A stretch of 64,000 bases of DNA from IMG/VR virus record IMGVR_UViG_3300032236_001129, positions 36,207-100,206 of that record. One strand, given 5' to 3'. The stretch is from a virus. The notes beneath the pieces are model-generated. The model was given only the letters and a program-made list of their open reading frames with translations. It was not told the origin of the DNA and searched no databases. Below are positions 1 through 64,000 of this stretch, one piece after another (the first letter of the stretch is position 1; every line of letters begins with the position of its first letter). A program made the translations under genes and the position numbers.

Positions 1-100
1 GATAAAACTCAGAAAGAATTCTAAATAGCTTGATTCCTTCCGGGATAGGATCTCCTACCTCGGTCATTAAGACGCCTTCTATGGCGATAATTGCTGACAT
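1..100 (-). CDS. HAD-like hypothetical protein, N-terminal part (runs off the window)
   Basis: Read by hand: ATG at 100, MSAIIAIEGVLMTEVGDPIPEGIKLFRILSEFY; resembles a degenerate HAD motif I; start overlaps the upstream stop (TAATG). Confidence 0.55.
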   Translation of the reverse strand, partial: MSAIIAIEGVLMTEVGDPIPEGIKLFRILSEFY

Positions 101-201
101 TATTCCTCTTCATCGTTGTCCAAATGTTTCTGCTCACAAAGTCTTGCGAGAGAAGCTACCACGTACATCTTGTTACATAACTGGCACTGGTACCTGTCCA
201 T
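100..201 (-). CDS. Small zinc-finger-like protein (33 aa)
   Basis: Read by hand: MDRYQCQLCNKMYVVASLARLCEQKHLDNDEEE, CxxC...CxxxH; fills the gap with a stop/start overlap. Confidence 0.6.
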   Translation of the reverse strand: MDRYQCQLCNKMYVVASLARLCEQKHLDNDEEE

Positions 202-215
202 ATGCCTATTGTACC

Positions 216-518
216 TTACTTCTTGCCTTTATTCCTTTTTGAGATTGCCGCAGCTTTCTTTTTAGCGTCAGCTTTTGAGCTAGCGCCCCAAGCCTGTAAC
301 GATAGAAGCAGACGTGTTGGTTCGCCATTTGGCTTGTGCTCTGGGCCAGAAGCATTTCCCATACGTGCCAAAAATGAGGCACGGCGTGGGTTATCTCCAG
401 ATTTAACTGGTGCCTTTAGATTGTGACCTTCTGCCTTAGCAGATGCACGACCCTTAGCGTTAAGTCCACCTTTAGGGTTCTTACCTTCTTTGCGTTGCCA
501 AGCTGGTGTTGAAGCCAT
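216..518 (-). CDS. Small basic phage protein (DUF6321-like)
   Basis: KEGKNPKGGLNAKGRAS...RRASFLARMG pattern typical of this phage family; very Lys/Arg-rich. Confidence 0.7.
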   Translation of the reverse strand: MASTPAWQRKEGKNPKGGLNAKGRASAKAEGHNLKAPVKSGDNPRRASFLARMGNASGPEHKPNGEPTRLLLSLQAWGASSKADAKKKAAAISKRNKGKK

Positions 519-685
519 TACTTTTTCTTCTTTCGTGCGGCTGCAATATTATCTACAGCATTTGGATATGGGCGACCTGCAGCTTTAGCTCTAGCCTTAG
601 CAGAGGCTTTTTGACTCTTACTTAATTTTGAATGCTTACCGCCGTCAGGATCTTTTTTATCCCAAACTGGTTTTTCTTTAGCCAC
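518..685 (-). CDS. Small basic protein (55 aa)
   Basis: Read by hand: GTG start after AAGGAG, MAKEKPVWDKKDPDGGKHSKLSKSQKASAKARAKAAGRPYPNAVDNIAAARKKKK; TAATG coupling to the next gene. Confidence 0.75.
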   Translation of the reverse strand: MAKEKPVWDKKDPDGGKHSKLSKSQKASAKARAKAAGRPYPNAVDNIAAARKKKK

Positions 686-1592
686 GAAGTGATCTCCTTA
701 TCAGAGTAGATGTTGAAGGCAGTTCAATTCCATAAAGCTCTTGTTGGGTCTTCTTCTCTTTAGATTCTCTTTGATCTTTGATAGCTCTCAATGCTTGGAT
801 AGCACCAGATTGCTTGCCGGCTTGCCAACGATAGTTGTGGAAGTCAGAGTATCCGGATCCAACCTGGCTAAATGCAATCTTACGACCATGGTGAACATCG
901 TCATAGAATGCAATAGCTTGATCCTGAGCTAGCTTCAGCTTTGTTTCTGCGTTGATACGATAAGCATCGTTAGGTGCGTTTCTAAGATCATTGATAGCTC
1001 TGTTGTGACGTTCCAAGATTTCTACAGCCATGTCATGATCACGCTGTGCTTTTTGTTCCCAGTCACGGCTGTAAGGTGGTTGAGGATTATGTTCTGGTCG
1101 AACAGTCCAGCCATCTGCAATTAGATCATAAGCTGCGTACGGATTGATCTCACGAATATCTGTAGCAGGATTTACATAGTATGTAAGTTCGTAGCCTTCC
1201 CAGTTACGGGTGTTAGGCATAATCTCAGAGTTAAAACTCTCATTGAACATAGCTGCAATCTCATTGTTAGAGAAGCCGGTATATTCTGGGTTAGCTTGGC
1301 GGAATTTGGTGTACTCAATACCAACTAGGCAATCTAGATCGCCAGGTTGACGGGCTGCCTGCCATTGGTATGAGACACCAGATCCCGCAAGCCAAGCCTT
1401 AGTCCATTTGTATGGATCATTGAAGTTACGACTTAGATAGTCAAATAGAATCTCTAAGATTCCATCTCGCATAGATATGCGAAGTGAATCACCTTGGAAT
1501 AAACGTGGGTCTAACTCAGCTGCGGGTGCGCTGAAATAAGAAGTAGCCCCGGGTGTGATACCCGGAGCTTCCATATAGTCGTAAATTCCCAT
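678..1592 (-). CDS. Putative nucleotidyltransferase (Pol beta superfamily)
   Basis: hAGS-x13-DLD signature (LAGSGVSYQW...GDLDCLV) plus a third acidic residue in YELTYYV. Confidence 0.7.
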   Translation of the reverse strand: MGIYDYMEAPGITPGATSYFSAPAAELDPRLFQGDSLRISMRDGILEILFDYLSRNFNDPYKWTKAWLAGSGVSYQWQAARQPGDLDCLVGIEYTKFRQANPEYTGFSNNEIAAMFNESFNSEIMPNTRNWEGYELTYYVNPATDIREINPYAAYDLIADGWTVRPEHNPQPPYSRDWEQKAQRDHDMAVEILERHNRAINDLRNAPNDAYRINAETKLKLAQDQAIAFYDDVHHGRKIAFSQVGSGYSDFHNYRWQAGKQSGAIQALRAIKDQRESKEKKTQQELYGIELPSTSTLIRRSLRG

Positions 1593-1598
1593 ATGCGT

Positions 1599-1604
1599 AT
1601 TCTT
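1599..1604 (-). promoter_or_regulatory. Possible -10 element of a leaderless transcript for the nucleotidyltransferase
   Basis: AAGAAT 6 nt before the ATG; no SD present. Confidence 0.35.
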
Positions 1605-1644
1605 CCATCCTGTACGTCGTTACGTCTCGGCTTGAAGACTACAA

Positions 1645-1929
1645 TTATTTAGCTTCTTTAGCTGCCTTTGCCTCTTCTGCAATAGCTGCAATGCGAATAG
1701 CTGAATATTCAGCTGCTGCTTGAGCCTGAAGATCCATAAGTATTTCAGAGGTGTAGCGGCGAACTTCGATAAGAGTTGCTTCACGCTCTACAGGTACTGT
1801 AAAGATTGAAGGGTTCTTCTCAATGAATACATTTCCGCCCTCATCAATGAGTACTGCAAATCCTGCAGTAAGTTTAGGAGCGTTTGTAGCAGGAGTTTCT
1901 GCTGCTGGTGTTGTTACTTCTTCTGACAT
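1645..1929 (-). CDS. Hypothetical protein
   Basis: 94 aa ORF in operon context. Confidence 0.75.
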   Translation of the reverse strand: MSEEVTTPAAETPATNAPKLTAGFAVLIDEGGNVFIEKNPSIFTVPVEREATLIEVRRYTSEILMDLQAQAAAEYSAIRIAAIAEEAKAAKEAK

Positions 1930-1937
1930 GTCATTTC

Positions 1938-2516
1938 CTATTCGTATAGTCCGAGTTTTTTACGGTTCTGTTCTACTACGTACGTTTTAGCTGGGCAGAA
2001 ATCGCAAAGGTAAACCTTTGTGCTAGCCGACTTCGCTGCGCTATCTAGACCGAGATCCTTACGGATATCGTCAGTTCCTTTAGGGATTAGTCGCTTCTTT
2101 TCTGACTTCCAATCCATACAGCCTTCTGTAGGACGCAGATGAAGGTTAAAGCACTTCATAGCGTCATCACCAAAGGTTGCTTTAGTTGTGTAATAGTCTG
2201 GGTCAATGTCTGCTAGACCGCCACCGACTCTATTTCTGAGATTCTCAATGATCTGCTTCTTTACCTCAGGACGTGAATAAAGCTTAACTCCCACTTTAGA
2301 TAGGAAGCCTGAGTGTGGAATGCCGGCAGATTGGTGATTATCAATTAGAACCTGCAGCAATACGTCATCATCTGGATGACCTTCGTAATCTGGCAGCTCT
2401 TCAATTGTCTTGCAGTTATAGCAATAGAGTAGACGGATCTTAGGACCGTCGTCTTTAATCTCTGTATATGTGCCCTCGTCGGCATTGCCGCCTTGGCCTA
2501 AAATTGGAATGCTCAT
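1938..2516 (-). CDS. Hypothetical Cys/His (zinc-binding) protein
   Basis: CYNC, C..H....C and CDFC motifs. Confidence 0.75.
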   Translation of the reverse strand: MSIPILGQGGNADEGTYTEIKDDGPKIRLLYCYNCKTIEELPDYEGHPDDDVLLQVLIDNHQSAGIPHSGFLSKVGVKLYSRPEVKKQIIENLRNRVGGGLADIDPDYYTTKATFGDDAMKCFNLHLRPTEGCMDWKSEKKRLIPKGTDDIRKDLGLDSAAKSASTKVYLCDFCPAKTYVVEQNRKKLGLYE

Positions 2517-2561
2517 TGTTTACCCCACTTATCCCTCTATACAATATCGTACCACAGATTG

Positions 2562-3887
2562 CTAGAGTCCCCGACCACCATTAAACTCATTGTTACGGGA
2601 TAGGTAGCTCTGCCAATCTTCATCTTCGTTCTCTACGTTACGCTCGTGAGTTTCCATGCCTGCTCCGCTAACTTCTTCCATATATCGGGAGAAAGCGCCG
2701 GCACGGCGGGAGATTGGTAGGGGTTGTTGCTTTTTACGAACCTCTTCGTTGCTTACCTTAGGGGTAGCCTTTGTTTGAAGCGATGAAAGAACATAGTTTG
2801 GAGTTACTACGCCTTCTCCATGCTGCTCAATAATAGAATGTAAAGATTCACGGTCTAGCTTTTTACCGGATTTATGATGAGCAAGAACAGCCTTCATGAC
2901 ATTGTCAATAGGCGCATTACCTTTTCCAATAGGCGTATCTGTTCGCTCAGAATGTGGCTTAACATAGTTGCCTCGAGCAATACCTTTTCTACGTCCTTCA
3001 GCAGACTCACCAAGAGTGAGCATACTTCTTACAGGAACGCCGGATTTACCGACAAAGTAGTTTTCTTTATCAGCTTTGCGCTTCTCTTCTTGTTCTTCAC
3101 CAATTTTTGCTAGCTGCTCAGGAGTTTTACCGCTGCTAAGCGTCTGCTTATCCTCTTTAGATAATTCTTCCCAGTTACGTCCAGCCATGCCTTTACGAGC
3201 ACGCTCTAGAGCCGTATTAAGAGCTGTTTCTTTATACTCAGGTGTACGAGTCTGTGCAGGCAATGGTTTTGTTGTTCCAGGTGTGCGACCAGCACCTGCA
3301 TATGGAGTCATTTGTCCAAACCAGGAGCGCTCATCTTCTGGGCTAACGCCATGATGAAAGATCATACCGGCAGACATGACTGCTTTAACATCATTGCTCA
3401 TGCCAGCTTGCTCATGAACAATACGATTTTCAACGTCAGGTGTAATAGGTTCTGGAGACTTTACGTAGATATCTGGGTTATCTTTACGCCAGTTAGCCAA
3501 GTGCTCTTGTTCTTCAGATAAATGTTTAGGGCATAGGGGAAAACCTACTCCACCAATTGTGCTTGAAGAAGGGGTGTGAAAAATATGGGTAGCTTGAGGA
3601 TGACTTTGATCGTGATCTTCACTCTTAAAGTGACAAGCAACACCTTGGCCAACTCTACGACGAGAAGTAACCGCAGTTCTTTTTACAGTTCCTGGTGTAC
3701 CTGAAGCAGGGTTTGGTTGGAATACTTCCATGCTCTTTTGCTTAGGGCGATGCTTAGGTTCTTTAGGGCCTTCAGTAATTTGAAGACTATTACCTTCGTC
3801 ATTGCTCTCATCTTCAGGGTCGTAAACAGAACGAATGTTCTTACCTGCATACGTTCTAGCAAACCCTAAGATATCTTCAACGGACAT
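2562..3887 (-). CDS. Hypothetical, largely low-complexity protein
   Basis: 441 aa ORF, charged/polar, C..H and LCPKH motifs. Confidence 0.7.
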   Translation of the reverse strand: MSVEDILGFARTYAGKNIRSVYDPEDESNDEGNSLQITEGPKEPKHRPKQKSMEVFQPNPASGTPGTVKRTAVTSRRRVGQGVACHFKSEDHDQSHPQATHIFHTPSSSTIGGVGFPLCPKHLSEEQEHLANWRKDNPDIYVKSPEPITPDVENRIVHEQAGMSNDVKAVMSAGMIFHHGVSPEDERSWFGQMTPYAGAGRTPGTTKPLPAQTRTPEYKETALNTALERARKGMAGRNWEELSKEDKQTLSSGKTPEQLAKIGEEQEEKRKADKENYFVGKSGVPVRSMLTLGESAEGRRKGIARGNYVKPHSERTDTPIGKGNAPIDNVMKAVLAHHKSGKKLDRESLHSIIEQHGEGVVTPNYVLSSLQTKATPKVSNEEVRKKQQPLPISRRAGAFSRYMEEVSGAGMETHERNVENEDEDWQSYLSRNNEFNGGRGL

Positions 3888-3889
3888 TG

Positions 3890-4147
3890 TTATTTCCAGT
3901 CGTTGGCGTTGTACTCATGACTTACATCATTGCGTAAATTTTTGATTGCTTCTGGGCGTACATTTCCCTTAGCATCACGAGCACCCATTGGTAGGTTAAT
4001 CTTATCATCATCTGGAGAACCTTCTTTTCCACCGGTAGCTACCCAGTGAGCGTGAAGGCGTGCAATTTCTTCATCGGGATTCCAAGGCTTACGTGGTGTA
4101 GGGCGAACCTGCTTGCGTAACTTAGAACGATCTGGTACGTTGCTCAT
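3890..4147 (-). CDS. Hypothetical protein
   Basis: 85 aa ORF, tightly packed. Confidence 0.7.
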   Translation of the reverse strand: MSNVPDRSKLRKQVRPTPRKPWNPDEEIARLHAHWVATGGKEGSPDDDKINLPMGARDAKGNVRPEAIKNLRNDVSHEYNANDWK

Positions 4148-4446
4148 TAGTATCCTTCCGGCCTTCTTGATTCTCTTGCTCGTTTAATAGCCCTACCTTC
4201 ACTAATAGAGTGAAGTTTTCCTTCTTGTTGGCCATTTTTAAAATAGTTAGTTCTTCCTAACTCCATATTCAAAGAGTCTTTGACGTCCCCAGAGTTTTCT
4301 ATAGCACTATTAATATGAGTATCTAAAGCGCCTACTTTTACTTTAGGAAAATCAATTACTTTGGCATCTGGAAGACTTTGAAAGTATTTTTTAAGGCCAT
4401 GACGCCTACGAGTTTCTCTGACTATAGTTTTAATATCTTTAGCCAT
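4147..4446 (-). CDS. Hypothetical basic protein
   Basis: 99 aa ORF, stop/start overlap. Confidence 0.7.
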   Translation of the reverse strand: MAKDIKTIVRETRRRHGLKKYFQSLPDAKVIDFPKVKVGALDTHINSAIENSGDVKDSLNMELGRTNYFKNGQQEGKLHSISEGRAIKRARESRRPEGY

Positions 4447-4447
4447 A

Positions 4448-4741
4448 TTAGTTACTCTTAGGTTTTTTTGAGATTACTGATGCAATGTTAGCTTCGGTAA
4501 TGCCATGCATTAAATGTCCTGAACGAGTAGATGGGGCGTCTACTTGACTTGGAGCCATACCAAGGGCAGTAAAAAACTTACCCTCTCCTGAACCAAATTT
4601 AGCTCTAGGCTTCTTAGGTTCTGTATTTTCAGGAATACCTAAAACATTTAAAACTTTATTTCCTACTTTTTTAAGGTCGGCAGCAGCGGGAGAGCTCTTG
4701 AGCTTCTCAATACGTCCCTTACGCTGCGATGCCTTGGCCAT
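4448..4741 (-). CDS. Hypothetical basic protein
   Basis: 97 aa Lys-rich ORF. Confidence 0.7.
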   Translation of the reverse strand: MAKASQRKGRIEKLKSSPAAADLKKVGNKVLNVLGIPENTEPKKPRAKFGSGEGKFFTALGMAPSQVDAPSTRSGHLMHGITEANIASVISKKPKSN

Positions 4742-4744
4742 TTT

Positions 4745-5023
4745 TTAGTAAGTACCCAACATCTGATCGTTAGAGATGTGCGCTACAGGCATTGGAGCAC
4801 GAGGAGCTGAGTTTGCATCGTCAGATCCTGGAACAACCTTGTTAGGTGTCTCTTGATCAATAAAGTCATAGTTCCAGTATGGATGTAGTCCACGGCGGTT
4901 AGCCAAGACGATATCTTCACCGGTTCCTGGTGCAGTTGTTGTATTAGGACGTACCTTGCGGTACTTTCCATCTGTTGCGCCTTCTTTGATGCTCTCGTTG
5001 AGAGATTTATTTTCGATACGCAT
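4745..5023 (-). CDS. Hypothetical protein
   Basis: 92 aa ORF (EGATDGKYRKVRP...YDF). Confidence 0.7.
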   Translation of the reverse strand: MRIENKSLNESIKEGATDGKYRKVRPNTTTAPGTGEDIVLANRRGLHPYWNYDFIDQETPNKVVPGSDDANSAPRAPMPVAHISNDQMLGTY

Positions 5024-5025
5024 TG

Positions 5026-5481
5026 TTACTTCTTTCTTGTTACTGTGTATGGTGATTGATAGTTCGCAGGCTTTTGCTTACTAATATCGTGATCAATTGT
5101 AGAACGTCCTGGTAAACCTGGCTTTGGCCCTACTGGCTTTGGCTTAGGTGAGATTCCACCGTGAGGGGGCTCACTATTTGGCCCCTTTGGATATTCATTT
5201 GGCTTTGTCTTTGGACTACGCTCCTCAGGTTGTGGCTTAGTAGTCTTAGGCTTAATCTCTGGGTTATGAGGATTGTGCGGAGGATTGTGATTTGGCTTAT
5301 CCTTAGGGCCTTTACGATCAACATGATTATGTGGGCTACCTGAATCAGGATTCTTAGGCTCAACCTTATCTTTAGTACGTTCAATAATTGTTACGTGGGA
5401 TTGTTCTGGTGACCACTTATCGCCACGAAATGCTTCGCCAACACGCTTAGTGTTATGCTCTCTACGCTTTTTACTAAACAT
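5026..5481 (-). CDS. Pro/Lys/His-rich disordered protein
   Basis: 151 aa, PHNPHNP and KPK repeats. Confidence 0.65.
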   Translation of the reverse strand: MFSKKRREHNTKRVGEAFRGDKWSPEQSHVTIIERTKDKVEPKNPDSGSPHNHVDRKGPKDKPNHNPPHNPHNPEIKPKTTKPQPEERSPKTKPNEYPKGPNSEPPHGGISPKPKPVGPKPGLPGRSTIDHDISKQKPANYQSPYTVTRKK

Positions 5482-5642
5482 TATTTCTTCGCTTTCTTTG
5501 CTGATTTCTTTTCTGCTGGCTTAGCCGATGCCTTAGCTTTAGCCTCAATTTGAGCCTTACGTTCAGGAGTCATGACCTTAAGTTTTTCAACCTTATAGTC
5601 CATGTCCTTGCCATGAGGATCTTTGATACGCTTCTTTGCCAT
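5481..5642 (-). CDS. Small Lys/Ala-rich protein (53 aa)
   Basis: Read by hand: MAKKRIKDPHGKDMDYKVEKLKVMTPERKAQIEAKAKASAKPAEKKSAKKAKK; TAATG coupling. Confidence 0.7.
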   Translation of the reverse strand: MAKKRIKDPHGKDMDYKVEKLKVMTPERKAQIEAKAKASAKPAEKKSAKKAKK

Positions 5643-5657
5643 GGTGTCATTATTCCT

Positions 5658-5861
5658 TTATTTTGGTTTTGTGTCAGGACTATGATGCTTCTTAACCCGT
5701 GGACGGGTAACTTTTTTACCCCTGGCGTGGCTAGTCTTCTGACGTCGTTTAGTAGATGCCGATTTGCTTCCTGGATTTAAGCTGGAGGCCTGTCCCGAGA
5801 CCCAAGGGCCTGCGGCTTTCTTATCCCAGCTATCAACTGAGGTAAATTGCTTACTCTTCAC
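5658..5861 (-). CDS. Small basic protein
   Basis: 67 aa Lys/Arg-rich ORF. Confidence 0.6.
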   Translation of the reverse strand: MKSKQFTSVDSWDKKAAGPWVSGQASSLNPGSKSASTKRRQKTSHARGKKVTRPRVKKHHSPDTKPK

Positions 5862-6099
5862 GGGAGGCCATCAAACTCTTAGAATGCCTCTCATACTTTG
5901 CATTTCTGCAATAAGGGCATAGTCCGTCATCGCTGTAGATTGCTTCCAGGGGAGTCATTGGATACCCACACTTCTTACATGGAAGAGTTCCATCATAGAT
6001 AGTTAGTGTTGAGACGTCCTCACCCATTTGTCTGGTTTCCGCACTCACACTTGCCAGAAACAACACCTGGAAGAGTCCAGCAGTTACGGCATACGCCAT
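5851..6099 (-). CDS. Small zinc-ribbon protein (true start probably the internal MGEDV)
   Basis: CKKC...CPYC. Confidence 0.65.
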   Translation of the reverse strand: MAYAVTAGLFQVLFLASVSAETRQMGEDVSTLTIYDGTLPCKKCGYPMTPLEAIYSDDGLCPYCRNAKYERHSKSLMASREE

Positions 6100-6343
6100 T
6101 AGCTACTAGACTTTCTCCCTTAATGCGTGTAGTTCCACCTGGAGTCTTAACATAGTCAAGCTGCTTACCGGTTGCCCAACGACCGACAGTTCTTGGATCT
6201 ACGCTGAAGATATCTGCAACCTGTGAGGGCGTGAATAACTTATCTTTGTTAGGGGTAACAGGAAGGCTAGACTTATTAGATCCGCTGCCCTTTTTACCTG
6301 GGGCTGGAGTCACTGGAGCTGCAGCTTTTTTTCTAGGTGCCAT
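6020..6343 (-). CDS. BldC-like MerR-family HTH protein with a C-terminal Cys cluster
   Basis: LFTPSQVADIFSVDPRTVGRWA...KTPGG matches the BldC pattern LLTPAEVATMFRVDPKTVTRWA...RTLGG; CRNC...CEC tail. Confidence 0.75.
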   Translation of the reverse strand: MAPRKKAAAPVTPAPGKKGSGSNKSSLPVTPNKDKLFTPSQVADIFSVDPRTVGRWATGKQLDYVKTPGGTTRIKGESLVANGVCRNCWTLPGVVSGKCECGNQTNG

Positions 6344-6712
6344 TTACCACACACTTTCTGAGACGTTTCGAGCTGTACCGGAGTATGAACCGTTTTCACG
6401 TGTAAAGTCTACACGAGTTGGGTAGAACTCCTCGTTTACATCCATCACGTCCATGATACCTAGCGCACGGGTGCGGTATCCAAAACGTGGTGGAAACAAT
6501 TGTACCTGAGGAAGAGGGGGACGTACTAAATCTTGTAGTAGAGCTGCCGGCATTGTGGCGGATTTAAGGGCACGAGCCATAAACGCTTCTTGAGCATTTG
6601 CAAATGGGCCCATGTAGTCATAGCGAAGAAGACTTGGTTCTGGATCTTCATTGACAATTGGACGACCTTTACTATGGTCATAGACTCCGTCTTGATTTTC
6701 CATTAGCGCCAC
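6344..6712 (-). CDS. Hypothetical protein
   Basis: 122 aa ORF. Confidence 0.7.
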   Translation of the reverse strand: MALMENQDGVYDHSKGRPIVNEDPEPSLLRYDYMGPFANAQEAFMARALKSATMPAALLQDLVRPPLPQVQLFPPRFGYRTRALGIMDVMDVNEEFYPTRVDFTRENGSYSGTARNVSESVW

Positions 6713-6936
6713 TTTTTCTTGTCAAATTTGTTTTCTAGTCTTCCTAATTTAAAGCTAGCTATGCGGCCGATCTTATTGCGCATCTCATCGACGACAGCAT
6801 CATTGCAATGGTCGCAAGTAGCTCCGTGACCTAGATTATTATGGCGAATACCGGTTCTATTTTTTTCAGAAATATGCTGTGCTTCGTAGGTACCGTCGTC
6901 GTTGCTATAGTCATAGAATGCAGGCATTATTGCCAC
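6703..6936 (-). CDS. Hypothetical protein with H..H..CxxC
   Basis: 77 aa ORF. Confidence 0.6.
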   Translation of the reverse strand: MAIMPAFYDYSNDDGTYEAQHISEKNRTGIRHNNLGHGATCDHCNDAVVDEMRNKIGRIASFKLGRLENKFDKKKWR

Positions 6937-7472
6937 CTTGGTTTCATGTGTTGGAAGTTTTGTCCAGTACGTGGATTAAACTCGGCTGGGACATTTGAAG
7001 AAATATTTGCTTTACCGTCATTCACTAAATGAGGTGCTGGAGCTAGGGCTGTTTTAGGAGCATTACGTGTTCCCAAAAAGACCACTGCCCCTTCGACGTT
7101 AGTCAAGTGGTAGTTTTTTTCTTTGAGCCTTCTGTCAGGCTTAAGATTTTCTGGCCAGAGGTATTGAGCTGGATCAATACGTTCGCCACGGTGAACACCA
7201 CGCTGATAGGCACGTTGGTTCTGACGATTCTTAAGTGAATCTAATACTGTGTCGCCTACTGAGAATGGCTTGCCCTTATCATCACGACGAGTACGGATTG
7301 TTCCTAGGTAACCGTCTGGATACTCTGCTTGAGGCGCACGTCCCACACCAATACGAAGGAAGTCCATAGCACTACGAGGTACTACAGGCGTGCCTCCACC
7401 ACCGGTGGTTGTATAAGCACCGATGTAACCGCTGGCTCCAAGATACTGCCAGTTATTGTGTGAGTTAGGCAT
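6927..7472 (-). CDS. Hypothetical protein
   Basis: 181 aa ORF (PQAEYPDGYLGTIRTRRDDK...YQRGVHRGERID). Confidence 0.75.
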   Translation of the reverse strand: MPNSHNNWQYLGASGYIGAYTTTGGGGTPVVPRSAMDFLRIGVGRAPQAEYPDGYLGTIRTRRDDKGKPFSVGDTVLDSLKNRQNQRAYQRGVHRGERIDPAQYLWPENLKPDRRLKEKNYHLTNVEGAVVFLGTRNAPKTALAPAPHLVNDGKANISSNVPAEFNPRTGQNFQHMKPRWQ

Positions 7473-7478
7473 GCTGTC

Positions 7479-7484
7479 AGTATA
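7479..7484 (-). promoter_or_regulatory. -10 element (TATACT) of a probable leaderless transcript
   Basis: 6 nt before the ATG at 7472, no SD, immediately after a terminator. Confidence 0.5.
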
Positions 7485-7487
7485 TAC

Positions 7488-7520
7488 GAAAAAGGGGACA
7501 GATGGTTAGTCTGTCCCCAA
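7488..7520 (-). terminator. Intrinsic terminator
   Basis: GGGGACAGA-loop-TCTGTCCCC followed by a T run on the minus strand. Confidence 0.75.
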
Positions 7521-7532
7521 ATTCTTTAATCT

Positions 7533-7727
7533 TTACTTAGATGCACCGATACCGAATGCTGCGTCCTTTGGATTGAGCGCACGGAATAGCGGACCTGCGA
7601 CTGCACCAATAGCTGCCATACCGATTGACTTGGCGTCAGAGTGGCCAGCTAAGTACATACCTAGGCCTGCCGATACCGCTGTGCGGGCATATGACGCTAC
7701 GATTGCTTGAAGTGCTTTTGAGTTCAT
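7533..7727 (-). CDS. Small two-TM membrane protein, holin-like
   Basis: ATG at 7727 after AAGGAG; MNSKALQAIVASYARTAVSAGLGMYLAG...LNPKDAAFG; two hydrophobic segments. Confidence 0.6.
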   Translation of the reverse strand: MNSKALQAIVASYARTAVSAGLGMYLAGHSDAKSIGMAAIGAVAGPLFRALNPKDAAFGIGASK

Positions 7728-7797
7728 GTTTCTCCTTGTTAGGTAAATCCCCTTTAGGGGGCCTAATAAATATTCTACCAAATATTTGGAAGAAGCG

Positions 7798-8094
7798 CTA
7801 CTTCTCTAGACGCTTAAGGATTTCCCGTGCTACTACTAGGGTTTCCATGTCTACATCGAAGTCTTCTTTAGCTTTTTTACGATCAAGTTCTCCTTGACGG
7901 TTTGTAGCGTTTAGGATCAAGCCAGAGAGCAGGATAGACTCAAGAGAAACTATTAATGTTAAGAATAGGAATGGGTAAGGCTCCATAAAAAACCAGATGG
8001 TCCACATTACGAGATGAAACCCGATAAAAGCTGGCTTACCAAAGTTCTCAGCTGCCCAATCAGATAGCTTATGAACTAGGTTGTGCAACTTCAT
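7798..8094 (-). CDS. DUF1003-like membrane protein
   Basis: FG...W...PYPFLFLTLIVSLESILLSGLIL..NRQ..DR pattern. Confidence 0.7.
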   Translation of the reverse strand: MKLHNLVHKLSDWAAENFGKPAFIGFHLVMWTIWFFMEPYPFLFLTLIVSLESILLSGLILNATNRQGELDRKKAKEDFDVDMETLVVAREILKRLEK

Positions 8095-8348
8095 TCACTA
8101 ACCTCATCTACATGCTGTTCGAAGCGTCCTTCTAGCTTATCAACCTGTGATTTGATAGCTACTTGGTCTTGACGCAATTCTTTAAGCAGCGGGATAACTT
8201 CTAGGGTTACCTTGTCATGCAATGAGCTTCCATGATTAGGACGAAGCTCAGCAAGATACTTCTTGATTACCCAGTGACCGACTGCACCAACAAAAGCTAG
8301 AAGTGCAATTACACCGGAAATAATATTCCATCGATCAGCGGTTGTCAT
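8091..8348 (-). CDS. Single-TM coiled-coil protein (lysis-associated type)
   Basis: N-terminal TM, ELRPNHGSSL.DK motif, C-terminal coiled coil. Confidence 0.65.
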   Translation of the reverse strand: MTTADRWNIISGVIALLAFVGAVGHWVIKKYLAELRPNHGSSLHDKVTLEVIPLLKELRQDQVAIKSQVDKLEGRFEQHVDEVSE

Positions 8349-8444
8349 TCAATCTCCTGGGCGTGTAGTGACAATAGCAGTACTATGCCGACAAAAATGC
8401 GATACGTCATGTTAAACTATGATTAATCATAAGAGGAGATTAAA

Positions 8445-10583
8445 ATAAGAAAACTACGTCTACTCGTAGAACTATTTCTTGCATCAATCCTTTACTTTTC
8501 TGTATCACAACTCGCAGCACACGCCGATGATTTAACACCTTCAGATCAGGTGGCAATTTCCCCTGCCTCTGACACATCTACAGCTACAGTATCCTTACCT
8601 GTTGCTCTTGCCTCTGCTATCTCTACAGTAGACGGCGCTACAGTTACTGTAAATGTTGCAATTCAAACAGCTAGTGATTCTTTAACTGCTGTTGTAGACA
8701 CCCAAGAAAAAATGCAGGTGGTGGAGTCTAGTACCGTAGCCGTTGCAGCTATTGATTCTGCCACGGTTGCTATCAATGATGCTCACGTAGCTATTCAAGC
8801 TGCTGAGTCAGCAACTGTTACAGCTGCGTTGGATCTGCAAGCTGTAGATTCCCAGACAGTTGTTGTTGCCATAGCAACTACTAACTTAGATAGTTCTACT
8901 GTAGTGCTTAACGTGGCCACTGCAGCTGTCGATTCCCAGACCCTTGTAGTCTCCCAAGATGCAGTTGCTTCTCAGAATGCCCAAGCTGCCGCCGATTCTT
9001 CTACCGTTACTGTGACCACAGGTGGGGTATCAGCTACGGTTTATAATGGAACAGGTAGATCACCGGCACTTCCTACAGATCAAACAACCCCTATTCTTAC
9101 AACTATAGTTCCACAGATCATTAACAATTGGGGTGGAGGTTCGGTACAAGGTGGCCCAGCTGATCGTGTGATCGTTAAATATGAAGGCACGATTACTGCC
9201 CCTGCTGATGCAGTGGCTGTTAAGTACGCTGTTTACTCTGATGATGGGGCTAAGCTGTATGTTGATGGTCAGCTAGCAATCAATAACTGGAGAGACCAAG
9301 GACCTACTTGGAGCCCATACAGTCCTGTGTATGATGTGACTACTAATAAGTCTCAAAATTTTGTGCTTTGGTACTATGAAAATGGTGGAGGTGCAGTTTG
9401 TACTCTTGGCTGGGCAATCTTTAGAGCTGATGGTACAGGATACTTTACAAGCCCTACTGCACCTAACTTTGGTACCACAACTACAACCAAAGATCAAGCA
9501 TTAGTAGCTGCAGCTCAAGCTGCGTTGGATACTCTTAATAATGATAGTGCTGTTTTAGTTACTCTTCAAGATGCAAAGACAGCTGCAGAAAATGTTGTAG
9601 CTGCGGATACTCAAACCAAAGCGGATGCTATCTCTCTATTAACACAGTTAACCGATACTACTACAGCATCTGTTGCCACAGCTGTAGATCTATCTAATCA
9701 AGCTGCTGCAAAAGCTAATGATGCTAAAGCAGCATTGGATACAGCAGTTACCACAGTTTCCAGCGTTGTTGCTCAATATATTGACGCTCAGCTTCAGTTG
9801 CAAGCTCAGAGAGATGCTGAAGCTGCCGCTGCCGCAGCTGCTGCAAGAGCTGCTGCAGTTGCTCCGGCTCCAGAACCTCAACCTGCTCCTCAACCTGAAC
9901 CAGATCCGCAACCTCAGCCCGATCCACAACCTCAACCGGATCCACAACCACAGCCAGATCCTCAGCCGCAACCAGATCCACAACCTGCGCCGCAACCAGA
10001 CCCAGGACCCGCACCTGCTCCTCAGCCAGAGCCTGCACCCGCTCCTGCGCCTGCTCCAGCGCCCGAACCAACTCCTGCACCTTCACCTGAACCACCTGTC
10101 GTTCCTGGTCTAGTTCCTAATAATCCAGACTCACTACCAGATAGTGTACCAAAGGAAGCGCCTAAAGAAGTTCTCGTGCCTCACGTACAAGTTGATAAAG
10201 CTGGTGTAGAAAATGGTGGCATTGAATTCTTTGGTACTAAAACACAGCCACAAGTAGTTGGAGAAGATGGAAAGCTTACCCCGCCTCCACCTCCTCCAGG
10301 TTCAGGGCTACCAATTCCTCCGGATGCGATAACCTTGAGCGATACATTTATCGGACAACCAGGCGGCACAACATTTAACGCACCTGACGTTGCCGTTCCC
10401 GTTATAGAAACTCCTGTTACTGGGGCTTTAGCGGCGGTACCTGGGGTACAGGCTCTCAATCATGCATTCGTTGCGATGGCTAACATCGGTAACGATATGT
10501 CCCCTATCACCCGTAAAAAAGCAAAGAAAATCTTGGTATTGACAACCGTCATTGCCGCCGTAAGAAGGAGATTTGGTAACTAA
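8445..10583 (+). CDS. Exported PA14-domain protein with Ala/Thr-rich helical stalks, a Pro-rich linker and a C-terminal hydrophobic/basic tail (start extended to ATA 8445; ORF track gives GTG 8550)
   Basis: PA14 signature INNWGGG...YSDDGAKLYVDGQLAINNW...YYENGGGA; in-frame upstream signal peptide ending AHA/DD; AGGAG SD 6 nt before the ATA. Confidence 0.75.
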   Translation: MRKLRLLVELFLASILYFSVSQLAAHADDLTPSDQVAISPASDTSTATVSLPVALASAISTVDGATVTVNVAIQTASDSLTAVVDTQEKMQVVESSTVAVAAIDSATVAINDAHVAIQAAESATVTAALDLQAVDSQTVVVAIATTNLDSSTVVLNVATAAVDSQTLVVSQDAVASQNAQAAADSSTVTVTTGGVSATVYNGTGRSPALPTDQTTPILTTIVPQIINNWGGGSVQGGPADRVIVKYEGTITAPADAVAVKYAVYSDDGAKLYVDGQLAINNWRDQGPTWSPYSPVYDVTTNKSQNFVLWYYENGGGAVCTLGWAIFRADGTGYFTSPTAPNFGTTTTTKDQALVAAAQAALDTLNNDSAVLVTLQDAKTAAENVVAADTQTKADAISLLTQLTDTTTASVATAVDLSNQAAAKANDAKAALDTAVTTVSSVVAQYIDAQLQLQAQRDAEAAAAAAAARAAAVAPAPEPQPAPQPEPDPQPQPDPQPQPDPQPQPDPQPQPDPQPAPQPDPGPAPAPQPEPAPAPAPAPAPEPTPAPSPEPPVVPGLVPNNPDSLPDSVPKEAPKEVLVPHVQVDKAGVENGGIEFFGTKTQPQVVGEDGKLTPPPPPPGSGLPIPPDAITLSDTFIGQPGGTTFNAPDVAVPVIETPVTGALAAVPGVQALNHAFVAMANIGNDMSPITRKKAKKILVLTTVIAAVRRRFGN
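9862..10098 (+). repeat. Pro-rich tandem repeat (PDPQPQ)n then (PA)n within the PA14 protein
   Basis: Degenerate 18-bp repeats such as CCAGATCCGCAACCTCAG. Confidence 0.85.
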
Positions 10584-10768
10584 TGAAGCAATTCTTTAAA
10601 GATATATCTTCAGATTTCTTCAGTGAGATCTGGACATTCGTAGGGCTATTCTCAGCATGGCTAGTACTAACTGGTTCTGCTAAGACCGTCATCGGTAAGG
10701 TAACCCTAGCCTCTTTTGTAGTGTGGATTCTTACCCTCCGTCTTCGTAACCCAAAGGATAAAGAATGA
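10583..10768 (+). CDS. Small two-TM membrane protein
   Basis: 61 aa, WTFVGLFSAWLVLTGSAK..., TAATG coupled to the PA14 gene. Confidence 0.75.
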   Translation: MKQFFKDISSDFFSEIWTFVGLFSAWLVLTGSAKTVIGKVTLASFVVWILTLRLRNPKDKE

Positions 10769-11139
10769 AAACAACAGGAAACATTCTTCTACGTATCGTT
10801 GCTGTGTTTGCAGCTAGCGGTCTAGGAGTTATCGGTGCTGGTTCTATCGCAGGAATCTCAGTACTAAAAGCCGTAACAGTAGCTGGTCTAACAGCGGTTG
10901 CTGCGGTAGTAGAAAAACTTGCTCGTGGCTTTATGAACGACGGTAAGCTTGACCTAGATGAAATTAACGCAGCATTTGCAGCAGTTGATGTTAACTCTAA
11001 GACAGCTGCTGACCTTCAAGTTGAAGCCAAGCAAAACGGTCAGGATATCTTAATCAAGGCTGATGGTGGAACAACTGTAGCGACTCCAGTTGCTGCAGCA
11101 GCACCAGTAGTAGACCAAAGCCACCCAGATTATAACTAA
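10765..11139 (+). CDS. Membrane protein, holin candidate, with an EF-hand-like loop
   Basis: Two hydrophobic segments then NDGKLDLDEI; directly upstream of the endolysin. Confidence 0.65.
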   Translation: MKTTGNILLRIVAVFAASGLGVIGAGSIAGISVLKAVTVAGLTAVAAVVEKLARGFMNDGKLDLDEINAAFAAVDVNSKTAADLQVEAKQNGQDILIKADGGTTVATPVAAAAPVVDQSHPDYN

Positions 11140-11149
11140 GGAGTAAAAC

Positions 11150-11896
11150 ATGGCAGCAGAAAAAGGAACAGCAGCTCGTATGGTTGAAGTAGCTCTTGCA
11201 GAAGAAGGCTACGTAGAAGGTCCAAAGGACAATGAAACTAAGTACGGCGCATTTACAAAGGCTAACTTCTTGCCTTGGTGTGGCTCATTCGTTATGTGGT
11301 GTGCTAACCAAGCTGGCGTAAAGGTACCTAATACAGTATCTACAATGGCAGGTGCAGCAGCTTTCAAGAAGCTCGGTACTTGGACAGACGCAGCGGTAGC
11401 TCAGCCAGAACCAGGAGACATTGTTTACTTTGACTTCATGGCTGGCGGTGCTCCAATCGAGCACGTAGGCATTGTTGTTCGTGACAATGGCGATGGCACA
11501 ATCACCACTATCGAAGGAAATACTTCTGGAGATAAGAAGAAGTCTGGTTCACAGGCTAACGGTGGAGAAGCTGTTGTAAAGCTTCGTGCTTATAAGAAGA
11601 ACAAGAAGGCTCTCCCAATCTTCATTGAAGGTTTTGGTCGCCCCAACTATGTAGGTAATGACGTGCATGTGGATCCAGTCCCAGCAGTTAAGCCAGCATT
11701 TCCAGGACAAATCAAGCCAGGAGACAAAGGCGAGAACGTTAAGACAATCCAGCATGCACTTACTCTTGTAGAAGATGGTGACTATGGCCCTGCAACTAAG
11801 GCAGCAGTTATCAAGTTCCAGGATAACCATGCTAATCTAGATTCAAATGGAATTGTTGGCCCAAAGACTTGGGCAGCACTCATGGATCTACTTTAA
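11150..11896 (+). CDS. Endolysin: CHAP amidase/peptidase plus a C-terminal peptidoglycan-binding domain
   Basis: PWCGSFV, PGDIVYF, HVGIV, TIEGNT; DGDYGPATKAAVIKFQ...NGIVGPKTW. Confidence 0.9.
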   Translation: MAAEKGTAARMVEVALAEEGYVEGPKDNETKYGAFTKANFLPWCGSFVMWCANQAGVKVPNTVSTMAGAAAFKKLGTWTDAAVAQPEPGDIVYFDFMAGGAPIEHVGIVVRDNGDGTITTIEGNTSGDKKKSGSQANGGEAVVKLRAYKKNKKALPIFIEGFGRPNYVGNDVHVDPVPAVKPAFPGQIKPGDKGENVKTIQHALTLVEDGDYGPATKAAVIKFQDNHANLDSNGIVGPKTWAALMDLL

Positions 11897-11906
11897 GAAT
11901 ATAAAT

Positions 11907-11940
11907 AAGAAAGCCCCCAGTGATGGGGGCTTTTTTATTA
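11907..11940. terminator. Probably bidirectional terminator between convergent operons
   Basis: AAAGCCCCCA-GTGA-TGGGGGCTTT followed by a T run on the plus strand, A-rich upstream. Confidence 0.8.
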
Positions 11941-13092
11941 CAGTGGATTACCCACCGTGTCTACTGTGGAATGAATCTCTTGTCCACGATACATTGTCTT
12001 ACCCTTATGGATATGAACCTGATCAAAGTGGAAGCTGTCATCATCGCCATCTTTGTAGAAGATAACGCTTACGCCTTGCTGCCAGTTTTCAAAGTATTGA
12101 AGCGCTTGACCTTTGACATCCACCCCACCCTTGACAGAAGGGACTGCACCGTCCACTCGGCAGAGGCATCCTGGACTAAAAGACACGCTCTTAATCGCCT
12201 GGTCACGATCAAATACTGTTTTTGATTGCTGTTCCATTCGATGAGTGTGACCAAAGAGCGTGGAAATATTTGGATTCGAATTTGCATACTGCGCAGCCGT
12301 TGAACCGCTGGAGTTAGCCCGATCACCATGCATAGCACGGAGACGCTTATTAATCCAATGTGCAGCAGCAGGGTAACCATCAATAAACTCCACTCCAAGT
12401 TCGTCACAACGTAATAGATTTTGTAAACTTAATACAGGCCAAGCATCTGGGATGTTAGCTACTTTAATACCGTAAGCTGCAGCAGCGTTAGTATTAATAA
12501 AACGATTGAGGCGCTTGTCGTGATTGCCTTCCAAAAGAATGATTCGTGAATCCACGCCGGCGTTAGCACGCTGCTCAGCAAGGAAACGATGACCACGATT
12601 GATAGCAAGCTGAGCAGTGTGTGCAAAGTTTGTCTCCTGTTCGTATGTACCGTACATCGGTAAGTCTAGGAAATCTCCTAGGTTAATGACTTGAGCTAGT
12701 GGATGGCCATGATCTAAACCTACTATTTGTAAAGCCACATCCATAGCAGCTTCATCATGGAAAGGATCTAAGGCACCGTCTTCATACTTACGGTAGCCAA
12801 TCTGTGGGTCTGGTAGCGCAACGGCAACCTTCCAGTCACTGCTGATTAGTGCAGGCGTACGAACCTTAGGTTGTACGATGGTAGGAGCTGCCTCTTGTAC
12901 AGGCTGCCAAGCCGGGCCCTCGCCCCATTTGGGGGACAGGATGATCTTAGTGTCATCCGGATTTGTAGAAAGACTAACCTTACTAATCTTGCCTACATCT
13001 TCTGCAGTAAGACCATTAGCCTTAAGCAGCTTCTCAATAGAACTAATAGCTCCATCTGTTTTAGCGTTATTGTATGCGTCTTCTAGCGACAT
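11938..13092 (-). CDS. Calcineurin-like metallophosphoesterase
   Basis: PDPQ, LGDFLD, GNHD, MHG and GHTH motifs. Confidence 0.85.
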   Translation of the reverse strand: MSLEDAYNNAKTDGAISSIEKLLKANGLTAEDVGKISKVSLSTNPDDTKIILSPKWGEGPAWQPVQEAAPTIVQPKVRTPALISSDWKVAVALPDPQIGYRKYEDGALDPFHDEAAMDVALQIVGLDHGHPLAQVINLGDFLDLPMYGTYEQETNFAHTAQLAINRGHRFLAEQRANAGVDSRIILLEGNHDKRLNRFINTNAAAAYGIKVANIPDAWPVLSLQNLLRCDELGVEFIDGYPAAAHWINKRLRAMHGDRANSSGSTAAQYANSNPNISTLFGHTHRMEQQSKTVFDRDQAIKSVSFSPGCLCRVDGAVPSVKGGVDVKGQALQYFENWQQGVSVIFYKDGDDDSFHFDQVHIHKGKTMYRGQEIHSTVDTVGNPL

Positions 13093-13322
13093 GCGCAGGT
13101 TCCGTTTCTATGCTCTCTTAAAGAGGTTAGTCCAAATGTTGCTCCGGCAGATTTGTAAAGATCAAAAAGACTTCGTGTAGAAAAGTCATCATCATTTAAA
13201 GAGGTTTTAAATGCAGCTAAATCGTTTTCATTGAGCAAGGTAGACCACGCACCAACTACACACATCCCAGCTACAAAGGGATTACTTTCTTTTGCTTCAG
13301 AATATAAAGCTTCTAAACTCAT
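13083..13322 (-). CDS. Small HTH/Zn-like protein upstream of the phosphoesterase
   Basis: 79 aa, ends HRNGTCAC; AGGAGG SD. Confidence 0.7.
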   Translation of the reverse strand: MSLEALYSEAKESNPFVAGMCVVGAWSTLLNENDLAAFKTSLNDDDFSTRSLFDLYKSAGATFGLTSLREHRNGTCACR

Positions 13323-13342
13323 TGCGCCTCCTAATTTCTATC

Positions 13343-13405
13343 TAATAGGGGATCCGTGAGGACCCCCTATTAAATATTATACTAGATATTAGTACGAAGA
13401 ATCAA
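13343..13405 (-). promoter_or_regulatory. SigA-like promoter followed by a 5' hairpin
   Basis: TTGATT-18-TATAAT; then TAATAGGGGGTCC-TCAC-GGATCCCCTATTA. Confidence 0.55.
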
Positions 13406-13733
13406 TACCAGATTCAAAACCACGATGAGTAACTGGAGGAATGACTGGGCTGTTAGCCATTGTCATACCTGCAGCTGGATCATTTGGCTTGACGATATTG
13501 GTTACGATGGTGTGTGAAGCACCATTGCGTTCAGCTGCAGAGATAGGACGGTTTGCACGTGTGCCTTGTCCCTGAGCTGCTGGGTCTCCTGCTTGAGTAT
13601 TCTTGCGTCCTTCAAGCTTGCCTGATGCAGGCTTAGCTGATGGTGCTGTGAAGGCTGTGCCTGCACGACCCATTGAGGAACGACCTTGTGTGTTTTCTGC
13701 TGCTACTGCAGCATCGACATCTGACTTTGCCAT
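13389..13733 (-). CDS. Hypothetical Ala/Gly-rich protein
   Basis: 114 aa ORF. Confidence 0.7.
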   Translation of the reverse strand: MAKSDVDAAVAAENTQGRSSMGRAGTAFTAPSAKPASGKLEGRKNTQAGDPAAQGQGTRANRPISAAERNGASHTIVTNIVKPNDPAAGMTMANSPVIPPVTHRGFESGIDSSY

Positions 13734-13779
13734 GTTGGTACCTAACTGTTAGAGGTGAGATCTCGTCTCAAATCTTATA

Positions 13780-14058
13780 TTAATTTGCAGTGATTGTAAA
13801 GACAATTGCGCTAATCTGGCCATCTCTTGAATCTACCGTAGTAAATCCTGGACGGCAACTTAGGTTCATTCCCCTTGGTGCAACGTAACCACTGGCAATA
13901 GCAATAGCTTTTACCGCCTGGTTAACTGCTGATGCACCCACTGCACGAAGCTGTACTTGGGGCTTTTCATATAGGGCGTGGGCGATAGCTGAGCCCACTG
14001 ATTGTGCATTAGATCCTGCGCCTACACGCAAGAATTTCTCTTCTGTTGAATCAGTCAC
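13780..14058 (-). CDS. spoVS: SpoVS-family (Alba-like) protein
   Basis: LRV...SNAQSVGSAIA...VQLRAVGASAVNQAVKAIAIASGYVAP.G..L...PGF is the SpoVS signature. Confidence 0.85.
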   Translation of the reverse strand: MTDSTEEKFLRVGAGSNAQSVGSAIAHALYEKPQVQLRAVGASAVNQAVKAIAIASGYVAPRGMNLSCRPGFTTVDSRDGQISAIVFTITAN

Positions 14059-14145
14059 GATTTGTAGTCCTTTAGGTTCGATTTTTAGTCGCCCACCTAG
14101 CCCCTACAATACCCTTTAAAAGCCCGTCAGTACGGCTATAAGGCC

Positions 14146-14484
14146 TTAACTCTTAAGCCCCCTACCCAAGAGGTCAACCCATACAGAAGCAGGCATTGTG
14201 GCGTACCACTGGCCTACATCCGTAGTGCCTTTCTTCTTATGAATAACAACGCCTGTCCAAGCGCCATCATTCTTCATCTCTGTCTCTAATTCTTTTAGCC
14301 ACTCTGATAGCTTCATCGTAGCTTGATTTTTAATCTCAATAGTTACACCAGGAATGCCTGATACATCCCCCTTGTCAAGGGTCGCACCGGCTAGACGGCG
14401 ATCTGCATATGGGAACCACTGCTTAAGCCATGCCACCACAGCCCGCTCTGCCCCACTACCTTTTGCTTTAGCTGGGTTACTCAT
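14146..14484 (-). CDS. Holliday junction resolvase (Hjc-like PD-(D/E)xK)
   Basis: KAKGSGAER...DKGDV...IEIKN. Confidence 0.8.
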   Translation of the reverse strand: MSNPAKAKGSGAERAVVAWLKQWFPYADRRLAGATLDKGDVSGIPGVTIEIKNQATMKLSEWLKELETEMKNDGAWTGVVIHKKKGTTDVGQWYATMPASVWVDLLGRGLKS

Positions 14485-14960
14485 GTTGTGTACCTCCGTT
14501 GTCGTGATCGTAATCCACCATCAGATGTGCGACGGGTAAGCTCACGAGATACGACTGAGCAGTCTCTCTCAATGTTCTGAGTTCTAGTTTCAATAAGCTT
14601 ACGGAACGCATACTTAGTATCGTAGTCGTAGATCAGTTCCTGGATCTCATCTGATGCTTGGATCTGTGCCTTGATTAAGGTGACAGTATCTCCCTTGGCT
14701 CCAGTCCAGCTTTTAAGTAAAGCCACTGACTCAGCATTTTTTAAAGTGCTTTCAGCTTCACGCTCGTTGACTACTGCGATAGCAAAAGCTCCAGCCAAGT
14801 GATCATTCCACTGCGTGTACTGTACGAATAGATCCATAAGACCTTCATCATCCAGCTCAGTAATGTCACGAGGTAGATTAGGAATGTCGTACTCAGGCCG
14901 AGGAGTTAAAGCAAACCCCAGCTCGTTAAGTGCGGCCACTACTTTGGTAGAAATACTCAT
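14481..14960 (-). CDS. Helical protein, possible recombination mediator (UvsY-like)
   Basis: Coiled-coil character ending SRELTRR; located in the recombination block. Confidence 0.45.
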   Translation of the reverse strand: MSISTKVVAALNELGFALTPRPEYDIPNLPRDITELDDEGLMDLFVQYTQWNDHLAGAFAIAVVNEREAESTLKNAESVALLKSWTGAKGDTVTLIKAQIQASDEIQELIYDYDTKYAFRKLIETRTQNIERDCSVVSRELTRRTSDGGLRSRQRRYTT

Positions 14961-15853
14961 TCGGATTCCTTTCTAAAAGGCGCACAACGTTTGCATCCAT
15001 TTTCTGAATCTTGGTTGCACATAGGAGGACGGTCGTTAGCTACAGCCCAGGCAACGTCCAAAGCCTTGTCAAAGATCTCAGCTGTATATTCTGGGTTGTA
15101 CTTAACCACGAACTCTTTATATTCCTGGTTAGCTTTAAGCTCATAGATAAATACGATCTCTTCTGGTGCTGCCTCAAGCAGACCTTCTTCTACCATTAGG
15201 TGGCAGAGGTGAAGGTAAACCTGTCCTTGTAGCTGGTGAGAACGTAGAGGTGTGCGGATGTTCTTCCACACTACATCGATATCATTGTTGTACTGCGCCA
15301 TCATGGCAGGCATTTCCATACGGATAGTGCCGGTACCAATAGACTTAATCTCAATCAGGCAGTCATCACCTAGACCTTTGATCCAACCGTCAGCATGACC
15401 ACGCATCATATGCTTGTCACTGCGTAGAGGAACTTCGAGATACTCATCTTCAATATCCACATTGTTAGATGCTAGATCCCAACCTTTACCTGTAGGGCCA
15501 TGCCACATACCATAAAGCACACCCATCTCTCTAAACCAGTTCTGCCACTTAGCGTGGATAGTATGGCCTTCTGCAAAGATAGATGCTAGACGAAGCGTAG
15601 GCTTGTCACGAGTCTCTTGATAGTTTCCCTTGATAGCGTGGTACTGAGCAAGTGCACACCACTCAGGCTTAATAATATCTGAAGGATGAATATAACTCTG
15701 GTCTCGGTCATCAAAGGGCTTAGATAGAACATGGCGTTCTAACGCACCCATAAGGCGTGTATCACGCTTGTTCGCATTAAGAAATGCTTTTAAATCTTTA
15801 CTAGGAACCGTCACCGGCTTTCCCATTTTTGCCTCCTTGTTCAATCCACTCAT
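14957..15853 (-). CDS. Cas4-like PD-(D/E)xK exonuclease
   Basis: HPS....WC, GHADG, IEIKS, Q...Y, C-terminal C...C..C. Confidence 0.8.
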   Translation of the reverse strand: MSGLNKEAKMGKPVTVPSKDLKAFLNANKRDTRLMGALERHVLSKPFDDRDQSYIHPSDIIKPEWCALAQYHAIKGNYQETRDKPTLRLASIFAEGHTIHAKWQNWFREMGVLYGMWHGPTGKGWDLASNNVDIEDEYLEVPLRSDKHMMRGHADGWIKGLGDDCLIEIKSIGTGTIRMEMPAMMAQYNNDIDVVWKNIRTPLRSHQLQGQVYLHLCHLMVEEGLLEAAPEEIVFIYELKANQEYKEFVVKYNPEYTAEIFDKALDVAWAVANDRPPMCNQDSENGCKRCAPFRKESE

Positions 15854-16142
15854 CTAAAGTTAGCCCCTGCTTCTTAAATTTACGTTCGGCTGCATTACGT
15901 TCTCTGTGGGATAAACCGCCAAAGATTCCATGTAGCTCGTTGTTGTTGATGGCTTCCTTAAGACATTCTTTACGTACAGGACACGGTGGTCTCCCATCCT
16001 TGCCCCAACAGATTGCCTTAGCCTTGTCAGCTATGGGCTTGTATAAAGCTTTGTCTCGGGGTGGGAAGAACATCTCTGTATCTTCTCCCTGACACTTAGC
16101 ATCATATCGCCAAGTCCACGCTGGGTCGTCGTCGTAACGCAC
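15801..16142 (-). CDS. whiB: WhiB-family transcription regulator
   Basis: AKC...FFP...AKAIC...CPVRKECL...GIFGGLSHRER. Confidence 0.9.
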   Translation of the reverse strand: MRYDDDPAWTWRYDAKCQGEDTEMFFPPRDKALYKPIADKAKAICWGKDGRPPCPVRKECLKEAINNNELHGIFGGLSHRERNAAERKFKKQGLTLDEWIEQGGKNGKAGDGS

Positions 16143-16459
16143 TATTCACCTCTTACTGCATTGCGCAGTTCAAAAAAATCCTCCTCTAATAGTACGACGT
16201 AGTTTTCACCATCTAGATGCAGGCCGAGTACCGGTGTTCTGCTATCAAGTATTGCTTCCTTAGTAATCTTCTCAAGCACCTCTGCTTTGATCGTTACTGA
16301 CTTCTTGCCAGTCCACTTGTGCTCGATAAGGAGGTCGTCAGTTCTGACGTCCCCCTTACGAGACCAAAATGCACCAGAGGCAGCATTGCGCTTACCGCCC
16401 GTGACTTTCTCTAAACGCTTTTCATGCTTTAGAGATTGTTTCTGACCCTCACTCTTCAT
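16142..16459 (-). CDS. Small PD-(D/E)xK nuclease / resolvase-like protein
   Basis: HEKR...SGA....GDV...IEHK. Confidence 0.7.
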   Translation of the reverse strand: MKSEGQKQSLKHEKRLEKVTGGKRNAASGAFWSRKGDVRTDDLLIEHKWTGKKSVTIKAEVLEKITKEAILDSRTPVLGLHLDGENYVVLLEEDFFELRNAVRGE

Positions 16460-17510
16460 CAGGACTTAGCATCAATACTGGGGTTGACTTCAAGGTATCC
16501 ATCACAGCTGCTGTGAGTTCTTCCCGCAAGTCAATCTCTTCTCGAAGCGAATCAATGAGAGCTTGAGCTCCTTGCCACTTACGATCATTATAGTACATCC
16601 AGCCACCACGTCGATCCACGATGCCATTGAGTAGAGATAGAGCTACGATTTCCTTACCGGAGTCATAGCTACCTGCATCAATAGGACCACCGTCTGCGAA
16701 GTAGAAGTCTAGATAAGCAGTCTGTTGTGGAGGATAAGTCTTGTTCTTAATAGTACGGACACGGATGGTTTGCCCCACACGGCGCTTCTCCTGTCCGGTG
16801 CCTACCTCAAGCCATTCATCACGCTTTACTTCGCAACGAACGCTGTAGGCATAGTCTTTACCAAGACCTCCCGGTGTTGTACGAGGATCGCCATGCATGA
16901 CGCCGATCTTCATACGGTATTGATTAATCATCATGCCCAGTACGGGGCGTTCTGACTCAATCAAATCTCTTTTAGTTGCTGACATCACCTTACGGAAAAA
17001 CTTATTGGTGATTAAAGCTCCTCGTCCGACGGTGAATTCATCCATTGCTTTCTCATCCTCCGCAGAAGGAACGAGGGCAGGAAGAGAATCAATAACAACC
17101 ATATCCACCGCTTTGCTTTCCATGAATTTAATAACGGCATCGAAGGCATCCTCCATACTATTGGTTTCAACAAGTAGAACACGACCTGTGTCTACTCCGC
17201 AGAGCTCTGCGTATTTTGCATCGAAGTCTTCAGCAGCAATCCATACTGCTGTGAACTCTGGATTGACTTGCTGGTTAGCAGCGATGGTACGAAGAGCGAG
17301 CGCTGTCTTACCATGTGATGCCTCACCTACTAGTTCTACCCAGCGGTTCATAGGCCAACCTCCACCTAGAACAACATCTAAGGTAAGAGAACCGGTTGTG
17401 ATTCTGCTAGGCATGTTGACGTCGCTAGCTGCAACGACAGTGTTAGATCCCAGCTTCTTGTTAAGGAGAGCTGCTACCTTGAGTGCCTCTGAATTAATTG
17501 TCATTGTCAT
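16449..17510 (-). CDS. recA: RecA recombinase
   Basis: TTGSLTLD..LGGG, GEASHGKT, VVIDS, INQYRMKIGVMHGDPRTTPGG, KNK. Confidence 0.95.
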   Translation of the reverse strand: MTMTINSEALKVAALLNKKLGSNTVVAASDVNMPSRITTGSLTLDVVLGGGWPMNRWVELVGEASHGKTALALRTIAANQQVNPEFTAVWIAAEDFDAKYAELCGVDTGRVLLVETNSMEDAFDAVIKFMESKAVDMVVIDSLPALVPSAEDEKAMDEFTVGRGALITNKFFRKVMSATKRDLIESERPVLGMMINQYRMKIGVMHGDPRTTPGGLGKDYAYSVRCEVKRDEWLEVGTGQEKRRVGQTIRVRTIKNKTYPPQQTAYLDFYFADGGPIDAGSYDSGKEIVALSLLNGIVDRRGGWMYYNDRKWQGAQALIDSLREEIDLREELTAAVMDTLKSTPVLMLSPDEE

Positions 17511-17908
17511 TAACCGATCCTATCTACGATTACATTTGGATTGAAGCCGCCACCTTGGCCTACTTGCTTTGCTTTCTGCGTAGGTGTGCCGGAAGATCCA
17601 GCAGGCATTCCTGCTCCAGATCCTTGCTGCATTACCGGATAGCCACAGTCATAGCAACGCATACGTTGCGTACCTACTGGGGCAAAATAATTTCCAGAGT
17701 TACACTCGGGGCAACGATCTGCCTTCTTTGCACTCTGAGCTTTGGTAGTTAACTGATCGGTATTTGGATCATAGTTAACCTGAAGATTGGGCTGTTGTGG
17801 CTGTGGTGTATACGGAACCTGAGCGTTAGGAGTGCTTTGCACACCAGGTTGACGTGGGTTCTGATTACCGAGCTTGTTAGCCCACCAGTTTTGATTACTC
17901 ATATTCAT
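17510..17908 (-). CDS. Gln/Pro-rich zinc-ribbon protein
   Basis: CPECNSGNY...RCYDCGYP. Confidence 0.75.
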   Translation of the reverse strand: MNMSNQNWWANKLGNQNPRQPGVQSTPNAQVPYTPQPQQPNLQVNYDPNTDQLTTKAQSAKKADRCPECNSGNYFAPVGTQRMRCYDCGYPVMQQGSGAGMPAGSSGTPTQKAKQVGQGGGFNPNVIVDRIG

Positions 17909-18323
17909 GTCCTGCCTTTGATTCTAGTAGTCCTAAATCAAATAGAGTTGAGATGCACGAGATGGAGGAAGACAGAGCAACGATCTTAAATAGAGCTGTC
18001 ATCTTGTCAAGAGACTCGTCATTGATATCTAAAGCTTCTACATCGTTATCATCTAGGACGTAGGCTGCTATAGATATGCGAGCTGCCATATCTGAGTGCG
18101 AATCAATAAACGGCAATAAGCTAGCAAAGCGTTCTAAGCGCTTTTGACTAGCTTGCTCTTCCATGTCTGATACCTCATCTGAAATTGGAGGCAAGCCCAA
18201 GGCATTAGCTATGCCTTCGGCTGGCTCCAACATCGTGTCATAGATAGCCTGTCGTATTAAGATAGGCAAGGGTATGTGCTTTACCCTGGTTCTCTGAGGT
18301 TTCTTCTTACGTTTAAAAATCAT
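17895..18323 (-). CDS. Hypothetical protein (start refined to MIFKRKK)
   Basis: ATG at 18323 overlaps the TGA of the upstream small gene. Confidence 0.7.
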   Translation of the reverse strand: MIFKRKKKPQRTRVKHIPLPILIRQAIYDTMLEPAEGIANALGLPPISDEVSDMEEQASQKRLERFASLLPFIDSHSDMAARISIAAYVLDDNDVEALDINDESLDKMTALFKIVALSSSISCISTLFDLGLLESKAGHEYE

Positions 18324-18451
18324 GGGCGAGATTCCCAACGCTTCTCGCAACGTGTGCAAAGGATAGTGAAATCCTGCTGCGTCCAAGAAATGCTATACAT
18401 CTTGTGCCCAAATACTCTACAAATAAACTGACTCACTTTGCTTCTACCCAT
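18320..18451 (-). CDS. Small zinc-binding protein (DUF1660-like, 43 aa)
   Basis: Read by hand: MGRSKVSQFICRVFGHKMYSISWTQQDFTILCTRCEKRWESRP; C...GH...CxRC. Confidence 0.6.
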   Translation of the reverse strand: MGRSKVSQFICRVFGHKMYSISWTQQDFTILCTRCEKRWESRP

Positions 18452-20426
18452 CTTTTGCTTCTCCCCATCTATTGACAATTTTAACATCTGCTAGAAGTGG
18501 GATATCTAGGGCTTTGATGCCTTCCATAGCTTCACGAATAGCGGCTGCTGTTTCTTCTATAATCTCTATAGGCGCAACTGTAACTAGTTCATCATGAATA
18601 GTTAGGATCATAGCAGCACCGTCAGGAAGCAGGTTGTATGCCCGCACCATTGCTAGCTTAATAAGATCCGCAGCAGAGCCTTGAATAACTGTGTTGAACG
18701 CCTGACGTTCTGCACCAGCACGACGACCCATCTCAGGAGACAGAAGGTCTGGTAGATAACGACGACGGTTTAGATATGTAAGAGCATAAGGAACCGGACC
18801 ACGCCTACGAGTTTCAGCAATGACCTTCTTCTTATACTTAGCAATAGACGGAAACTTACGTCCAAAGCTGTCTAGCAGATCACGTGCTTCTCTAGAGGAA
18901 ACTCCAATAGAAGTAGCAATCTTTTCAGGACCAACCCCGTACATCATTGCAAGTACGAGAGTTTTAGCAGCACTGCGATCTACTCCCACCGTGTTACCGA
19001 TGGTGGTATAGATATCGACTCCATCAATATAGTTCTGACAAAGAACTCTATCTCCAGAGAATGATGAAAGAATGCGTGGCTCGATCTGTGAGTAGTCAGC
19101 TACAACAAGTTGGTAGCCCTCAGGAGCTACGAACAAGTTACGGATAGCCTTACCGTTCACAGTACGAGGGTTAGGTACATTCTGCAAATTTGGATTCCGA
19201 CTTGAAAAGCGCCCCGTGTCTGCACCGTACTGAATGAAGTCAGTATGGATGCGGCCTTTAAGGAGGAGAGATTTTTTAGCCACTGTTTTTGCTTTTCCAC
19301 CTGTGGTGCGAGTGATGTCACCGCCTAGGTATGGAATCACATAAGTTGTAAGCAACTTATTCAAGTCGGAATAATTGAGTAGGGCATCAACTAAAGCATC
19401 CTTGCCCTGGAATGCTTTGAGCGCAGGCTCAGACACCGAGTAGTCTGAGATGACGGGAGCCAACCCCGCTTCGCTATTGCTGATGCCCTTAGGCGTAAGA
19501 AGGCGAGGTCGAAGCCCACGACCGCCATCTTGTTTGGATGAAAAAAGTAACTTCTGCTTTTCAGGAACACTGTTAATGTTAAAAGCTTTACCAGCTAGGC
19601 GATAGATATCAGCTTTAGTAGTCTCTAGCTGTAGCTCAAGGTTGTTCTTAAGAACCTTTAGAGCCTCGACGTCAATGTCTGCACCGTGTAATTCCATGCT
19701 AGAGATAACACGTAGCACATCCATCTCAAGATTAAATACACCACGCACACTATCACGATCTAGACGGGGTTCAAACTTCTTCCAAAGCTTCCAGGTCCAC
19801 TCAGCATCTAGTGCAGCGTAGGTAGCAACATCGTCAAAGGTGTGGATTTCAATTTGAGCACCAACACCTTTGACCATGTTGTAATTGAACTCTCGTTTTA
19901 AGCAATCATCTAGCCCCAGAGCACGGCTATTCCGGGTGTCAAGAATAAAAGCTGCGTTGAGAGTACAGGCATATGGTTGAGCAGGAAGCCCACCGATGTA
20001 TTTAGAAACACTTTGTAAATCGAACTTAAGGTTGTGACCAATTTTTAGATTGTCACTAAAGAATAAAGGCTTTAGAGCTTTGAATACTTCACCAGCTGTG
20101 AGTTGCTCAGGGGCTTCACTAAAAATCTTTGTGGCTTTACGCTCATCTTTACTGTAATCGATAGGGCGAATAGGCAAGCCCTTGATAAGACGATCTTGGG
20201 CAGAAGGTAGCAAAGGATAATCAGTACGTACGTAGTCACCATTAGGGTGACCCATAGGGATAACATCAACACGGCCGTCAGTTGCGAGCGCAATCCAAAC
20301 GACTTGGTTCTGTCGTGGGTCTCCACGAGTATCGCCCATAGTTTCTACGTCAAAGACAAAAGCGTCTTTGTTTAAGTAGTACTCTACGAGTTCAGATAAC
20401 TGATCCTCGGTTGTAATAATATTCAT
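18444..20426 (-). CDS. polA: Family A DNA polymerase with 3'-5' exonuclease
   Basis: FDVET, HNLKFD, YAALDA; TGRFSSRNPNLQN, ADYSQIEPR, KTLVLAMMYG, NTVIQGSAAD, IHDE. Confidence 0.95.
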   Translation of the reverse strand: MNIITTEDQLSELVEYYLNKDAFVFDVETMGDTRGDPRQNQVVWIALATDGRVDVIPMGHPNGDYVRTDYPLLPSAQDRLIKGLPIRPIDYSKDERKATKIFSEAPEQLTAGEVFKALKPLFFSDNLKIGHNLKFDLQSVSKYIGGLPAQPYACTLNAAFILDTRNSRALGLDDCLKREFNYNMVKGVGAQIEIHTFDDVATYAALDAEWTWKLWKKFEPRLDRDSVRGVFNLEMDVLRVISSMELHGADIDVEALKVLKNNLELQLETTKADIYRLAGKAFNINSVPEKQKLLFSSKQDGGRGLRPRLLTPKGISNSEAGLAPVISDYSVSEPALKAFQGKDALVDALLNYSDLNKLLTTYVIPYLGGDITRTTGGKAKTVAKKSLLLKGRIHTDFIQYGADTGRFSSRNPNLQNVPNPRTVNGKAIRNLFVAPEGYQLVVADYSQIEPRILSSFSGDRVLCQNYIDGVDIYTTIGNTVGVDRSAAKTLVLAMMYGVGPEKIATSIGVSSREARDLLDSFGRKFPSIAKYKKKVIAETRRRGPVPYALTYLNRRRYLPDLLSPEMGRRAGAERQAFNTVIQGSAADLIKLAMVRAYNLLPDGAAMILTIHDELVTVAPIEIIEETAAAIREAMEGIKALDIPLLADVKIVNRWGEAKDG

Positions 20427-20443
20427 TGCTCTCCTGTGAGTAG

Positions 20444-20489
20444 GTTAGGGAGCCGGTAGAAAGGAGGTTCAAAAACCCGGCTCCCCAAC
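20444..20489 (-). promoter_or_regulatory. 13-bp hairpin with an anti-SD loop upstream of polA
   Basis: GUUGGGGAGCCGG/CCGGCUCCCUAAC (one G-U pair) with loop ...GAACCUCCUUUCUA. Confidence 0.6.
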
Positions 20490-20503
20490 ATTAGTGGGAT
20501 AGA

Positions 20504-21208
20504 TTAGTTAGCAGCAGCGATTTCTCGTGCTACATCAGCGAGCTCTTCCTTAGAGGACATGTAGAGTGCCTCAGGACCAAATGGCTTAAGAGTCTTGATG
20601 TATTCAGCTGTTGCTACTGGATCGATATCCCAATCCTCAGCGAGATCACGTTCCTTAACAGGAACGACAGAGTGAGTAGTCTTGGTACCAGTACCAGACT
20701 TACTTACTGCGTAGTACAAATCTGGGCGATTGAGTGGGCCGGTCTTTGGATCAGACGCAAGCTTCTCAAGCTGCTTACAGAGACGTACACCTACGATCAT
20801 TAGTTCAAGCGATGGGCCTTCTGGATCAGAAAGGTTAAGCACTGTGAATGCAAACTTCTGTGATGGCACGCTACCTACTGCGATGAGTGGGTCGCCCTCA
20901 CCAACAGAGATGAATGACTTCTTGCCTGGACGGTTAACCCAGTGTTGCATGAAAGCCATTGGCTCTGATGAGATGAACTTAACGAGTTGTAGATCTTCAT
21001 CAAACTTAAAGTCGGTAGCGAACTTGCTGTTCTTTACAGTAGCCTGCTTGGCTGCAGCCCAACCGGTTTGGATGATAGATGAATTTGAAGAGGTAGTTGT
21101 TTCGTCCTCTTCGATAAAAAGATCTTCTTCAGTAACAGAAGATGTTGTTGTGTATGAGTCTACGTTTGGAACGTCTGACTTATTGGCACGAAGTGATGTT
21201 GCGGTCAT
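20504..21208 (-). CDS. Probable single-stranded DNA-binding protein (gp32-like)
   Basis: Adjacent to polA; acidic N-terminus, QHWV, SKSGTGTKT..Y/H pattern. Confidence 0.6.
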   Translation of the reverse strand: MTATSLRANKSDVPNVDSYTTTSSVTEEDLFIEEDETTTSSNSSIIQTGWAAAKQATVKNSKFATDFKFDEDLQLVKFISSEPMAFMQHWVNRPGKKSFISVGEGDPLIAVGSVPSQKFAFTVLNLSDPEGPSLELMIVGVRLCKQLEKLASDPKTGPLNRPDLYYAVSKSGTGTKTTHSVVPVKERDLAEDWDIDPVATAEYIKTLKPFGPEALYMSSKEELADVAREIAAAN

Positions 21209-21234
21209 GTTGGTCTTCTTTCATAGGTCGTTGG

Positions 21235-21705
21235 TCAGTTAACTTCTTGATCGTGAATATGTTTCCAAGTATCCATCAGTTCTAGTGATAGATCTGGATG
21301 CCTATTCCAATCGATTCTTGGAGCTTCTATAAGCCCACGGGCTTCAAAAGCTTCAATGGTAGCTTCTACTATTGCTCTGCTGTACATTCGCCAACCTGGC
21401 TTCTTTACACCATTTACAATAGGAGACTTTAGTCTATAAGGTGCACGAGGAATATATCCCTTGCGTTCCCATAAACGGATAGTCACTAGAGGTCTACCGA
21501 GTGCTAGAGCAAAAGCCCCTGCACTAAATAATTCTACCACATTTCCGTTAGGTAGTTTCTTACTTTGTGGGTCTGAATCCCACGAGCCTTCTTCTTTTAC
21601 CTTAGGCTTTTTAGCCTCAGGGTTTAGAGGACGACGCTTTCTTTTAGAGCCTGGATAGTACTCATCGAGTTCCGATAGAAGACGATTTACTTGATCGTCG
21701 CTCAT
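21235..21705 (-). CDS. MerR-like HTH DNA-binding protein (start refined to MSDDQV)
   Basis: FSAGAFALALGRPLVTIRLWERKGYIP...RMYS. Confidence 0.7.
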   Translation of the reverse strand: MSDDQVNRLLSELDEYYPGSKRKRRPLNPEAKKPKVKEEGSWDSDPQSKKLPNGNVVELFSAGAFALALGRPLVTIRLWERKGYIPRAPYRLKSPIVNGVKKPGWRMYSRAIVEATIEAFEARGLIEAPRIDWNRHPDLSLELMDTWKHIHDQEVN

Positions 21706-21964
21706 GGGAGTACCCTTCTGAACTCTTTGAATATACTTGGCGTTCATGATAGCTAGTAGGCTTTCTAGATGCCTTAGCCATCTGATCTTCACGCAGCTTC
21801 TTCCTTACAATTTCAGCTGCAGCTTCTTCCTCATTTAATACAGAACGTTCTTCTGAAAGAACAATCTCTACAAGAGTCTGAGCCACTTCTGCTAAACGAT
21901 CTTCTTCTACATCAGGAAAGTTATCCTGAATAAAGTTTTCTAATAGTGGAGAGATAATCTCCAC
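21662..21964 (-). CDS. Hypothetical protein (probable GTG start at 21964)
   Basis: Acidic helical N-terminal half; avoids a long overlap with the upstream gene. Confidence 0.5.
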   Translation of the reverse strand: MEIISPLLENFIQDNFPDVEEDRLAEVAQTLVEIVLSEERSVLNEEEAAAEIVRKKLREDQMAKASRKPTSYHERQVYSKSSEGYSHERRSSKSSSIGTR

Positions 21965-21968
21965 GTGC

Positions 21969-22406
21969 CTAGGATTTGCTCGGAATGAACGCATAAGACA
22001 CCGCCTTAGGAAACATTGAGTCGATCTCTTCTTCGGTAAGAAGATCTTCGTACAAGCAAGCCATAACCTCTGACTCATCTAGAACAGGTACAAGCTTATA
22101 GCAACGATCAGTAAGACCCTTTTGCTTTAGGATTGCACGAGCAGTATCTTCGTCAAGCTTTTGTGTGACTCTGCGTTGACGCTGCAGGGACTGATAGCCA
22201 TCTACCTCTTCGGGTAGCGTGTACCAGATATGACCCTTTTCATCGGGCGTACCCTCATTATCCACAAGATCAGATAGCTCTGCCTTGAGGCTAGATTGTT
22301 CTTTGGTTAGGTCTTCGATACGACCACGTAGACTTACATACTTACGCACCTTGGCAACAATTGGGTTACCTTCTTTAGGTGCTTCTCTTTCAATAACTTT
22401 TGGCAT
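21969..22406 (-). CDS. Hypothetical coiled-coil protein (Gam/gp157-like)
   Basis: 145 aa, N-terminal coiled coil. Confidence 0.55.
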   Translation of the reverse strand: MPKVIEREAPKEGNPIVAKVRKYVSLRGRIEDLTKEQSSLKAELSDLVDNEGTPDEKGHIWYTLPEEVDGYQSLQRQRRVTQKLDEDTARAILKQKGLTDRCYKLVPVLDESEVMACLYEDLLTEEEIDSMFPKAVSYAFIPSKS

Positions 22407-22428
22407 TTGTTTAACCCCCCTATTAAAT

Positions 22429-22457
22429 ACTATACCACAGGAAAATTAGTCTTGCAA
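22429..22457 (-). promoter_or_regulatory. SigA-like promoter
   Basis: TTGCAA-17-TATAGT with an extended TGTGG. Confidence 0.65.
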
Positions 22458-22601
22458 CTCCGGCTTAACGTAGTCCTTTAGGGCAGCCACGATTACATCC
22501 GTGACTGTACGGCCATCGATCTGAGCCTTGTCTTTGACAGCGGTCCAGAGCTCGTTTGATACCCGGATGGTACGGGTCGGGGTCTTAGGTGCGTTTGGCA
22601 T
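22446..22601 (-). CDS. Ribbon-helix-helix DNA-binding protein (51 aa)
   Basis: Read by hand: MPNAPKTPTRTIRVSNELWTAVKDKAQIDGRTVTDVIVAALKDYVKPELQD (Arc/CopG pattern). Confidence 0.8.
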   Translation of the reverse strand: MPNAPKTPTRTIRVSNELWTAVKDKAQIDGRTVTDVIVAALKDYVKPELQD

Positions 22602-22610
22602 CCCACTAGT

Positions 22611-24191
22611 TTAGACCATCGTCTCTTGAAGGAATGCTTTAAGACTACCCAAATTTAATTCAACTCCACCGGCCTCGTTGATACCCTCGCCATCCATAAC
22701 AGCGTCAGCCACTGCATTCTTTTGCAACAACATATCGTGTTGTCGCTCTTCGATAGACCCCTCCATCAGGAAGTCTTGAATAACGATACTAGGCCACGTC
22801 GAAGATGCTCTGCGTATGCGGCCATTTCTTTGAAGAGCCAGCCCAGCGTTCCAAGGCAGATCATAGTTAATGAGTAGATTAGCTTGAGGCAAGTCCACAC
22901 CATACCCACCGGCATCACTGCTAACAAGCACACGGCAATCTGGATCAGTTTGAAAAGTAACCTTAGCGTGTTCTTTATCTCTAGCATCTAGCTCTCCTGT
23001 ATACAGCTGTGCGTTAAAGTCTTCAAGCTCACGAGCAATAAGCTTAGCCATATGTACATAGCTGGTAAAGATAACAACCTTATTCTTATCATAGCTTTCT
23101 AAGAATTCATATACATAGCGACGAAGAGCATCCATCTTTGGAGATCCCTTTAGATCATCAAGCTTGCCAGCCTCATCTAAATCATTTACATACTTTGATC
23201 CAGCTCCGTTGTCATACCGGTACTTGCCGGCTGATGTCTTAAGCAAAGCTGGCGCATCACAAAGCATTCTTAATGCTGTTAGTTTAGACATGATCTTTCC
23301 CTTGAGAGCATTGGCTGCCTCATTCTGATTCTCACCAGAGTAGTGTGAGAATAAGTCAAAGGATGTGCCGTAGCTATCAATTGCCTGCTCTAGATCATCT
23401 AGGATTTCACTGGCAATAAGGTTGTAGAGCTTTACCCCGGCCCGATCAAACGGCACACGGATAGGCTCAGCAAAGATAGTCTTAGGTAGGTAAGGTGCTA
23501 CGTCTGGGTCTTGCTGACGCTTGCGTACACTGGCAGTAGCCATAGCAGTATTTAATGTAGGTAGATTGCGGTAACGCTCTACCCCACCAAAATGATTACG
23601 AACAATAAAAGTCTTATCAAATAAATCAAAACGTCCTAGAACTTTAGGATCCACAAACTGCATGATGCTATAGAGTTCCTCAGGCTTACCGTTCTCGATA
23701 GGAGTTCCGGTAAGAGCATACTTAACTCTACTGTCTAACTTCTTTACATGCTTGGAGCGTTTAGATCTGAAGGACTTGATGGCTGTTGCTTCATCGCATA
23801 CGATGAATCCTCTGCAGAGCTTTGATACTTGCTCCCAGTCGTTAACAACTTGCTCGTAGTTGATAATGACGTAGTCAACGAGCGTATGGCCCCAGTCGAA
23901 AGCTTCTTCGTATTGAGCTTCTCGTTGCTTTGGGGTGCCATCAATGACCAAAGGGTTTGCAGTACCATTTGTAAATTTCCTAATCTGTTCAGCCCATTGA
24001 TACTTAAGGCTTGATAAACAGATAATGATACCAGGCTCTGTAATTTTTTCTTGTTCTTTTAATTTTTCTAGTGCAGCAATAGTAAGAACAGTTTTACCCA
24101 GGCCAAGGTCGTAGGCCACCAGCATCTTCTTGCGGGCGACCATAGTCTCTACGGCATCAACCTGGTAAGGTAAAAGTGTTCCTGTGAACAT
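22611..24191 (-). CDS. SNF2-like superfamily 2 helicase
   Basis: DLGLGKT, CDEAT, LTGTPIEN, GVDL...NYDLPWN, QRNGRIRR. Confidence 0.9.
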   Translation of the reverse strand: MFTGTLLPYQVDAVETMVARKKMLVAYDLGLGKTVLTIAALEKLKEQEKITEPGIIICLSSLKYQWAEQIRKFTNGTANPLVIDGTPKQREAQYEEAFDWGHTLVDYVIINYEQVVNDWEQVSKLCRGFIVCDEATAIKSFRSKRSKHVKKLDSRVKYALTGTPIENGKPEELYSIMQFVDPKVLGRFDLFDKTFIVRNHFGGVERYRNLPTLNTAMATASVRKRQQDPDVAPYLPKTIFAEPIRVPFDRAGVKLYNLIASEILDDLEQAIDSYGTSFDLFSHYSGENQNEAANALKGKIMSKLTALRMLCDAPALLKTSAGKYRYDNGAGSKYVNDLDEAGKLDDLKGSPKMDALRRYVYEFLESYDKNKVVIFTSYVHMAKLIARELEDFNAQLYTGELDARDKEHAKVTFQTDPDCRVLVSSDAGGYGVDLPQANLLINYDLPWNAGLALQRNGRIRRASSTWPSIVIQDFLMEGSIEERQHDMLLQKNAVADAVMDGEGINEAGGVELNLGSLKAFLQETMV

Positions 24192-24736
24192 TAAACTAGG
24201 AGCCCCTGCATTCTTGTCTTGACCATAAGTTCTAGGTCTTCGATGGTTCCATTGTTAGTAAAGATTTGGTCTACCTTATACCCATCCATCTGTGACTCTG
24301 ATACATGAGCGTTAACAGCATCTATGCCTACACGCTTTACACGCCACAGCTGTGAGTTTGGGAATCCCTTTACATAGTCCGCTTCGTTGGTAAAGCGAAC
24401 ATCGGTAACCACAATATTATCCGAAGGAGTATAGGAACTTAAAGCCTGCTTAACCCAGAAGTCTTCCCCGAATACTTTACGAGCAGCTACTCCTGAGTTC
24501 TGAAGTAGGCGGCGAATATGTGGAGATTGCTTAGCCTTTTCCCAACCGTCACGGTCTACCCGTGCCTTAACAAATACTGGCTCTCCAACTATAGAGTCAA
24601 ACATTGGATTAGTCTCATAAAGAAAGTCACGAATCTTGTCAGCAAATGCTACACGGGTATAACCAAACTGATCCACAAGGATTTTAGCTACTGTGTCTTT
24701 GCCTGACTGTGCGTATCCTGTTAGTCCGATAATCAT
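24191..24736 (-). CDS. Deoxynucleoside monophosphate kinase
   Basis: MIIGLTGYAQSGKDT, FAD, RRLLQ, TDVRF.NE, HVSE; ATGA overlap with the primase stop. Confidence 0.85.
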   Translation of the reverse strand: MIIGLTGYAQSGKDTVAKILVDQFGYTRVAFADKIRDFLYETNPMFDSIVGEPVFVKARVDRDGWEKAKQSPHIRRLLQNSGVAARKVFGEDFWVKQALSSYTPSDNIVVTDVRFTNEADYVKGFPNSQLWRVKRVGIDAVNAHVSESQMDGYKVDQIFTNNGTIEDLELMVKTRMQGLLV

Positions 24737-25698
24737 AAAAATGCCGCCTCCCCGAACACTGAATGTTTTGAACCCTCTATACAATAGTGTACCAAATCTT
24801 CTGGCATGTCGCCAATATCTTTGTACTCGCTTCCTTGATAGTTCAAGAACCAGCACTCCATACCTTCTTTGCGAGTTCTTTCAAGTAGATCTAAAGATGC
24901 TTTCTTACCGGCAGCATCGTTATCCATTGCGATAATCAACTTGTCTGCTTCCTTCATCAGCTGGATCTGCAGATCACTGACTGAAGCACCGAAGGTTGAG
25001 ACTCCTCCAGCTACTCCCAATGATGCTAGGCGTACGCAGTCTAAAGGAGACTCAACTACAATCATTGTTCCGCCGGTAAATACGTCAAGACCAAATAAAG
25101 TTCTGGACTTGCCTACTCCAGTAGGACGGTTACGGAAGAAGCGTTCTGTTTGACTCTTCTCTTGCCAACCCATAAGCGTTTTAGATTGTGGGTTACGAAT
25201 AGGAGTGATCCAAGAATTCTTTTCTGGATTCCAACGCACACCATAATGAGCACAAGCATCTTCAGTAAGACCACGTTCCTCTAATGCCCAGTCAGGAACA
25301 TCATCAAAGACAGCAAGGCGTGCCTCGCTCATGCTTACCGGAGCTGGAAGAGATATATAAGAGTTGCGAGCCTCTTCAAGCTGGCGAGCAAGGTACTCAA
25401 AGTTAACTTCGATATTGCTACGAAGCCAATCCTTGGCAGCATCAAAGTCAACATGTCCCCATGGGGTAGTAAACTCTTTGATCTCACCAACAAGAGTAAG
25501 AAGGGTTCCTTTGTACCCGCATGAGAAACAGTGATGAACACCAGTCTCAGCATTCATAGACCAGGAGGGATTGTTATCTTCCCGGCCTGTGCGCTCCAAG
25601 TGCATTGGGCACCAAGCAATTAGCTCATCACCACGGTGATGATGAGTTTCAATACCGAGTGTAAGTAATACGCCTTCTACTGAGCCCTCTGCGTACAT
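24733..25698 (-). CDS. DNA primase (zinc finger plus TOPRIM)
   Basis: CPMH...CFSC; VVESPLD; MDNDAAG; KDIGD. Confidence 0.9.
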   Translation of the reverse strand: MYAEGSVEGVLLTLGIETHHHRGDELIAWCPMHLERTGREDNNPSWSMNAETGVHHCFSCGYKGTLLTLVGEIKEFTTPWGHVDFDAAKDWLRSNIEVNFEYLARQLEEARNSYISLPAPVSMSEARLAVFDDVPDWALEERGLTEDACAHYGVRWNPEKNSWITPIRNPQSKTLMGWQEKSQTERFFRNRPTGVGKSRTLFGLDVFTGGTMIVVESPLDCVRLASLGVAGGVSTFGASVSDLQIQLMKEADKLIIAMDNDAAGKKASLDLLERTRKEGMECWFLNYQGSEYKDIGDMPEDLVHYCIEGSKHSVFGEAAFL

Positions 25699-25907
25699 TA
25701 TTCTTTCCAGATGTAAGTTGGGTTATCGATTGGTGTAGGAGCTGTAGCTAGAGTTCCGCACAAGGCGCACTCCATCTCTGTAAAGTACATAGCAATCTCG
25801 TAGTCATCGAACATCGCTTGGATATTCCAGACCTTAGAACCGCATGGACATATATGTGTAGGCTCTCCTCGAAGATCCAACGCTAAGCTTTCTTCTTTTT
25901 CAATCAT
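25698..25907 (-). CDS. Small zinc-ribbon protein
   Basis: CPCGS...CALCG. Confidence 0.7.
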   Translation of the reverse strand: MIEKEESLALDLRGEPTHICPCGSKVWNIQAMFDDYEIAMYFTEMECALCGTLATAPTPIDNPTYIWKE

Positions 25908-26149
25908 CGTCTCGCCTTTCTGCGAATATTACGGCGCTCTTTAGGAGTGGTTCCACCCCATACGCCTTCCTTCTCGTTAATACTTAATGCATATGCTAGA
26001 CACTTGTCTTTAATCCAGCAATCGTTACAGACCTTCTTGGCCTGTGCTACATCTGATGGTTCGTACTCTTCTGGAAAGAAGATCTCCGTATCGTAATCAA
26101 CACAGAGCTGAGTACCATCAAATGGATTGGACGCCAGCGAAAGCAGCAT
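25904..26149 (-). CDS. whiB: Second WhiB-family regulator
   Basis: C...FFP...AKKVCNDCWIKDKCLAYAL...GVWGGTTPKER. Confidence 0.9.
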   Translation of the reverse strand: MLLSLASNPFDGTQLCVDYDTEIFFPEEYEPSDVAQAKKVCNDCWIKDKCLAYALSINEKEGVWGGTTPKERRNIRRKARR

Positions 26150-27353
26150 ACTCTTCAAAACGACCCTCCTCCCAATCCCATAGTAGATCTGTCGAACCCA
26201 TACCTGAAATACGGCTAGCAGCCACAGTTAAGGAACGAGATGAATCATCTTCTTCATCCTGACGTTGTAGAACTAGAACTATGTCTGAGTCCTGCAAGAA
26301 AGATGATGTGTAACCAATTGAGTCTGCAGTAACCTTGCCCCCACGCATCTTAGAGCGCAGAGTCTGGGTACTAACTACAACTGGAATATCGTAACGCTGT
26401 GCTACACGCTTCATTCCACGAGTAAGACTACGTAGTGAGCGCTCGCTTTCTGTTTCACCAGTCTCTTCATCAAACATAAGATACATACCATCCACGAATA
26501 AGATATCAGGATTGTACTTCTCTACCTTTGCACACAAACCGGTAATAGTTCTAGAGGCCACTGTGTCGGGCATCCAGAAATCATCACGTGCGATGCCTAA
26601 GTGATCTAGATAGCGTTGCTCTTCTTCTGTACGCAAAGCTCCCATGATCAAACGCTTATGCGAGATGTGAGAACGCATAGCATCGTAACGAGTTTTCATT
26701 TCACGAGCTGTCATTTCAAATGATTGAAACATTACTCGTTGGTTTTCATCCTGTGCTTTGATAGCCATCTGCATGGCAAGCACAGACTTACCGGTCTTAG
26801 GAGGAGCAGCAATTGTCCACAGCTGCTGCTTCATAACACCAGAAGTAATCTCATCGATAGTTCTAAAGCCAGTAGACAATCCAAGCAAACCATTGGGACG
26901 AGTCTTGATAGCCATGTACTCGTCGTAGCGCTGCATAGGATCATCGCTTAGGTTTTCATCTAAAGATTCTCGTTGGTTGTCGTTCATCAAGATCTGCGCT
27001 GCAGACGCCATGGTCTGTAGAGCTGTGTTGTGATCTTGCTGAGAGACTGCCTGCTGAGCTTCCAACAAAGCATCGATAGTCTTCTGACGCTTACGGTATT
27101 CGATAAGCTGGTCAAGAAGGTATTCGATACTGTCTTCTACGGCATGCAGGACGTAGGTAGGAAAGTTATCCTTAACAGTTACGGCAGTAGGGACTTCTCC
27201 ATACTTCTCGTTATGCTTGGTAATGAACTTCCACACCTGCTTGTTGAGATCATTGAAGAACCAGTCTTCTTGTACCCCAGTCTCAAGCAGTGGCTTGATA
27301 TCTCTATTGCGGATAGCTTTAGATAATAACCGCTCTTCGTTATTTGCTGCCAC
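26118..27353 (-). CDS. dnaB: DnaB-like replicative helicase
   Basis: LSTGFRTID, AAPPKTGKS, SFEM, FVDG, QDSD. Confidence 0.85.
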   Translation of the reverse strand: MAANNEERLLSKAIRNRDIKPLLETGVQEDWFFNDLNKQVWKFITKHNEKYGEVPTAVTVKDNFPTYVLHAVEDSIEYLLDQLIEYRKRQKTIDALLEAQQAVSQQDHNTALQTMASAAQILMNDNQRESLDENLSDDPMQRYDEYMAIKTRPNGLLGLSTGFRTIDEITSGVMKQQLWTIAAPPKTGKSVLAMQMAIKAQDENQRVMFQSFEMTAREMKTRYDAMRSHISHKRLIMGALRTEEEQRYLDHLGIARDDFWMPDTVASRTITGLCAKVEKYNPDILFVDGMYLMFDEETGETESERSLRSLTRGMKRVAQRYDIPVVVSTQTLRSKMRGGKVTADSIGYTSSFLQDSDIVLVLQRQDEEDDSSRSLTVAASRISGMGSTDLLWDWEEGRFEEYAAFAGVQSI

Positions 27354-27756
27354 TCATCCCCCCCTCGTTTAAGAACCAGTGACCGTATCTTAATGCACGA
27401 TCTGGTATGTCAATCACATACTTTACTTCCGGCCGGTAAGGTAGCTCTGCAACTAAGTCAGCAACTACGTTATAAGCCTTGGCATAGTTAAAGGGATTGG
27501 TGCCTAGATTATCTAAGTCTTCTAGAACCCTATCCATAGAACTCTGTGGCATTTCAAAGCCGACCAACTCAAGAGTGTAATCATGAGTCTCTTTGAATCT
27601 CCAGAAGTGAGCAAGAGATTGTCGGTTGTATGTCGTCTCGACATACGGTACTGATATGCCCATCACTTTATTAATTTTTGTTTCCCTACTAAGCAAGCAG
27701 TCTAACGAGACAATGACTCGCATGGGAATCTCATTTGAAATGTCGCCCCCCCGCAT
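27340..27756 (-). CDS. Hypothetical protein (possible degenerate HAD fold)
   Basis: 138 aa ORF in the replication operon. Confidence 0.55.
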   Translation of the reverse strand: MRGGDISNEIPMRVIVSLDCLLSRETKINKVMGISVPYVETTYNRQSLAHFWRFKETHDYTLELVGFEMPQSSMDRVLEDLDNLGTNPFNYAKAYNVVADLVAELPYRPEVKYVIDIPDRALRYGHWFLNEGGMSGSK

Positions 27757-27758
27757 GA

Positions 27759-28055
27759 TTAAACGATCTCGATCTTGCCGTAGTTAACTAACAGATTTCG
27801 AAACGCTATAGGATCTTCGCTGGCCATAAGACTTTGATCATGATCTACTCTGTTAGAAATCTCTACAGGATAGATGCCGCCGTTCTCATCCATGCGAGTC
27901 TTTACGAAGCGAGTGTGCTTGCAAGAGTTGCGGGTTTCAAATCCGGCACAGTTACAACGCAACTTGTGAGAGCTGTGGTGAATGTGCACTTCGTGTACCC
28001 CAGTGTCAGATAAAAAAATCTGAGTAATCATCCAGTCCATTGTTGACTCTTTCAT
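27759..28055 (-). CDS. SWIM zinc-finger protein
   Basis: CNC......CKH. Confidence 0.75.
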   Translation of the reverse strand: MKESTMDWMITQIFLSDTGVHEVHIHHSSHKLRCNCAGFETRNSCKHTRFVKTRMDENGGIYPVEISNRVDHDQSLMASEDPIAFRNLLVNYGKIEIV

Positions 28056-28693
28056 ATGCGTCGGTCCCCTGTCTCTGATTCTACATCAGCCCACATGAAT
28101 GCTTCATGGGCAAAGCTTTCCATTGCTTCTCCGTATGTACTTCTCCACTTTGACATCTTAACGTTTGTAGTTACGATAGTTGGTAATCCCGCATTAAAAC
28201 GAGAACGCACTACCGCATCAAAAGTATTTTCTGCCCAACCACTTGCAGTTCGATATTCTTTTCCTAGGTCATCTAGAATAAAAAGTGGTATGGACTCTCG
28301 TACATCCCCGTTAATCTTTTGGATAAGCTCCTTTGATTCAGGATCATTCCAGGATTCCTTCTCAAGTCGTAGGTACTTTGGATAATCCATAAATAACCCT
28401 GGCTGGTTGGAGGAGACCGGCATAGTCCGAATCAGCTCCTGAAGGGCCACAGAGGCCAATGTGGTCTTGCCGTGACCTGGTAACCCTACCAAGGCCAGTC
28501 CAAGGCCGCTAGAGGGGCTTCCAGGGCTTTTAATGACCACTCCTGACCGGACTGTATCTACCCAAGTTTGAACAACGGCCTTGACCTTGGCGTTGTCTAG
28601 GTCTGAGAACTCCATTCCGATAGTCTTCATAGGCAGGCTGGCACGTAGGATGGCGTGGCGTACAGTGGGTGACTCTTTGTTAATGTCGTACAT
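28052..28693 (-). CDS. DnaC/IstB-like AAA+ helicase loader
   Basis: GLPGHGKT, ILDDLGKE, R....LPTIVTTN. Confidence 0.85.
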   Translation of the reverse strand: MYDINKESPTVRHAILRASLPMKTIGMEFSDLDNAKVKAVVQTWVDTVRSGVVIKSPGSPSSGLGLALVGLPGHGKTTLASVALQELIRTMPVSSNQPGLFMDYPKYLRLEKESWNDPESKELIQKINGDVRESIPLFILDDLGKEYRTASGWAENTFDAVVRSRFNAGLPTIVTTNVKMSKWRSTYGEAMESFAHEAFMWADVESETGDRRI

Positions 28694-29610
28694 TACTTGC
28701 CCCCTAGTAGTCGTAGCATCTTCTCTTGCTGGTTCCTGATCATCTCTTCATCGTATGATTCAGGAAGTTCTTCCCGAGTCACAGTTCCTTCTACCGTCTG
28801 GTAGTAAGCGATGAACTTACGCCACACAGGAATTCCAGAACCTGCGTCGTTTAAATTACGTGGGTCCTCAAAGAACATTCTAATAGCTGCAAGCATCTGT
28901 TGTCTACTTACGCCCTTGCCCACCTTCTGATTAATCCAGATAGCAAACTGCTGAGTGTTCAGCTGCATGGTGAGATGGCCAGCGGAGCTTTGATTAAGCA
29001 ACGATCCAAACTCTGCGACTAAATCTTTAGTGCCCCAGTCTTCCTCAGGTCTATGGCTGCGATGCGAGAGTGAGATGCTTTCTGGCTTCGGGCCATATTT
29101 AGCTTTCCGCATAGCAATCTTGTCTTCGATCTTTCCAACAGCACCGCTGGCATCATCTTCTGCCTCAGGCTTGAATCGCTTTGCGGGCTTGACTTCTTCT
29201 CCGTCTAAATCCCATCCCATAACTTCTCCTTCCTTCGAGGACGCAGTCCTCGATATAGTAGAACTACGTAGTAGTTCTACTATAGGTTTATCTATAGTCT
29301 TATAGTCGCTAGTAGTTGTATCACTATAGACATACAAGAGCCCTGAAAATCCGGTGTCGGTGCCAAGGAGCTTTTTAGCCCCTTCTGTGAACTTCATGTA
29401 GCTATTCCACTTCCCGTTAACCTGCTCTCGGGTCGTGATTATGTACCCAGCTCTCTTCAATTCATTGATTGCAGCTTGAACCGCATCCCTGCCTTCGGGC
29501 ATGACAGCAGAGAGCTCATCGGCGGACACAGGTCTGCCTAGCTCTGCATAGTATGCGAATATACCTTTTGCCCTAGCGGACAAATATGGGTTTGAATATG
29601 GTGACTTCAT
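28693..29610 (-). CDS. Putative replication initiator (N-terminal winged HTH)
   Basis: LSARAKGIFAY...GRDAVQAAINELKRAGYI; directly upstream of the DnaC-like loader. Confidence 0.7.
   Translation of the reverse strand: MKSPYSNPYLSARAKGIFAYYAELGRPVSADELSAVMPEGRDAVQAAINELKRAGYIITTREQVNGKWNSYMKFTEGAKKLLGTDTGFSGLLYVYSDTTTSDYKTIDKPIVELLRSSTISRTASSKEGEVMGWDLDGEEVKPAKRFKPEAEDDASGAVGKIEDKIAMRKAKYGPKPESISLSHRSHRPEEDWGTKDLVAEFGSLLNQSSAGHLTMQLNTQQFAIWINQKVGKGVSRQQMLAAIRMFFEDPRNLNDAGSGIPVWRKFIAYYQTVEGTVTREELPESYDEEMIRNQQEKMLRLLGGK
29235..29284. repeat. Two adjacent perfect inverted repeats (8 bp and 14 bp arms, 3-nt spacers)
   Basis: TCGAGGAC-GCA-GTCCTCGA then TATAGTAGAACTAC-GTA-GTAGTTCTACTATA. Confidence 0.85.
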
Positions 29611-29630
29611 GTAAACCCCCTCCTAGAAAT

Positions 29631-29660
29631 ATTCTACCGAGGTGGGATACGTTTTGGCAA
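29631..29660 (-). promoter_or_regulatory. SigA-like promoter for the replication operon
   Basis: TTGCCA-18-TAGAAT followed by an AGGAGG SD. Confidence 0.55.
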
Positions 29661-29900
29661 ATCGCCCTTTGGAAGTCCTGTAAAGATCTGCTCTACGATT
29701 AACGATAGTGTTAGACCTACGAATGTGGATGCTAGAACATATGGAAATAAAAATCTAAGTCTTACTGTAAGAGTTAGACAAAAGATAAGACTAAGTACAA
29801 TAGCTAATAAGCCCCGCCACTTACCTAGTTTGATGAGGAAAGCTTCTACGGCAGCCAAGATACACGCTGTCGCTAACGCTGAAATAATTAATGTGCCCAT
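29634..29900 (-). CDS. Small three-TM membrane protein (start refined to MGTLII)
   Basis: Three hydrophobic segments. Confidence 0.6.
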   Translation of the reverse strand: MGTLIISALATACILAAVEAFLIKLGKWRGLLAIVLSLIFCLTLTVRLRFLFPYVLASTFVGLTLSLIVEQIFTGLPKGDLPKRIPPR

Positions 29901-29910
29901 ATAAAACAGT

Positions 29911-32900
29911 CTACTCTCTAAATACGCATCTGTCAATATCGAAGTATTGACCCGCATGGAATGCGCTTGGGGTACAGGTAGTTGTCATAACCATATAAGA
30001 AGCTCCAGCGATTTCAGATGCTGGGAAGACGTTACCAATATAGTTCCAGCGAAGCTCATAGTTCTTTGCTCCACTAGCGTTGGTAAGCATATCGTAGCTT
30101 TGTGTATAGGACTTAATTACTGAGCCGTCTGGTCCATAGAACACGTTGGTCATTGTGTATGTTCCAAAAGCATTTGTAGATGGACGGATAGCTACTGATC
30201 CGTAGTAACCTTGTTCAGAGTTAATTGGGATGTGTCCTGTTTTAATTGCCCAACTATTATTACTGGTAGATGATGCCTTAGTAGACGTTACTCGGCAATA
30301 GGATGTTCCTTGAACTGTGGTATCTGCTGCAAGAATTCCTACGGTTTGAATACGGTTTAGGTTAGCTGTAACCCCAACCCATTCTCCAAGATCTTTTTCA
30401 AATGATGCTGAAGGAATCAAAGACGAAGAAAGCTCTCCTTGGTATTCAAGAGATGGGAAGCCAGGCTTCACACAATAGGTAACACCGTGAGGCATAACCA
30501 ATTCTAGATTAGCGTATAGGCGTTGAAGCTTTGAGAAGTAGTTGTTAAAGTAGCTGCTCTTGCCGCCACCTTGACTCTGCTCTTGATTCAGCCAGATAGT
30601 CTTAGCGGTGTTGCCTGGGTTAGGCATGTGCTTTGTAAGAGCGTTAGAGGGGTCGATAAACTTAGTTGGGGTACGTCCAAACTCTGCTTGAAATCCATCA
30701 AACTGGAAATAGTTAGTCTGAGGTAACCCAGCAGATGCTGCAGCCTGGGTAAATGTTAGATCAAGCTGAAATGATGTTTCGCCCTGTAGCAAGTTGCGTA
30801 CAGTCTGCATACGAATCCATTGATACTGGTCGTGTTGAATTACTTCTAACAAGTTAGATGTTGCATCGACTTGGCCTTTATTAGTATAGAGATTATAGGT
30901 TCCTTCACCGCCACGTACATATACAGAGACTACAAAGTCTTCTCCACCCTTAGCAGGTTCTGGAAGATAAACAGTTGTGTGGATTTCTCCTACAGCTCCT
31001 GGAGCATCTACCCCAAATGTTCCAAAAGTACATTGACCCATTTGGCTACCAAACAATGGACCATATGGATAGAGCACAGGTGCGTGAGTTATTGGGTCTA
31101 ATACCAAACCACCAAGAGATCCATTAGGATTTTCAATACGTGCCGGAGTAACTCCGCTTGATACTAAGCTAAGAGTTCCGTGGTCTGCTGTCCAGTCTGC
31201 AAGTGTTTCCATGGATGGGTTGTTAACAAAGTTAATTCTATTTTTTATTTCCCAAATACAGTTATTAGGTGAGAAGTAGATGTGATTGACCGGATCACTT
31301 GGAGGATTAGCTCCGTCTCCACCAAAGAAGTCGTACCCCTCATTAGCTTCTTGAAGCATGATGCCGTCTACCCAAAGGGTATCTCCAGCTACTGCATCCG
31401 GGAAGTAGAGAGTTACCTTAGCAAGCGGACTTCCAGAGTCACGGCTTTGAGGTGGCGTGATTCCAGTTACCTTAACGTTAATCTTATCCGGTACAGCTTG
31501 TGCAATAAAGAATCCTGGAGGACCAAAAGGTTCCCAGTACAGCGGTTCTGTTCCTGCCCAGTGTGGAAAAGGAACTGTGGATACAGGAGGATAAAGAGTT
31601 GGATCTACGATAGTAGGGTCTGTGTCATCGTGTACATAGTGAAAGGTAAGAGTGTATGGATCAGAATCTACATAGTATGGGCTGTCTTGTAGATACTGTC
31701 CATTAGCATCCATAAGCACTTGGCTTTGTTGTTCTACAGTTGCACGGTTTGAGAACTCAATGCGAGCAACCACTGTGCGATATGCAGCAGTGTATCCGCA
31801 ACTTACATATGCACTAAAGGTATAGTTCTGCCCAGGATCTACAGAGATCCAGTCAGAAGTAATGTAGCCACCGGTGCCACTTAAAATAGTTAGTTCTCCA
31901 AGAGTAGCTCCATGCTCAAGAGCTCCAGGATAAATTGTTGGGTCTTGTGCAAAGGATCCGTTAGGAGAAGCTGTCCAGAAGCCAATACCATTTTCAAAGT
32001 CTGGATTAAGAACATAGTTTTCTTGCTCACCCTTTACGTATACACGCACACGACGAGCATCTTCAAACTCATAGCTGTTCTTAGCCTCAGCTAGCTGCAT
32101 CATGTCAAGCGCATACTTCTTATAGGCAGAGCTAGAAGACTTAATGTTAATAGATACAGTAGCAGTGGCAGCTGTGTTAGGAGACTTAGATCCTGCACGT
32201 CCTACATAGTTGTAGCTGGTGAACTCTTGCCAAGACCCATTAGTTGTTAGATTAGCTGGGGTAGGGGTAGAACCTAAAAGGTTGCCTCTCGAATCCCACC
32301 AATGAATTACTGCATTAACTGTAGCTGTAGCTGTATCTAGTTGTTGAATCCAACCTGTAAATAAATAATATGTATTTGGTTCTACCGGTATGCCATAAAG
32401 ATCTTGACTACTTGTTGGATCTGGAAGATTTAAAGTAACTGTTGAAGTAGTGTGAGTGGTAAGTAGTCCAAAGCCTACAGCTCGTGGTGGATATAGTGGA
32501 TCCACAAGAACTAATTCATTGTTAGAAACTAGAACCCCAATATCTGCAAGGGAGGTACTAAAGTTTTGTTTTGTCAGGGTAGCTGTACCGGTAACAGTCC
32601 AGCGTCCAATAGACTCTTCAAAAGAAGAATCGTTATAGTCAAGTAGTAGGTTATGGCCTGTTACAACATTGCTACCCCAGTGAGTTAGCGCAGTACTAAA
32701 GGTACTTACAGCTGAAGTGGTTCCCTTTTCAATGTTGATTTCATTTCCTGCAGAGTAGAGTGAACGGTAGTATACGTCTCCAAGTGTAGGCTCATTATTA
32801 AACCCTAGATCTAAAATCTTAGGTAAGACTAGTGAGTTATTTACTCCAGCCTTATCTGCAGTGTGCTCAAGGATTAAACCTTCAACTGAAATCTTGTCAT

Positions 32901-33414
32901 ACATATATGCATATGCATACAAAACTTCTTCAAGACGATTTGTAGGCTCCGCTTCACCAGTTGCATCGCCAATATTATCCGCAGTCTGATTTAACCATGC
33001 TCTAGGAATCCACTTAGTAATTTTATCTAAGGTGGTTGTTTGATCCACAATAATGGTGTCTGCAGATCCGCAGAAGATCCAGCCATTGCTGTTGAATAGC
33101 CACAAGGAATAGTTAACCTGTGAGTTAGGCTTGTCAACAAAAGTTTCTGTATAGTTAGTAGCAAACGTACTTAGTGCCCCACCAGCAACCAGCAAAGCAT
33201 CAAAAGGATTATCTGGAGTTCCTGTAAAGTTCTTTACTAGGCGCCAGTGAGTAGGGGTAGGCAAGTTAGGATCATAGCTCATGGTGTTCCATGTGATATA
33301 CGTCTTGTTATAGTCAATAGCTTTAGCAGTAATTCCAGAGTTAAAGTAAACTCCGGTGCTGTCTAGCTGACCATACTTAAACGTATCGTATCTACGTACT
33401 CCGAATTTTGCCAT
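29911..33414 (-). CDS. Baseplate/tail protein with repeated carbohydrate-binding-like modules
   Basis: P2 gpI-like segment (KGT..AV) then four N-x-x-N/D-x-SFE...W starts typical of CBM4/9-like domains. Confidence 0.7.
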   Translation of the reverse strand: MAKFGVRRYDTFKYGQLDSTGVYFNSGITAKAIDYNKTYITWNTMSYDPNLPTPTHWRLVKNFTGTPDNPFDALLVAGGALSTFATNYTETFVDKPNSQVNYSLWLFNSNGWIFCGSADTIIVDQTTTLDKITKWIPRAWLNQTADNIGDATGEAEPTNRLEEVLYAYAYMYDKISVEGLILEHTADKAGVNNSLVLPKILDLGFNNEPTLGDVYYRSLYSAGNEINIEKGTTSAVSTFSTALTHWGSNVVTGHNLLLDYNDSSFEESIGRWTVTGTATLTKQNFSTSLADIGVLVSNNELVLVDPLYPPRAVGFGLLTTHTTSTVTLNLPDPTSSQDLYGIPVEPNTYYLFTGWIQQLDTATATVNAVIHWWDSRGNLLGSTPTPANLTTNGSWQEFTSYNYVGRAGSKSPNTAATATVSINIKSSSSAYKKYALDMMQLAEAKNSYEFEDARRVRVYVKGEQENYVLNPDFENGIGFWTASPNGSFAQDPTIYPGALEHGATLGELTILSGTGGYITSDWISVDPGQNYTFSAYVSCGYTAAYRTVVARIEFSNRATVEQQSQVLMDANGQYLQDSPYYVDSDPYTLTFHYVHDDTDPTIVDPTLYPPVSTVPFPHWAGTEPLYWEPFGPPGFFIAQAVPDKINVKVTGITPPQSRDSGSPLAKVTLYFPDAVAGDTLWVDGIMLQEANEGYDFFGGDGANPPSDPVNHIYFSPNNCIWEIKNRINFVNNPSMETLADWTADHGTLSLVSSGVTPARIENPNGSLGGLVLDPITHAPVLYPYGPLFGSQMGQCTFGTFGVDAPGAVGEIHTTVYLPEPAKGGEDFVVSVYVRGGEGTYNLYTNKGQVDATSNLLEVIQHDQYQWIRMQTVRNLLQGETSFQLDLTFTQAAASAGLPQTNYFQFDGFQAEFGRTPTKFIDPSNALTKHMPNPGNTAKTIWLNQEQSQGGGKSSYFNNYFSKLQRLYANLELVMPHGVTYCVKPGFPSLEYQGELSSSLIPSASFEKDLGEWVGVTANLNRIQTVGILAADTTVQGTSYCRVTSTKASSTSNNSWAIKTGHIPINSEQGYYGSVAIRPSTNAFGTYTMTNVFYGPDGSVIKSYTQSYDMLTNASGAKNYELRWNYIGNVFPASEIAGASYMVMTTTCTPSAFHAGQYFDIDRCVFRE

Positions 33415-33421
33415 GAGTTAA

Positions 33422-34564
33422 TTACATCCCTGCGAGTAAGAAAGCGTTAAATCCACCTTGTGCTGCTGCCGCTGCTGCCGCAGCTGCTGCCGTATTTGCT
33501 GTATTGGCTAAGTCATAAGCCGTCTTAACAGAGTTTGGCGTAGCTGCTGTTGTTGTTGATGTTGACGATGTTGAATCTGTAAGTTGAAGAATACCTGCTG
33601 CTGAGGTGGTTCCTGCATTTACAGATAGTGTAAGGTTACCAGATAAAGCGCCACCACCTGAAAGAGGTGAAGTGGTTGATATTGTGCGAGTAGCTGGTAC
33701 CGCAGCATTAGCTAGATCGTAAGCAATCTTAAGAGAGTTTGGTGTAGCAGCTGTGGTTGTAGATGTGGAGTTAGTAGCATCTGTTAGTTGAAGTATGCCT
33801 GCCACAGTAGTGCTTCCTGTAGGAAGTGAAGCCCAGGAAGAAGCAGATCCGCTTGATGTAAGCCACTTACCGCTAGTACCTGCAGACTGAGCAGGAACCA
33901 CATACACAGAAGAAGTATTCAAGCTAATGGTTACATCACCAGAAGCAGCTCCACCTGTAAGACCTGTACCAGCGGTAACGCTAGTAATGTCTGCAGAGAT
34001 TGTTGCCCAAGATGCAGTAGACCCATCTGTAGTTAACCATTTACCGTTATTGCCTGTTTGAGACGGCAAGCTGATTGGTGCTGCAGCCCAGGATGGAATA
34101 CCACCAACAAGAGTTAATAGGTAGCCGTTAGTTCCAGCAGATAATCGACTAAGAGTATTTGTTGCACTGCCGTAAAGAATATCTCCTGTAGCTACTGCGT
34201 TAAGTCCTGTTCCGCCATATGGAACTGTAAGGGCGTTTGTAAGAACAAGGCTAGGAACAGTTACTGTTCCAGTAAATGTTGGAGAAGCAATTGTGGCATA
34301 GATTGAAGAAGATCCTACACCGTTTACAAGTCCGGCTTCAATATTAGCTAGACGATCAGACAGGGTTGTCCAAGAAGTGGTTAGGGCAAAGCTACCTGTG
34401 TAGGTAGAAGCCAAAGGCTTATTGGTATTGCTGGCTGTACCGATGGCTGCCTCAATGGCTAAGACTTCCTCTTGGAGGGAGTTTACGTCATTAGCTACTA
34501 CGGTATCCCGAAGGTCTACTCGAGAGCTAAATGGGCGTAAGGCGCCGGGAAATGAAGCTGTCAC
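33422..34564 (-). CDS. Tail fibre protein
   Basis: Two P2 gpH-type repeats AGILQLTD.T.STSTTTAATPNS.K.AYDLA; Thr/Ser/Gly-rich. Confidence 0.8.
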   Translation of the reverse strand: MTASFPGALRPFSSRVDLRDTVVANDVNSLQEEVLAIEAAIGTASNTNKPLASTYTGSFALTTSWTTLSDRLANIEAGLVNGVGSSSIYATIASPTFTGTVTVPSLVLTNALTVPYGGTGLNAVATGDILYGSATNTLSRLSAGTNGYLLTLVGGIPSWAAAPISLPSQTGNNGKWLTTDGSTASWATISADITSVTAGTGLTGGAASGDVTISLNTSSVYVVPAQSAGTSGKWLTSSGSASSWASLPTGSTTVAGILQLTDATNSTSTTTAATPNSLKIAYDLANAAVPATRTISTTSPLSGGGALSGNLTLSVNAGTTSAAGILQLTDSTSSTSTTTAATPNSVKTAYDLANTANTAAAAAAAAAAQGGFNAFLLAGM

Positions 34565-34592
34565 TATTAATACCTACCTATCTTTACTGAGG

Positions 34593-36362
34593 TCATTGTA
34601 TACCACCAACCACTGTAATGGCCAGGTTTGCTGCTAGCAAATATGGAACTTCATACGCATCTAGGTCTATATTGCCCGCACTTGCCGAGCCATCTCTGTT
34701 AAGCTGAACAATATCTACAACGTCTACCCCATCAGCATTTGATGCTGCTGTAATAACGTTTGAAGAGTGGATGCGTCGACCAAAGGTATTGTTATCAAAA
34801 TCAAATAGGCCGCCAGTTCCCAGCATAGCCTTGTATACATTTAGCTTTACAGTGGATGCTTGATAAGCATCCTTTGCGGTAACGTTTAGGCCCAAATAGA
34901 TTGGGACATATACTGGAGAATTAATAGTAAGAGTTGTACCTACAGGAATCTTATCCGCCATGTAGCTTATTGCTGCTGTCTTAGCCGCATTCCAGTTAGC
35001 TGTTGGCTGAGTACCACTTACAGTTCCACCGGATACAAAAGCTGTAGTAGTGGTGTTAGCAATTCTAAAGGTAGTTGTAGATGGGGTGTCATAGATTACT
35101 GCATCGATAAGGTTGTAGGCTGTAGGGTTTACTCCCACAATAGTTACAATCTCTCCAACGCTATATAGGTGGTTGCTAGCTGTAGTTACAGTTATATATG
35201 TTCCATCACCAGTTACGTTTGTTACAGAACCTGTCTGCACATAGATGCCTGGGGTAGAGGTAAAGTCATTTGGTGATTGCAAATAAGTATTTACAACTGA
35301 GTAGACCGCTGATTCAGCCTTAACCTTGCCCACACCAGAAACCAAAGATAATAGATATTCATAGTCTGCCAAAGTTACTGCACGCTTTCTAGCAGAGATG
35401 GCAGCTTTAATTTTTGCCTTAAGCTGCGCATTGTTATCTGCGTCAGCTCCTCCCACAGCAGCAGCTGGGTTGGTTGCCTGCAAGAATGAGATAGCTTCTG
35501 CATCAGGGTTGCCAGGAATAAAGGTAACTTCTGAGACACTGTTAGCAGAGATATTGCCGGCTACTCCCACACTAGTTCTATAGGTGGCACTGACTACCTG
35601 ACCATTGCCTGGGATTTGACCGGTGATTCCATCTCCAAAGATTACGGTAATAGTTCCGTCTTCATTTTGGCGGGTAGTAAATACTAGATCTAAAGGACCT
35701 GATTCAATCAACGAGTCAACATATTTCCAGGTAGAAAACGCTACGTCTTGGCCTATGTAAACTACTAGAGAGCTATCTACTACGCCAATATCAATGATGT
35801 TAATTTCCTGACTTGCTGTTCCATCAGAATTTCCAATGATAATTGGGAGTGGCTTGTTATAGTTTGGATCTATCAAGTCTGGACGATCTGTGTTAACAGT
35901 CTTGCCTTCTACACAGGCAAGAGAAACAGTTTGGCCTGGTAGAACAGCTGTAGCTGCTTCAGTGGTTTCAAAGAATGCTTCAGTGTAGTTGGCATAGCTA
36001 AGCAACGCCATTACCTGGGTGCCAATAGGAATATCAATGGTGTCTGTGTCTTGAAGGTTTGTAAAGCTAATGCGGACAGTAGCTGGGGTAGGTCCAGTTG
36101 GCTTGTAGCCGTACAAGGCGGCAAAGCTTAAAAGGTTGCTTCGTTGGGTAGCTGTATCAATCGATGTCTCATTAGCAATCCGGTCAAGATAGTAAGACAT
36201 GATGTCGCCCATATAGGCGAAGGTCTCAATAAGAACTGAGCCTAGGTCATTAGGGTCAGCAGCATCCCATGCAAGTCCTGTACGTGTATTGACTAGAGAG
36301 ATCAGGTCTGCTTTAAGACCAGCGTAGTCTCTAGATGTATAATCAATTTGTGGATCAGCCAT
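34593..36362 (-). CDS. Baseplate wedge protein (baseplate J / gp6-like)
   Basis: IDYTSRDY, LSFAALYGY, FGDGITG, GGAD, RAVTLADYE. Confidence 0.9.
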   Translation of the reverse strand: MADPQIDYTSRDYAGLKADLISLVNTRTGLAWDAADPNDLGSVLIETFAYMGDIMSYYLDRIANETSIDTATQRSNLLSFAALYGYKPTGPTPATVRISFTNLQDTDTIDIPIGTQVMALLSYANYTEAFFETTEAATAVLPGQTVSLACVEGKTVNTDRPDLIDPNYNKPLPIIIGNSDGTASQEINIIDIGVVDSSLVVYIGQDVAFSTWKYVDSLIESGPLDLVFTTRQNEDGTITVIFGDGITGQIPGNGQVVSATYRTSVGVAGNISANSVSEVTFIPGNPDAEAISFLQATNPAAAVGGADADNNAQLKAKIKAAISARKRAVTLADYEYLLSLVSGVGKVKAESAVYSVVNTYLQSPNDFTSTPGIYVQTGSVTNVTGDGTYITVTTASNHLYSVGEIVTIVGVNPTAYNLIDAVIYDTPSTTTFRIANTTTTAFVSGGTVSGTQPTANWNAAKTAAISYMADKIPVGTTLTINSPVYVPIYLGLNVTAKDAYQASTVKLNVYKAMLGTGGLFDFDNNTFGRRIHSSNVITAASNADGVDVVDIVQLNRDGSASAGNIDLDAYEVPYLLAANLAITVVGGIQ

Positions 36363-36364
36363 TA

Positions 36365-36754
36365 TTACCTCGTTATCATTCCGTCAGGGCTAAAGTTTGC
36401 AGTGCTTACTGATAGGCTAGCTAGAGTGCTGTTAGGCATAGTTAAGGTTAGGTTAACCTGCCCAACCCCATCAGTTCCTTGTGCAACAACCTTTAAATCA
36501 GCTACTTCGATATCTGGAATCCACCTAGCAATTGCTTGTCTGATGGCTTGATTAACAGCTGCCTCAAAGTTGTTTTGGTTTTCAAAAAGTGCAGAATCAA
36601 TATCTGTACCGTACTCTGTGAGGATAGGGCGTTGACCTACCCGGGTAGATAGAAGAGTAAGAACCCTGTCTATCCAAATCTTATTTGTATCTGTAGTAGC
36701 TTTTACTACCCCAAAACCATCTAAGGTATATGGGTAGGATATTGATTTACTCAT
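36365..36754 (-). CDS. Baseplate wedge gp25-like protein
   Basis: LLSTRVGQRPILTEYGT...LFE...AIARWIP. Confidence 0.85.
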   Translation of the reverse strand: MSKSISYPYTLDGFGVVKATTDTNKIWIDRVLTLLSTRVGQRPILTEYGTDIDSALFENQNNFEAAVNQAIRQAIARWIPDIEVADLKVVAQGTDGVGQVNLTLTMPNSTLASLSVSTANFSPDGMITR

Positions 36755-37284
36755 GGTTCAATTCCAATCCATACAGGGTTTTCAGTCAGCCCACCAATAA
36801 ACATAACCCACACATTTTGGCCTACTCTAGGGATAATTCTATGGGGTGTATGCTCATCTGTCGTGTTAGTCTCTTGCGAATCATTCCATTTTTCCGTAGT
36901 ATTTGGATCGGTAACGTGGGCATGGTCAAGAGGATCAACACCAGGCTTAGCTACAATTGTCAAAGCTGGTACTGAAACACTGTGGGTATGAGAAGGACTT
37001 CCACCAGATGCTGAGGTAACTGTCTTAGCTTCAGTAGTAAGTAGTGCCGCCACGTCTGCGGCTGTGTGAGCTATATGATCTGGGTGGTTAGAGTTACTGG
37101 TAATAGGAAGGCATGCTACCGCCCAACCAGTCTTAGCTGCCCCAGTAGGCATATGAACAGCTACTTTAATTCTGCTTTTCTTTAAAGGATCTTTAATATC
37201 TTTTACGGTAGCTCGATATATCCCATAATACCTTGGTCGGTGTTGTGGGTCAAATCCATACTCTAATGAAGATGTGTCAATCAT
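36751..37284 (-). CDS. Baseplate spike OB-fold protein (gpV/gp5 N-terminal-like)
   Basis: YYGIYRATV...DPLKKSRIKV...PRVGQNVWVMFIGG...PVWIG. Confidence 0.8.
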   Translation of the reverse strand: MIDTSSLEYGFDPQHRPRYYGIYRATVKDIKDPLKKSRIKVAVHMPTGAAKTGWAVACLPITSNSNHPDHIAHTAADVAALLTTEAKTVTSASGGSPSHTHSVSVPALTIVAKPGVDPLDHAHVTDPNTTEKWNDSQETNTTDEHTPHRIIPRVGQNVWVMFIGGLTENPVWIGIEP

Positions 37285-37898
37285 CAGGTGACCTTCCTTG
37301 CCGAAGTTGTAATCCAGGTAGTCTTACGTTTTACGTGCTTAAAATTTGGCGCCTTAGTAGAGTATATATCCTTGGTGATGCCTGCTGGTACAGCGATAGC
37401 TGGAGGGGTATTTACAAATGATTGATCGGTAGCCCCATAAGTATTTACTAGGTCTGATTGATTTGGGGAAAGCGATACGTCCATTAACTGTGGGGTTGGC
37501 TGTGCAGGTATTGACTGGCCAGAAACCTCAGCCTGGACATCTCTTAGAGATGTAGACTTTCTAGCATTAGGATTAACCTCCCCAATAACATCAGTTCCTA
37601 CCTCAAGTTCAAGTAGGTACTTAGCTGGAATACCGCCAAAGGTGTGGCGTACAGAGATAACCGTCCAGTAACCGGACAGCCCGTTAGGCAAACCATCTAG
37701 ATAAATAGGCTGGTAGGGCTTAACAGAAACATTTCCTACAACAGAAACCTTAGCTCTATGTGTCCACTTCTTAGCAGCAGAATAATCTGCAGCAAGCTGC
37801 TTAGATTCTGCAAGGCTAGATACCACATCATGTGTTTGATACTTTTTAAATTTAGCTGGGGCTGGTTTACCAGGCTTGCTATTGGAATACGTGGTCAC
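37284..37898 (-). CDS. Baseplate hub, C-terminal half (gpD/gp27-like)
   Basis: VVGNVSVKPYQPIYLDGL...SGYWTVISVRHTF. Confidence 0.65.
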   Translation of the reverse strand: MTTYSNSKPGKPAPAKFKKYQTHDVVSSLAESKQLAADYSAAKKWTHRAKVSVVGNVSVKPYQPIYLDGLPNGLSGYWTVISVRHTFGGIPAKYLLELEVGTDVIGEVNPNARKSTSLRDVQAEVSGQSIPAQPTPQLMDVSLSPNQSDLVNTYGATDQSFVNTPPAIAVPAGITKDIYSTKAPNFKHVKRKTTWITTSARKVT

Positions 37899-38743
37899 TT
37901 AAAAAATCCTTTTCCAGGTTTAACAGCGCCCTTAGAAGGAGTAGCTTTCTTGTGCTTATGTGTAACCTTAACAGCTTTTTTCTTTCCAGCCTTGGTCACT
38001 GTTCCTGTGGTTACACGGTCCAGGCTTACTTCTAGTTCTGGAGATTCATCTGAAGGGTAAGCTTCAAAATTAAGAATGGTTCCTAGGTTTCTATCTGACT
38101 TAGTTACTACGCCACCCTGTGGGTTGTCGACATAGAAAAAATAAGGTGCGCTATTTTTATGATCATTATAAAGCTTGTCTTTAGACATAAAGATAATAGA
38201 TGTGTTGTCTGCTCTCAAAGCAAAGCCAGTCTGGGCCGCAAGACGACGACAAAACTGCCAGTCACTAACACCAGTTTGAGTAAGGGAAGCAAACTTATGG
38301 GGATGACGCTGAGTAACAGTGGTCATACCGTGCTTCTTAGCAATTTTAGTTATGCATTGGTCTGCAGTTACGTTTGTATAGATCTGTTGATCAGCATCTT
38401 TAAGAAGGTATGAAGCCCCTACGCAGACAACGTCTGTGTTATTTACTCTCAAAGTGTTCTTTGATACAGGGCTGTAGACGTACCCATTCCAGGTAGCTTT
38501 TACTTTTTCTGACTGAAAGGTAAAGATTACCGGATCTCCACTTTTAAGTTCTGTACCTTTTACAAAAGGTTTTCCTTTAAAGTGCAAGACTAAACGATCG
38601 TGTTGCTCTATGTCTTGGTAGAGCTCAGCGCCAATCAGGATGAGTTCAAGCTCAGGAGCTTTTGGAAAAGACACTGTAAAGTCTGATCCAGCTGTGGCCG
38701 CCTGCCACTGGAACATTTGAGTTGATGGACTATTGATTGCCAT
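37895..38743 (-). CDS. Baseplate hub, N-terminal half (gpD/gp27-like)
   Basis: TADQCITKIAKKHG...QTGVSDWQFCRRLAAQTGF. Confidence 0.75.
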   Translation of the reverse strand: MAINSPSTQMFQWQAATAGSDFTVSFPKAPELELILIGAELYQDIEQHDRLVLHFKGKPFVKGTELKSGDPVIFTFQSEKVKATWNGYVYSPVSKNTLRVNNTDVVCVGASYLLKDADQQIYTNVTADQCITKIAKKHGMTTVTQRHPHKFASLTQTGVSDWQFCRRLAAQTGFALRADNTSIIFMSKDKLYNDHKNSAPYFFYVDNPQGGVVTKSDRNLGTILNFEAYPSDESPELEVSLDRVTTGTVTKAGKKKAVKVTHKHKKATPSKGAVKPGKGFFK

Positions 38744-39017
38744 ACGGTACTCTCACAACAGTTCCTGGAGTGATGTTTAGTGGGTTGATAATCTCTGGGT
38801 TGATCTCCATAATTTCCCACCAGTATTTAGAGCCATCGCCATACTTAGCAGCTAATGCTCCTAAGCTATCGCCGTCTTCCCAAACATGTTCAACGTATCT
38901 ACGCTGTATAGTAGAAGGCCACTTTCTAAAGACACCAATGTTATAAATGCTTGAGTACTTATCAGGCAGCTGAAAAAGAGGACCATCGTTGTATCGAGAT
39001 ACAATTTCTATTGCCAT
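38730..39017 (-). CDS. LysM-like baseplate protein (gpX/gp53-like); start refined to MAIEIV
   Basis: GDSLGALAAKYGD...WWEIMEINP.I.NP....PG..VRVP. Confidence 0.8.
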   Translation of the reverse strand: MAIEIVSRYNDGPLFQLPDKYSSIYNIGVFRKWPSTIQRRYVEHVWEDGDSLGALAAKYGDGSKYWWEIMEINPEIINPLNITPGTVVRVPYGNQ

Positions 39018-40684
39018 TATTGTCCTCCTGGTGTAGTAGTTGTGCTCTTGAGGTATTCCTTTTCTTTCTGTAAAATCCAACCAGTAGACTTAGCACTGCT
39101 CTGATCAAAGACAGGGTAGCGGTTAATAGTTAGTGAAACTACTGAAAGAGTAGGGATCATATCTTTTGTAAACATAACATGGTTAACGCTTAGTCCAGCA
39201 AGACCACCGTAGTATCGCATGTTGTCATGGAATTGTAGCCAAAATGGAGTACCGGTAATATAGCCATAGTCTGATGTTTCCCCGCCATAAGTTAATAGGC
39301 CCGTCTTATTAGGAGTTCCATTAACTACACGGTACAGCCATTCTAAATCGTATTCTGTTCCACGATTTAAAAGCCCCTTTTGATCAACATCAGATAAGCC
39401 TTTACCAGGATAAGCTCCAGCTTTATATCCACGCTTTAGCAGACTGAGGTCTTGAATCCTATTTAAATAAAGATCAAACGTAACAATAGTAGGTCCACCA
39501 AGAACGTTTGCCGGATCTGTAGTATTTCCTAGTGTCCAGTCAATTGGAGTATTAGCAGAAGTGGTATAGCTAATAGTAGTTGGATTATAAGTAAAGTTAA
39601 ATTGATAGACTTGGTTTTTACCTTTGCCTGTTTTTATATTTAAATTTTGTGCAGTAGATACATCCTGAATTATATATCCAAGAGGGTGTGTAGCAGTTAC
39701 ACTGCTATAAGCAGCAGAATTTGTTTTTAATACCTGCGCAGCAGTTGCAGGATCAGGGACATAAAAGTTACTATCATTCTGTGTCATGAGTTCATCAAGG
39801 CTAGGACGTCTTGTCCAAATATGATTAGGCGGATTTGCTGAAATATCGCTGTTAGCCGCAGTAGGCATAGCAGGATCAATAGAAAGGTTGTCTGAAGCAT
39901 TTACTGTATCTTGAACACCTTTAAGTAAAAGGGCTTGAGCCGCTTTCCAGTTAACACCGTTCTTTGTTTTATCTACGTTATTTGTTTGAGATAGGCGGTG
40001 CCCATCACGGCTATAAGTACTAACGGTAACCTTATACCCACCTGAAACTTGTGTTTGCTTTGCATAGATCCATGCGCCATCGGTTCCACTTAAAGGATCA
40101 AAAGTTAAGTTTGGAGCTTTAGCTCCTCCTTGAGGAAGAGTGTCTATGTACAACTGTGTTTGGTTACCGTAGTCAGGCTTAGTTTCGTTTGTATATGTTG
40201 TAGGAAAACTTGGTTGCACATTCTTAGAAGTTGTGTATGAAATACTTTGCAAAACTTTTCCAGTTTTTAATGGAACAGGGAGCTCAATAGTTCCCCCGTT
40301 GTCAAGCCCATTATCAGCATACCTAACAACAGTTATAGAAGGTTTAAATGTTCCAGGAATAGTGCTGGCCTTTACCTCTATTTCAAACTTTTCTCTGCGT
40401 CCAACACTACCGGGATAGTCAATTCCAATTGTTTTTACTGCAGGACTATTTACCCAGGAAATTACAGTTCCACCACTACCAACAGTTACCTTAGTTGTAT
40501 CTATAGCAGCAGATCCACTAGCGTAGTTTAACTGGTGTGCAGTGTCTTCTACATCTTTGTATACTCTAACAGTCCATCTTGCATTGCTGTCTTTAGCTAG
40601 CTTTACTGAGGTTGCGTTGGCAGCAGCTGGAGACCAGCTTCCATTAAAACTAGTCTCTAAACCAACTGTATAAAAGTATGACAT
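39017..40684 (-). CDS. Tail tube initiator-like protein with an N-terminal extension
   Basis: C-terminal FNFTYNPTTI...FDLYLNR...LSVNHVMF..M.P; lies between the tape measure and LysM genes. Confidence 0.6.
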   Translation of the reverse strand: MSYFYTVGLETSFNGSWSPAAANATSVKLAKDSNARWTVRVYKDVEDTAHQLNYASGSAAIDTTKVTVGSGGTVISWVNSPAVKTIGIDYPGSVGRREKFEIEVKASTIPGTFKPSITVVRYADNGLDNGGTIELPVPLKTGKVLQSISYTTSKNVQPSFPTTYTNETKPDYGNQTQLYIDTLPQGGAKAPNLTFDPLSGTDGAWIYAKQTQVSGGYKVTVSTYSRDGHRLSQTNNVDKTKNGVNWKAAQALLLKGVQDTVNASDNLSIDPAMPTAANSDISANPPNHIWTRRPSLDELMTQNDSNFYVPDPATAAQVLKTNSAAYSSVTATHPLGYIIQDVSTAQNLNIKTGKGKNQVYQFNFTYNPTTISYTTSANTPIDWTLGNTTDPANVLGGPTIVTFDLYLNRIQDLSLLKRGYKAGAYPGKGLSDVDQKGLLNRGTEYDLEWLYRVVNGTPNKTGLLTYGGETSDYGYITGTPFWLQFHDNMRYYGGLAGLSVNHVMFTKDMIPTLSVVSLTINRYPVFDQSSAKSTGWILQKEKEYLKSTTTTPGGQ

Positions 40685-43665
40685 TAGAAGACACCAATCT
40701 GATGTAGTTTAAGCTTGCTTTCTAGCTTGTTAGCAAATATATGAACCATACGTTCTGCTTCTTGTGCACTTGCTTGAGCAATATTAACATCCATTTTAAC
40801 ATTAATAATCATGCTTCGTCCACCGCCGCCTAAGCCCATACCCTTAGCCTTGGCATTAGGAATAATGGTTCCATTAACATCTGGTACGAATACTTCTGGT
40901 CCACCTTCACCAACAACGTATGGAGTAGTTCCCTTTACTTCTCCGCCCGCATAACGACCAGGAATCTTAAGGGCTGCTCTTGTTGCAGCAGCATCGCCCA
41001 AAAATTTAGCAAACTTACCTTTAGTAAAGGTTGCCCAAGGAGACCAGTTGGTTCCACCCTTACTCTTATTAAATGCTGCGTCTACGTTAAATTCAGGATC
41101 GGTTAACCTGCTTGGATTGCGGTAATAATCACTAGACCCTTTACCGTCAAAGTTTTTCCAGTTCTTTAGAGAACGTATTTGAAATAGACCAATACTTGGG
41201 CCCCACTTTGAATCCTGCAGATCAACATCACCTAAGGCTTTAGAACGACCGCCTGATTCTGCAAGAGCCACGGCGTATGCTGTATCCAAAGCTTTGCCTT
41301 TAAAACCTTTTCTGTAGAGTAGCTGCATTAAATCAGTGTGGGCTACAGTTCCTCCACCACTAATCTTTGAGTAGTCTACAGACAGACTAGAAGCTCTTTT
41401 AGCTGCCACTGGTCCAAGATTTTTAAGAAGATCGTTGTAGTTAATTGCTCCGCTGCCATGAGTAAGGCTTCCAATTAATGATGTTAGATCGCCTGAACTA
41501 AGGTCTCCGCTAGCACCTTTTTTATTTAAATTGATGTTGCTTTCGGTGCCGTACTTTTTACCTACAGGGCTAGGACCTTTACCAAACAAAGATTTAACAG
41601 CATTAAACAAACTACTAAATATGTTTCCTCGTCCAAATAAAGGTCTAGGATCTGTCTGGCCATTTCCTGTGCCTACAGAAGATCCGTACTCAAAGTGAAG
41701 GTGTGGTCCTGTAGAGTTTCCTGAACCTGGCCCGCCCATACGTCCACCTGATAAACCGATAACATCTCCAGCATTAACTCTCTTACCTGGATTAGCAAGG
41801 AACCTATTTAAATGTCCGTAAAGTGATTGACGTCCGTCTGGGTGTTGGATGACCGTATAGTTTCCATAACCCTTTGGATCCTTAGAAGTTTTAATAACTG
41901 TGCCGTTGTCTACAGCATATAGTTTTGTATTTTCTACAACACCATAGTCAATACCTTTGTGCATTCCGGTAATCATCTTTCCGTTAGCACCTTTATAGGT
42001 ACGCATTCCATAGCCAGCATTAACACGAGCTCCGCTAGGAACAGGAGAATGTAATTGATGGAATCCCTGACCACTACTGCTAGAAGCAGAGGCCTCACTA
42101 GGACCTCCTTGTCCCCCACCACCAAATAACTGACCTAAAATATTTGCCCCGCCAGCAAGAATGGCTGCACCGCCAGCAAGCAAAGGATCAAATGGTCCTG
42201 CCCAAGCACTAAACGCAGCAGTCGTAGCTCCAGCTATTGCAGCAGATCTGCCTACAGATCCCCAGTTAAATTTGCCGTTATTTGCTTTTCTATCTTTGTA
42301 TCCACCATATGCAGAGAGTAAGCTTCCAAGTACTGGAACAGCTTTACCAAATTTACCTAGTTTAGAAAAGTTACCTAATCTTGACATAAGAGTTGCTTGT
42401 TCAATTTTTGCTGCTACACCTTCAGCGGCTGCCCCTGATCCAAGAACTTTATTTAAAGCAAACTTTGTTCCTAAAGCATTAATACCTAAACCAGCAGCAG
42501 TAGATGTTAATCCACTAAGTGTTCCCGATACATTACCTGCTTGGGGAAAAGTCTGTAAAAAACCTTTAAGTCCCATAAGGGCATTTGTTACGCCCTGAGC
42601 TGCACCAGCTACACTAGCAAATGCATTATTAAGAGCAGTAGCTCCACCAAGGCCAGCGTTATATCCGCCTACTAATCCTTGTTGAGTATTTTGCAATACT
42701 CGATTTTCACTTGTTTGAAATTTAAAGTTAGCACGGTATGGGCTATCTTTACCTACACCCATAAGATCAAGAGACTTTTGTGCGTCACCTAAAGTTTTAG
42801 CATTAAGTGGATTTCCTCCACCCTTTGCACGTGCCACAACACCTGCTTGAAGTATGCCCATCAGCTCTTGGTTACCACCAGCTAACTGAGATAGTGTGTA
42901 ATATCCCTTAGAACCTGGGTTATAAACCATAGATGCTTGTTCAGCAGTAATTTTTCTTCCACGGTATAAGAAGTTATACGCAGAGTTAATCATGTCGCTA
43001 GGTGGTTTTAGTTGTCCGTTTGGATTACGAATGCTAATTCCAGCACGTAGGAAATTCATCCCGTTTGCTTGAGAAAGAGCCATAGCTACTTGTTGATTTG
43101 AACCACCAGTAATAGCACTAAGACCTGCCACTTGGGACATAATATTTTTAGAGCTAAGAGAACTGGCGGTATATCCTCCGCCGTACATAATTCCCATAGC
43201 AGCCATAGTTGGACCACCAGGGCCAGTCACACCGTTACCTACTGCACGATTAGCTTGACCAATAAGTTGATTAGCACTCATGCCGCTGATGCCGGCTACA
43301 GTATCTGCGGCTAAACGTTGTGTAACTGCTGTCATTGTATTTGGCGCCATGCTCATGGCTACTTGACCAGCAGCAGCTACACCGGTACCAATAGTAAAGA
43401 GACGTTGCCCTGTGCCCATACCCTTCCAAACAGCGCCCATATCGCCTAGGCCTATTTTGGAATTGGTTTTATTCTGTAAATTTTTAGCAAAGGCGGCAGA
43501 AGACTTTTCAGTCTCCTTCATTGCCTTAAGTAGTTTTTCTACTAAAGAGACAGCATCCTTAAGGCCCTTGACCATTTCTTTCTCTAGGCCAAGACCTTCA
43601 AAGTCAATCCCACCTATATTGGAGTTACCTCCATCTGATGGGCCTACTGTATTCTGTGTAGCCAC
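40684..43665 (-). CDS. Tape measure protein with M23 peptidase and lysozyme-like domains
   Basis: Ala/Gly-rich N-terminus; HKGIDYG...YGHL...STGPHLHFE (M23); AVALAESGG...SIGLFQI...WSPW (lysozyme-like); VGEGGPEVFVP. Confidence 0.9.
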   Translation of the reverse strand: MATQNTVGPSDGGNSNIGGIDFEGLGLEKEMVKGLKDAVSLVEKLLKAMKETEKSSAAFAKNLQNKTNSKIGLGDMGAVWKGMGTGQRLFTIGTGVAAAGQVAMSMAPNTMTAVTQRLAADTVAGISGMSANQLIGQANRAVGNGVTGPGGPTMAAMGIMYGGGYTASSLSSKNIMSQVAGLSAITGGSNQQVAMALSQANGMNFLRAGISIRNPNGQLKPPSDMINSAYNFLYRGRKITAEQASMVYNPGSKGYYTLSQLAGGNQELMGILQAGVVARAKGGGNPLNAKTLGDAQKSLDLMGVGKDSPYRANFKFQTSENRVLQNTQQGLVGGYNAGLGGATALNNAFASVAGAAQGVTNALMGLKGFLQTFPQAGNVSGTLSGLTSTAAGLGINALGTKFALNKVLGSGAAAEGVAAKIEQATLMSRLGNFSKLGKFGKAVPVLGSLLSAYGGYKDRKANNGKFNWGSVGRSAAIAGATTAAFSAWAGPFDPLLAGGAAILAGGANILGQLFGGGGQGGPSEASASSSSGQGFHQLHSPVPSGARVNAGYGMRTYKGANGKMITGMHKGIDYGVVENTKLYAVDNGTVIKTSKDPKGYGNYTVIQHPDGRQSLYGHLNRFLANPGKRVNAGDVIGLSGGRMGGPGSGNSTGPHLHFEYGSSVGTGNGQTDPRPLFGRGNIFSSLFNAVKSLFGKGPSPVGKKYGTESNINLNKKGASGDLSSGDLTSLIGSLTHGSGAINYNDLLKNLGPVAAKRASSLSVDYSKISGGGTVAHTDLMQLLYRKGFKGKALDTAYAVALAESGGRSKALGDVDLQDSKWGPSIGLFQIRSLKNWKNFDGKGSSDYYRNPSRLTDPEFNVDAAFNKSKGGTNWSPWATFTKGKFAKFLGDAAATRAALKIPGRYAGGEVKGTTPYVVGEGGPEVFVPDVNGTIIPNAKAKGMGLGGGGRSMIINVKMDVNIAQASAQEAERMVHIFANKLESKLKLHQIGVF

Positions 43666-43826
43666 TACTTACTCACCGCCTTCGGTCTTAAACTTGCTTG
43701 GACTAACCAAGTAATTCTTTCTCTTGGAGATAAAGAACGTAATTCGGTTAACGACCACCCTGGGTAGTATTGTGACAAGGTGTCAAATACTTGTACCAAA
43801 GTTATGTAATCGAACTGGTTGTTAAA
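43665..43826 (-). CDS. Tail assembly chaperone C-terminal extension (probably reached by a +1 frameshift)
   Basis: Read by hand: FNNQFDYITLVQVFDTLSQYYPGWSLTELRSLSPRERITWLVQASLRPKAVSK; no ATG; its TAG overlaps the tape measure GTG. Confidence 0.7.
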   Translation of the reverse strand, partial: FNNQFDYITLVQVFDTLSQYYPGWSLTELRSLSPRERITWLVQASLRPKAVSK

Positions 43827-44643
43827 ACAAATCCGCTAGTGTTAGCGGAAGCGGTACCTCCAGCCCGCAAGCCTTACAGTTCTTCTTAATCTCATTGAGT
43901 TGTGGACCAGGGTTTCGGGATGATATAGCGTCTAGGATGTCTCTACGATCTTTGATACTTAGGTTACGGATCTGTTGTACAGACATAACCGGTAGACCAT
44001 TGATTGCAGTGACGCATCCGTTAAGCAGAATTGTATCTAATTCTGCTGCAGTTTTGTTGGTTGAGTTCACTAGTTCCTTCTGTACTCCGCCGTCTGGTAG
44101 AGAAACCTCTACTTTGCCGACCTTGCAGTCAAGGGTAAAGCTACGCTCATTTTCTTCTAGTTCCTTAATAGGAACGTCTTTATTTAGATCAATATCAAAA
44201 GTCTGTTCTTCACCGCACTCTGGACAGTTGCCAGGTCCAAGCTTAATCTCAGCTCCAAAGGTAACCTTACGGATAGCTAGGATAAGAGTTTCACGATCTC
44301 CAGCTAGCAAGGCATCCAAGTCAGCTTTCTTAGCTGGCTCATCTCCAAGCTTTACTGTTCCACGTTCTAAGATAACCAATAAGCTTTTAGGGATATCGCT
44401 TACCTTAGCAATCGCTTCTTCGTCTGCTCCGTTAAGCTCACGAACTTCTGCGGTACTGATGACGCCCAGAACTGGGTCTAATAGACCACCTGGTAGTGTC
44501 ACAGAGGTATCAGGTGGTAGCTCGATAGAGGGTTCAACCTCTTGAGCTACCTCCTGATTAGCCTCTGCAATAGCGTCGTTTACTAGCTTAGTAGCTAGCG
44601 TTGGATCAGTTGATGCACTAATTGTTTTTGTACTAGTTGCCAT
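43822..44643 (-). CDS. Tail assembly chaperone (T4 gp26-like)
   Basis: VRELNGADEE, GDRE..ILAIR..TFG, CPEC and CKAC; lies between the tube and tape measure genes. Confidence 0.75.
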   Translation of the reverse strand: MATSTKTISASTDPTLATKLVNDAIAEANQEVAQEVEPSIELPPDTSVTLPGGLLDPVLGVISTAEVRELNGADEEAIAKVSDIPKSLLVILERGTVKLGDEPAKKADLDALLAGDRETLILAIRKVTFGAEIKLGPGNCPECGEEQTFDIDLNKDVPIKELEENERSFTLDCKVGKVEVSLPDGGVQKELVNSTNKTAAELDTILLNGCVTAINGLPVMSVQQIRNLSIKDRRDILDAISSRNPGPQLNEIKKNCKACGLEVPLPLTLADLF

Positions 44644-44665
44644 GTTATATTCCTTTTGTTATTAG

Positions 44666-45274
44666 TTAAGCGATGGTTGCGCTTGTCTTGTAGTCTCCTG
44701 CAATTGCGACGTCGAATCCTTCATGGACCATGGTCATTTCTTCAACCATGAGAGCGTTAGCTCCTGCATCCAAACTGCCGTAAGACAGTGATGTGATCCA
44801 GCAGTTGTAGAGCTTGAACTCCATAGAGACATGTTGTTCTCCTGGGTTAGCTGCTACTTCTGTTCCGCCAGCCTTGTAACCGCCTGGGTTTGGATGGCTA
44901 AGGACCTTGATTACAGTGTTGCAACGGAAACCTGAACCTGCGCCTAGTTTGTCATCTGCTGCTCCAAGAGCAAACACACGACGGAACCAGTTCTGGCTAG
45001 AGTTTTGACCAAGGATAATACCCTTTGAGAAGGTAATTGGTGTGTAGGATGTCTGACCAGGGATTTGGTGAACGTTGGTGTTGTAGCCACCTTCACGGTA
45101 AGCAATTGATTCGATAGAGGCACTGAAGCCTGAAACTGAAACGAATCCCATTTGTGTAAGCTTTGAGTCGCTCCAGACGTTCTCTCCATCAATTGGATAG
45201 AACTCTACAACGAACTTAAAGTTACGAACTGGATCAGTAGCCAGTGTACTCTTTAGACGATCATATGATGCCAT
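44666..45274 (-). CDS. Tail tube protein (gp19-like)
   Basis: DPVRNFKF, GF..VSG, YREGG, PG.T.Y.PIT..KG, VEEMTMVHEG. Confidence 0.9.
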   Translation of the reverse strand: MASYDRLKSTLATDPVRNFKFVVEFYPIDGENVWSDSKLTQMGFVSVSGFSASIESIAYREGGYNTNVHQIPGQTSYTPITFSKGIILGQNSSQNWFRRVFALGAADDKLGAGSGFRCNTVIKVLSHPNPGGYKAGGTEVAANPGEQHVSMEFKLYNCWITSLSYGSLDAGANALMVEEMTMVHEGFDVAIAGDYKTSATIA

Positions 45275-45288
45275 TTTTAGTTATCTCC

Positions 45289-46809
45289 TTACGCCGTAGC
45301 GTTTCCTGTTAGTTGTCCAAGCTTAATGACAACGAACTCTGCTGGGTATTCAAGAGCGACACCGACCTCAATGTTAACGATACCGTTTTGGATATCGCTA
45401 AAGCTTGTTGTTGTGTTATCGCAACGGACAAAGAAAGCGTCCTTAGCTGATGTTCCACGAAGACCACCCTGTTGCCAGTATGATTCTAGGAAAGCTCCAA
45501 GGGCTGAGCGGATGCTTGCCCATAGACGGCTGTCATTGTTCTCAAACACAGCAAATGTCGAACGATTTGTCATCTCGTTCTTGATGTAAATCAAGGAGCG
45601 ACGTACGTTGATATAGCGGTGTTGTGGTGTGTTCTGCAAGGTGCGAGCACCCATTGGAACGATGCCAGCACCAGGAACCTGGCGAATAGCATTAAGTGGG
45701 TTTGCAGCTGTGTTGATGTCATCTAGCTCAGCATTTGAGAGTAGACGCTCTGTTGCTACTGCAAGAGCCAAACGGTTGTTGATACCGGCTGGAGACTTGA
45801 AGACGCCACGAGATGCATCAGTTGCAAGGTATTGTCCCATCATTGCTGCGCCTGGAGCCTGTAGACGAACTGCTCCTGGAGTTGCACGAAGGGTGTTAGG
45901 GATTTGAATCCATGGGTAGTATGCAGCTGCAAACTCACCAGAAGCTGCTCCAAGAGCTGCTGTGATGAAGGTCTTAGCATCTGCTACCGATAGTCCTGAC
46001 TTAACGTCGAGTATTGCAAAAGCATCTCCACGCTCTTCGCAATAGCTTGCGAGGTCAGTTTGAATTGCTTGTGAAAGCGCATCGTCTGCAACGTATGCAG
46101 CATCTGGTACGTTCATAACCAATGGGTTTTGAACTGGATCAAATGTTGTATAAGCAGCGACATAGTTAGCTTCTACTGGAGCATCTCCATTAAGTCCACC
46201 TGTAAGGGAGACAAGTCCACCTGTTGTTAGAGCAGGAAGGTTTGCTGGTGATGTAGATCCTGAAGCTAAATCAGCTACATTTACGTAGCGCTCGGCTACG
46301 CTGTTTACAGCTGATACTACGTAACGTGAGTCTGCAGAGTCCATGCTGAGGTCAGCATAGGTCTGTGAAACGCCAGCAGCTGTTGTAACGGTTAGGTTAA
46401 AACGATCTGCTGCTCCTGAGGCTGTAATTGCTACTGCAACTGAATTGCCCCATGTTCCTGGGCTTACTGCTGTTACTGAAAGAGTATTAATTCCACCATC
46501 TCCTGAACGATCCTTCAGGTTAACGGTTGCTGATGCAGCACTAGCTCCCACTACTCTCTTTACGTAAAGATTGCGACCGCCATTAGCAAAGAAATTGTAG
46601 GCAGCCCATGTTGTTGGGTAGGCGTCGTCCAACTTGCCAAATGTCTTGACGAAGTCAATCCATGAGGTAAGCAGAACAGGTACAGTGATCGGACCTTGTC
46701 CCAATGCGCCCACAAGGGCACCAACTGCGCTGCCGTTATCGGCAAGCGTAATTGTGGTAGGAAGTTCGATTTCCTGAATGAAAACGCCTGGGCGACTGTA
46801 TGTAGTCAT
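45289..46809 (-). CDS. Tail sheath protein
   Basis: YSRPGVFIQE, FFANGG, AAYYPW, RGVFKSPAG, YINVRR, FE.ND, PAEFVVI. Confidence 0.95.
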   Translation of the reverse strand: MTTYSRPGVFIQEIELPTTITLADNGSAVGALVGALGQGPITVPVLLTSWIDFVKTFGKLDDAYPTTWAAYNFFANGGRNLYVKRVVGASAASATVNLKDRSGDGGINTLSVTAVSPGTWGNSVAVAITASGAADRFNLTVTTAAGVSQTYADLSMDSADSRYVVSAVNSVAERYVNVADLASGSTSPANLPALTTGGLVSLTGGLNGDAPVEANYVAAYTTFDPVQNPLVMNVPDAAYVADDALSQAIQTDLASYCEERGDAFAILDVKSGLSVADAKTFITAALGAASGEFAAAYYPWIQIPNTLRATPGAVRLQAPGAAMMGQYLATDASRGVFKSPAGINNRLALAVATERLLSNAELDDINTAANPLNAIRQVPGAGIVPMGARTLQNTPQHRYINVRRSLIYIKNEMTNRSTFAVFENNDSRLWASIRSALGAFLESYWQQGGLRGTSAKDAFFVRCDNTTTSFSDIQNGIVNIEVGVALEYPAEFVVIKLGQLTGNATA

Positions 46810-46835
46810 CCGGTTTTCTCCTTAGTTGTTAGTTG

Positions 46836-46841
46836 ATTATA
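46836..46841 (-). promoter_or_regulatory. -10 element upstream of the sheath gene
   Basis: TATAAT in the intergenic gap ahead of an AAGGAG SD. Confidence 0.45.
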
Positions 46842-46856
46842 TTTAGAGTCCGAGTT

Positions 46857-47471
46857 TTATACGTTTAGCTTAGTGAACGGGGTGTCCGATACAGTATACG
46901 TAATTGTGGGATTTTCTAGCACCTGGTACAGCTGAGTGAGCACATCAGGTAGAACTTCTGCGCTTACTCTTATGTTGTAGACATTACTAAACAGACGCTT
47001 GTCTGACTCAGTAGTATCTCGTTTTACGAATCCAAGCATATCTAACCTGCGTAGGGTGCCATCTTCAGGGATAGTCAAGGATCCAAATCTAAACGGTAAT
47101 CTGTCATTATTATACAGTGCTGCAATCAGTTGTCGGTCATGCCGTGGTTGACGGCAATAAGTCGTTACCTGATAATACAACGCTACTGGGATAGGCCAGG
47201 AAGTACTGGTGACCGTGCTTGGGTCTACGCCTTCTGGTACATATCCATCTTCAATAAACGGGAAGACTATGTTTCCACGATGGGAGCGGTCTGTCTCTTC
47301 GTTTACTCCTACAAGATCAATTGTGATATATGGGTAGGCCTGCTGACGAATCTGAGCATCAGGCTGACCATAGAATACTCCTACAGGGCGAGCTGGGTTA
47401 CCAGAGTCTGAGACCGTGATACCGGAGAGCTTAGCCTTGAGAGCTTTATCTTCATTAATAATAAATGGCAT
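46857..47471 (-). CDS. Tail terminator/completion protein
   Basis: Upstream of the sheath gene; YPYITIDL...PVALYYQVTTYCR. Confidence 0.65.
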   Translation of the reverse strand: MPFIINEDKALKAKLSGITVSDSGNPARPVGVFYGQPDAQIRQQAYPYITIDLVGVNEETDRSHRGNIVFPFIEDGYVPEGVDPSTVTSTSWPIPVALYYQVTTYCRQPRHDRQLIAALYNNDRLPFRFGSLTIPEDGTLRRLDMLGFVKRDTTESDKRLFSNVYNIRVSAEVLPDVLTQLYQVLENPTITYTVSDTPFTKLNV

Positions 47472-47752
47472 TAGAGGTCACCTCGCATATAGGATTGGAT
47501 GACTGGGGTTGGGGGTGTGCTTGAGTTACCATAAGCAAAGGTGTAGATATGATCCGAGAAGTCAGGATCCATCTTAACTCCCATAGTTTTACCACTAGGA
47601 ACTACGGTAAGGGTTGCAGCGGCAGCAGGATCCAGGCCAGCAGCAATAGCGTGGCTACGGAGTCGTTGGGTATCGATAACAGCTAGATCCCTTTTATAGA
47701 GTTCCAAAATCCTATCAAGTGTTATTTCGAGGAGTGTCTTTTTCTTAGCCAT
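47471..47752 (-). CDS. Putative neck/tail completion protein
   Basis: 93 aa, C-terminal YG...PP.P motif, position. Confidence 0.5.
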   Translation of the reverse strand: MAKKKTLLEITLDRILELYKRDLAVIDTQRLRSHAIAAGLDPAAAATLTVVPSGKTMGVKMDPDFSDHIYTFAYGNSSTPPTPVIQSYMRGDL

Positions 47753-47906
47753 TCTTTTTTATGGCCTTTGAAATTAGATATCCCGCAACGAGACCGGCAA
47801 CAACTTTCTTGTTACCATTTTTATCTAATCCAGCAAGACCACGTACGAATTCAGTTTTATCTGCTTCGGTCTCTTTACTCAAGAGCCGGTTGGCTAAAAA
47901 GATCAT
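47745..47906 (-). CDS. Small hypothetical protein (53 aa)
   Basis: Read by hand: MIFLANRLLSKETEADKTEFVRGLAGLDKNGNKKVVAGLVAGYLISKAIKKNG; GGAGG SD. Confidence 0.7.
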   Translation of the reverse strand: MIFLANRLLSKETEADKTEFVRGLAGLDKNGNKKVVAGLVAGYLISKAIKKNG

Positions 47907-47982
47907 AATTCCTCCATAGGAAGATGCAAGGGTATAGCTGCTGGGTTCCAGATTTCTCTGGCGTCATAGGTAAGCATAAAGT

Positions 47983-48004
47983 AAAAACGCCCCTTTCGGG
48001 GCGC
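47983..48004 (-). terminator. Intrinsic terminator
   Basis: GCGCCCC-GAAA-GGGGCGT followed by a T run. Confidence 0.8.
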
Positions 48005-48010
48005 TTAAAC

Positions 48011-48187
48011 TTACTTTGTTTTCTTGACTTTCTTAGCCAAAGCCTTGTCCATCTTTTCGTCTTCCTTACGGGAAGGCTTCTTCTTATCCATCTTCTTATC
48101 AGCCTTTTCAAAGGCTGCCTTCTGCTTTGGGCTCATGCCCTTTTCAAGCTTAGCGTCTTGCTTCTTATCTGAATCCTTCTTAGCCAT
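48011..48187 (-). CDS. Small Lys/Asp-rich protein (58 aa)
   Basis: Read by hand: MAKKDSDKKQDAKLEKGMSPKQKAAFEKADKKMDKKKPSRKEDEKMDKALAKKVKKTK. Confidence 0.75.
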   Translation of the reverse strand: MAKKDSDKKQDAKLEKGMSPKQKAAFEKADKKMDKKKPSRKEDEKMDKALAKKVKKTK

Positions 48188-48280
48188 TTACTTGCCTTTC
48201 TTGGTTGTTGGTTTTGATGTCTTCTTGCAGGCACCTTTGCAGTTAGGCTTGGAACAGCCGCATCCACATGATTTGCACAT
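48188..48280 (-). CDS. Cys-rich basic micro-protein (30 aa)
   Basis: Read by hand: MCKSCGCGCSKPNCKGACKKTSKPTTKKGK; exactly fills the gap. Confidence 0.7.
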   Translation of the reverse strand: MCKSCGCGCSKPNCKGACKKTSKPTTKKGK

Positions 48281-48282
48281 AG

Positions 48283-48474
48283 TTATCTTCCTGTCTTGTG
48301 AGTTTGGTGCCACTGCTTTCCAGCCGCAACACCTTGTTGGATGGTCTTAATTTTACCATTCTTTTTGGTCAGATCTAGGGTGGGTCCCCCACCATTAGGG
48401 TGGCTTACAATGACGTCTCCCTTTTTGTTCTTAGAGAACTTGTGGGTTTTGCCTGCAATCTTTACTTTTGTCAT
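48283..48474 (-). CDS. Small basic protein
   Basis: 63 aa, Lys-rich. Confidence 0.7.
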   Translation of the reverse strand: MTKVKIAGKTHKFSKNKKGDVIVSHPNGGGPTLDLTKKNGKIKTIQQGVAAGKQWHQTHKTGR

Positions 48475-48476
48475 TT

Positions 48477-49061
48477 TTACCCAATATTGTAAATAGTTAA
48501 GTTGGCAGAAGGTACGGCTGGGCGAGTTGGGTTAGTTCCAGCAGCAGTAGCAAGTAGTTTCATGCCGGCTGCCCCAGACCACCAGTGGATCTGAATCCAA
48601 TCTCCGTTCACCACTTGAATAGGAAACTCAATGTTTGCAAGTGTCTGATCATTTTGAGCGCTTGATGTAGTAAATGAATATCCAGATCCGGTTACCTGTA
48701 CTCCATTTTTTACTATCCAAGTTTCAATGTTGTAGTTACTTGCTCCGCCAGTAAAAGCAAATTGACCAAGAAAGTTTAAATTATAGGTGCCTGTTTGAGT
48801 AAACAAAATTTTAGTATTGTCAGTTCCTGATATTGACATGGAATTGCTAATATTTGTCGTATCCCAATGCACCACATTATCTGAGGTCACCCCACCAGAT
48901 GTTTGCGTATTAGAGGCGGCAAAATTACCATAGTAAAGTGTTGGAGAAATTCCAGTATCGCCTTTAGGACCGGTAGCACCGGTTGCCCCGGTATCTCCCT
49001 TTGGACCTGCAGGACCTTGTGGGCCTACACCGCCTGAGTTGGAGTAATGAATGATAGCCAT
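48477..49061 (-). CDS. Collagen-repeat protein with a C1q/BclA-like C-terminal domain
   Basis: GPQGPAGPKGDTGATGATGPKGDTG then a beta-rich domain (GTYNLNF). Confidence 0.7.
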   Translation of the reverse strand: MAIIHYSNSGGVGPQGPAGPKGDTGATGATGPKGDTGISPTLYYGNFAASNTQTSGGVTSDNVVHWDTTNISNSMSISGTDNTKILFTQTGTYNLNFLGQFAFTGGASNYNIETWIVKNGVQVTGSGYSFTTSSAQNDQTLANIEFPIQVVNGDWIQIHWWSGAAGMKLLATAAGTNPTRPAVPSANLTIYNIG

Positions 49062-49354
49062 TAGCGACGTACCATCAAAACGCCTACATATGAATCTCCG
49101 CTTGCAGATAAAGCATAGGCTTCAAATGCAGGGGGAAGATTATCAATAGTTACTGCTCCACCTGGAACAATGCTTACTCCGTAAGAGGTAGAGGTAAGCC
49201 CCGCTCCTCCTAGGTAGACAGCTTCAGAACCTAAGTTCTGTACTTGAATAGTTACGCTGCTTCCGCCTTCAACACCTTCAGGGGTTAATTGAACTGGGGT
49301 AGCGTCATTAATTGCAACTCGAGCATGAGTTAAGCCGGTTACATAGCTTGCCAT
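49061..49354 (-). CDS. Small beta-rich virion protein
   Basis: IQVQNLGSEAVYLGG...YG. Confidence 0.6.
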   Translation of the reverse strand: MASYVTGLTHARVAINDATPVQLTPEGVEGGSSVTIQVQNLGSEAVYLGGAGLTSTSYGVSIVPGGAVTIDNLPPAFEAYALSASGDSYVGVLMVRR

Positions 49355-49355
49355 A

Positions 49356-49517
49356 TCAGACCTTCTTTAGCTTAGGGTTTTTACGCTTTGCTGCTGCAGA
49401 AGCGCCACGAGATGAAGCTGCTAGGATTGCACCAGCTGCCTTTTTAGAAACGCCTTCCTTCTTAGCGATCTTTTCTTGCACCGCTTTAAAGCCTGGGTGT
49501 GCTTTACTTTTTGCCAT
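49356..49517 (-). CDS. Small basic protein (53 aa)
   Basis: Read by hand: MAKSKAHPGFKAVQEKIAKKEGVSKKAAGAILAASSRGASAAAKRKNPKLKKV. Confidence 0.75.
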   Translation of the reverse strand: MAKSKAHPGFKAVQEKIAKKEGVSKKAAGAILAASSRGASAAAKRKNPKLKKV

Positions 49518-49650
49518 TTTTCTTCTTGCCTTTCTTCTCTACGTGTTCTGGTAGTTTAGCATCTTTGGGAGTTATTGCCGCCCATTGCTTAGCTATCTGT
49601 GGATGGTGTATATAAAGATATGCCCGCTGGGCTTTAGATTTGAACGGCAT
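49504..49650 (-). CDS. Small basic protein (48 aa)
   Basis: Read by hand: MPFKSKAQRAYLYIHHPQIAKQWAAITPKDAKLPEHVEKKGKKKNGKK. Confidence 0.75.
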   Translation of the reverse strand: MPFKSKAQRAYLYIHHPQIAKQWAAITPKDAKLPEHVEKKGKKKNGKK

Positions 49651-50228
49651 TAGAGTGTCGTAGGGTCAAAAGGATTGTAGTTAGCATAGTGCTGGAACTG
49701 CATATCGTTGACCAGCTCTTCAGCGTTAACCTGGTTGCAATCAACATGCATCATGGTGTACTTATCTGTGATAAGACCCATAGGCAGGATGCGGGTAGGC
49801 GTCCAAACTTCACCACGGAATACAACCCGATCACGTAGATACTTATCTGGGTTATCTTCCATCTTAGTTAAGTTAGGGTAGGTAGCGGCGTTCTTACCGT
49901 AGGTGTTACGGTGATCCTCTACCAAGTCAATGTTAATAGTTAATGAGAGTACGTCAGTGTTATAGAAACCACGGTCGCTCTGAACAGTCACACCTTGGTT
50001 GATAGTTGAATTAACAACGGGGACAATGATAGGGCCAATAAATCTACGGCCACCGGTCTCATTACCACCGACATCGTAGATCTCATCTATGACGGTAGTC
50101 GAAGGGTCATAGAACCACCACTCGATCTTATTACCGACAGTGTTTACAATTTCTTTTGTAGTTCCAGATATAACGGATTGACGTTCATGGTTAATACTGA
50201 AACGGCCTTCACGACCTTCTCCACGCAT
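49650..50228 (-). CDS. Putative head-closure/neck protein
   Basis: 192 aa; D.IYD...RDRVVFRGEVW; position between fibre and tail genes. Confidence 0.55.
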   Translation of the reverse strand: MRGEGREGRFSINHERQSVISGTTKEIVNTVGNKIEWWFYDPSTTVIDEIYDVGGNETGGRRFIGPIIVPVVNSTINQGVTVQSDRGFYNTDVLSLTINIDLVEDHRNTYGKNAATYPNLTKMEDNPDKYLRDRVVFRGEVWTPTRILPMGLITDKYTMMHVDCNQVNAEELVNDMQFQHYANYNPFDPTTL

Positions 50229-50237
50229 GGCGTCTCC

Positions 50238-51641
50238 TTAGTTAAGTGGGTAACGTATGATTACAATACCTGAACCACCAGTGTACCCTGCGGTTCCTCC
50301 ATTTTCACCGCCACCTCCGCCACCACCAGTATTGGCAGTTCCAGCAGATCCAGCCTGTCTTGAAGCAGATCCAGTACGGTTTGCTCCGTTACCCCCGCCA
50401 CCCATTCCACCAGGTCCAGATTGATAGTTATAGTCTTCGTCTCCAGCTCCACCACCACCAGCGTAATAGTTGTTCACACCGGTACTAGTTGGAATAGCAA
50501 AAGTAGGGATGTATGCGCCTATTCCACCAGCACCACCTGGTTTACCAACAGAAGAATCTCCTGCAACTCCAGCGCCACCAGCTCCTCCTCCACCACCTGA
50601 AACGTAGAGAACTGTTCCCCCACCTCCAGCATAACCTTGTCCATAAGTTCCAGCACCACCTAATGAGTTTCCAGCAGATTCGCGGAACCCACCGCCACCA
50701 CCAGAACCACCAACAAGACCACTACCATCTGCACCACCAGCGCCAACATAACTTCCACCGCCACCGCCACCTAAAGTTACAATTGGCCCAAACATAGATG
50801 GAGTACCGTTTGCTCCAGGTTGCCCACCACCTGAGGAACTACTTCCAGCACCACCACTTCCAATTATTACTGGAACAGTTGTTCCAGCAACTAGAGTTAG
50901 TTTACTTTCAAGACCGGCACCACCACCAGTAGCATCAACTGTACAGCGTAAACCACCAGCCCCGCCTCCAGCGTTAATTCTGGAACCGCCTCCACCACCT
51001 GCTATAACAAGGTAATCAAGATTAGAAATTTGTTGGGTTGTTGTAAGAGTGCTTGAAGAGGTAAAAGTATGATAGGCATATCCTCCGGAAACAGTAATTG
51101 TTCCCCCTGTTGCTTTAACCCCATTAGACACACCATACAATGTAAACGTAGATCCAGAAAGAAAGTTATATGGATTTTGTGCAGAAATAATAACTAAAGA
51201 AGTAATAGGTGTGTTATCAGACCATAATCCTGCACCTATTTCAAGACGTGTATCATTACCATTTTGTGGGCTTACCCCGTACGAAGAAAAATTTTTATAC
51301 TTTGTGCTTGATGAGTAATCAGAAATAGTTACTTCTGCTGTTGAAAAAGTATTTGTAGGCCCACCATTACCCAAAGAGTTATCAAATAAATTCACATAGC
51401 TATTAGTATAGCTTTGAGTAATATTTCCAGAGGCGTAGTATCCACGAAGGATTTTAGTAGACGCATTAGAAGAAGAATTATTTGGATAAAGGCGTACGTC
51501 ATAACCATACTGAGTGTTATCTGTTCTTACAGAACCAACAAGTTTTAATTCTGTATAGTGTTGTGGTATATTTGCAAAAGTTACAGTAGCAACCGTAGAG
51601 CTAACTGTTATAGTTTGAATAGGTATTAATGTATTAGCCAT
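50238..51641 (-). CDS. Glycine-rich fibre/adhesin protein (cassette 2, gene C')
   Basis: Shared N-terminal domain (TF.NIPQ.YT.L...GSTFTLYG) plus a polyglycine domain ending GGSGIVIIRY. Confidence 0.8.
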   Translation of the reverse strand: MANTLIPIQTITVSSTVATVTFANIPQHYTELKLVGSVRTDNTQYGYDVRLYPNNSSSNASTKILRGYYASGNITQSYTNSYVNLFDNSLGNGGPTNTFSTAEVTISDYSSSTKYKNFSSYGVSPQNGNDTRLEIGAGLWSDNTPITSLVIISAQNPYNFLSGSTFTLYGVSNGVKATGGTITVSGGYAYHTFTSSSTLTTTQQISNLDYLVIAGGGGGSRINAGGGAGGLRCTVDATGGGAGLESKLTLVAGTTVPVIIGSGGAGSSSSGGGQPGANGTPSMFGPIVTLGGGGGGSYVGAGGADGSGLVGGSGGGGGFRESAGNSLGGAGTYGQGYAGGGGTVLYVSGGGGGAGGAGVAGDSSVGKPGGAGGIGAYIPTFAIPTSTGVNNYYAGGGGAGDEDYNYQSGPGGMGGGGNGANRTGSASRQAGSAGTANTGGGGGGGENGGTAGYTGGSGIVIIRYPLN

Positions 51642-53077
51642 TAGACTGCATACCTCACAATTACTAGTCCAGATCCACCTTGTCCACCTTGTGCTGGATA
51701 TCCTGCGTAACCGCCGCCTCCACCGCCAGAGCCTGTGTTAACAGTTCCTGAGTTACCTCCAGAAACAGTTTTAGTACCGGCACCTCCACCACCAGAACCG
51801 CCTGAACCTTGTGTGCCATAACCTGTAGAGCCACCACCACCACCTGCGTAGTAGCCAGAAACTCCAGTACCAGTTATAGTTGATAAAGCAGATATTTGAA
51901 CTCCGTTACCGCCAGCACCTCCAACAGAGTTAGGTGAAGTTGCTGCAGCACTACCAGGGCTACCTGCTGAGCCAGCACCGCCACCACCACCACCTGCACC
52001 CCAATATAGAGATGCAACAGGTGTTACACCACCGCCAGCATATCCTTGTCCTGAAGTTGGGGAACCACCAGTTCCTGCGGCGTTAACACCATTACCGGCT
52101 GCACCGCCACCACCAGAACCTCCGCTACCTCCAGTTGCCCCACCACCTCCGTTAAGCTGTGAAGCTCCATAGCCTCCGCCAACAGATACGATTGATCCAA
52201 AAGAAGAATTTCCACCACTAGTTCCATTGTAACCTGGGCCAGGTCCTGGAACAGAAACGCTAACACCACCAGCACCAATTAATACTGGGTAAGAAGTTCC
52301 TGCAGTAAGAGATAGTGCAGACTCAACAGAGCCACCACCACCAGTTGCTGTAACTGTTGAGCGAAGACCACCAGCGCCACCTCCGCCCATACCATCGTAT
52401 GGTCCAGAAGCCCCGCCTCCGCCACCTGCAATAACTAGATAATCACAAGAAATTGCTTGACGAGCAATAAACTTTCCTGAAGTCTTAAATACATGGTACC
52501 AATATGTTCCGTTATTGGTTACAAAGTCACCACCCTCAGCCTTTGTAGTTTCTGCTGCCTTAATTCCATAAGCGGTTAATGAAGAACCTGAAAGAAAACT
52601 AGCACCAGGAACAGTAAGAGTAATGCTTGTTATTGGAGACGTATTGAACCATTGGCCTACTGAAAGCTGTACCGCACTATTTGGTGCAGAACTTCTAGAT
52701 ATTACAGTTTTATTAGTAGTAGCGTTTGAGTAGTTCATGAAATTAAGTATGTCTGTAGTAACAATTGATGTGGTGTTGTCACCTAAAAATATAGAAGAGG
52801 TGCTATATGCTCTAGAAGAACCGCCCGTACTAGATCCAATACCATACACACGTGTCCACGAATAATTACTTCCAGTATCCCCATTTACTGTAAAATAAGA
52901 GTTAACAGCAGTTGAGTTATTTCCTGAATTTAGTACTACAACAAGATCTGTATAAGTTGTGGGAATGTTAGATAAAGTTATAGAGCTTGCATTACTTGTA
53001 AGGGTAGTAACAGCAATAGGGGTATAAGTATTTGATTCCCCTTGAGGCCCACCAGAAGGTGTTGTTGTTATAGCCAT
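51641..53077 (-). CDS. Glycine-rich fibre/adhesin protein (cassette 2, gene B')
   Basis: Same two-domain architecture. Confidence 0.8.
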   Translation of the reverse strand: MAITTTPSGGPQGESNTYTPIAVTTLTSNASSITLSNIPTTYTDLVVVLNSGNNSTAVNSYFTVNGDTGSNYSWTRVYGIGSSTGGSSRAYSTSSIFLGDNTTSIVTTDILNFMNYSNATTNKTVISRSSAPNSAVQLSVGQWFNTSPITSITLTVPGASFLSGSSLTAYGIKAAETTKAEGGDFVTNNGTYWYHVFKTSGKFIARQAISCDYLVIAGGGGGASGPYDGMGGGGAGGLRSTVTATGGGGSVESALSLTAGTSYPVLIGAGGVSVSVPGPGPGYNGTSGGNSSFGSIVSVGGGYGASQLNGGGGATGGSGGSGGGGAAGNGVNAAGTGGSPTSGQGYAGGGVTPVASLYWGAGGGGGGAGSAGSPGSAAATSPNSVGGAGGNGVQISALSTITGTGVSGYYAGGGGGSTGYGTQGSGGSGGGGAGTKTVSGGNSGTVNTGSGGGGGGYAGYPAQGGQGGSGLVIVRYAV

Positions 53078-53665
53078 TTACGCAGTCCTAATCCCATAAA
53101 GAGCAAAATGAGTGTAAGCAGAAAATGTACCATTTTCCGGATACAATGTAATACTATTAATTTTATCTGTGTTATTTCTCCAATTACAATTAAGAATTTT
53201 TAAATAAGAAGAGGAGTTAACATTTCTGTCTCCACCAGAAAAAGAGCGAACAGTCTTATTTTTTGTAGTAGAGTTTGCATCAGCAATTTCTATAATTGAT
53301 GCGCTTGTATAAGATGCTGTGTTTGCACCACCAGTACCCCACAACCCCCAAGTTGAGCTTCCACCACTAGAACCAAATGCTACACCAGCTCCATCACCGT
53401 AGAGCTGTCCCCATGAGTAATTAGAAGCAGAATCACCATTAAAACGAAGGTAAAAACTATCGTTATTAAAAGAGTGTAGTGTGGTTGCACGAATTTGAAG
53501 ATTTGAATAGGTATCTGGAATACCTGTAAAAGTCACTGAGCTTTGGGAACTAGTAAGGCTGATTGTTGCTAATGCAAACATTCCACCCTGGATTGTAGTT
53601 TGATCCCAAACTTTATTGGTTTTGGAGCCGTATACCCCAGCACCATTAAATCTTTTAATAGACAC
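53078..53665 (-). CDS. Fibre-associated protein, shared domain only (cassette 2, gene A')
   Basis: MSIKR...VWDQ then TFTGIP.TY..LQIR...LYGI. Confidence 0.75.
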   Translation of the reverse strand: MSIKRFNGAGVYGSKTNKVWDQTTIQGGMFALATISLTSSQSSVTFTGIPDTYSNLQIRATTLHSFNNDSFYLRFNGDSASNYSWGQLYGDGAGVAFGSSGGSSTWGLWGTGGANTASYTSASIIEIADANSTTKNKTVRSFSGGDRNVNSSSYLKILNCNWRNNTDKINSITLYPENGTFSAYTHFALYGIRTA

Positions 53666-53687
53666 GAATGACTCCCCTTTGGGAAAA

Positions 53688-53924
53688 TTAGAGAACTAGA
53701 ACTGAGGCTTCGTCAGCTGTGAGAGGCTCACCAGCGACTAACTTAGCTTTTGCAGAAACCTTAAGCGCTGCAATACGTGCTTCTTCTGCTTCACGTACTG
53801 CCTGTGCTTCAGCAGCAGCTGCGGCATCCTGATCACGCTGTGCAATTTCTTGTGCTGTTAGGGGAACAATGCGCTGTTCTCCTGTTGTGCAGTCAACGAT
53901 AATCTTTGTAGGTGTATCGGACAT
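53688..53924 (-). CDS. Small fibre-associated helical protein
   Basis: IIVDCTTGEQ..VPLT..EIA. Confidence 0.65.
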   Translation of the reverse strand: MSDTPTKIIVDCTTGEQRIVPLTAQEIAQRDQDAAAAAEAQAVREAEEARIAALKVSAKAKLVAGEPLTADEASVLVL

Positions 53925-54295
53925 TATTCAGTTACTTCCTTCCATGACTTAGAGGTTTCATCCCATGTGTAGCGCTTTCCTTCTACAGTGGGCATAGGAG
54001 TTGGTGCATCCCATGTGTAGGTATCTTTATTAAGAGTCCATGATGGGAAAGGCTTTGGAGCAATAAATGCGTCTAGAGCCGCATCGTACTTAAACCCAAT
54101 ACCCGCATAGTTACCACGAAATGGGTTACCACCTAAACGGTGTTCTCCAGCAAATGTGTTATACGAGGTCTTCTTCCAAGTACCACCCAAACCGAGTTCA
54201 TCGGCTAGGAATGCTTGACCGTCTTCTACCTCATCAGCTACGACAAGTACACGAGTGACAATGTTGTCACTATCAATTTCGGCCCAATGTGCCAT
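53924..54295 (-). CDS. Fibre-associated protein typical of glycine-rich loci
   Basis: MAHWAEID..NIVTRVLVV...NYAGIG..YD...DAFI.PKPFPSW. Confidence 0.7.
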   Translation of the reverse strand: MAHWAEIDSDNIVTRVLVVADEVEDGQAFLADELGLGGTWKKTSYNTFAGEHRLGGNPFRGNYAGIGFKYDAALDAFIAPKPFPSWTLNKDTYTWDAPTPMPTVEGKRYTWDETSKSWKEVTE

Positions 54296-54347
54296 ATGTT
54301 TTTCTCCTTGCTTGATTAGATAATAATAACATACCTAGTGGTATGGC

Positions 54348-55781
54348 TTATGCCTTATAACGAATAATAACTACTCCAGAGCCGCCATTGGCGCCCTTAG
54401 TAACTGGTGGGCTAACTCCATAAGACCCGCCGCCTCCACCACCTGTAGAAGCGGTACCAGCAATACCAGCACCGTTACCTCCACCATAACCAGCACCACC
54501 ACCGCCGTAGCCACCTTGTGAAGAAGCAACGTTAGAGGCACCGCCTCCGCCACCTGCAAAGTAGTAAGTTCCGCTTACATTTTGGCCTAAGCCAGTAGCA
54601 GCTCCCCATACAGTCCAAGTAGCAAGTCCGACGCCACCATCTCCACCCTTAGTATCTGTAGTAACACGACTTTGTCCAACTCCGCCTGCCCCACCACCAC
54701 CAGAGCCGTTACAGTTTGAAACTTGTGGTCCAATTGAGCCAGAAGCATTTCCGTAACCAGTTAAAGTTCCGTAAGAAGTCTGTGTTGCAGCAGCACCGCC
54801 AACTGTTCCGCCGTAACCTCCTGACATACAGCATCCGCCACCAGAACCACCTGTGTATCCAACATAGCCAAAACCGTTGTTGTTAGAAACACCTACGTCA
54901 AATCCAGCACCACCACCTCCACCAAGTGCTGTTGCGGTATTAAAGACTGAGTTACTTCCGCTGTTACCTGCTGAACCGTTTTGAAAGTTAGTTCCTGCTC
55001 CTCCAGCACCTACAGTTACTGTATATGAAGTTGTAGCACTTAACGCTGGAATAGTTCCTGCAAGAACACCTCCAGCACCGCCACCACCAGGCATAGGACC
55101 AGCATATGCAGATCCTCCTGCGCCACCACCAGCGACTACAAGAACATCTACGTTAGTAAGGTTAGAAGTAGGTACAAAAGAACCTGAAGAGATGAAAGAG
55201 TGATAAGTGTATGTGCCATCAAAAGCAATATTTCCACCAGATGCTCTAACAGAGTTTCCATAGGTCTTTACAAGGTTTTTAATTCCATAAACAGTAAAGG
55301 ATGAGTTTTGAAGAATAGTGTTTCCTGTATTAGATAAAAATGTAATAGAGGTAATAGGCGCAGTAGTAGTTGAAAGTCCTGATACCAAAGCAACATATCC
55401 TGCTCCGTTATTAGTAACTACAGAATCACCGTAAGCACTCTTTTGACCATATCCAGAATAGTTAGGTATATAAATCTCACCGCCACCAAAGCTATTAGCA
55501 ACAGATGCTGTATCTGTGCACCAGATAAGCTCTTGAATTGTAGCGCTTACGTAACCGGTAGTACTAGATCCGTTTCCGTACATACCTTTTTGAGAGTATC
55601 CAGTAGTAACTCCGTTATATTGAACCTGAAGAGTATCAGCACCAGCTGCTCGTCCAGTACGTGCGGTTACTTTTACAATTAAATCTGTGTATCCTTGAGG
55701 GATATTAGAGATAGTAACTGATGAGGTTCCACCAGAAGGCACCGTATAGGTTGCCAATTTTGTCATTGTCTCATTAGCCAT
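54348..55781 (-). CDS. Glycine-rich fibre/adhesin protein (cassette 1, gene C)
   Basis: Same two-domain architecture. Confidence 0.8.
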   Translation of the reverse strand: MANETMTKLATYTVPSGGTSSVTISNIPQGYTDLIVKVTARTGRAAGADTLQVQYNGVTTGYSQKGMYGNGSSTTGYVSATIQELIWCTDTASVANSFGGGEIYIPNYSGYGQKSAYGDSVVTNNGAGYVALVSGLSTTTAPITSITFLSNTGNTILQNSSFTVYGIKNLVKTYGNSVRASGGNIAFDGTYTYHSFISSGSFVPTSNLTNVDVLVVAGGGAGGSAYAGPMPGGGGAGGVLAGTIPALSATTSYTVTVGAGGAGTNFQNGSAGNSGSNSVFNTATALGGGGGAGFDVGVSNNNGFGYVGYTGGSGGGCCMSGGYGGTVGGAAATQTSYGTLTGYGNASGSIGPQVSNCNGSGGGGAGGVGQSRVTTDTKGGDGGVGLATWTVWGAATGLGQNVSGTYYFAGGGGGASNVASSQGGYGGGGAGYGGGNGAGIAGTASTGGGGGGSYGVSPPVTKGANGGSGVVIIRYKA

Positions 55782-57223
55782 TAGCGTGCGTACCTCACAA
55801 TCACAAGTCCAGATCCGCCCATCATTCCTCGGTTACCAGTATTACCACCATTAGTAGAGTATAGACCACCATCTACACCACCTCCACCACCACCGCCAGT
55901 GTTCATAGTTCCTGCATAAGGCGCAGATGAAACTCCTCCAGTAAGTACAGTTCCTCCACGTCCTCCGCCACCAAGGCCGCCAGCAGCAGTTGTAGTATCA
56001 CGAGAACCACCACCGCCACCTGCATAATAATAATGTCCACTAGAAAGTTGTCCAGTACCTGTAGCAGCTCCAATAACATCTAGTGCTGCAATAGTTGTAT
56101 AGGTTAGCCCTACACCACCAACACCACCAGCTGATTCAGTTGCAGAGCCACCAGCACCACCAGCGCCACCACCACCTGAAGAAGAGTAAGGTGACCCAGT
56201 ACCAGTTCTGGCACTGTTACCGCCAGCGTTTCCGTATCCTGTTGCTCCACCAGACGTTCCTTGGTTTGCTGCGCCTCCAACGTTTCCAGTGTTGTATCCA
56301 GCACCGCCACCAGAACCTCCGGAACTACCTGTCCCATTGTGTGACCCGTAACCTCCGCCATTAGCAGTGATTGTGTCAAATACAGAGTTACTTCCATTAA
56401 TACCAGAACTACCATCAGAATAACCACCAGGACCACCAGCACCTACAGTTACTGTGTACGTTGTAAATGCAGAAAGTGAGCGTCCGCTTTGCCAGCAAAG
56501 ACCACCAGCTCCACCACCACCACCAGCTGCGGAAGCACCTCCACCGCCACCTCCGATTACAAGTACATCCGCAGTAATTGCTCTGTTAGTTGTAAGAGTT
56601 CCGGTACCGTTAAATACGTGATAAACATAGCTAGCGTCATATGAAACAAATGTTCCCCCAGATGCCGCAGTATTTTTTGCGTTAACTGAACCAATACCAT
56701 AAAGAGAAAATGTAGTTCCTACACCAAAGTTAATAGACCCACTTGTTGTGGTCACTGTAACAGAAGTAATTGGGGCAGTAGAGGAGCCACCTGTACCTCT
56801 CCATAATCCAGCACAAAGGTTTGCACCTGGAAGGTTAGTAGAGTAGCTGTCATTAGTATTTGAACGAGCTAACACAGTTTTATACAAAGCACTGCTGCTA
56901 TAACTCATGATGTTTACTACAGCGTGATTTGCACCAAAAGTTGTTCCCCAAGAAGCGTCTGTGTATCCAATTGCAAGGTAAGAAAAATTACTACCACGTT
57001 CACCAATTGGAGTAGAAGTACTGCTAGTAGCAAGGTTTGTCCAAGAATAATTAGTTCCTGTATCACCATTAAAACGAAGAGCTGGAGTCCAGTTTGCTGT
57101 TGCAACAGCGCCATGCATTACTATTTGCAAATCAGTATATGACTGATCAATATTGCTAAATGTAACGCTTGTAGTTGTTGCGTTAGTTACAGTAAGTGTT
57201 TGTAGGGGTACAAGTGTGGCCAT
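55781..57223 (-). CDS. Glycine-rich fibre/adhesin protein (cassette 1, gene B)
   Basis: Same two-domain architecture. Confidence 0.8.
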   Translation of the reverse strand: MATLVPLQTLTVTNATTTSVTFSNIDQSYTDLQIVMHGAVATANWTPALRFNGDTGTNYSWTNLATSSTSTPIGERGSNFSYLAIGYTDASWGTTFGANHAVVNIMSYSSSALYKTVLARSNTNDSYSTNLPGANLCAGLWRGTGGSSTAPITSVTVTTTSGSINFGVGTTFSLYGIGSVNAKNTAASGGTFVSYDASYVYHVFNGTGTLTTNRAITADVLVIGGGGGGASAAGGGGGAGGLCWQSGRSLSAFTTYTVTVGAGGPGGYSDGSSGINGSNSVFDTITANGGGYGSHNGTGSSGGSGGGAGYNTGNVGGAANQGTSGGATGYGNAGGNSARTGTGSPYSSSGGGGAGGAGGSATESAGGVGGVGLTYTTIAALDVIGAATGTGQLSSGHYYYAGGGGGSRDTTTAAGGLGGGGRGGTVLTGGVSSAPYAGTMNTGGGGGGGVDGGLYSTNGGNTGNRGMMGGSGLVIVRYAR

Positions 57224-57804
57224 TATTTAATCCCGTATAGTGTAAAAGTAGATCCTGCTTGCCAATAGTCACTACCATTACCAATATAAAGGTTAATAGT
57301 AGTAATTGCATTTGTGCTGTTGTATACCCCGCCCCATAATGCTACTTCATCAGTAGAACCATTAGTATTAGAGCCACTATATGACCGATAAATTTTACTT
57401 TTAGCAGTGCTTGTATAATCGTAGATATCAATGATACTTGCTGCTGGATATGTAGTGCTTGGGTTGTATGACCACATTGGTGTTGCGCTACTAGCACCTT
57501 GATAGTTAGATGCAGAAGCAGTACCGGTACTCCAAAAATGTTGGCTTGTATAACTTCCTGTGCTGTCATTATTAAAGTTAATTGACGGGTTTGTTGCGAC
57601 ATTGGCCATTGTTACAGCACGGAGTTGTAAATGTGTATAAGTTTGTGGTATGCCCGTAAAGTTTACGTACCAGTTATTAGATGCTGTAATAACTACAGAG
57701 CTAATTGCTTCCATAGCAGGAATGGAAGTAAGCTGGTCCCAAACAGTTTGCTGCTTGGGAAAACCAGCCTGAATGCTTTGTTTAGATAGACGACTAACTG
57801 ACAT
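57223..57804 (-). CDS. Fibre-associated protein, shared domain only (cassette 1, gene A)
   Basis: MSVSR...VWDQ then FTGIPQTYTHLQLR...GSTFTLYGIK. Confidence 0.75.
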   Translation of the reverse strand: MSVSRLSKQSIQAGFPKQQTVWDQLTSIPAMEAISSVVITASNNWYVNFTGIPQTYTHLQLRAVTMANVATNPSINFNNDSTGSYTSQHFWSTGTASASNYQGASSATPMWSYNPSTTYPAASIIDIYDYTSTAKSKIYRSYSGSNTNGSTDEVALWGGVYNSTNAITTINLYIGNGSDYWQAGSTFTLYGIK

Positions 57805-57819
57805 AAGTCAGTCCCCCCT

Positions 57820-58191
57820 TTACGAGTTCTCAGCGCCGAATGCAGCGAATGAAAGTGTTGTAGCTGATGCGTTAATTGTAACGATATCGGTTGTTGCTAG
57901 GGTAATTCCAAGTGTTAGGGCGATTGTATCGTTAGCCGCAATTGGGGTTCCATAAGCAATATAGTGACGACTATCAGCTGTTGCACCTGCTGGGCGCACC
58001 AAGATATTAAAGGTAGCGGCAGTTGAAGCCTGGTTACAAATAGTAATTGTCGATACTACAGCAGAAAGGGTTCCTGATCCAGGTACTGTGTAGAGGTTAT
58101 AGTTAGTATTAGCTGCTGAAAGCTGTTGGGCTCCGTTACCGGTAGCACCTGCTGCTCCAGTCATTCCTAAGACTTTATATGCTGTTGCCAT
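57820..58191 (-). CDS. Small beta-rich virion adaptor protein
   Basis: MATAYKVLG...LYTVP...VSTITICN...SFAAFGAE. Confidence 0.65.
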   Translation of the reverse strand: MATAYKVLGMTGAAGATGNGAQQLSAANTNYNLYTVPGSGTLSAVVSTITICNQASTAATFNILVRPAGATADSRHYIAYGTPIAANDTIALTLGITLATTDIVTINASATTLSFAAFGAENS

Positions 58192-58237
58192 TCTTGGCCT
58201 TTCTTACGTGGTGGTAGGGTTTTAGTATAACAGAGGG

Positions 58238-58909
58238 TTAAGCACCCATGAGCATAAATACAGTGGGGGTAGCATCTGCAGCAGCAGAAGCCCACTGTAC
58301 GCCGGTTCCTGTAGAGGTCAATACCTGTCCTGAGGTACCTGCGGAGCTGTTAGCAGTCAGCGTTCCTGCCAAAGTTAGGTTAGTTGCTGTAGCTCCAGAA
58401 AAAGATGCTCCAGTGCTAAGTACCAAAGATCCGGTACCAGTAATAGTAGTAGCGCCGGTATAGTCTGCATCCCACGAAGCTGCGGTAGTACCACTATTAA
58501 GAATACAAGTAATCTGTACTGTGGTATTTGCCGGGATGCTTACTACTAGGTTACCTCCAGAGGAGTTAAATGTAAGAGTTCCTGTACTATTATTATTGAT
58601 GTAGAAAGATCCACCCAAGGTCATAGTACTTGCTACTGGCAAGACCACTGTCTGGTTAGCGCTTCCTGTAAAGAACTGAGCGTAAGCGCTGGATACTGTA
58701 AGAGTAGTTGTACCGCCTGCTGTAGCTGTAGTGGCATATCCAGCAGCACCGCTTGTTGTATACCCTAGGGATGTCCAGGCAGTAGTTCCATCACCAATCT
58801 TAATCTTAAGAGTATCGGTTTCAAAACCAATTTCTCCTGCAGATAGGGTTGGGTTAGCTGATGTCCACGCTGAGGCTGTACCACGGCGTACTTGAATCTT
58901 AACTGTCAT
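58238..58909 (-). CDS. Fibre protein with an Mtd-N/hyaluronidase-N-like domain
   Basis: IQVRRGTASAWTSANPTL..GEIGFETDT.K.KIGDG...W. Confidence 0.8.
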   Translation of the reverse strand: MTVKIQVRRGTASAWTSANPTLSAGEIGFETDTLKIKIGDGTTAWTSLGYTTSGAAGYATTATAGGTTTLTVSSAYAQFFTGSANQTVVLPVASTMTLGGSFYINNNSTGTLTFNSSGGNLVVSIPANTTVQITCILNSGTTAASWDADYTGATTITGTGSLVLSTGASFSGATATNLTLAGTLTANSSAGTSGQVLTSTGTGVQWASAAADATPTVFMLMGA

Positions 58910-59184
58910 GGTGTCCCCAAATCAAGCGTGTCTGTCATGTACTTTGTAATATCTGCATCAAAAATTGTGTCATCTGCAGGCCCTCCACCATCAAATGGTG
59001 AATAAGATGCAATACTTGCACCGTCAGCAGAACCACCAGATCCCACCGCAGTCCAAACAGAACCTGTCCAAACATACACCGTGTTATTAGACGTATTAAG
59101 GTACAAGTCCCCAAGTTTAGATGTTGTTGGGGCAGAAGCAACCGCCAATAGGTTTAACGGTACTAAACGTGTTGTTACTGCCAC
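58906..59184 (-). CDS. Small fibre-associated protein
   Basis: GDLYLNT....YVWTG..W. Confidence 0.65.
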   Translation of the reverse strand: MAVTTRLVPLNLLAVASAPTTSKLGDLYLNTSNNTVYVWTGSVWTAVGSGGSADGASIASYSPFDGGGPADDTIFDADITKYMTDTLDLGTP

Positions 59185-59196
59185 TGCCTACTCCTA

Positions 59197-60900
59197 CTAT
59201 CCTACGACTACGACTGTGTATGCTCCAGAAGAAACTGTTGAGGAAGATACCCAGCTAAGTGTAACAGTATTTGTATCTGTGCGTGTCACGTCAACTTCTA
59301 CAGGGGTATAGGTTGAAGAATCGTATACCTGTACGACCACTGCACGACTACCCAAGTTGTGCGTAATTGTCCAGGTTACAGAGCCACCAGATGGGCTTAA
59401 AGAGCCATTTGTAGTTGTGTACTTTTGTGGAAGTGGTGAGCCACTGTCTGAAAGGTTAGTGCGGGCACCTGATGCAGTTGTAGCACCGGTTCCACCATTG
59501 GTCACTGCTACAGAGCCTGTAAGTCCGATGGTTACTGTTCCACCCAAAGCCACTGGGCTACCAGAGACTGAGATGTTAGTACCAGCAGAAACAGTGATAG
59601 ATGAGTTAGCAAGCTGGGTATTTGAAATACCGCCTGCCTTTACATCCACTGCACCAGAGGTTACAGAGAAAGTAGAGCTAGAGAATGATGCAACACCCTT
59701 TGTAGAAGTTGTTGCGTCAGAGTGAGATGTAGTTGCTACCCCAGTTACACGACCATATGAATCAACAGATACTGCGCTAACAAAGCTGTTAGTGGCAGAA
59801 GGTGTTGTATTGGTTTGTGATACTGTAGCAAGATCAATATTATCTGCGTTAACTACGATGCGGCTTGAAGAAGCTGTAATAACGTCGATTGTGTTACCAG
59901 TCTTTGTAAGACCAGCACCTGCAATAAATGAACCAGCAGATGAGAAGAGTACCCATGTAAGGGCTGTTCCTGAAGAACCACCAATTGTGATTGGGTCGTT
60001 TGTTGTAAGAACCCAAGCTGTATCAGCCTGTGTGCTTCCTTCAGTTACCCAGACATATGCGCCTGCTGTAACTTCAGCATCAGCATCAAAGTCAGAGGCA
60101 CGATCCCAAACACCGTTTGCGCCACTGCCTACAGTGGTAACAACCCAGATACCATTTTGAGCACCAGATGATTGATCCTTAAGAAGGATACGATCACCGG
60201 ATGCAAGGTTGGTACCATCTAATGTGTTAGGTGCGCCTGTAATTTGGCCACGAGTAGAGGTTCCACCAGTAGCTGTGTATGTGATGCTAGATAGGTTTGC
60301 AGTAGAAGCAAAACGAACGCTCTGCTTTGCATCAAGGCCAGTACGAGAAGCGTCTACATAAGCTTTGGTTGCAGCATCTTGTGCGTTGACTGGATCTGCA
60401 AGTCCTGTAATATTTTGTGAGTTAAACGCAACGCTAGCTGTAGGAGCAGCAAGAGCGCTGATGTGAATACCTGAGTGATCGGTATCTGTGTGGCGGTGTA
60501 CGTGATCTGCACGAGCAACCTTGATGCTAGATCCACCAGCATTAGCTGATCCAAGGTTTGCGATATCAGAATCGCCACCACGTGGGTCTGATGTTACCCA
60601 ATCAGCTGAAGAAGATGTTCCCTTAGAAACATAAAGAATTAAATTAGTTGTATCAAAGTATGTTGATCCAACAGAGCTAGGGGTTGTCGCTGGTGCGCCA
60701 GAGCCACTCAGTGATCCACCTACGTATGCCCACGAAGTACCATCATAGATCTTCAGTACGTGAAGGGTCGTATCAAATACGATTTGACCGGCCACTGGTG
60801 AAGAGATCGCATTGATCGATGTAGTGGAAAGGTTTTGAATACGGGCATTCTGAAGCTCGAGTTGACTGAGGTCAATCGGGGTTAGAAATTTACGTGCCAT
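59197..60900 (-). CDS. Head/neck fibre protein
   Basis: DAATKAYVD, GDRILLKDQ...NGIW, ARADHVH, GGTGATTA..ARTNL, ITHNLG. Confidence 0.75.
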   Translation of the reverse strand: MARKFLTPIDLSQLELQNARIQNLSTTSINAISSPVAGQIVFDTTLHVLKIYDGTSWAYVGGSLSGSGAPATTPSSVGSTYFDTTNLILYVSKGTSSSADWVTSDPRGGDSDIANLGSANAGGSSIKVARADHVHRHTDTDHSGIHISALAAPTASVAFNSQNITGLADPVNAQDAATKAYVDASRTGLDAKQSVRFASTANLSSITYTATGGTSTRGQITGAPNTLDGTNLASGDRILLKDQSSGAQNGIWVVTTVGSGANGVWDRASDFDADAEVTAGAYVWVTEGSTQADTAWVLTTNDPITIGGSSGTALTWVLFSSAGSFIAGAGLTKTGNTIDVITASSSRIVVNADNIDLATVSQTNTTPSATNSFVSAVSVDSYGRVTGVATTSHSDATTSTKGVASFSSSTFSVTSGAVDVKAGGISNTQLANSSITVSAGTNISVSGSPVALGGTVTIGLTGSVAVTNGGTGATTASGARTNLSDSGSPLPQKYTTTNGSLSPSGGSVTWTITHNLGSRAVVVQVYDSSTYTPVEVDVTRTDTNTVTLSWVSSSTVSSGAYTVVVVG

Positions 60901-60910
60901 TAATTAACTC

Positions 60911-61303
60911 CTAAGATAAGTAGGCGTGACCTGAAAAAGCTGAGCTGAATGTTAACGTAAGGTTGTTCGTGTCTGTGTACCTAATCTCACCTTCGACAAT
61001 AGTACCAGCCGAATCTTGAACTGTCACGTTTGGCATGAAACCTAAATTATGATTAATAATCCAAGGATTATCAGGCATGCTTTGGGTCCAAGTGTAGGCC
61101 ACTGTTGGGCTAAATCCTGGGTCTCCCTTATCACCCTTTTCTCCCTTAGGTCCTTGTGGGCCAACAGAAGCGATGTTAGTGATATTAGGGCCTGGAGCTA
61201 CATAGGTAGGTTCCTGGGTAAGATCGATTACTACAGGGGTTTGTGGAACAATCTCAATAACCTGGGTGCAGGCTGTGCAAGTACAGTCTACGGAATGCGT
61301 CAT
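60911..61303 (-). CDS. Short collagen-repeat virion protein
   Basis: GPQGPKGEKGDKGDPG then W.INHNLG..PNV. Confidence 0.7.
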   Translation of the reverse strand: MTHSVDCTCTACTQVIEIVPQTPVVIDLTQEPTYVAPGPNITNIASVGPQGPKGEKGDKGDPGFSPTVAYTWTQSMPDNPWIINHNLGFMPNVTVQDSAGTIVEGEIRYTDTNNLTLTFSSAFSGHAYLS

Positions 61304-62406
61304 TATTGTGGTCCTAGTGGGATACTAACTTGTGCTCGGGTGAATACCTTACCTGTAAGGTAGGTCTTTGTTTTGCCACTGCTATCTGTCATTTGCAGAT
61401 CGTAGTATGAAACATTTGGAAGGTCTCTTGTGATAGACCCAATAAGGGCTAGGTTTAGAGTATCCAAAGTACCGGCTGGCAAAGATGAGTTGGTATCTGA
61501 AGCTTCCTTTGTAATAGTAAAGGTAGCGATGATTGCAGGGCCTACACGTCCACCAGGAATGTCTGGATAGAGGCGTACCTGTGCAAGAGGTGAGAAGTCA
61601 GCGAGATCCATAGAGAAGCGTACCTTCTCAGCGAAGTCATCTCCAGCATAGAGAGATAGGTCTCGTGTTGGTACTGGAGAAGCTGGGGTAATATCTCCGT
61701 AGTTTGGAATAGGTAGGATAACTCGCTGTGGCAATGAACCGTCATCCACTTCTTGTGGGCGGTAGATTGGGATATAGCGGTTTGTAAGGCGGCTGACACG
61801 ACGTAGTGTGTAGACCTCCATGCGGTAAAGTCCCACACCCAACATTGAACATAGTTCACGGTATTGAGCTTGACGGGTCTGTACCATCTCCATAAGCTGG
61901 CGATAGCGCTCTGAACGTGGGATAGAGACGCCATCTGGTGAGATGATGTCGATATCGAATGCAGAGTCTGTAGCCAAGGTATAGAGGGCTAGGGTTGAAG
62001 CAAGAATGATAAGCGGATACTCATCAACCAATGGGAGAGTATTCATATTTACAGAGCTGCCGTTTACATCTGTAGTGGTACGAGCATGCTCTGCAAAGGC
62101 AGTATTAATATAATAGTTAATGTCGCTATCTGTAAAGTAGCGGTAGAAGGTTCCGGAAGCTGTGATAACGGTTCCGGTAGCTGGAGGGGTATCAAAGATA
62201 ATAGATCCAAAGCCCTCTTCAACTGTAATGTGGTTAGAGACGTTTACCCCGTCCACTGTCACCAAAAGGGTTGAGCCCTGTACTGGAGCCTCAGTCATGT
62301 GGAAGATATTAGCTATTCCATCGCCTGTGAAAGACTCTACAAAGGACCGACCCATATCGCCAATTTCAGCACGAAGTCTAATGCCCAGTGAGGCTACTGT
62401 TGCCAT
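61303..62406 (-). CDS. Putative head-tail adaptor protein
   Basis: LRAEIGD...YFTDSDI...DGVSIPRSERY; downstream of the capsid genes. Confidence 0.6.
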   Translation of the reverse strand: MATVASLGIRLRAEIGDMGRSFVESFTGDGIANIFHMTEAPVQGSTLLVTVDGVNVSNHITVEEGFGSIIFDTPPATGTVITASGTFYRYFTDSDINYYINTAFAEHARTTTDVNGSSVNMNTLPLVDEYPLIILASTLALYTLATDSAFDIDIISPDGVSIPRSERYRQLMEMVQTRQAQYRELCSMLGVGLYRMEVYTLRRVSRLTNRYIPIYRPQEVDDGSLPQRVILPIPNYGDITPASPVPTRDLSLYAGDDFAEKVRFSMDLADFSPLAQVRLYPDIPGGRVGPAIIATFTITKEASDTNSSLPAGTLDTLNLALIGSITRDLPNVSYYDLQMTDSSGKTKTYLTGKVFTRAQVSIPLGPQ

Positions 62407-62479
62407 GGATCCTCCATATAAGGTTGCTTGTGCATATCATCTAATATTTACGTTAAATAATCCGCCTAAACGTTAAAGA

Positions 62480-62515
62480 CCCCCCACAGACAGGAGGGCG
62501 GTTGTCTGTGAGGGG
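62480..62515 (-). promoter_or_regulatory. 13-bp hairpin with a C-rich (anti-SD-like) loop; may also terminate transcription
   Basis: CCCCUCACAGACA-ACCGCCCUCC-UGUCUGUGGGGGG then UCUUU. Confidence 0.55.
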
Positions 62516-62543
62516 CGGAAAGAGAGTCTTTAAAAAAGCTCTC

Positions 62544-62909
62544 TTACAATCGATCGTATAGATAACCCTTTTCTTGAAGGTGGTTAGCTACATGCTTTGT
62601 GACCTTGTACTTCTTGCCGGCTTCAAAGGAGTAATTATTTCCTGAGCCGATGGTCATCATATCAATATTCTCTGCGACACGTACTACGACCATATCATCT
62701 GCGAGAGAAACTCCCACTGATTCTACTTCGTCAATGATTGTAGGTGCGGCTGGGACAGTCATGTCCACAATCTCTGTGGCGTCCTTGACCTCTTTTACGG
62801 CTGTTGCCATAGACATTTCATTTGCACGAGCTGCTTGCTGCTCTGCTACTGCCTTAAGTTGTTCTTCACGCTTACGTCCTGTGACGTCTGTAACTTTTGC
62901 TTTTGACAC
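62544..62909 (-). CDS. Hypothetical capsid-associated protein
   Basis: 121 aa, directly after the capsid gene; AAGGAG SD. Confidence 0.7.
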   Translation of the reverse strand: MSKAKVTDVTGRKREEQLKAVAEQQAARANEMSMATAVKEVKDATEIVDMTVPAAPTIIDEVESVGVSLADDMVVVRVAENIDMMTIGSGNNYSFEAGKKYKVTKHVANHLQEKGYLYDRL

Positions 62910-62939
62910 GATTTGTGTTCTCCTTGTAGTTTTTAGGGT

Positions 62940-62963
62940 GGGGGCCCGGTTTCCCGAGCCCCC
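62940..62963 (-). other. GNRA-capped hairpin after the capsid gene (mRNA stabiliser or weak terminator)
   Basis: GGGGGCUCGG-GAAA-CCGGGCCCCC with no U tract. Confidence 0.6.
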
Positions 62964-62971
62964 GGGTTAAA

Positions 62972-64000
62972 TTAGTTGGTTTCTGCGATGATTACAGACT
63001 GGTCAGTAATAAGACCAAGACCGTAGATAGCATACCATGCAAGAGCGTGCTCACGACCGAAGTCAAGAATACCGCCGTCACGAAGTTCCACAGGAAGTGA
63101 AATAGCGTGACCGAATGCATTGTCACCAATAAAGATTGCTGAGTAGCGATCCTTGTTACCGTTACCGGTCTTTGTAACAGGGGTTGTGTAACCTCCGCCA
63201 GTTGGGTAAACGATATCTCCAGGAGCAACAGTTGAGTCGGTTGTGTAACCGGTACCTGCACCGTTGGTGACCTTCTGGATTTGAGTTGTCTCGATGAAGA
63301 CTGTGTCGTAGAGACGACCAATTTCACCTAGCATGAAGTTACCTGGAGCTGCGTACTTTGTAACTTCGATGAACTCAGGATTGTCACGAAGACGACGTGA
63401 TTGGTGTGGATGCACGAATGCAACGTAGGTCTCGCCAAGGCGAGGGATGTTCTTGGTTGAGAGGCTCTCAACTGCGTCCTTAACAACGTGAGGTGTCAAG
63501 TATGAAGCACCTGTAAGTTCAGCACGGTTTGTAGCTGTTGTGCCGTACTCGTACCAGTTGTTAACGCCTGAGAGAGCTGAGCGATCTTCACCGTAGATAA
63601 CGGAAGAAGCTGCCATGAGGGTATCACGAGCCTGTCCATCAAGGTAAAGTGCCATGTTACGTCCAAGAAGACGTGAAGCTGATGCCATAACGTCATCGAA
63701 TGATGCGTTAAGGAGAAGCTCAGATACTGCAATTGCGAAGCCGTGCTCTGCAACTGTAATAGAGAACTGTTGTGCTGTCAATGCGCTTGTTGACATACGG
63801 ACGCCTTCAACGAGTGAAGATGCGAATCCGAGGTTGTTGTAACGCATGAAGTTGATCTGGAGACCAGGAGCCACGCCAAGTTCTGTCTTCTTGACTGCGA
63901 ATTGTTCGAAGCGCAAGATAGGCATTGATTGGAATAGGATTTCCTTAGACCAGATGGTCTGGATTGCTTGTGTAAGCTGGCTGTTAGCGCCAGAATACGC
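62972..64000 (-). CDS. Major capsid protein (N4-gp56 family, HK97 fold); 5' end lies outside the window
   Basis: Frame open to the window edge (AYSGANSQLTQAIQTIWSKEILFQSMPILRF); YVAFVHPHQ, GEIGRL...FIET, DFGREH..AWY. Confidence 0.9.
   Translation of the reverse strand, partial: AYSGANSQLTQAIQTIWSKEILFQSMPILRFEQFAVKKTELGVAPGLQINFMRYNNLGFASSLVEGVRMSTSALTAQQFSITVAEHGFAIAVSELLLNASFDDVMASASRLLGRNMALYLDGQARDTLMAASSVIYGEDRSALSGVNNWYEYGTTATNRAELTGASYLTPHVVKDAVESLSTKNIPRLGETYVAFVHPHQSRRLRDNPEFIEVTKYAAPGNFMLGEIGRLYDTVFIETTQIQKVTNGAGTGYTTDSTVAPGDIVYPTGGGYTTPVTKTGNGNKDRYSAIFIGDNAFGHAISLPVELRDGGILDFGREHALAWYAIYGLGLITDQSVIIAETN

Follow-up and report, generated by a model that had tools for sequence, protein, structure and literature searches.

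The window analysed here is a 64,000-nt stretch of the virus record IMGVR_UViG_3300032236_001129. On its minus strand, two co-oriented genes 77 nt apart encode a gp32-like single-stranded DNA-binding protein (SSB) and, downstream of it, a DNA polymerase (polA; Table 1). Pfam matches identify the polymerase without difficulty (DNA_pol_A, 4.3e-86; DNA_pol_A_exo1, 1.1e-16). But what is the protein encoded upstream? It has no Pfam or PHROG match, and its AlphaFold model reaches a pLDDT of 76.6. In the PDB it is matched best by the gp32 cores of RB69 and T4 (probability 1.00, TM about 0.45-0.49), which upholds, at the level of the fold only, the label 'SSB' given in the initial annotation. In sequence it is 23% identical (E = 6e-10) to a protein of Streptomyces phage Alone3 that is annotated as SSB. 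Alone3 shares the SSB-gap-polA synteny with this phage. Co-transcription of the two genes is likely, as a scan of the sense strand around the intervening hairpin found no promoter or terminator consensus between them.

The genome carries two WhiB genes, which points to an actinobacterial host; scanning genome contigs for this host with the phage WhiB protein returned no match. The phage family is one of uncultured freshwater phages of actinobacteria, and cultured phages offer no near DNA match, the 60-nt element giving only chance matches of 18 nt among them. How does such a phage start translation? An SD of -6 kcal/mol or stronger precedes 57% of its gene starts, compared with 9% of control positions: the phage's own genes depend on Shine-Dalgarno (SD) sequences. 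That of polA pairs with the 16S tail at -7.4 kcal/mol, which is average for the phage. Several GC-rich intercistronic hairpins with simple tetraloops are also seen in this genome, sitting just 5' of SDs.

A hairpin between the SSB gene and polA

Read along the minus strand, the TAA stop of the SSB gene (20506-20504) is followed by 14 nt, the 5' arm of a hairpin, its loop and 3' arm, a spacer, the SD AGGAG, AGCA and the polA start codon, an ATG at 20426. The arms, 13 nt each with 92% complementarity on DNA in a repeat search, form a 13-bp stem whose sole non-Watson-Crick position is a G-U on the minus strand. The RNA fold has -27.5 kcal/mol (z = -3.15) and is equalled by 1 of 200 shuffles. All of this agrees with the initial annotation, which had described a stem perfect on the transcribed strand only, a 20-nt loop with a 16S-like word, and an SD 8 nt past the stem. 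The word is ACCUCCUUUCU, the next nucleotide being A. It is weak evidence by itself: with both strands counted, the window holds a single exact copy of the 11-mer, and allowing up to one mismatch there is still one match, when 1.4 would be expected. The element is absent from Rfam. At the gathering threshold nothing in the window was matched; with E up to 10 the hairpin gave a single match, a spurious one to a miRNA, and the RsaE/RoxS and 6C covariance models did not match it.

Table 1. Features of the SSB-polA junction and the related capsid-operon hairpin (positions in the window)
Feature	Position	Strand	Basis
gp32-like single-stranded DNA-binding protein, 234 aa	20504..21208	-	structure match, synteny
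Family A DNA polymerase with 3'-5' exonuclease domain, 660 aa	18444..20426	-	Pfam
5' arm of hairpin, G-rich	20477..20489	-	repeat search, fold, covariation in 60 homologues
Loop, 20 nt: U-rich 5' part of variable length, then anti-SD motif	20457..20476	-	sequence, fold
ACCUCCUUUCU, same sequence as the unpaired 3' tail of actinobacterial 16S rRNA	20458..20468	-	sequence, word search
3' arm of hairpin, C-rich	20444..20456	-	repeat search, fold, covariation
Hairpin-SD spacer, 8 nt; sequence variable, mostly 7-10 nt long in homologues	20436..20443	-	
polA Shine-Dalgarno AGGAG, ATG 4 nt further	20431..20435	-	sequence
Second anti-SD-loop hairpin: 14-bp stem, 10-nt loop ACCGCCCUCC, U-rich tail	62479..62516	-	

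Conservation of the stem and of the anti-SD core

Is the hairpin more than a chance fold? The strongest sign that it is comes from comparing the sequences of 60 homologous loci, in which the stem covaries while the loop stays invariant. Compensatory double changes occur at 13 of 13 stem pairs, and paired cells make up 96.7% of the stem alignment, where shuffles give 73.6% and slid controls 38-59%. The stem also has RNA-strand polarity, as wobbles are confined to the sense strand, where 40 of the 583 pairs are G-U. A covariation scan of all column pairs found the main stem as the sole helix. This stem is unusually long (10-16 bp) and begins 10-17 nt 3' of the SSB stop codon, just past a terminating ribosome; in no clade is it followed by a U run. 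Further upstream is a conserved CCCAYUAA box able to pair with the foot of the 5' arm, and no support for this pairing emerged.

The initial annotation had called for a covariation analysis in related phages and had named a loop drifting over a stable stem as the outcome that would speak against it. Now that the analysis has been run, the motif proves to be fixed, the loop being kept with the stem in nearly all homologues: more than 80 distinct sequences were compared, and almost all maintain a loop of 16-24 nt with an invariant core. Since the loop motif is kept along with the stem, the element is taken to be functional; judged from these alignments, the hairpin is an RNA element under selection. 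Conservation of the core extends over PolA relatives 73-93% identical to the PolA of the window and, in a further set obtained with a more distant member as second query, over relatives 65-72% identical to that member.

What exactly is being conserved? In the closest clade, 46 of 48 unique sequences retain CCUCCUUUCU. A large sister clade carries UCUCCUUUCU in its place, more distant clades retain (C)CCUCCU alone, and the nucleotides flanking the core differ widely from clade to clade. The UUUCU part of the loop is invariant in several clades and has no local partner. At three loci (L076 and L100/L101) the hairpin is kept and the anti-SD loop has been naturally lost; their SD shows no obvious change compensating for this loss. 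In Streptomyces phage relatives a plain hairpin occupies the corresponding site between SSB and polA, and the comparison suggests an ancestral attenuating hairpin that may later have acquired its anti-SD loop. As for the likeness to the ribosome, GGATCACCTCCTTTCTAAGGAGC is present in at least 120 genomes, almost all of them Actinomycetota; at a Microbacterium locus, the Rfam SSU match has this word at its 3' end. The near-clade loop is an exact copy (11-12 nt) of such actinobacterial rrn ends. The 11-nt identity to the 16S end that had been pointed out earlier is thus real in this clade and limited to it; with UCUCCUUUCU, CCCUCCU or similar words, the other clades carry no exact mimic. By this comparison it is an anti-SD core that is conserved, rather than the exact sequence of the 16S tail.

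The core recurs in a second hairpin, a U-tailed terminator (GC-rich stem, then a U-tract) past the operon that encodes the major head protein. CCCUCC lies at 62498-62493 within its loop and is found in 34 of 37 unique homologous hairpins, whose stems are unrelated and covarying. In each of four complete genomes, the strong CCUCC-loop hairpins are the polA and capsid-operon ones only. The next start is about 55-80 nt away, with a promoter-like conserved box between; SD adjacency is therefore no general property of the class. At one locus (L269) the loop variant CCCUCU co-occurs with an AGAGG ribosome-binding site (RBS), and at another (L270) the same RBS is found with the loop unchanged, so that compensation between loop and RBS is suggestive only. 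Four relatives contain the 10-mer a second time, but only as the reverse complement of SDs that belong to unrelated genes on the opposite strand, which counts against action in trans.

Pairing of the loop and competing explanations

How might such a loop act? The reading we prefer, at a probability of roughly 0.45, is that the anti-SD displayed in the loop masks SDs of its own transcript, above all that of polA, attenuating a low-demand gene that lies behind a high-demand one. The stable intercistronic hairpin on the SSB-polA mRNA would keep the pyrimidine-rich loop open, and the open loop would present the anti-SD core CUCCU, extended to ACCUCCUUUCU in the phage under study. The exposed anti-SD would then vie with the tail of the 16S rRNA for the SDs of its own transcript, its main target being the polA SD 8 nt downstream, reached via a loop-to-tail pseudoknot of 5-7 bp. 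As a result, fewer ribosomes would start on polA than on the upstream gene, whose gp32-like product is needed stoichiometrically. The same logic would apply to the capsid-operon element: on transcripts that read through, its loop would damp translation of the gene that follows. There is a bacterial parallel in B. subtilis, where 8-mers resembling the anti-SD repress RBSs of the mRNA that carries them, over distances of up to hundreds of nt (PMC12697547). From these elements we infer the loop-SD pairing, repression as its direction and the logic of an insulator behind abundant genes; the effect is probably that the polA RBS is masked and polymerase output held below that of the abundant DNA-binding protein upstream.

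How well does local pairing account for the data? The distance from hairpin to SD is 7-10 nt in most homologues, and the pseudoknot linkers, mostly 3-10, 3-5 and 3-10 nt, make the fold sterically possible. Among homologues the loop-SD duplex has 5-7 bp and -6.4 to -11 kcal/mol at 37 C; at 15 C it reaches about -10 to -16 kcal/mol, and it is thus stronger at lake temperatures. By our own estimate, a second helix of 5 bp is marginal under pseudoknot penalties. The sister-clade word UCUCCUUUCU breaks the 16S identity yet keeps CUCCU, precisely the part required by the local SD (AGGAG, GGGAG or AAGGAG). One subclade (L355-L361) goes further, with about 11 bp between the loop and the region from SD to AUG, and the three substitutions that separate two of its members (L355 and L356) all preserve this pairing. 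Geometry, 5-7 bp of pairing and the extended complementarity of the subclade together make a cis interaction of loop and SD the most economical reading. Shuffled loops of the same composition, however, pair with the SD nearly as well (-7.3 vs -8.2 kcal/mol), so local pairing leaves the invariance of the whole 10-mer unexplained. Loop/RBS pairs from the same clade are no better than cross-clade pairs, and there is no signal of co-evolution. Loop and SD are both invariant in most clades, where their covariation is unscorable because the ribosome also constrains both partners. A pairing of the loop tail with the GAAAGGA-type RBS of the SSB gene was rejected, as this type of RBS persists where the loop has lost UUUCU; own-versus-cross pairing gave no signal here either. 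The pseudoknot proposed in the initial annotation thus draws support from geometry, SD complementarity and the extended pairing of L355-L361, and none from the shuffled-loop and cross-clade comparisons or from the second hairpin, which lacks an adjacent SD.

Could a protein be reading the loop instead? Hairpins bound by proteins classically combine a variable stem with an invariant loop, and the covarying stem and fixed loop make a candidate site for a phage or host RNA-binding protein. This might be the polymerase or the gp32-like SSB acting autogenously, as in T4, where gp43 and gp32 self-repress translation via leader RNA structures (PMC3014915), or a host factor that recognises the 16S tail; OLE RNA has a CCUCCU anti-SD mimic bound by bS21 (PMC12054373). 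The same protein would also act at the capsid-operon terminator, in keeping with the (C)CCUCCU common to two sites per genome, and the invariance of the full 10-mer that local SD pairing fails to explain counts in favour of such an operator. We nevertheless consider it rather unlikely, as an anti-SD core in two independent conserved loops would be a coincidence, the nucleotides around the core vary widely among clades, the polymerase belongs to family A and not to the gp43 type, and a search for bS21 (PF01165) found none in the phage or in an actinobacterial (Corynebacterium) control genome. Action in trans is unlikely. Here the hairpins would be the stable 3' ends of abundant SSB and capsid mRNAs, pairing with other host or phage SDs or serving as sponge or decoy for an agent that targets the 16S tail. 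Both elements do lie behind genes for which very high expression is expected, the second, being a genuine terminator, would mark RNA 3' ends, the full 16S-tail identity of the near clade would suit any type of SD, and there are precedents in the UCCC loops of RsaE and RNAIII (PMC2790875) and the C-rich loops of the actinobacterial 6C sRNA (PMC6486639). On the other hand, the polA hairpin has neither a U-tract nor a promoter of its own, and the stoichiometry against all cellular SDs or ribosomes would be unfavourable. The trans decoy that the initial annotation offered as an alternative is further disfavoured because the phage genes themselves rely on SDs, so that a general decoy would hit the phage itself, and because a genome-wide duplex scan for a target returned ordinary SDs only, none outstanding. 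A bolder version, in which copies of the ribosome's anti-SD tail end the two most abundant messages and the accumulated hairpins act as an SD sponge or lure away a host factor or defence nuclease that recognises the 16S 3' tail, is distinctly unlikely; if true, it would amount to a viral 'ribosome-tail mimic' strategy and not a local attenuator.

Does the loop need to pair with an SD at all? The hairpin may serve structure or processing only, as a leaky U-less terminator, a 3'-end stabiliser, a re-initiation barrier or a nuclease site, its loop being kept for cleavage or recognition. The tetraloop hairpins just 5' of other SDs in the phage would fit this, as would the hairpins kept without an anti-SD loop at L076, L100/L101 and in Streptomyces phages, and the start of the stem just beyond the ribosome terminating on SSB. 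It is quite improbable all the same: a loop of 16-24 nt makes a hairpin weaker if structure is its only role, yet nearly all sequences keep such a loop and its invariant core, this core recurs in the second element, and the consensus scan called no terminator at the polA hairpin. On the plus strand, finally, AGAAAGGAGGT is a perfect extended SD and could be taken for the RBS of an antisense gene. This reading is effectively refuted, with hardly any probability left to it, as there is no conserved ORF, no ATG, GTG or TTG at a usable distance after AGAAAGGAGGT (the missing start codon had been noticed at the outset), and the G-U pairs of the stem would become A-C mismatches.

What would follow if the cis attenuator is right? 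The hairpin would offer the ribosome's own recognition sequence to a neighbouring RBS, a compact and widely conserved phage way to set protein ratios within an operon. It would set a positively selected example beside the recent observation that bacterial mRNAs are repressed by anti-SD-like words, and would give these abundant and uncultured freshwater phages of actinobacteria a first regulatory RNA. The pattern of two elements, one behind the SSB gene and one behind the capsid operon, makes a simple and directly testable hypothesis, and the motif, now defined, is open to modelling and wider search.

Comparison with known systems

Riboswitch platforms of the preQ1-II and SAM-II types and the E. 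coli rpsO leader are leader structures that sequester an SD. Such leaders, H-type pseudoknots included (PMC10622847), resemble the polA hairpin in having a covarying hairpin, complementarity between loop and SD, and a position directly before the regulated gene. In the phage element, by contrast, there is no known ligand pocket or protein partner, and a long stem (10-16 bp) is combined with a short second helix. The phage loop copies the 16S tail and is not tailored to the local sequence, and it belongs to no Rfam family. Pairing between a 3'UTR and an SD is also familiar from mRNAs of the icaR type. Long-range anti-SD-like words are similar in that pyrimidine-rich words pair with an RBS on the same transcript, lowering translation and stability (Gill et al. 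2025, PMC12697547); they are normally selected against, whereas the phage word is positively conserved, displayed in a loop and actinobacterial.

The operators of T4 genes 43 and 32 (PMC3014915) share with this locus the replication genes, a hairpin beside the polymerase RBS and a requirement for SSB and polymerase in balanced amounts. In T4 a family B polymerase binds the operator through a short hairpin, whose loop is of the CAAC type and lacks an anti-SD; here the polymerase is of family A (Pfam DNA_pol_A) and protein binding is putative. RNAs with C-rich loops (RsaE/RoxS and RNAIII, PMC2790875; 6C, PMC6486639) also expose a C/U anti-SD motif in a loop and have chaperone-independent pairing to G-rich SD regions in common with the polA hairpin. 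They are separate trans-acting genes, whereas the polA hairpin lies inside an operon, 8 nt from an SD and without its own promoter. The P6 element of OLE RNA (PMC12054373) is alike in being a non-ribosomal, exact CCUCCU copy of the 16S tail able to pair with an SD-like partner; OLE, however, is a Bacillota ncRNA of roughly 600 nt, and its partner bS21 went undetected in both genomes searched.

The hairpin between the SSB-like gene and polA

The intergenic region of 77 nt between the gene for a 234-aa protein and polA contains a 13-bp hairpin on the transcribed strand, one of its pairs being G-U. Its 20-nt loop consists of G, a U-run, GA, the anti-Shine-Dalgarno (anti-SD) word and A, and the stem ends 8 nt before the polA SD. 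The coordinates of the initial annotation all proved correct. The fold has an energy of -27.5 kcal/mol (z = -3.15). A function of the antisense (plus) strand is effectively excluded, as no start codon lies downstream of the SD-like word formed there by the loop's reverse complement.

Features of the phage (window coordinates unless marked genome)
Feature	Position	Strand	Remarks
Upstream gene, 234 aa	20504-21208	minus	
Family A DNA polymerase (polA)	18444-20426	minus	Pfam DNA_pol_A + 3'-5' exonuclease
13-bp hairpin arms	20489-20477 and 20456-20444	minus	
Anti-SD word in loop	20468-20458	minus	ACCUCCUUUCU
polA SD	20435-20431	minus	AGGAG, then AGCA, then ATG
WhiB-family gene	25904-26158	minus	
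WhiB-family gene	about 15891-16112	minus	
Second hairpin/terminator	62479-62516	minus	14-bp stem, loop ACCGCCCUCC, U-rich tail
GC-rich intercistronic hairpin	13339-13376	minus	
GC-rich intercistronic hairpin	62940-62963	minus	
GC-rich intercistronic hairpins	genome 3081-3104, 12937-12964, 18039-18071, 23639-23660		

Is this hairpin maintained by selection? Sequence comparison shows that it is. PolA searches yielded about 120 related viral contigs. Among 48 unique intergenic sequences of the near clade (the closest relatives by PolA), the stem has been rebuilt repeatedly (e.g. GGGGAGCCGG, GGAGGCUCCG, GAGGGGCCCG, GGGGGCCUG) and the loop motif CCUCCUUUCU is retained in 46. The stem proposed in the initial annotation is borne out by covariation: in a model-fitted alignment that comprises 60 homologues and a single weak, unrelated match from the window, all 13 pairs show compensatory changes, and paired cells reach 96.7%, against 73.6% in shuffles and 38-59% in slid controls. 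G-U accounts for 40 of 583 stem pairs on the sense strand, which implies that the element acts as RNA (or single-stranded nucleic acid) of mRNA polarity. The covariation search gave no helix besides the main stem, no Rfam family matches the element, and it was not found in any cultured phage of the collection searched.

Host, upstream gene and the 16S tail

The source record is an IMG/VR virus of 100,206 bp with terminal repeats, and the window makes up its right-hand 64 kb; the GC content is about 45%. WhiB genes are a hallmark of actinobacterial phages, and the two found here point to an actinobacterial host. Among cultured phages, those of Streptomyces come closest in PolA (40% identity), and they have the same SSB-gap-polA synteny. 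The 234-aa protein has no match in Pfam or PHROG; its model (pLDDT 76.6) finds its best matches in the gp32 SSB cores of RB69 and T4, and the protein can also be aligned to the SSB annotated in phage Alone3. In all clades examined this gene has a GAAAGRA-type RBS (21209-21235, minus). Sites of the GAAAGRA/GAAAGGA type pair with the distal UCCUUUC of the 16S tail, not with CCUCC, and the GAAAGGA type requires the distal UUUC, which fits a host tail of actinobacterial sequence. Overall, 57% of phage start sites pair with the 16S tail at <= -6 kcal/mol, versus 9% of control positions.

How closely does the loop resemble that tail? GGATCACCTCCTTTCTAAGGAGC occurs in at least 120 genomes, nearly all Actinomycetota, at the 3' end of the 16S gene; the loop is thus identical to the actinobacterial 16S tail over 11-12 nt. 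Only the near clade and a handful of neighbours have the exact mimicry claimed at the outset. In the large sister clade, whose PolA is 84-100% identical to that of its locus L102, the sequence is GUCUCCUUUCU; this lacks the core's first C but retains CUCCU, precisely what the local SD (AGGAG, GGGAG or AAGGAG) requires. More distant clades have CCUCCUUG, CCUCCUCUC, CCCUCCUAG or UCCCCCUCCUU; one locus (L123) has a degenerate loop, L076 and L100/L101 a short loop instead, and Streptomyces phages a plain hairpin at the equivalent site. The universal feature is therefore a pyrimidine-rich loop that carries an anti-SD core, apparently acquired by an older intercistronic hairpin. In Actinomycetota rrn loci (L137-L216, e.g. 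L175:1631-1653), AAGGAGC lies in the spacer directly after the 16S tail CCUCCUUUCU; the anti-SD of precursor rRNA could therefore pair with the SD-like sequence beside it, which would be a natural analogue of the phage leader layout.

A second anti-SD loop and other hairpins

Four complete genomes were scanned for strong hairpins whose loop contains CCUCC, and each has exactly two, the polA hairpin and a counterpart located after the genes for the major head protein and a 121-aa product. The 78 related loci give 37 unique versions of this counterpart, and their stems have essentially no sequence in common; at each of the nine pairs nearest the loop, 3-6 pair types occur. CCCUCC is present in 34 of the 37, with a U-tract after the stem, and the 10-14-nt loops retain (G)CCCUCC(UC). 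It is probably the conserved terminator of the major-capsid operon. The next start follows at about 55-80 nt in most loci, with an almost invariant GGAGGAU site. A conserved box like TAGATGATTAGC lies in between (62410-62478, minus; loci L257-L336) and may be a late promoter. With two such elements, anti-SD loops are a theme of the lineage; each stands behind one of the two genes, SSB and capsid, for which the highest expression is expected.

The GC-rich intercistronic hairpins, mostly with 4-nt loops (one of 7 nt) and 5-25 nt 5' of strong SDs, look like generic operon punctuation. A 16-bp palindromic hairpin between A- and T-runs (11904-11939) closes the plus-strand lysis-region operon and resembles a bidirectional terminator. 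Outside the window, a 14-bp hairpin with an 11-nt loop (genome 17160-17198, minus) directly precedes tRNA-gene-like sequence; the window itself contains no tRNA.

Possible functions of the loop

What could the loop be doing? The leading candidate, at a probability of roughly 0.45, is that it would mask SDs on the same transcript, chiefly that of polA. The position of the element and the sister clade's retention of exactly the SD-complementary core support this. The loop-SD duplex is worth -6.4 to -11 kcal/mol at 37 °C, and more at 15 °C, with feasible linker lengths; in one subclade about 11 bp of complementarity to the initiation region has kept pairing through all three substitutions. Anti-SD-like words have been shown experimentally to repress RBSs of the same mRNA, also at long range (PMC12697547). 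However, in most clades the second helix is beyond the reach of covariation, loops shuffled at constant composition pair with the SD nearly as well as real ones, and loops pair equally with their own and foreign RBSs. Nothing nearby pairs with the invariant UUUCU, compensating changes are not obvious where a lineage has lost the loop, and the second element is not adjacent to an SD.

Ranked next, albeit unlikely, is a protein operator, for which T4 gp43/gp32 (PMC3014915) and OLE P6/bS21 (PMC12054373) would be precedents, although bS21 itself seems absent here. Somewhat less probable is an RNA acting in trans through its anti-SD, as RsaE/RNAIII (PMC2790875) and 6C (PMC6486639) do; the phage's own genes are SD-dependent and no specific target was found, both of which count against it. 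The most doubtful of these is a role in structure or processing alone. Each of the ingredients, namely SD masking, C-rich loops and intercistronic hairpins, is already known. What is new is that a loop-displayed anti-SD is positively conserved inside an operon, at a distance of 8 nt from an SD, that a companion anti-SD loop sits on an apparent terminator, and that this occurs in an abundant group of uncultured actinophages and matches no Rfam family.
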